Virus record (IMG/VR): IMGVR_UViG_2061766007_001501
DNA from: an uncultured virus (IMG/VR IMGVR_UViG_2061766007_001501)
Lineage: Duplodnaviria > Heunggongvirae > Uroviricota > Caudoviricetes
DNA: 20,000 nt
Reading direction: 5' to 3' (one strand)
In this document: piece after piece, positions 1 to 20,000 of the stretch
Layout: the number at the start of each line of letters is the position of its first letter
Numbering within the stretch: position 1 is the first letter of the stretch
The notes under the pieces: generated by a model
The model's input: the letters and a program-made list of their open reading frames with translations, nothing else
What the model was told of the DNA's origin: nothing
Database searches by the model: none
Program-made: the position numbers and the translations under genes

Positions 1-730
1 CCCGCAGTTCAGGCAGGTCGTATCCGTCCTGTTCGTATCCGATGTCCTGCGGCCGGTTGAAGCAACACGCCCATCCCGCGACCCACTCGAAAAACTTCTT
101 TTCCGCGTGCCGTTTCAGCCGCCAGTTCTGCGTCTCTCCGCCGTCATGTACAAAGAACGTCGCCAGCATTTCCGTCTGCTTCATTACGCCGAGGAACTGC
201 GCGTGTGTGCCGAGTTCCATGAAGTCGTTCGGAGCGGGCGTCGCGGTACAACACAGCTTGTACGGCGTTTCCTCAAACAGCTCCTGAATCATCTGCCTGA
301 ACTTGCCTTCCTTGTGCTTGATGATGCTGCTCTCGTCTAGTACGATCCCTACGAATTGCTTTGCGTCAAAGTGCTGAAGCATTTCGTAGTTTGTAATGTT
401 CAGCCCATTCACGCACTGTTCCTGATTTCTTACAACGTTGACTGTAATTCCGCAGGCTTCCCCTTCCCGTTTCGTCTGCTGCGTCACCGCCAGTGGCGCC
501 AGGATCAGGATCGGCTTTCCGGTATGCTCGTGGACCTTTTGTGCCCACTGAAGTTGCATTCTCGTCTTCCCACTGCCGCAGCTGGTAAAGATCGCGCATT
601 TCCCTTTCCGCAACGCCCACCGCACCACGTCATTCTGCCAGTCGAACAGCGCAGGGTTCCGTTCCTCGCAGTCGAATCCGCACGCCTGGACGCTGACCTT
701 CTTCTGCTTCAAAAACTCCTGATAGTCCAT
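1..730 (-). CDS. SNF2/DEAD-like superfamily II helicase (partial, runs off the left edge)
   Basis: Manually translated, absent from the ORF track: MDYQEFLKQKK...LFDWQNDVVRWALRKGKCAIFTSCGSGKT (Walker A)...LDESSIIK (Walker B)...CTATPAPND (motif III); open frame to the edge. Confidence 0.88.
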   Translation of the reverse strand, partial: MDYQEFLKQKKVSVQACGFDCEERNPALFDWQNDVVRWALRKGKCAIFTSCGSGKTRMQLQWAQKVHEHTGKPILILAPLAVTQQTKREGEACGITVNVVRNQEQCVNGLNITNYEMLQHFDAKQFVGIVLDESSIIKHKEGKFRQMIQELFEETPYKLCCTATPAPNDFMELGTHAQFLGVMKQTEMLATFFVHDGGETQNWRLKRHAEKKFFEWVAGWACCFNRPQDIGYEQDGYDLPELR

Positions 731-785
731 ATCCACATATCCTTCATTAGTTGCTCACGTATTGTGTTTATCTGTCTCAAAAAAA

Positions 786-1037
786 TTAATCGCAGCTGTT
801 CCCGATTTCCATGTACACCGCGTCCCCGTGCATCCACGTCCGGTACACGCCATATCCGCATTGCCAGCACGTTCCGGTGTTTCCGTTCCGCTGATCCAGC
901 ATGTCCAGCACAGTTTCTTTCAGTTCGCCCTGCTCCATGCTGCCAAGCTCGTTCAGTTCATGATTAGTAAACCCGGAAATTTTCATGACCTTTACGCCGA
1001 TTCCAATCCGGTCCGTTTCAATCTTCAGCCGTTCCAT
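786..1037 (-). CDS. hypothetical phage protein
   Basis: 83 aa ORF with GGAG RBS, tightly packed in the leftward operon. Confidence 0.7.
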   Translation of the reverse strand: MERLKIETDRIGIGVKVMKISGFTNHELNELGSMEQGELKETVLDMLDQRNGNTGTCWQCGYGVYRTWMHGDAVYMEIGNSCD

Positions 1038-1045
1038 CTGTTTAT

Positions 1046-1498
1046 TCAGCTCCTATATATTCCGCTTTCACAAACCCTTTGTTTGTGACCGCCCATTCCG
1101 CCATNNNNNNNNNNNNNNNNNNNNNNNNNNNNNNNNNNNNNNNTCACCCTGCCGCGGCTTTTGATGTGCCTCGTCTCAAACACCGGCTCAGGCTTTTCCC
1201 ATACAATATAGCCAAGGCTGATCCAGCCTTCCCCGGCTTCAACCGCAGCGTATACGTGCAGAAACCCATTCGTTTTTTTCCCTTCCGTTTCAAACACGTC
1301 CCCGCATTCCGCACGACCCGCTTCCTGGCTTCTTCCGCTTGGACGCTCCCGGATGTACACAAAACTGTCCGGCTGACATAGGACCCATACATTCTCCGTG
1401 ATTGGGCCATATTCTTCCGCAAATACCGCAAAGACAAGGACTGTGATCAGAAGAACCGCTATGAGTCCGGCCAGTACATGCCTGCCCGTCCGTTGCAT
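1046..1498 (-). CDS. exported SH3b-like domain protein (contains N gap; C-terminal frame uncertain)
   Basis: N-terminal hydrophobic signal/TM segment, then VYIRERPS...GFLHV...GEGWISLGYI, a bacterial SH3 pattern. Confidence 0.6.
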   Translation of the reverse strand: MQRTGRHVLAGLIAVLLITVLVFAVFAEEYGPITENVWVLCQPDSFVYIRERPSGRSQEAGRAECGDVFETEGKKTNGFLHVYAAVEAGEGWISLGYIVWEKPEPVFETRHIKSRGRVXXXXXXXXXXXXXXGGMGGHKQRVCESGIYRS

Positions 1499-1692
1499 CT
1501 CTTGTCCTTCCTCCTTCTTTTTTCTTTCCGTTTCTGCGCCTGTTCGATCAGGATGTACTTTGCTGCGTTTTCCATGCGTTTCCGCTCGTTTCGTTCGTCC
1601 AGCTCTTTCCGGAACGCCTTGTATCGCTCACATTCGCTGTGACATCCCTCGTGCCGTTCCGCGCATCCTTTGCATCCTGGCTGTGGCATCAT
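1459..1692 (-). CDS. small Cys/His-rich phage protein
   Basis: CKGCAERHEGCHSECERY putative Zn-binding motif; overlaps neighbouring genes. Confidence 0.7.
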   Translation of the reverse strand: MMPQPGCKGCAERHEGCHSECERYKAFRKELDERNERKRMENAAKYILIEQAQKRKEKRRRKDKRCNGRAGMYWPDS

Positions 1693-1934
1693 CCGTCCCC
1701 TTCTTCCATTTCATCGGCGAACGCTTTTTCAATCGTCCACTTCTGCGATTTCCCGCGAGATACAATGGACAGGAACGAAGCGTATGTCATTCCCATTGCT
1801 TCCGCGCAGTCCGGGCCGCTCGCGTCCAAGGCGATCAGCTGGTCCGTATCGTTATTCCATACCGTATACCGCACCATCTTCCTGTCGCTGTCCCGCCTGT
1901 GCCCCTTCCCGTGCCGACCCGTCTGCTCAGCCAT
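1689..1934 (-). CDS. hypothetical phage protein (possible small DNA-binding domain)
   Basis: 81 aa; overlapping coupling with neighbours; CAEAMGMTYASF resembles a helix-turn-helix. Confidence 0.65.
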   Translation of the reverse strand: MAEQTGRHGKGHRRDSDRKMVRYTVWNNDTDQLIALDASGPDCAEAMGMTYASFLSIVSRGKSQKWTIEKAFADEMEEGDG

Positions 1935-2127
1935 GCGCGATCTCTCCGGTAATTGGATTGAACACCCTGATCTTTGACTGGTATTGCTTTGCCTTGTCCA
2001 ACGCTTCCCGCCTGTCCTTGTATTGTTCCGCGTCGTATGCGCTGTTCACGGTCTTCATCGGGTCCCGCGTCAGGTACATACCGTTCCGAAACAGCACGTA
2101 CCGCTTGCATTTATCCAGATTGATCAT
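1927..2127 (-). CDS. hypothetical phage protein
   Basis: 66 aa ORF with GGAGG RBS. Confidence 0.7.
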   Translation of the reverse strand: MINLDKCKRYVLFRNGMYLTRDPMKTVNSAYDAEQYKDRREALDKAKQYQSKIRVFNPITGEIAHG

Positions 2128-2347
2128 GTCGATCCTCCATTTTTATAAACAATCGGAACGATCAGGCGGTCAGGCTTATTGCGTCCGCGAAGACAGTCCT
2201 CCCCGGCTCAGGATGTACCAATCACCCTGTCCGGCCCTTCGTTTCCGAGCCTGGCGGTTGCTTTCAGACGGTGAAGAAAACAGATGGAAAGAAACCGTCC
2301 GGAAGGAGGAACAACCCGGGTTTGCGGCACCCGCGCCATCGTTCCTG

Positions 2348-2581
2348 TCAGCCTCCGCAGTCTTTCCGGTGTTTCCGGTAGCCCATTTCTGATCCGTTCC
2401 ATGCACGCTCTCCGTGCAGAAACCGTCCCGTTTCAGTCACGAACGTTTCCGGACCGCCTCCCGGACGAAACCGGATAATCTCCGGATCGCACGGGATAGT
2501 CTTGCCGTTGTCCGCACGGGTCATGAGGATCTGCCGCCCGCATCTGCGGCATGTCGTGAAATACTGGTTGTAGATGCTCAT
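2348..2581 (-). CDS. Zn-ribbon phage protein
   Basis: CRRCGRQI...GKTIPCD...GYRKHRKDC motif; ATGA coupling to the upstream gene. Confidence 0.75.
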   Translation of the reverse strand: MSIYNQYFTTCRRCGRQILMTRADNGKTIPCDPEIIRFRPGGGPETFVTETGRFLHGERAWNGSEMGYRKHRKDCGG

Positions 2582-2838
2582 GTGGCATCACCGTCCTCTC
2601 TGTCTACATCCGGCGTCATCGTCTCGCCCCGCACCCACCGGATGAACCCGATCCGCATAATCCGCTGCCGGTTGCCGATCTTAACGTGCGGGAACAGGAT
2701 CTTCCGCATATTCACCGGCAGTTCGTCGTCCAGGTCGAGCTGGTCCCGCAGCTTCTGCGGGTCGCATCCGAGGATGTCCGACGCTTCGGACAGGCTAATG
2801 TGTTCCCGGTCGAGCTGTTCCATACATGCCAGCGTCAT
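2578..2838 (-). CDS. HTH DNA-binding protein (excisionase-like)
   Basis: MTLACMEQ start after GGAGG; ISLSEASDILGCDPQKLR...VKIGNRQRIMRIGFIRWV resembles a winged-HTH Xis. Confidence 0.65.
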   Translation of the reverse strand: MTLACMEQLDREHISLSEASDILGCDPQKLRDQLDLDDELPVNMRKILFPHVKIGNRQRIMRIGFIRWVRGETMTPDVDREDGDAT

Positions 2839-3191
2839 TCTTCTTCCTCCCTGACCGCACGCCACTGGCACGTCTCACAGGTCCCGTTCTCCGGATGCTG
2901 ATCGTCCCCGCACATCCGGCACAGTTCCCTTACGCATTCCCGCAGCTGCGCTTTTGTGTTCGCCAGTTCTTCTTCCCGCGCTTCCAACACAATTTTCAGC
3001 TGTTCTTTGGTTTGCCGGATTTCATCAATTGTTTGCCTGATATTTTCGATCAGCTCGTCCGATTCTGTTCTGTCGGGAGCCCGGTACTTGTATCCGACCG
3101 CCATCTCGCTTTCCTCTTTGGGCGTAAAAAACACGGGCGTAGGCTGCTGAATCTCTTTCGCTCCCTTCCGTCCGTTGAATAAAGCACTCAT
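2835..3191 (-). CDS. coiled-coil protein with C-terminal Cys motif
   Basis: Heptad-rich middle, ELCRMCG...CETCQW tail; start codon uncertain. Confidence 0.6.
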   Translation of the reverse strand: MSALFNGRKGAKEIQQPTPVFFTPKEESEMAVGYKYRAPDRTESDELIENIRQTIDEIRQTKEQLKIVLEAREEELANTKAQLRECVRELCRMCGDDQHPENGTCETCQWRAVREEEE

Positions 3192-3264
3192 CTTCTTTGT
3201 TCCTTTCCGCGATACCGCGTCTGTATTGTATGCTCTCGTTCTGTGTTTGCCGGTCGTAAAAAAA

Positions 3265-3480
3265 TTATCCCTGTCCCACCGTGCCCGGATAGAACACTTC
3301 CGGAACCGGCACGCCGTAATACGCGCACAGCCGTTCTTTTACTTCATCTCTGGGAACCCGCTCGCCGCTTTCGTACATGGAAAGCGCGGAAGGCGTAATC
3401 CCGACTGCTCTCGCCACGCCCGTCTGCGTCCTGCATCCGCGCAGTTCCTTCAGCTTCTCTCCAGCCTGCTTCATGTCCAC
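3265..3480 (-). CDS. Cro-like XRE HTH regulator
   Basis: LKELRGCRTQTGVARAVGITPSALSMYESGERVP; short HTH_3 protein divergent from the repressor. Confidence 0.88.
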   Translation of the reverse strand: MDMKQAGEKLKELRGCRTQTGVARAVGITPSALSMYESGERVPRDEVKERLCAYYGVPVPEVFYPGTVGQG

Positions 3481-3516
3481 TTTTTCTCACCCCCTCTTGG
3501 CTTCGTGTGTAGACTA

Positions 3517-3613
3517 TCACTTTCTGTGAGCAATTGCAAGCACTATGTGTTACGAAATCATTACAAAAAAGTTGCTTTTTCACAAATTGTGTGATATTAT
3601 TCACAAGGGGTGA
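3517..3613. promoter_or_regulatory. lysis/lysogeny switch: TCAC-N5-GTGA operators and repressor promoter
   Basis: TCACtttctGTGA 3517-3529, TCACaaattGTGT 3580-3592, TCACaagggGTGA 3601-3613; TTGCTT (3572)-17 bp-TATTAT (3595-3600) with extended -10 TG. Confidence 0.65.
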
Positions 3614-3975
3614 TGAAAATGACATTTGCAGAGAGGTTAAAACAACTACGAACAAGCCGTGGATATTCCCAAAGGAAGCTTTCTGAAGCGCTCCATATGG
3701 CGCAGAGCCGGATCGGCAATTACGAAGCCGGACTTCGCGAGCCGGACTTTGAAACATTGGAAAAGATTGCGGACTTCTTCAACGTGCCGCTGTCAACACT
3801 CATCTCTTCCGAATACGGCGCGGACCGGGAACTCGTCAAGCGCGTCGCGGATTCCCTGCATAAGAATCCGAAGCTTGGCTTGCTCTTCGACCGTACCTGT
3901 TATATGGATGAAAAAGATCTGGACGCGGTGATCGCCGTGGTCAACGCTATCACAAGGGAGCGTGATCCGGAATGA
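3610..3975 (+). CDS. CI-like XRE repressor
   Basis: FAERLKQLRTSRGYSQRKLSEAL...IGNYEAGLREPDFETLEKIADFFNV HTH_3; sits between cro and integrase. Confidence 0.9.
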   Translation: MMKMTFAERLKQLRTSRGYSQRKLSEALHMAQSRIGNYEAGLREPDFETLEKIADFFNVPLSTLISSEYGADRELVKRVADSLHKNPKLGLLFDRTCYMDEKDLDAVIAVVNAITRERDPE

Positions 3976-4193
3976 CGGATCTGTTTGCCATTGAGCAGAT
4001 TCCTGTCATTCTGCTGAATCTGCCAACGCACATTCGCGGGTTCTGCTGTCTCGGTTCGGATTTCGAGCCATGCATTATTCTGAACGCCCGTCTGCCACAG
4101 GAGCAGCGCGTCCGCGCCTATCTGCATGAACTGGAACATATCCGTAAAGGAGAACTCTATGACGCAGGATACATTGAGTACGCGGAAGCGTAA
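3972..4193 (+). CDS. ImmA/IrrE-like HExxH metallopeptidase (short anti-repressor type)
   Basis: IILNARL...RAYLHELEHI motif; ATGA-coupled to the repressor. Confidence 0.75.
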   Translation: MTDLFAIEQIPVILLNLPTHIRGFCCLGSDFEPCIILNARLPQEQRVRAYLHELEHIRKGELYDAGYIEYAEA

Positions 4194-5247
4194 AACCCGT
4201 TCGCGCCCGAACGGAACCGGCACGGCCATCAAACGCGGAAAGACCTGGACCGCCATTGTCGTCGTGGACTGGAAAGCGTCCAAAGACCTCACCCATAAAA
4301 TTCCTGTCTACCGCACCAAGGGCGGCTTTCCCACGAAAAAGGACGCACTCAATTACTGCCCGATTCTCCTGCACGGCCCGGAGAAGAAAAAGCAAATCCG
4401 CCTGCACGAACTCTACGATCTCTGGGAAGCGGCCTACGCCCCGCGTATCGTCCCGTCCACCATGGACTGCTATAAGTATGCTTATAAGCATTTTGCAAAC
4501 CTGCATCACCGTTTTATCAGCAACATATCTGCCACTGATCTGCAAGCCTGTATGGACGCATGTCCGTCCGGGAAGCGAACGCATCAGAATATGAAGTGCG
4601 TAGCAGGTCTGCTCTGGGCGTATGCGATAGATTCAAATTATATCACTCAGGACGTGACGGAACATTTATATATAGGAAAGGGTCAGACCGTCCAACGCGA
4701 TCCGCTCACCGAAAAGGAAGTGGAAGCAATTCGCCGCGCCATCGGGAAAATCCGTTACGCGGAATATGTTTACTGTCTCTGCTATCTCGGATTCCGTCCG
4801 ACAGAGTTTCTTTCCTTAAAAAAAGAGCATTATAAAATCATCGACGGGATTGAGTGCCTGATCAACGGCAGCAAGACGGAAGCCGGAANNNNNNNNNNNN
4901 NNNNNNNNNNNNNNNNNNNNNNNNNNNNNNNTCCAGGAACGGATCTAATCTTCCCACAGTATGTTTTCAGCCGGAAAAAGGGCGAGCCGTTCAAATGCTT
5001 CAAGGAAATGCACCACAGTTATTTCCGGGAAGATGTTTTCAAACCGATGATGCAGCAGCTGGGCATTGCGGAAGGGAAAGTCCCATACGCCACCCGTCAC
5101 ACATATTCAGATAAACTCAAGCGCGCGGACGGCGACGATAAAACCAAAGCCGGCCTTATGGGTCATACAGACTACGCTTTCACAAAATCCCATTACCAGT
5201 CCACCGACATGGACGACCTCCTGGATGTGGCGACAAGCATAGAGTAA
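4159..5247 (+). CDS. int: tyrosine integrase
   Basis: N-terminal arm-binding RSRPNGTGT; catalytic GFRPTE, SKT, YATRHTY, LMGHTD, HY motifs. Confidence 0.93.
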   Translation: MTQDTLSTRKRKTRSRPNGTGTAIKRGKTWTAIVVVDWKASKDLTHKIPVYRTKGGFPTKKDALNYCPILLHGPEKKKQIRLHELYDLWEAAYAPRIVPSTMDCYKYAYKHFANLHHRFISNISATDLQACMDACPSGKRTHQNMKCVAGLLWAYAIDSNYITQDVTEHLYIGKGQTVQRDPLTEKEVEAIRRAIGKIRYAEYVYCLCYLGFRPTEFLSLKKEHYKIIDGIECLINGSKTEAGXXXXXXXXXXXXXXXPGTDLIFPQYVFSRKKGEPFKCFKEMHHSYFREDVFKPMMQQLGIAEGKVPYATRHTYSDKLKRADGDDKTKAGLMGHTDYAFTKSHYQSTDMDDLLDVATSIE

Positions 5248-5275
5248 ATAAATACTATATCAACATAAAAGTTCA

Positions 5276-5304
5276 TTGTCTTTTTAGCGTTTTCGTGATA
5301 TAAT
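5276..5304 (+). promoter_or_regulatory. sigma70/sigmaA promoter of tnpB
   Basis: TTGTCT-17 bp-TATAAT with extended -10 TG. Confidence 0.7.
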
Positions 5305-5361
5305 AAATGTGCAGAAAGCAAGTAATTTCAATGACTTGCAGACTTTTATGCCGAGGTAAAT

Positions 5362-6482
5362 ATGTTGCGCCACAAAGGTTACAAATACAGGATTTATCCA
5401 TCCAAGGAACAAGAACAAAAAATTAAATCATTCTTTGGATGCTGTAGATTTGTATATAATAATTCCCTGTTATTTAACAAAGAAACATATTCATCAGATC
5501 ATCGTTATGTTTCTTCGTTTGAAAACATGAGACGAATCACAAAGCTCAAAACAGATCCGCAATNNNNNNNNNNNNNNNNNNNNNNNNNNNAGCAATAAAA
5601 GACCTCGACAGGGCATATCAGGCATTTTTAAAAAACGGAGTGGGGCTGCCACAATATCGAAGCAAGAGAAAACATGCGCAGTCATATAGAACAGTAAACA
5701 ACTATAACGTTGTGCGTTTTGAATCGGGAAAAATTCGAATCCCGAAACTCGGATTGATAAAAATAAAAAAATCACGTGAAATACAAGGAAGAATTATAAA
5801 TGCAACAATATCATGTACTGCATCAGGGAAATATTTTGTTTCTCTTTGCGTAGAAGAAGAAACGGTTATAAAGCCGAACGGCGGTGGCGTCGTTGGCATA
5901 GATGTTGGAATTAAAAATTTTTATACAGATAGCNNNNNNNNNNNNNNNCCAAAGGTATTTGAAAAAAATAAGAAACGACTTGCAAAAGAAAACAAACGAC
6001 TTTCACGAAAGGAAAAAGATTCAAATAATTGGAACAAACAGCGCATAAAACTTGCAAAAGCATACGATAAGGTAGCAAATCAAAGGGCTGATTTTCTGCA
6101 TAAAGAATCTTCCAAATTAGTTATCGAAAACCAAGTAATTGCTTTGGAAGATTTAAACGTTTGTGGAATGGCAAAGAACAGAAAACTTGCAAAAGCGATT
6201 TTTGATGCTTCATGGGGTTCTTTTGTGAAATTACTTGAATATAAATCATTTGAGCACGGCACGAAAATTGTCCGAGTCCCAAGATTCTTTGCTTCCAGCC
6301 AGATTTGTTCATCCTGTGGTGAAAAAAATTCATTGGTTAAAGATCTTTCTGTCAGGAAGTGGACCTGCCCGAATTGCGGGGCTGCCCATGACCGGGATCA
6401 CANNNNNNNNNNNNNNNNNNNATTATGCGTTGATGACAACTTAGTTATAATAACAAGTACCGTAGGGCATACGGGAACTTAA
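5362..6482 (+). CDS. tnpB: TnpB RNA-guided endonuclease (IS200/IS605 family), joined across an N gap
   Basis: KGYKYRIYP...FGCCRFVYN N-terminus; AIKDLDRAYQAF after the gap; RuvC GIDVG, ALEDL, HDRD; CSSC/CPNC Zn finger; AT-rich relative to flanks; no tnpA. Confidence 0.93.
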
Positions 6483-6596
6483 CGCTTGTGGAGATCGTGT
6501 AAGTCGAATCTGATTCGTCAGAAACGCAGTGGTCCTCGAAGCAAGAATTATATTTGAAATAAAATATAAATGCCAATAATAACGTACTAATTACAT
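6455..6596 (+). ncRNA. putative TnpB omega/reRNA scaffold plus guide (boundaries approximate)
   Basis: ACCGTAGGGCATACGGGAAC..ACGCTTGTGGAGA...GAAGCAAGAAT resembles IS605-type right ends; followed by a hairpin and GCCAA at 6572-6576. Confidence 0.6.
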
Positions 6597-6632
6597 AATT
6601 CCTCTCAATCTATTGTTATTCAATGTTCCTAT

Positions 6633-6680
6633 CTTGAATGGGGTTCAAGAGGCCGGAGGTTCGAATCCTCTCACCCAGAC
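6633..6680 (+). other. att core (probably attP): 3' part of tRNA-Pro(GGG)
   Basis: CTTGA-ATGGGGT-TCAAG anticodon arm, GGAGG-TTCGAAT-CCTCT T arm, CACCCAG-A acceptor 3' strand; no D arm or 5' strand upstream; downstream of integrase. Confidence 0.85.
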
Positions 6681-6688
6681 GCCGAAAA

Positions 6689-6736
6689 GCAGCCCGTAAG
6701 CCTTGAAAATCAATGGTTTGCGGGCTGTCTCTTTTT
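6689..6736 (+). terminator. intrinsic terminator after the att core
   Basis: GCAGCCCGTAAGCC...GGTTTGCGGGCTGT hairpin followed by CTCTTTTT. Confidence 0.75.
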
Positions 6737-6806
6737 GTGTTCATCTGCTTACATACCGTGTAAAATCGAGAAAAATTGTGTTCTACTAATTACAGCGTTA
6801 ATAACA

Positions 6807-6835
6807 AATAAAATCCCGCTCATTTCTGAGCGGGT
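6807..6835 (-). terminator. terminator of the XRE gene
   Basis: CCCGCTCA-TTTC-TGAGCGGG hairpin followed by a T-rich tract on the minus strand. Confidence 0.7.
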
Positions 6836-6841
6836 TACAAA

Positions 6842-7033
6842 TTAATCATACAGTTTCCACCATTTTACTTTCAGCACGTCAGCGATCTTCTTCGCCATCT
6901 CAACCGGCAGTTTTCGGCTGCCCGTTTCGTACCGGCTGATGCTCGCTTCGGTCGTTCCGACACGTTCCGCCAGTTCCGCAACGGTCAGATTCCTTTTCTT
7001 CCTGATCTCTTTCAGATATACCGGATACCCCAA
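6842..7033 (-). CDS. XRE-family HTH regulator divergent from the RNA array
   Basis: LKEIRKKRNLTVAELAERVGTTEASISRYETGSRKLP; AGGAG RBS before a TTG start. Confidence 0.9.
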   Translation of the reverse strand: MGYPVYLKEIRKKRNLTVAELAERVGTTEASISRYETGSRKLPVEMAKKIADVLKVKWWKLYD

Positions 7034-7062
7034 TGTCCACTCCTTTCCTCGCTCACACTTGG

Positions 7063-7091
7063 ATTATATAATGAAAGAAAAATTTATTCAA
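7063..7091 (-). promoter_or_regulatory. promoter of the XRE gene
   Basis: TTGAAT-17 bp-TATAAT on the minus strand. Confidence 0.75.
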
Positions 7092-7111
7092 GAAATATTT
7101 CCAATTTGGTA

Positions 7112-7141
7112 TTGACTATTGCTCACGCACTGTGTTAGGAT
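7112..7141 (+). promoter_or_regulatory. promoter of the ncRNA array
   Basis: TTGACT-18 bp-TAGGAT with extended TG; predicted +1 near 7148 coincides with the 5' end of the first RNA. Confidence 0.65.
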
Positions 7142-7147
7142 GTTCTC

Positions 7148-7289
7148 GCAAACAGCATTGCAGAGGTCGGATACTTCGAGAGGAACTTTGTGTCACAGGT
7201 TCGAGTCCTGTCCCCTCGACACCGAGGGGTAGCTCAGTTGGTAGAGCAAAAGTAAAAAGCCCGGTCTCGATTCTTATCTGTTTGCACCA
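7148..7289 (+). ncRNA. Y RNA-like RNA 1 (YrlA-type, permuted tRNA-like domain)
   Basis: Terminal stem GCAAACAG/CTGTTTGC + ACCA; T arm 7195-7211 precedes a loop-closed acceptor stem CCCCTCG-ACAC-CGAGGGG, then D arm TAGCTCAGTTGGTAGAGC; upstream of Ro60. Confidence 0.82.
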
Positions 7290-7292
7290 CAT

Positions 7293-7379
7293 GGGATGAT
7301 ATACCGTAAGTGGTAGCGGGGCAGACTGTAAATCTGCTGTCATTCGGCTCGGGTGGTTCGACTCCATCTCATCCCACCA
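7293..7379 (+). tRNA. tRNA-Tyr(GTA)
   Basis: GGGATGA/TCATCCC-ACCA acceptor, GCAGA-CTGTAAA-TCTGC anticodon arm, long variable arm, TTCGA loop. Confidence 0.95.
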
Positions 7380-7593
7380 GCTGCACAATTGCAGCAAACC
7401 ACTTTCATATGGCATTCCGGAAAGACGGAAAAGCATGAAACCGAGTGTCTGGTGCCGAGCTACTCATCGCCAGCCGAAACGCACAAAGACTTGCGCCCAG
7501 AGTAGGGGTATGTGAACGGTAACCTGGATGGGCCGCCGACACGGAGAAGCAAGTTGCCGGGTTTACATAACTGCGGTTTACCGGCAATCACAT

Positions 7594-7950
7594 GGGGGTG
7601 AAATGGTTTCGACAGGTTGTGAAGTATGCTGAGATCACGGGCATGATACCGCCTTATGGGTCAAGCAAAAGAACTGACGAAGATAATACTTACGGCGAAC
7701 TGAAAGCCGCCTGATCGCGGCATCGCTCCAAAACGACGGACCTGCCGGTCGGTAACCGTATGAGGATCAGAGATAGACTGGAATGACTCACCCCGGTTCT
7801 CCTGCTCACCGGCGTTAACAAAAGAGCGGGTGGTGGACATGAGGGACACTCCTTCCCTATGAGCGTCATCTCACTAATCTGACTATCGTGTAAGAAGTTT
7901 CAGTATCGGTCGCAATTTGGACACGGGTTCGACTCCCGCCATCTCCACCA
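7594..7950 (+). ncRNA. ssrA: tmRNA, tag (A)DEDNTYGELKAA* at 7676-7714
   Basis: 5' GGGGGTGAAATGGTTTCGACAGG, 3' GGGTTCGACTCCCGCCATCTCCACCA with G3:U70; internal tag ORF ending AA-stop; 357 nt. Confidence 0.95.
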
Positions 7951-7951
7951 T

Positions 7952-8027
7952 GGGGCATTAACTCAATGGTAGTAGTGTCTGCTTTGCAAGCAGAAGGTTG
8001 CAGGTTCAAATCCTGTATGCTCCACCA
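7952..8027 (+). tRNA. tRNA-Ala(TGC)
   Basis: GGGGCAT/ATGCTCC-ACCA with G3:U70; TCTGC-TTTGCAA-GCAGA anticodon arm. Confidence 0.92.
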
Positions 8028-8195
8028 GTACTCCGTGGACACAGGTTGTATGTCGTACAACCTGGACAGCCGGATGGGTTTTAGGAAGTCCTGAACGAAG
8101 CCCCACAAGCGTCACGGCGTTGACTGCGGTCCGGCAGACTGACCAAGAGGACGTCGAAAGGAGATCTGCTGGCAGCCGGGAAAGACCGGCAACAT

Positions 8196-8269
8196 GTTCT
8201 CGTAGCCCAACCGGCAGAGGCAACTGACTTAAGATCAGCCAAGTGAGAGTTCGAATCTCTCCGAGAATA
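8196..8269 (+). tRNA. tRNA-Leu(TAA), short variable loop, no encoded CCA
   Basis: GTTCTCG/CGAGAAT-A acceptor; CTGA-CTTAAGA-TCAG anticodon arm; GAGAG-TTCGAAT-CTCTC T arm. Confidence 0.85.
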
Positions 8270-8271
8270 CT

Positions 8272-8457
8272 TGACGCAGCATTGCAGGATACGGTTCCTT
8301 CGCCTGCTAAGCGAGAGGTCGGGAGTTCGAGTCTCCCTCGCACAGACGTCTTTGTGCAACACCTCGAAAACACTCAGAGGGTCGCAGCATAATAGTCGTG
8401 CGGTAGCTCAGTTGGCAAGAGCGCTAACGTTACCGTTTCCGCTTCTTATCTGCGTCA
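8272..8457 (+). ncRNA. Y RNA-like RNA 2 (permuted tRNA domain including a GCU anticodon arm)
   Basis: TGACGCAG/CTGCGTCA terminal stem; shared CATTGCAG and CGCTTCTTAT motifs; order anticodon arm - T arm - acceptor 3' - spacer - acceptor 5' - D arm. Confidence 0.8.
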
Positions 8458-8463
8458 TACCGT

Positions 8464-8537
8464 AGGAGCATAGTTTAGTGGTAGAACGACTGACTCCAAA
8501 TCAGTAAGTCTCTGTCCGATTCGGAGTGCTCCTGCCA
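8464..8537 (+). tRNA. tRNA-Trp(CCA)
   Basis: AGGAGCA/TGCTCCT-GCCA acceptor; ACTGA-CTCCAAA-TCAGT anticodon arm; variant T loop TCCGATT. Confidence 0.9.
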
Positions 8538-8538
8538 A

Positions 8539-8637
8539 GGGTCGCCTTTCCGCTGTGGGTGATCTCCACGGATCACGGAATGAAGATGCCTGACTGCAGC
8601 GGCATCTCCGAGGATCAGGCGTTAAGGTGCCCTGCCA
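8539..8637 (+). ncRNA. unknown CCA-terminated structured RNA
   Basis: AGGG(T)CGCCTT/AAGGTGCCCT + GCCA terminal stem; internal hairpins; fills the space between tRNA-Trp and Y-like RNA 3. Confidence 0.55.
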
Positions 8638-8745
8638 AAGGGCGGCATTGCAGAAAACGGATACTTCGATCTGCTAAATCGACTACACAGACCTCCAATC
8701 CAGGTCTGCCCGTTACCCGTTTTCGATTCTCATCCGCTCTTACCA
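8638..8745 (+). ncRNA. Y RNA-like RNA 3 (no T/D arms; GCU anticodon-like hairpin)
   Basis: AAGGGCGG/CCGCTCTT + ACCA; CATTGCAG-AAAACGG...CCGTTTT-CGATTCTCAT; TCGAT-CTGCTAA-ATCGA hairpin. Confidence 0.75.
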
Positions 8746-8875
8746 TGTGCGGTAGTAGAAGAGGAAGAACGTCATGGAGTAGTCAATAGTTCTCTGATGA
8801 TCTGTCGAAGCGCAAGACAGTAGGAGTGAGACGGAACATGAAAATACTGGATTCGATTTCCAGTCCGCACAACCA
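8746..8875 (+). ncRNA. tRNA-like RNA with a 60-nt insert in place of the anticodon loop
   Basis: TGTGCGG/CCGCACA-ACCA acceptor; TCATG/CATGA anticodon stem enclosing 8777-8836; ACTGGA-TTCGATT-TCCAGT T arm. Confidence 0.65.
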
Positions 8876-8878
8876 ATG

Positions 8879-8966
8879 AGAGCATTTGCGTATTGCAATG
8901 GCCGGATGCATCGAACTTTTAATTCGCTTACGCTTACCCGACCATGCCACTCATCGCGGATGCTCT
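8879..8966 (+). ncRNA. Y RNA-like RNA 4 (divergent; UUU anticodon-like hairpin)
   Basis: 12-bp terminal stem AGAGCATTTGCG/CGCGGATGCTCT; TATTGCAA and CTCAT motifs; inner stem TGGCCGG/CCGACCA; CGAA-CTTTTAA-TTCG hairpin; followed by a T-rich tract. Confidence 0.65.
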
Positions 8967-9049
8967 TTATTTTTACATGAATGGATGTGAAAATTTTGAA
9001 TGTCTTTCAGCTTGTACTCGATAATTATCAAGCAGAAAGGAGTACATAA

Positions 9050-9784
9050 ATGGACGATAAGATCCGTTCAGCTTTGTACATCCACCATTATGCTGTTGCA
9101 AAAGATTATGACGCCATAATGACTGTGCTGGTAGGCAGTCAGAACTATGGGTTAGGCACAGAAACAAGCGATTTTGACACGTTCACCTTTGTTCTTCCGT
9201 CCCTGCGGGACATATCTGTGCTGCGTGATCCGATCAGCACCACACGAGAAGATGATTTGGGGCATATCAATATCAAGGATATACGTCTTGCTCTGAATCT
9301 CTTAAAAAAGACCTCCCCGAACAGCGTGGAGTGCTTTGCTTCCAAAAGCAGGATAGTCGATGCAAAATATGCCGATCTTCTGTCCACTGTATTTGACAGC
9401 CCGTATGCTTTGCGCTGTGACACAAACCATATGATGATGGCTATCGGCGGTATGGCTCATCAGTTGTCGAAACGAAACATGAATCCAGGCAAACGGTTAT
9501 CTCATATTCTTCGCATGCACTGCATGGTTCACAGGTATTTTGATGTTAACGCAGATATACTTTCCATGACAGAAGAAGAGCAGCAACTGGCGCTAAAGGC
9601 AAAACGAGATCCGGAAAATCAAAAATGGGAGAAACTGATTGAGGAATATGCCGCAATCGTAAATGAGGAAGTCCGAAATGTAGATATGCATTATTTCGAT
9701 GCTCACGCAGAACTGGCGAAAGATATCATTTGCGATATACAGGAAAATTTGATTGAAAGAAAACTGACTATTCACGAATATTAA
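9050..9784 (+). CDS. Pol-beta superfamily nucleotidyltransferase (RlaP/Nuc-transf-like)
   Basis: VLVGSQNYGLGTETSDFD = GS..YG....SDxD motif; LLKKTSPNSVE resembles the RlaP K-x-NPN-x-E motif; AAGGAG RBS. Confidence 0.8.
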   Translation: MDDKIRSALYIHHYAVAKDYDAIMTVLVGSQNYGLGTETSDFDTFTFVLPSLRDISVLRDPISTTREDDLGHINIKDIRLALNLLKKTSPNSVECFASKSRIVDAKYADLLSTVFDSPYALRCDTNHMMMAIGGMAHQLSKRNMNPGKRLSHILRMHCMVHRYFDVNADILSMTEEEQQLALKAKRDPENQKWEKLIEEYAAIVNEEVRNVDMHYFDAHAELAKDIICDIQENLIERKLTIHEY

Positions 9785-9797
9785 GGAGGAAACCATT

Positions 9798-11213
9798 ATG
9801 GCAAAATTCAATTCAACCGCGTCAACACGAACCGTAAACTACGAAGGGCACTCCGCATATGCCATGCAGGACAAGACAAAGTTGATCACCCAGGTGCTTT
9901 GTTCATTCTTTAATGAGGCAAGGTTCTATCAGCCAAACGACAAGCCTATGATCGAAACGATGAAGTCCGTCATCAAACAGGACCCGCAGTTCGTCTCCAA
10001 CCTGGCCGTCTTTGCCCGCCGTGAGTTCAACATGCGTTCCGTGTCACACGTTCTGACCTGTTTCCTGGCGAACGTCAACGAAGGCAAACCGTACGTCCGG
10101 GACACCGTGCGCGGTGTCGTGCTCCGTGGCGACGACGCCACCGAGATCCTGTCCTTTTATCTGTCTGAGTTCGGAAAGCCGATTCCGAACAGCCTGCGCC
10201 GCGCCCTGAAAGACGTGTTTGCCACCTTCGATGCCTACACCCTTGCCAAGTACAAGGGCGAAGGTCATACGGTCAAAATGCGCGATCTGCTGCGGATCTG
10301 CCGTCCCCATCCAGAAACGGACGAGCAGTCCGTCCTGTGGAAGCAGNNNNNNNNNNNNNNNNNNNNNNNNNNNNNNNNNNNNNNNNNNNNNNNNNNNCCC
10401 ATGGCAACAACAAGGAAACTTGGGAGAAGCTGATCAACTCCGGACGCTGTGGCTATATGGGACTTCTCCGGAACCTTCGGAATATCATCAATGCAAATCC
10501 GTCCAACTTGGATAATGTGCTGGAGAAAATCTCCGACCCTGAAGCCGTAAAGCATTCCCGCCAGCTCCCGTTCCGTTTCCTGTCCGCTTATAAGACCCTT
10601 CCCGCCAACGCTGGCAAAAAGGTCACGGATGCACTGGAAAAGGCTGTAGAGTCTGCCTGTGAGAACGTTCCGAAACTGCCAGGGCGGACCGTGATTGCTG
10701 TGGACGTTTCCGGTTCCATGTCCAGCAATGTGAGCGCCAAATCTGATGTGCGCTGCTGTGAGATCGGTATGATGCTTGGCGTAATCGCCAACCGGATCTG
10801 TGAGGATGATATCTTCTATGTCTTTAATGGTGCCATCGAGCAGAAGCAGATCCCATCCGCTGGTATCCTGTACTCAACCGTGCATGAAGCCATGGCATAC
10901 GGCGGGACGGATATGAACCTGCCGTTTAAGAAGATGATGGAAGACAAGATTCAGTGCGACCGGGTTATTGTGATCTCCGATAATGAGTGTAACGGCGGTT
11001 GGAGGGGTAACACGGTTCAGNNNNNNNNNNAAAGAATCCGGGAATAACATCTGGGTCCATGCTATCGACCTGATGGGATACGGCACGCAGCAGTTTGCAG
11101 GTCCGAAAACGAACATCATCGCCGGATGGTCCGAGAAGGTCTTTGATTTCATCCTCTTGGCGGAACAGGGCGAAGGAAACCTGGAAAAGACGATTGCGGA
11201 ATATAAGTGGTAA
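9798..11213 (+). CDS. rsr: Ro60/TROVE-domain RNA-binding protein with C-terminal vWA (joined across two N gaps)
   Basis: TVNYEGHSAY, LAVFARREFNMRS, LAKYK, YMGLLRNLRNI, SRQLPFRFLSAY TROVE motifs; vWA MIDAS VDVSGSM, GGTD, ISDNE. Confidence 0.93.
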
Positions 11214-11254
11214 TTTAAGAGGATTGTGAAACAAGGAAAGGTGGTGAGTTAGAC

Positions 11255-11500
11255 ATGAAAAACGGTCGTAAACGGCAGAAACTGATAAACTGGCCTCCAC
11301 TGGAAGAAGTAGAAAACTTACGATGGGCAAATAATCATACCCAATACAAGTCGATTACATACGGCTTTTGTGAAGCACAGGATTGTTGTGAGGTTTGCGA
11401 CGACAGTAGAATGCAGATGTTATGTAAAGCCGAGCGTTGGATTGACAGGATTAGGTTAAGAATTATCAAACGGCACTACGGAATAAAGAGCGGATGGTGA
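11255..11500 (+). CDS. hypothetical protein
   Basis: 81 aa ORF with GGTG RBS; Cys cluster. Confidence 0.55.
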   Translation: MKNGRKRQKLINWPPLEEVENLRWANNHTQYKSITYGFCEAQDCCEVCDDSRMQMLCKAERWIDRIRLRIIKRHYGIKSGW

Positions 11501-11507
11501 AGTAGGA

Positions 11508-11645
11508 ATGAGTATGTACGGAGAAAGCGAATATGCCGGAGAAAAAAATTATTTGTTTGATGAAATACGAAGGTTTCTTGAAGAGGGGCATCCGGTAGAA
11601 GAACTGATACGGATATTGGCTGACGCAATAGAGTATTCGCATTAA
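11508..11645 (+). CDS. small hypothetical protein (45 aa)
   Basis: MSMYGESEYAGEKNYLFDEIRRFLEEGHPVEELIRILADAIEYSH*; fills the gap in the operon; below the ORF-track cutoff. Confidence 0.6.
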   Translation: MSMYGESEYAGEKNYLFDEIRRFLEEGHPVEELIRILADAIEYSH

Positions 11646-11661
11646 AAGGCAAGAAGGATCG

Positions 11662-11865
11662 GTGAAGCGAATGAAATGCTTTCCGTTGGATTGCACCAAA
11701 GAATGTCCGCATTACAAAACGTGGGATATGTCAGTAGATGATTGGACTTCTGTTTGCGATATTCTAAAAGTGCAAGTCGATGATTGTGACGGAGATTATA
11801 TCCGTTACAGATGCCCGTTAGATTCTGACAAACGTTATCAAAACGCATTGCAGGAAAGTCAGTGA
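11662..11865 (+). CDS. Cys-rich hypothetical protein
   Basis: CFPLDCTKECPHY...C...RCPL pattern. Confidence 0.6.
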   Translation: MKRMKCFPLDCTKECPHYKTWDMSVDDWTSVCDILKVQVDDCDGDYIRYRCPLDSDKRYQNALQESQ

Positions 11866-11871
11866 AGTTAG

Positions 11872-12066
11872 ATGGATAAGACGGCAAAATTGTATGGCTT
11901 CGATAAGGTGGAGGATTTTGCACAATTCTTGATTTCAAGAGCAAGGAAAGACAAACTGATTGTATCTGTTGAGTTGTCGGAAAATTCTTGCAAAATGTCC
12001 ATAGAGCCATTGGAGAATCGTGTGTACATATGTCCACATTACGGCGAAACAAGGGAAGATAGATGA
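11872..12066 (+). CDS. hypothetical protein
   Basis: 64 aa ORF packed in the operon. Confidence 0.5.
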   Translation: MDKTAKLYGFDKVEDFAQFLISRARKDKLIVSVELSENSCKMSIEPLENRVYICPHYGETREDR

Positions 12067-12131
12067 ATAAAGATGCCTGACATGGGATGCCACAGGCAGA
12101 TTGGTTCTGCGCTGACGGTGAGCGAAGAGAA

Positions 12132-12167
12132 TAAAAACAGACCCGCCCATTTCTGAGCGGGTCTTTT
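12132..12167. terminator. bidirectional terminator between convergent operons
   Basis: A-tract, AGACCCGCCCA-TTTC-TGAGCGGGTCT hairpin, then T-tract. Confidence 0.8.
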
Positions 12168-12194
12168 GCTGCAGACATTAATGTCCTTAGCAAA

Positions 12195-12587
12195 TCAGTA
12201 CCTTCCGCCATAGTATGGAGGCATCCATTCCGGATAATGACCGGAATATCCGCCGTCCATCAGTCCCATGTCGCGGCTGGTGTACCGTCCCATGCTGTCA
12301 CGGGCGCGGCGGTAGGAACGTCCGTCCTCTTCGCCACGCATGCCGTAGCCGCGTCCGGAATACATCCGTCCGTCAGGTCCGCGCCGACCGGAGCCGTCCT
12401 TATCTTCCTCTCCCGTTTCGGCCTCTTCCTTCATGGCGTAGTGCGTATCCAGTTTCACGGCAGAACTGAGCAGGAGACGGAGCATCTCCAGATCCTGCAT
12501 GGACATTTCAGCGTCGCCAGCATACTTCTTGTCGAGTTTGTCCAGTTCGCTGCACAGCTTGTCCTCGATGTTGTCATAGTACTTCAT
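12195..12587 (-). CDS. hypothetical phage protein (helical N-terminus, R/G/Y/S-rich tail)
   Basis: 130 aa; GGAGG RBS; RARDSMGRYTSRD low-complexity tail. Confidence 0.8.
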   Translation of the reverse strand: MKYYDNIEDKLCSELDKLDKKYAGDAEMSMQDLEMLRLLLSSAVKLDTHYAMKEEAETGEEDKDGSGRRGPDGRMYSGRGYGMRGEEDGRSYRRARDSMGRYTSRDMGLMDGGYSGHYPEWMPPYYGGRY

Positions 12588-12605
12588 CGGTGTTTCCTCC
12601 TTTCA

Positions 12606-13078
12606 TCAGGCAATCCTGGCCACAGTCAGGTTCGCGTTCTTGACGAGAATTTCAGGCGCGACTCCGCCTGGAGTGGCGGGNNNNNNNNNNNNNNNNNNNN
12701 NNNNCAGCATCCGCGCGGCACGGTGATGATCGCTGTGCTGGTCACGTTAAAGAAATTGTTGTCCGTAGGAGGATCTGCAGCGGTTGCCGCTGGCGTTACG
12801 ATGGCTTTGCTCGTCTGGAGCGGTTCGCCGTCAATCGCCAGTGCCACAGCAATCGGGCCGACCGTGCCACCGTCCGGAATGGCGATGTTCGCATTAAACG
12901 TGCATTCATACCTGGCGAAACAGGACGTCTGGCAGTTCACGATTCCACGGAGTGTAACAATGCCGCTTCCGTTCCGATGAACTACATATCCCTTTGTGCA
13001 GGGAATGGAGTCATTCAGCAGAACGTTCTGATTCGGTTCAACCGTCTGAACCGGGGCATACGTGTATTCAGCAGCCAT
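12606..13078 (-). CDS. beta-rich protein (BclA C-terminal/C1q-like, tentative)
   Basis: HRNGSGIVTLRG...YECTFNANIA...ALAIDGEPL; C-terminus re-framed across the gap as ...EILVKNANLTVARIA*. Confidence 0.7.
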
Positions 13079-13090
13079 GGTTTCACCACC

Positions 13091-13940
13091 TTACGCAGCG
13101 CCGCATCCGCACCCACAGCCGTTTCCGCCACAGGTGAAGATCGGCTGNNNNNNNNNNNNNNNNNNNNNNNNNNNNNNNNNNNNNNNNNNNNNNNNNNNNN
13201 NNNNNNNNNNNNNNNNNNNNNNNNNNNNNNNNNNNNNNNNNNNNNNNNNNNNNNNNNCCGCAGCTGGCTGATCGTGTTGTTCGCAGCATTCAGTTCACCC
13301 TTCACGCCGTCCAGCTCCAGCTGGCACAGCTTGTCCAGGATCGCCTGGTTGCCGCGGTTCTGGTTTTCGATGATGTCGCGGGTGTTCATGGCAGAACCGT
13401 ACCGCACATCGCACAGGCCGCTCTGCACGCCGTTGAAGCCCTGAGTGTTCGCGGTCTGTTCCGCAAAGGAGCGGTTCAGGTTGGCGATCTCGTTGCTGTA
13501 CAGTTGCTGGGTCAGTGCGTTCTGGGCACCCGTGATGGCCGCAGTCGTTCCGGCAAATCCGTTGCACAGGCTCTGCTGTACGCCGGAGAAACCATTGGCC
13601 ATGGCCATCTGCATATCGCCGCAGCATCCGCACAGCTGCGTAGAGAGCCCGCTGATGCCGTCCCGGATAGAGGTAATGCCGTCATTCAGCATAGCATCGC
13701 GGAATCCGGCATTCGTGTTGGCATTGATGCCGTTCTGGCCGTTCAGCAGCCACGGGAAGTCATAGCCCAGCATCATGTTGCCATATCCACCGAAGCCGCC
13801 CATGCCGCCGAAGCCTCCCCACATTCCGCCCCCAAGAAGCAGGATCACGAGGATGATACCCCACCAATNNNNNNNNNNNNNNNNNNNNNNNNNNNNNNNN
13901 NNNNNNNNNNNNNNNNNNNNNNNNNATTGTTGTCAGTCAT
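13091..13940 (-). CDS. Gly-rich TM + coiled-coil protein with CGCGC tail (joined across gaps)
   Basis: MTDNN start after GAAAGGA; WWGIILVILLLGGGMWGGFGG; N/Q-rich coil; ends QPIFTCGGNGCGCGCGAA*. Confidence 0.75.
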
Positions 13941-14016
13941 ATGTCATTTTCCTTTCATTTTTTTATTTACAATCTTTCGTGTGCACCCGAAAGTTGTAGT
14001 CAACAACTACGATAAG

Positions 14017-14101
14017 TGATATAATTTGTTATGTAGTGGATAGGGTCGCTCCCGATAAGCCGTAAGCCTTAACGGTTTCCACTACGCAAACCAATTAAGG
14101 C
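14017..14101 (+). promoter_or_regulatory. extended -10 promoter and structured 5' leader of the HNH gene
   Basis: TGaTATAAT 14017-14025; GTAGTGGA/TCCACTAC stem enclosing two hairpins; GCCTTAA can pair with TTAAGGC 14095-14101. Confidence 0.55.
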
Positions 14102-14128
14102 AACATCGCAAAGGCAGGTGTGTTTTTT

Positions 14129-14923
14129 ATGGAAAAATGGAAAGATATTATTGGCTATGAAGGTTTATATCAAGTAAGCAATTATGGGAATATAAAAAGT
14201 CTTTCGTTTGGGCCGAAGAATATAAATATCAATAGGTCTGAGCGATTATTGCACATTTCTTACTCGTCAATTGGATATGCTCATGTGCAACTATATAAAA
14301 ATGGAAAAGCAAAAACCATGAACGTACACCGACTTGTCGCAACTGCATTTGTTGACAATCCATTTAACAAACCAGAAATCAACCATATTGATGCCAACAG
14401 ATCCAATAATCATGCAGATAATTTGGAATGGGTCACACACTCAGAAAATCTTCGGCATGCAGTTAAGCTTGGCAACAGAATTCCTCCGTCTGTAAAAAAT
14501 AATAAAAAGGGAAAATCAATTTCATCATTACACATTCTTCAATACTCATTAAACGGAACATTTATAAAAGAATGGAACTGTATATCTGATATATCTTTTT
14601 CCACTGGGATTCCATATAGTGGTATTAATTCGTGCGTTAATGGATTGAATAAATCATCCGGTGGCTATATGTGGATTAGACATATGCCCGGATGTGAAAT
14701 ACATGAAGAAATTGAGCCAAGAATATCCTTGACAGGAAAGGCCGAAAGATCATATAGAAAAATTGCACAATACAATCTACATGGCGATTTGATAAAAATA
14801 TGGAATGGACATAAAGAAATAGAAACGAACAATCGCTTTGGGAAAAGATCCATTGGCAATATATATAAATGCATAAACGGAAAACGAAAAACAGCCAACG
14901 GATTTATTTGGAAATATATTTAA
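14129..14923 (+). CDS. NUMOD4-HNH homing endonuclease with NUMOD1-like repeats
   Basis: MEKWKDIIGYEGLYQVSNYG (NUMOD4); VHRLVA...INHIDANRSNNHADNLEWVTHSEN (HNH); two QY...G..IK.W...GG/NG.W repeats; AT-rich and opposite to the surrounding operon. Confidence 0.92.
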   Translation: MEKWKDIIGYEGLYQVSNYGNIKSLSFGPKNININRSERLLHISYSSIGYAHVQLYKNGKAKTMNVHRLVATAFVDNPFNKPEINHIDANRSNNHADNLEWVTHSENLRHAVKLGNRIPPSVKNNKKGKSISSLHILQYSLNGTFIKEWNCISDISFSTGIPYSGINSCVNGLNKSSGGYMWIRHMPGCEIHEEIEPRISLTGKAERSYRKIAQYNLHGDLIKIWNGHKEIETNNRFGKRSIGNIYKCINGKRKTANGFIWKYI

Positions 14924-15139
14924 TTTACAAGGTTCGCACTCACCGAAAAGAATCAATAATGTTTGTTCTGAACAATATTTTTGCGGATTATTGATTAAAA
15001 CAGCCGTTTTATTCAATAATATTGTTCAGTTTCGTATATCTGTACTGATATGAAATATGTATATTTCATTCAATTATAGTTAAATAAAATAATGAACCGT
15101 TTATTTTAATTACCGGCCGATAATTAAAATAAGGTTTAA

Positions 15140-15349
15140 TTACCGAATGCTATAACCAGCAGGAGTGGCAACAATAGTGGACATAAGCTCGGCCATTCTC
15201 TTGCTGTTATCGGACTGGGTCTGCTTATACTCGATTCCTTTAAGTTCATTCGTAAGGACGGTGTAGTCATCCAGCGTCACTTCCTCAACCGGTTTGTTGA
15301 TTATGTAGTCAACGATTTCTTCAATTTTTGCTTCAATCCGTTCTTTCAT
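15140..15349 (-). CDS. hypothetical protein
   Basis: 69 aa ORF with AAGGGGG RBS. Confidence 0.7.
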   Translation of the reverse strand: MKERIEAKIEEIVDYIINKPVEEVTLDDYTVLTNELKGIEYKQTQSDNSKRMAELMSTIVATPAGYSIR

Positions 15350-15380
15350 AACGATTCCCCCTTCTTGACGGTTACTTGAC

Positions 15381-15683
15381 TTACCTCACGCCCAGTCTGC
15401 TCAGGATCGGCGCAATCATCCGCATCATCGGGCCGCCGACCTGTCCGCTGCGGAGCAGGTGCATCACCGTCGCCTGGTTATTCCCGATGCATTCCTGCGG
15501 CACATTCCAGTGTGCCTTCTCAAACAGCTCCGCTGGATGTTCGTTCACTTCCCGCAGCGCGTCCTCCATTGTCATTCCCGGGACTTTTTGCTGGGTTCCA
15601 CCCGCCTCCGGTTGTCCGGACGTGGGAACGGGCATCTGCGGCTGCGTGCCGCCAAATAGCCTGTTAAACAGCGGATTTGCCAT
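15381..15683 (-). CDS. hypothetical phage protein (P/Q/M-rich)
   Basis: MANPLFNRL...; overlaps the upstream gene. Confidence 0.75.
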   Translation of the reverse strand: MANPLFNRLFGGTQPQMPVPTSGQPEAGGTQQKVPGMTMEDALREVNEHPAELFEKAHWNVPQECIGNNQATVMHLLRSGQVGGPMMRMIAPILSRLGVR

Positions 15684-16176
15684 TGCTTCTCACCGCCTTC
15701 TGTTCGGTCGTGCTCCGCATGGACTCAATCGCTTCCTTCAGTTCATCCTTCATGGCTTGCAGTTCGTCCTTCCGGACATACTGGCTCATGTCCTGATGCG
15801 GTTCCGGCGCCACGTCTCCGCTGGTCAGCCGCGCCGGTTCCTGCCCCATGTATTTCGGGACGGTTTCTTCCATCTTGTAGTGGATCTTCTGCAACGGGTT
15901 CGGCATGCCCATCGGATTCACGCTCTTCAGGTAGATCACCGTGTCGTTCGTATCCCACAGCGCCACCGGTTTCGTCATCCCGGCCGGAATCTGGTAGCTT
16001 TTTGCAGCCGCTTCGCCGTCCACCCACTCGATCTCGCCCTTCACGAATCCGCCGGACATCTGTTGCCCCTGTGGCTGCATCNNNNNNNNNNNNNNNNNNN
16101 NNNNNNNNNNNNNNNNNNNNNNNNNNNNNNNNNNCCAGTTGTTCTGATAGGGCATCCCCGTCACATAATTTGCCAT
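15664..16176 (-). CDS. hypothetical phage protein (Q-rich N-terminus)
   Basis: IEWVDGEAAAKSY...ALWD...IYLKS...GMP core; contains N gap. Confidence 0.78.
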   Translation of the reverse strand: MANYVTGMPYQNNWXXXXXXXXXXXXXXXXXXMQPQGQQMSGGFVKGEIEWVDGEAAAKSYQIPAGMTKPVALWDTNDTVIYLKSVNPMGMPNPLQKIHYKMEETVPKYMGQEPARLTSGDVAPEPHQDMSQYVRKDELQAMKDELKEAIESMRSTTEQKAVRSNGKSAV

Positions 16177-16179
16177 TTG

Positions 16180-16557
16180 TTATCCCTTCTTTCTGTAAAA
16201 ATAGGTCGGTGTTTCCTCGCCGCTGTCCCATGCGTCGTAGTAATTTCCGTCGATCACGCAGACCGCGTGCGTTCCGGTCCCGATCACATATGTTCCACGC
16301 GAATACATCTTGCAGAACTCCTTCACCGTCACGCACGACGGGCATGTATCCGGCAGCAGGAACTGTTCAAACCCGTTCCGTTTCAGGTACAGCCCCCACA
16401 GCCAGTTCACACTCGGCATCGTGCATTTCTCATGGCTCAGGTCGCACAGCGCCGTATGCGTCCGTTTCCAGCTCATCCCCGTCGCGATGGCGATGGCCCG
16501 AACCACACAGTCCGGCTCTTCCACCCGGCACGGGTTCGGGTTCGCGTAGACCCACAT
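16180..16557 (-). CDS. phage protein, possible papain-like Cys hydrolase
   Basis: NPNP...DCVVRAIA...HAVCVIDG.YYDAWDS provides a candidate Cys-His-Asp triad. Confidence 0.65.
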   Translation of the reverse strand: MWVYANPNPCRVEEPDCVVRAIAIATGMSWKRTHTALCDLSHEKCTMPSVNWLWGLYLKRNGFEQFLLPDTCPSCVTVKEFCKMYSRGTYVIGTGTHAVCVIDGNYYDAWDSGEETPTYFYRKKG

Positions 16558-16754
16558 CAGGCGATCTCCCCATCCTTTACGCCGCAGTCATGAAGGATGA
16601 TCCGCGCCACTTCCTCGTCCTCCGGCCGCAGGTCCATCAGCGTGGCGGTCATCAGCATCATGGCGTAGGCGGTCTCTTCGCTCGCACCGATTTCGTTGAC
16701 AATCGTATGGATGTTTTTCCTGCATCCTTCCGGGTACATGATCGCCGTGTCCAT
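16557..16754 (-). CDS. hypothetical protein
   Basis: 65 aa; GGAGG RBS; TGATG coupling. Confidence 0.65.
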   Translation of the reverse strand: MDTAIMYPEGCRKNIHTIVNEIGASEETAYAMMLMTATLMDLRPEDEEVARIILHDCGVKDGEIA

Positions 16755-16867
16755 CTGTTCTGCACCTCCTGTTTCTGCTGAAATTTTCGCAAAAATAAAC
16801 AGCCCGCGGGAGTGACCGCAGGCGTAAGTTCAGGGTATCTTTGGGATATCAGAAGGGGTGCAAAATG

Positions 16868-16901
16868 GTAAAAAAAATGGGCGGTGGTCTCTCCACCGCC
16901 T
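16868..16901 (-). terminator. intrinsic terminator
   Basis: GGCGGTGG-N-CCACCGCC hairpin followed by a T-run on the minus strand. Confidence 0.65.
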
Positions 16902-16954
16902 TAAAGGTCCTTGCTTGGTCCGCTTCCGAAAGGCTCAGCGTGCAAGGCTCTTTC

Positions 16955-17179
16955 CTATATGTGACGGAACAGTTGCTCCTTTCGCTTTCGGATAACCTTC
17001 TTCAGATTATCCTTCGTCATCGGCAGATAACCCGCGTCCTCGATCCGGTCCAGCATCTTTTCGTACGTGATTCCGTCAAACAGGTACATGCTCATGATCA
17101 TCCTGTCCCGTTCGCCGTTTCTTCCGTTAATCCATCGCCAGATTGCAGGTTCCACAACTTCACGGTCGAGGTCCGTCAT
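16955..17179 (-). CDS. sigma70 region-4-like HTH protein
   Basis: ERDRMIMSMYLFDGITYEKM...LKKVIRK pattern. Confidence 0.6.
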   Translation of the reverse strand: MTDLDREVVEPAIWRWINGRNGERDRMIMSMYLFDGITYEKMLDRIEDAGYLPMTKDNLKKVIRKRKEQLFRHI

Positions 17180-17301
17180 TTCTTTTTACCCGAACCGTTT
17201 TTAACGATACCGGTTCCGCCGCAGGTCCCACATGTCTTGTATGGCCCGTTACTCGACCCCTTCTTCACCCGTATCCGAATTGTCTGGTGTGCGTGTCCCA
17301 T
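17176..17301 (-). CDS. 41-aa basic peptide with CxxCxGxG motif
   Basis: MGHAHQTIRIRVKKGSSNGPYKTCGTCGGTGIVKNGSGKKK*; GGGAG RBS; ATGA overlap with the next gene. Confidence 0.6.
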   Translation of the reverse strand: MGHAHQTIRIRVKKGSSNGPYKTCGTCGGTGIVKNGSGKKK

Positions 17302-17539
17302 AGTTGAATTCTCCCGTGCCGTTCAGATAATTACTGCCGCCTTCCCATGTATCGGCATCCTGCTCAACGACCACATCTTGGAACTGGCTTTCATAAGCCA
17401 CCCACGCCGCGTTCGTCACAAACAGCATCGCAAGCACAATCAGAAACGCGATAAACCACCGCTTACACTGAACTTCCAGCCTCGTCATTTCCTTCTCGTG
17501 CTGCGCCTGGGTGTAGATGTCTCCTGTATGTTCACTCAT
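17249..17539 (-). CDS. single-TM membrane protein
   Basis: KRWFIAFLIVLAMLFVTNAAWV TM helix; GGAGG RBS. Confidence 0.75.
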   Translation of the reverse strand: MSEHTGDIYTQAQHEKEMTRLEVQCKRWFIAFLIVLAMLFVTNAAWVAYESQFQDVVVEQDADTWEGGSNYLNGTGEFNYGTRTPDNSDTGEEGVE

Positions 17540-17580
17540 AAATGAATCCTCCGTGTGGTTTTTCCGTATTATACCACAGT

Positions 17581-17907
17581 TCAGGATTCCGCCTCAACCG
17601 TCTTCTGTCCGCCCTGCTCAATCCGCAGCTCCCGCACGGTCGCCTCGATCAGCGCGTCTACGGCAGTGCTGTCAACCTCATAGCCGTTTTCCCTGAGCAG
17701 ATCCACCACATACTGCTTCTTCTCCTTCCACTGTTCAGAAGTGAAAAGCTGTTCAGCGGCGTACACGCCGACCCGCACAAGGCCGTTGAATACCTCGTAC
17801 TGGTGGTCGTTCAGCTTGTCCTTGATCCACGGAATCAGATACCGCGTGATGATTCCGCCGATCAGGGTGATGATCGCCAGGATAATCTGGGTTAAATCAA
17901 TGGTCAT
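17581..17907 (-). CDS. holin (LL-H-like family)
   Basis: MTIDLTQIILAIITLIGGIITRYLIPWIK...VYAAEQLF...KKQYV...ALIEATVREL. Confidence 0.85.
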   Translation of the reverse strand: MTIDLTQIILAIITLIGGIITRYLIPWIKDKLNDHQYEVFNGLVRVGVYAAEQLFTSEQWKEKKQYVVDLLRENGYEVDSTAVDALIEATVRELRIEQGGQKTVEAES

Positions 17908-18407
17908 TTGCTCTCGCTCCCTTCCGCGTCTTCCGGCCACACGCCGTCCAGCAGGTAGTCTTCCATCTTCTCTTTGGCGTTCTTCAGCTTGTCCACGCTG
18001 TTCCCTGTAATTTCATGGTTCAGCAGGGCAAGAATGCCCCGGCATTGCGCTTTCTGCCCGGTATATACCCTTCCGATCTGCGCCTGCTGTTCGTTAATCT
18101 GCCGCGTGTGCATATCCAGCGTTTCCTTGTCGCTGGCAAACTTCTTGTCGTATTCAGCAAACTGCTTTTTCAGGTCCACCTGGATTTCCGCGATCTGCTT
18201 GTTCATCTTGTCCAGCTGCCCCTGGATGGTCCCGTCGTGCTCCGCATCCTGATCCTGTTTTCGCTTCTTCCCTTTTGCAAAAACCTCACGGACCTTATCC
18301 CACAGGATAATCAACGCGCAGACGCTGACCACAAAAGCAAATCCGTACCATATGATCCTCGGGGTCAGCCCTTCCACAACGGGAAGCACCTGTTCAGTTC
18401 CGCTCAA
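17904..18407 (-). CDS. TM + coiled-coil lysis-cassette protein
   Basis: One TM helix then a long heptad coil; lies between endolysin and holin. Confidence 0.7.
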   Translation of the reverse strand: MSGTEQVLPVVEGLTPRIIWYGFAFVVSVCALIILWDKVREVFAKGKKRKQDQDAEHDGTIQGQLDKMNKQIAEIQVDLKKQFAEYDKKFASDKETLDMHTRQINEQQAQIGRVYTGQKAQCRGILALLNHEITGNSVDKLKNAKEKMEDYLLDGVWPEDAEGSESK

Positions 18408-18423
18408 TTTCCATCATCCTTTC

Positions 18424-19217
18424 TCAGTACTTCCCTTTTCCGTCCCCGACCACGTCCAGGAACNNNNNNNNNNNNNNNNNNNNNNNNNNNNNNNNTGCGC
18501 TTCCCGCCGTTGATCTTCGCCCATTTCTCCCCGGGTTCCACCAGCGTCACCACGGTGCCGACCGGCAGTTTGTCCCAGGTGGAACAGTTCTCGCTCGGAT
18601 ATTCGCGCATCTTCACCGGCGCCCCGTTCTCGCTGACCACAACCGCCTGCGCCCCAGCACTGGGCGTCGGCGTCGGTTCCGGCGTGGGTGCCGGTGTCGN
18701 NNNNNNNNNNNNNNNNNNNNNNNNNNNNNNNNNNNNNNNNNNCCATGGTAGTTCCATCCGCCGTCCAGGTTCGTGTCCACCTTCATTTTCGGGCTGGTCA
18801 TGTGCGTGATGTTCAGCGGGCTCACGCTCGTCACCACCCCGGCGTGGTAGTAGTCGTTCAGGTCGCCGTTGTAGTATTGGTGCCCCGGTTTATACCTGTC
18901 CGGCAGGTCCCATTTCCGCCTGAAGCTTCCCTTGTTGCAGGCTTTCTTTACAACGCCGTCCTTGTCGCATCCCTTGTACACCACGTCCCCGAGTTCCAGT
19001 TGGGATACGCTCTGGATGTACGAAAGCCCGACCGTCTGATACCGCGCGCCGNNNNNNNNNNCCATTTCAGTCCCATCCGCCGGATCGCGCCGATAATCAG
19101 CCCGATGCAGTCGCATACGCCGTTGCTTCCGTCCCCCGGCTGCTTGTACGCGGGGTTCAGGCTTTTGATCTTCGCGACAGCCGCAAGGAACTTCTGGATC
19201 AGCTCTTTGTAGGTCAT
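18424..19217 (-). CDS. endolysin: NlpC/P60-like peptidase + PT linker + SH3b (joined across three gaps)
   Basis: GVCDCIGLI, LELGDVVY, YYHAGVV...H catalytic motifs; TPAPTPEPTPTP linker; VKMREYPS...LPVGTVV...WAKI...FLDVVGDGKGKY*. Confidence 0.8.
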
Positions 19218-19525
19218 CCGTTCCCGCCCCCGCTTTCATCGTCCGTCCCGTCGCCTTTCGCCTTTCCGCCGCCGATTTCGATCTTTGTTTTATCCAACAT
19301 CATGAACGCGATCTTTTCCACGACGCTGTTGTGCGTATACGCCAGGACGTTCACGATCATGACCACGGAAACCACGATGGATATGTAAAACACGTACATG
19401 CCCGTGCCGGGCTCCAGCAACATAATTGTGGACAGGTATGACATGTAGAAAAACCAGAACACAGCCGTCCAGCGAGCCAGCCGCTTGCTGAACTGTTTCC
19501 GCGGGTCAATCCGGTAGTCGCTCAT
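19214..19525 (-). CDS. two-TM membrane protein (holin-like)
   Basis: MSDYRIDPRKQFSKR then two hydrophobic helices; GAGG RBS; ATGA-coupled to the endolysin. Confidence 0.7.
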   Translation of the reverse strand: MSDYRIDPRKQFSKRLARWTAVFWFFYMSYLSTIMLLEPGTGMYVFYISIVVSVVMIVNVLAYTHNSVVEKIAFMMLDKTKIEIGGGKAKGDGTDDESGGGNG

Positions 19526-19922
19526 ATCTGTCATCCTCAAAACGAAAAGGCGCCGAACAGGAGTGTGTCCACTCGCCATTCGGCGCCTTCAAATCATATT
19601 CATTTACGCCTTTATTTTACATAACATTCGTGGAAATTACAAGAGGTGATTTTGAAAACAGGCTGATCATATTGGGAAACTTGTTAATGCGTTAAATCCC
19701 TCCCTTTTAATACTATCAGTTGTATTCTTTGAAATGTAATGTCATATATATGGCGTCTTTACATCATCATGCTAAAGCGATATGATTTTTCCAACAAAAT
19801 AAAGAGCGCCGGCAGCTAGCACTGTCGGACGCTCAGGCGGAAGATGTGAGTCGGCACATCGTCCACGAGGATAGTGTAACACATCCTTCCGCAACATACA
19901 AGAAAGGAAGGGTGTTTTTGTT

Positions 19923-20000
19923 ATGTCCTACGAGTCTTACCGAAACGAAATGATCCTCAATCTGTCCCTGTCATTCCCGGAGGATGAGATCCAGCGGTTC
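19923..20000 (+). CDS. N-terminus of an unidentified protein (runs off the right edge)
   Basis: MSYESYRNEMILNLSLSFPEDEIQRF after an AAAGGAAGG purine tract. Confidence 0.5.
   Translation, partial: MSYESYRNEMILNLSLSFPEDEIQRF

Follow-up and report, generated by a model that had tools for sequence, protein, structure and literature searches.

Bacterial Y RNAs of the YrlA kind (Rfam RF02553) have been described in Salmonella Typhimurium, Mycobacterium smegmatis and phages, where their gene adjoins that of the Ro60/TROVE protein (PMC4201824, 10.1101/312249). In these accounts a closing stem with an internal loop leads into a circularly permuted tRNA-like domain composed of T arm, sealed acceptor stem and D arm; a conserved YUAY, and after it a 'V' stem-loop that may be absent, lie upstream of the T arm. 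This V stem-loop has been read as a variable arm, and YrlA is said to lack an anticodon loop (10.1101/312249). The motif thought to bind Ro60 is GNCGAAN0-1G (Chen et al. 2014, PMC4201824), and RNase P cleaves the YrlA of M. smegmatis, which also receives CCA (PMC4201824). Hughes et al. 2020 suggested that YrlA's tRNA-like domain may competitively inhibit an anticodon nuclease, and reported that the Salmonella YrlA is not a substrate of the nuclease studied (PMC7790460); no partner of the tRNA-like domain is named in the sections of PMC4201824 and PMC7790460 concerned with it. Another Ro60-bound Y RNA, Yrn1 of Deinococcus radiodurans, can be drawn with a potential 5-bp 'anticodon arm', but its loop has 6 nt, its T and D arms have the other orientation, and the pertinent passages claim no anticodon-loop signature for it (PMC4201824). 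Besides Y RNAs, phage tRNAs are reported to counter retrons (PMC11555353) and to bear anticodon-loop changes (PMC10264068). The PARIS nuclease AriB cuts the tRNAs for Lys (UUU), Thr (UGU) and Asn (GUU), all of which share U36-A-A-U, while phage tRNA variants escape it, and the authors also consider viral tRNAs as possible AriB competitors (PMC12409363).

The window analysed here, a stretch of 20,000 nt from an uncultured virus, contains a prophage-type cassette with four Ro60-associated Y RNAs of the YrlA kind, and the element that hosts the cassette is a rumen prophage. In the window the Y-like RNAs are followed directly downstream by rlaP and then by the Ro60 (TROVE) gene, all on the + strand. 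Interleaved with the Y-like RNAs, on the same strand between 7293 and 8537, are tRNA-Tyr (GUA) at 7293-7379, a tmRNA at 7594-7950, tRNA-Ala (UGC) at 7952-8027, tRNA-Leu (UAA) at 8196-8270 and tRNA-Trp (CCA) at 8464-8537, each of them found by ARAGORN and by Rfam at gathering score. The gene at 9050-9784 encodes an RlaP-family nucleotidyltransferase, that is, an RNA-repair-associated Pol-beta NTase (Pfam PF10127, E 1e-7; PHROG nucleotidyltransferase), and such enzymes are predicted to restore nucleotides removed by anticodon nucleases (PMC7824862). The Ro60 gene occupies 9798-11047 (Pfam TROVE, E 2e-13 and 6e-17; vWA_Ro60, E 2e-10) and is split into two ORFs because of a masked run of N near 10347-10397; a frameshift is thus ruled out as the cause of the apparent break, and the homologues in loci L002 and L003 are intact with 481 aa. 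The last Y-like RNA ends about 830 nt upstream of the Ro60 gene in the window and about 30 nt before it in relatives.

Among the four RNAs, RNA1 (7148-7285, +) is of the canonical YrlA type, with closing stems, a T arm, a closed acceptor hairpin and a D arm, and has about 20 degenerate nucleotides at the place discussed below, without a hairpin. The Rfam YrlA model RF02553 matches it over 7175-7274 with 46.9 bits (E 8.9e-9; gathering score 69); none of the four RNAs reaches the gathering score, and RNA2, RNA3 and RNA4 give no match to this model up to E 10. RNA2 (8272-8457, +) was delimited by its covariance-model match, which places its 3' end at 8457 and not near 8370. Its outer stem pairs 8272-8279 with 8450-8457 and its inner stem 8287-8295 with 8432-8440; then come an anticodon arm, a canonical 5-nt variable loop (8316-8320), the T arm (8321-8337), the sealed acceptor stem (8338-8343 with 8398-8403, closed over a 54-nt insert) and the D arm (8406-8422). 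RNA2 thus mimics an entire tRNA in circularly permuted order, opened between positions 26 and 27; short single-stranded linkers join the Ro60-type stem at this point. The Rfam tRNA model (RF00005), on 8283-8345, recognises the anticodon arm, variable loop and T arm with 22.8 bits (threshold 29). By the standard of a cloverleaf with free 5' and 3' acceptor ends RNA2 is not a tRNA, having no D arm in order and an acceptor stem closed into a hairpin; none of RNA1-4 is called as a tRNA by ARAGORN in the window. RNA3 and RNA4 have neither T nor D arm and consist of little beyond the Ro60-type stem and an anticodon arm. RNA3 (8638-8741, +) is a short type with closing stems, the anticodon-arm hairpin and a second hairpin at 8688-8708 with the loop CCAAUCC, a hairpin motif that recurs in three related loci (L015, L087, L091), and RNA4 (about 8878-8967, +) is a minimal type with the closing stems and the anticodon-arm hairpin only.

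The first-pass annotation had pointed to three hairpins with 7-nt loops of the form CU-NNN-AA, and all three are found where it placed them on the + strand: UUCGC-CUGCUAA-GCGAG at 8299-8315 in RNA2 (5-bp stem; loop 8304-8310, triplet GCU 8306-8308), UCGAU-CUGCUAA-AUCGA at 8666-8682 in RNA3 (5-bp stem), and CGAA-CUUUUAA-UUCG at 8912-8926 in RNA4 (4-bp stem). Their claimed positional equivalence is borne out, since each hairpin begins 0-1 nt past the conserved GG(A/U)U(A/C/G)C that closes the inner stem, and RNA2 and RNA3 do keep one and the same loop on two different stems. Each hairpin is built throughout like the anticodon arm of a tRNA, its 7-nt loop having C32, U33, A37 and A38; taking a 5-bp stem, a 7-nt loop, U33 and a purine at 37 as the definition of such an arm, RNA2 and RNA3 agree with it in every point and RNA4 agrees with a stem of 4 bp. 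The minimum free energy (MFE) folds of all three RNAs include the hairpin, with -69.4 kcal/mol for full-length RNA2 (z -3.1; 1 of 200 shuffles as good), -31.4 for RNA3 (z -3.5) and -29.8 for RNA4 (z -3.8), none of 200 shuffles being as good in the last two cases. Over both strands of the window, hairpins of at least 4 bp with a CU-NNN-AA loop number 8, against 3.0 ± 1.8 (maximum 9) in 200 first-order shuffles; six of the eight lie on the + strand within 7326-8922, among them two that belong to true tRNAs and a third that arises as a by-product at the tRNA-Trp 3' end. This count by itself is not compelling, and the real support comes from homology: relatives have the hairpin at the equivalent position, and on this ground we reject a chance origin.

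To present these relatives, a wider set of loci was obtained with a Ro60 alignment as query, giving a sample of 148 related Ro60 loci plus the window (149 sources), whose counts are not phylogenetically independent; of 8000 candidate Ro60 homologues that were scored, 4169 proteins reached E <= 1e-20. Single-protein queries with the window RlaP and the C-terminal half of Ro60 had reached only three viral loci with little upstream DNA. A blastn search of 7100-9050 against 50,697 phage records was also tried and discarded, as its 1410 matching records, none with more than 7% query cover, reflect tRNA-gene similarity only. Our own covariance model, R1, was built from 22 relatives, all of them hairpin-bearing, so that its ranking favours hairpin-bearing RNAs; with this in mind, it scores RNA2 at 108.1 bits (E 4e-27), RNA1 at 79.1 bits, RNA3 at 36.6 bits (E 1e-8) and RNA4 weakly, at 12.9 bits (E 0.013, filters off). 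A homologue of RNA4 in L002 (212-291) keeps the hairpin and has a compensatory change in the inner stem. R1 gives 198 matches in 62 sources and 164 in 87 further ones, nearly all on the Ro60 strand and beside the gene. In the MAFFT alignment of 22 sequences, which contains the permuted tRNA-like domain, 95.1% of cells are paired under the given structure and 29 of the 37 pairs have changes on both sides, a level reached by none of 500 shuffles; for the closing stem, 7 of 8 outer pairs and 8 of 9 inner pairs are changed on both sides. The conserved 5' strand of the closing stem, GCGGCAUUGCAG, resembles GNCGAAN0-1G and does not fit it.

On the whole, the relatives comprise 250 unique full-length RNAs, of which 82 have a 5-bp/7-nt hairpin at the place in question and 62 have one with Y32-U33-R37, these occurring in 53 of the 149 sources; among short relatives, 12 of 38 show Y32-U33-R37. 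The remaining 168 of the 250 have no such hairpin there, like RNA1 of the window. The expectation that homologous loops would keep CU-NNN-AA with a varying NNN thus holds in a defined subclass (the 62 full-length and 12 short RNAs) and fails for the 168. It follows that the hairpin is a trait of one paralogue class and not of all Y-like RNAs, and that the general function of Ro60 and Y RNAs cannot rest on it. Within the class, loop frame and stem stay conserved, but the triplet is hypervariable and turns over fast in the relatives: per-column entropy amounts to 1.27 bits in the triplet, compared with 0.42 in the loop frame and 0.49 in the stem, and positions 32, 33, 37 and 38 show 14-18% differences against 24-32% for the rest of the RNA. 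In a trio of closely similar RNAs (L091b, L015b and L090b) each pair differs at two of three triplet positions and at 5-7 of the 133 others (4-5%). The stem itself covaries at pairs 30-40 and 31-39 in the distant set. Of the 62 wobble bases, 30 are G, 24 U, 5 C and 3 A, a pattern as in real tRNAs. In addition, 42 of the 62 triplets are NNU, that is, have U36, a base found in 121 of the 367 true tRNAs that these loci encode (odds ratio 4.3; p 4e-7 with relatedness ignored); this excess may only mean that U36 is a member of the conserved frame, or that the loops descend from a UUU ancestor.

The likeness of the loops to those of host tRNAs is close. As proposed at first, CUUUUAA is the loop of tRNA-Lys(UUU), being present in all seven such genes from five host genomes, and CUGCUAA is that of tRNA-Ser(GCU), in all four host genomes where this gene was found; none of these genomes is that of the window's own host. 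The CUGCUAA loop of RNA2 is found again in relatives (L012, L033, L085, L091/L092). It had also been noted that no intact tRNA of the array has either anticodon; this is right for the window, which has GUA, UGC, UAA and CCA only, but does not extend beyond it, as true tRNA-Lys(UUU) and tRNA-Ser(GCU) do stand next to such RNAs in related arrays. All Y loops with UUU (9 of 9) or GCU (7 of 7) have C32, and a base other than C is found there in 7 of 18 true tRNA-Lys and 9 of 14 true tRNA-Ser of the loci. Position 32 was considered as a divide between element-borne true tRNAs and Y loops; the difference looked strong in close loci and is weak over all (C32 in 112 of 163 true array tRNAs against 50 of 62 Y loops), and we take it as a hint only.

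Compared with the described systems, the hairpin is what the YrlA papers call the 'V' stem-loop, newly read here as an anticodon arm. The window RNAs share with YrlA the position beside the Ro60 gene and, in RNA1 and RNA2, the permuted domain, and they have a similar closing stem. They differ in that the V hairpin is complete as an anticodon arm and its triplet hypervariable, and in the existence of minimal forms without a tRNA body. A 7-nt anticodon loop on a Y RNA is not described in the literature on YrlA and Ro60 Y RNAs that we surveyed, though the figures and one supplementary file of Chen et al. 2014 may show such loops; the other text supplements of that paper do not contain 'anticodon', 'V arm' or 'variable'. 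Phage tRNA variants that act against tRNA-cleaving defences, as in T5 against PARIS AriB, are likewise borne by mobile elements within tRNA arrays, and have favoured specificities in common with the Y loops, namely Lys UUU, Asn GUU and Thr UGU (PMC12409363, in the portion treating these variants). Those variants, as described there, are functional, chargeable tRNAs that evade cleavage by altered loops or stems, whereas the Y RNAs are not chargeable, have host-like loops and are attached to a Ro60-type stem.

We infer, solely from gene adjacency and family resemblance, that these RNAs are tethered to Ro60. It is then a serious possibility, though we hold it tentatively, that the Ro60-held Y RNAs offer their anticodon arm as bait for readers of anticodon loops, most likely anticodon nucleases. 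Ro60 would grip the closing stem and display the arm, and the likeliest readers would be anticodon nucleases that cleave tRNAs, whether they belong to defence systems, toxin-antitoxin modules or bacteriocins. As a decoy, the bait would draw the nuclease away from the host tRNA by competition; as a sacrificial sensor, it would itself be cleaved and thereby signal the attack to the Ro60 machinery. In both modes the triplet would set the nuclease specificity that is covered. Readers that need the arm only would fit the short RNAs, which have no more than that, and the presence of a Ser triplet (GCU) on a body with a short variable loop. The adjoining true tRNAs, tmRNA and RlaP might serve the same end, that translation be kept going under tRNA attack. 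Such a decoy or sensor role, as first suggested for this locus, is plausible as a candidate function, and the decoy idea has a printed precedent for YrlA. More speculative is the general form of the proposal, which we think possible but doubtful: that in many bacteria and prophages the particles of Ro60 and Y RNA are programmable baits built on an anticodon arm, with a conserved scaffold, a host-identical loop and a triplet serving as a fast-evolving specificity cassette, and that they absorb or sense tRNA-cleaving nucleases directed against individual tRNAs (Lys, Asn, Ser, Ile, Thr and others). If true, this would be the first defined function for the tRNA-like domain of bacterial Y RNAs, and would link Ro60 biology to tRNA-targeting immunity and phage counter-measures. 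As the subclass has a true anticodon arm, the search for its partner narrows to readers of the anticodon loop, with the host-identical loops, the conserved frame and the fast-changing triplet in support, and the question is now open to direct test by simple assays.

Other explanations were weighed against these data. The hairpin could be no more than YrlA's V stem-loop, which a tRNA ancestor would have left behind as a structural spacer or as the counterpart of a variable arm; its tRNA signature would then be a relic and its loop would have no anticodon role. The degenerate state of the 168 relatives would fit this, as would the 5' strand UUCG, which is kept even in RNAs without the hairpin. 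We find it unlikely nevertheless, as the frame positions 32, 33, 37 and 38 are more conserved than the rest of the RNA, and the hairpin outlasts the loss of the whole tRNA body: short RNAs retain the arm only, and in six of them CUUUUAA sits on five different stems. Moreover, 5 bp and 7 nt followed by a 5-nt variable loop is the layout of an anticodon arm and not of a class-II variable arm, the loops equal those of host tRNAs, and both ARAGORN and the Rfam tRNA model read the hairpin as an anticodon arm. A further reading takes RNA2-type RNAs, in which every tRNA part including the anticodon arm is present, to be cut at the sealed acceptor stem with subsequent CCA addition, the result being a two-piece, chargeable and decoding tRNA held together by the Y stem. 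It draws on the cleavage by RNase P and the addition of CCA in the M. smegmatis YrlA (PMC4201824), but acceptor hairpin length ranges from 6 bp to 9 bp or more, with inserts of up to 54 nt, the discriminator-CCA is not encoded, RNA3 and RNA4 have no body at all, and the GCU (Ser) triplet of RNA2 is carried on a body with a short variable loop in place of the long variable arm; we regard it as very improbable.

The bait or tether might also serve readers other than nucleases, by bringing a factor to Ro60 or titrating it, with the t6A37 machinery, wobble-base enzymes, aminoacyl-tRNA synthetases, T-box leaders and the ribosome as candidates. The t6A37 machinery acts on tRNAs with U36-A37, and the excess of U36-A37 (42 of 62) fits its substrate class; RNA2-type RNAs, besides, would present such readers with a whole L-shaped body. 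On the other hand, the arm-only short RNAs would be a poor ligand for most synthetases and T-box leaders, and to our knowledge a class-I body, even with a Ser triplet, cannot stand in for tRNA-Ser at its synthetase. A T-box decoy in particular was set aside, as the anticodon-arm feature is present in Bacteroidota loci too, where as far as we know T-box control is not expected. The titration of a housekeeping enzyme, in addition, does not predict a fast-changing triplet, and on balance we judge non-nuclease readers to be rather improbable.

The gene neighbourhoods bear on the nuclease reading as follows. RlaP is not a constant partner, with tblastn matches in three other loci (L001, L002, L041) of the 159 searched. 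In 10 loci, the 85 neighbouring ORFs compared with Pfam include no RtcB, no HEPN, PIN or Toprim nuclease and no PNPase, and are lysogeny genes (integrases, serine recombinases, repressors) or ordinary chromosomal genes; on the 24 ORFs of the window, PADLOC gives only a homing endonuclease and weak helicase matches. Within these two sets, no anticodon nuclease, RNA ligase or known defence gene adjoins the cassette. Contigs from RNA libraries (four runs of four studies) cover parts of the array with 90-99% identity, among them 8305-8458 with 2 differences; as DNA carry-over is possible and part of the contigs come from relatives or true tRNAs, they are no evidence for expression or RNA ends. Finally, there is a practical side to the likeness with tRNAs: annotation programs mislabel some of these RNAs as tRNAs, and in close loci we count 11 such mis-calls by ARAGORN.

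Our analysis shows that three Y RNAs of the window, which are of YrlA type, bear a genuine anticodon arm that is still evolving. On the plus strand, a dense RNA array extends from an HTH repressor-like gene (6842-7033, minus strand) to the RlaP/Ro60 pair (RlaP 9050-9784 and Ro60/TROVE 9798-11047, plus strand). Four Y-like RNAs, RNA1 (7148-7285), RNA2 (8272-8457), RNA3 (8638-8741) and RNA4 (about 8878-8967), all on the plus strand, are found together with the true RNA genes of the array, which ARAGORN and Rfam identify as tRNA-Tyr, tmRNA, tRNA-Ala, tRNA-Leu(UAA) and tRNA-Trp. The four share an outer stem of at least 8 bp, an internal loop (CAUUGCAG facing GAUUCUUAUC-like sequence) and an inner stem, and Rfam recognises only RNA1, as YrlA, with 46.9 bits (E 8.9e-9), below the gathering score of 69. 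The first-pass annotation had placed hairpins resembling anticodon arms, with a CU-NNN-AA loop, at 8299-8315 (RNA2), 8666-8682 (RNA3) and 8912-8926 (RNA4), and these positions are exact; the hairpins begin 0-1 nt past the conserved GG(A/U)UNC at the end of the repeated module's inner stem. The hairpin is present in the folds of all three RNAs, with z of -3.1 for full-length RNA2, -3.5 for RNA3 and -3.8 for RNA4, and 0 of 200 shuffles are as good for either of the latter two.

RNA2 is longer than that annotation had drawn it, with an outer stem formed by 8272-8279 and 8450-8457. Its first element inside is the anticodon-arm-like hairpin (8299-8315), followed by a 5-nt variable loop (AGGUC) and a T arm (8321-8337). 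The acceptor hairpin comes next; it is sealed, pairs 8338-8343 with 8398-8403 and holds a 54-nt insert. Behind it are U8-A9, a D arm (8406-8422) and a linker of 9 nt that leads back into the inner stem. The order of these elements shows that RNA2 is a whole tRNA body in circular permutation, with the opening between positions 26 and 27. RNA3 retains the arm and a second hairpin only, and RNA4 the arm only. The second hairpin of the short Y-like RNAs (window 8688-8708; RNAs L015:866-968, L087:5433-5531 and L091:326-428 in related Ro60 loci) has a 6-7 bp stem varying by locus and a conserved 7-nt loop, CCAAYCC.

A passage of Chen et al. (PMC4201824) describes a V stem-loop of YrlA that starts past a conserved YUAY, and equates it with the tRNA variable arm. 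The hairpin studied here is this V stem-loop, and the GGUUAC motif before it ends in that YUAY. Several features mark it as an anticodon arm rather than a variable arm: its size (5 bp stem, 7 nt loop), U33 in 42 and A37 in 44 of the 49 hairpins of a first census, and the 5 nt between hairpin and T arm, which make up a canonical variable loop that includes G46 and C48. The Rfam tRNA model (window match 22.8 bits) and ARAGORN, 11 of whose tRNA calls fall within Y-like RNAs of close loci, both read it as an anticodon arm as well. Mis-calls of ARAGORN include 'tRNA-Thr' at L003:214-283 and 'tRNA-Asn' at L094:5755-5822. A structure preprint (10.1101/312249) says at one point that YrlA "lacks the anticodon loop", and the sole Y RNA credited with a potential anticodon arm in a section of PMC4201824 is D. 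radiodurans Yrn1, with a 6-nt loop in contrast to the 7 nt here. In the papers and supplements searched, figures aside, no Y RNA is described with an anticodon-type loop of 7 nt.

Single-protein searches gave three viral loci, and in locus L002 an RNA4 homologue has the same arm with a compensatory change from G-C to A-U in the inner stem. An alignment of 34 Ro60 homologues was then used to fetch 80 loci in species-representative genomes (rumen and gut Clostridia, identity 42-69%; Bacteroidota and others, about 33%) as well as 67 loci in viral contigs. A motif scan blind to the sequence past the inner stem finds many modules directly 5' of Ro60. For 22 long modules aligned by MAFFT, our author-written structure has 95.1% of cells paired versus 72.9% in shuffles, the hairpin-helix pairing being partly by construction since these RNAs were selected for the hairpin; its closing pair covaries nonetheless (CG 13, UA 5, AU 3, GC 1). 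Both sides vary in 29 of 37 pairs, which is reached by 0 of 500 shuffles, and pairing falls to 35-52% with partners slid. In addition, a tRNA-like gene at L001:400-560, 5' of an RlaP homologue, has a D-arm-like start, a T arm and an acceptor end, with a long insert apparently breaking it up. ARAGORN does not call it as a tRNA; a further mimic or a tRNA with an intron are both conceivable. In L005, L086 and other loci, the Ro60/Y-RNA cassettes lie within large arrays of 13-14 true tRNAs.

On the whole, the covariance model R1, built from the long relatives, has 198 matches in the window and 61 close loci and 164 in 87 distant loci, nearly all on the Ro60 strand and adjoining the gene, typically with 2-6 per locus. 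With identical and partial rows dropped, 250 unique full-length RNAs (124 close, 126 distant) form the census, where the 5-bp/7-nt hairpin, counted if at least 4 pairs form, is at the homologous place in 82 (46 close, 36 distant), Y32-U33-R37 in 62 (34 close, 28 distant; 53 of 149 sources) and the A37-A38 loop end in 44 (27 close, 17 distant); these shares are descriptive only, because R1 was built from hairpin-bearing RNAs and its scores favour them. The remaining 168, with RNA1 among this type, have degenerate or other sequence at this place. Among 38 short Y-like RNAs (40 rows minus one noise match and one true tRNA), 12 have a canonical anticodon-type loop in the MFE fold and two more have CCGUUAA, and 6 short RNAs have the CUUUUAA loop, borne by 5 different stems. 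Many loci repeat the order of arm-less RNA, arm-bearing long RNA, short RNA and Ro60, to which the window array conforms. The three-hairpin observation is real and reaches well past the window.

The triplet (positions 34-36) turns over within a conserved frame (positions 32, 33, 37 and 38). Over 38 pairs of <30% divergence, differences amount to 46% in the triplet, 14% in the four frame positions and 24% in the rest, and column entropy reaches 1.27 bits in the triplet, against 0.42 in the frame, 0.49 in the stem and 0.65 in the remaining unpaired columns. Among L091b, L015b and L090b (triplets GCU, UUU and UCC), 5-7 of 133 positions differ outside the loop, and 2 of 3 triplet positions differ in each pair. 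The 62 loops carry UUU 9, GCU 7, GUU 7, GAU 6, GUC 4 and GGU 3 times, five more triplets twice and 16 once, with G (30) and U (24) at the wobble base exceeding C (5) and A (3). U36 is present in 42 of 62 Y loops versus 121 of 367 true tRNAs that ARAGORN detects at these loci (odds ratio 4.3 and p 4e-7 by Fisher's test, relatedness ignored), an excess which may only reflect U36 being part of the conserved frame, given its entropy of 0.77.

The Y RNA loops are identical to those of host tRNA-Lys(UUU) and tRNA-Ser(GCU): CUUUUAA is found in all 7 chromosomal tRNA-Lys(UUU) genes found in five genomes carrying such loci, and CUGCUAA in 4 of 4 host tRNA-Ser(GCU). In true tRNAs in or near arrays, position 32 is often divergent (Lys: C 11, U 6, A 1; Ser(GCU): C 5, U 8, G 1), and Y loops have C32 in 9 of 9 with the Lys triplet and 7 of 7 with the Ser(GCU) triplet. 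This contrast is a hint only, since over all triplets the difference is small (C32 in 112 of 163 true tRNAs versus 50 of 62 Y loops).

Anatomy, family, conservation pattern and identity to host loops are observed; in the proposed mechanism, the closing stem would be bound by Ro60 and the arm displayed to a reader of anticodon loops. Anticodon nucleases are the favoured reader, since arm-only RNAs persist, the triplet acts like a specificity cassette, the preferred triplets overlap with known nuclease targets, and the cassette accompanies true tRNAs, tmRNA and, in the window, RlaP in a prophage lysogeny/accessory region. According to portions of PMC12409363, AriB of PARIS cleaves tRNA-Lys(UUU), Thr(UGU) and Asn(GUU), with U36-A-A-U common to all, and phage T5 tRNA variants escape AriB, for which competition by viral tRNAs is weighed; anticodon-loop changes in phage tRNAs are mentioned in PMC10264068, and RlaP is predicted, in an excerpt of PMC7824862, to put back nucleotides taken off by such nucleases. 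The arm might serve either as a stable competitor or as a sacrificial sensor. The first-pass annotation had read the arms as decoys or baits, and this is a reasonable candidate interpretation, partly anticipated in print: Hughes et al. (PMC7790460) offer a precedent, in a statement that the YrlA tRNA-like domain may competitively inhibit an anticodon nuclease. Counting against the bait reading, most Y-like RNAs are without the arm, and no nuclease or ligase partner is found near the cassette by Pfam (85 ORFs of 10 loci) or PADLOC (24 window ORFs).

Upstream of the array are a tyrosine integrase (4126-5247), a TnpB/IS605 element and a second HTH regulator, and downstream is an HNH homing endonuclease. 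The IS605-type TnpB (5362-6482) has HTH_OrfB_IS605, OrfB_IS605 and Cas12f1-like TNB domains, with a run of N at 6403-6422. After it, at about 6640-6685, a T arm and an acceptor strand look like the 3' portion of a tRNA, which may be an attachment-site remnant next to the integrase. The complete tmRNA gene (7594-7950; Rfam 99.7 bits; tag peptide DEDNTYGELKAA) lies within the prophage-type array and abuts tRNA-Ala; ARAGORN detects tmRNA in 0 of 51 other close loci scanned. Ro60 appears as two ORFs, an apparent split only, caused by a masked run of N, and is intact at 481 aa in relatives. The inter-gene spacers 7380-7593, 8028-8195 and 8538-8637 have no match to any known family, the fold of 8538-8640 has z -2.2 versus shuffles, and contigs of RNA libraries, which may include DNA, span 7437-7585 and 8535-8668; additional small RNAs or signals for processing may lie in such spacers. 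Directly 5' of the HNH/NUMOD homing endonuclease gene (14120-14923), Rfam matches an int-alpA RNA (14033-14100; 38.4 bits, gathering 35.8). Window DNA is contained in ruminant gut metagenomes.
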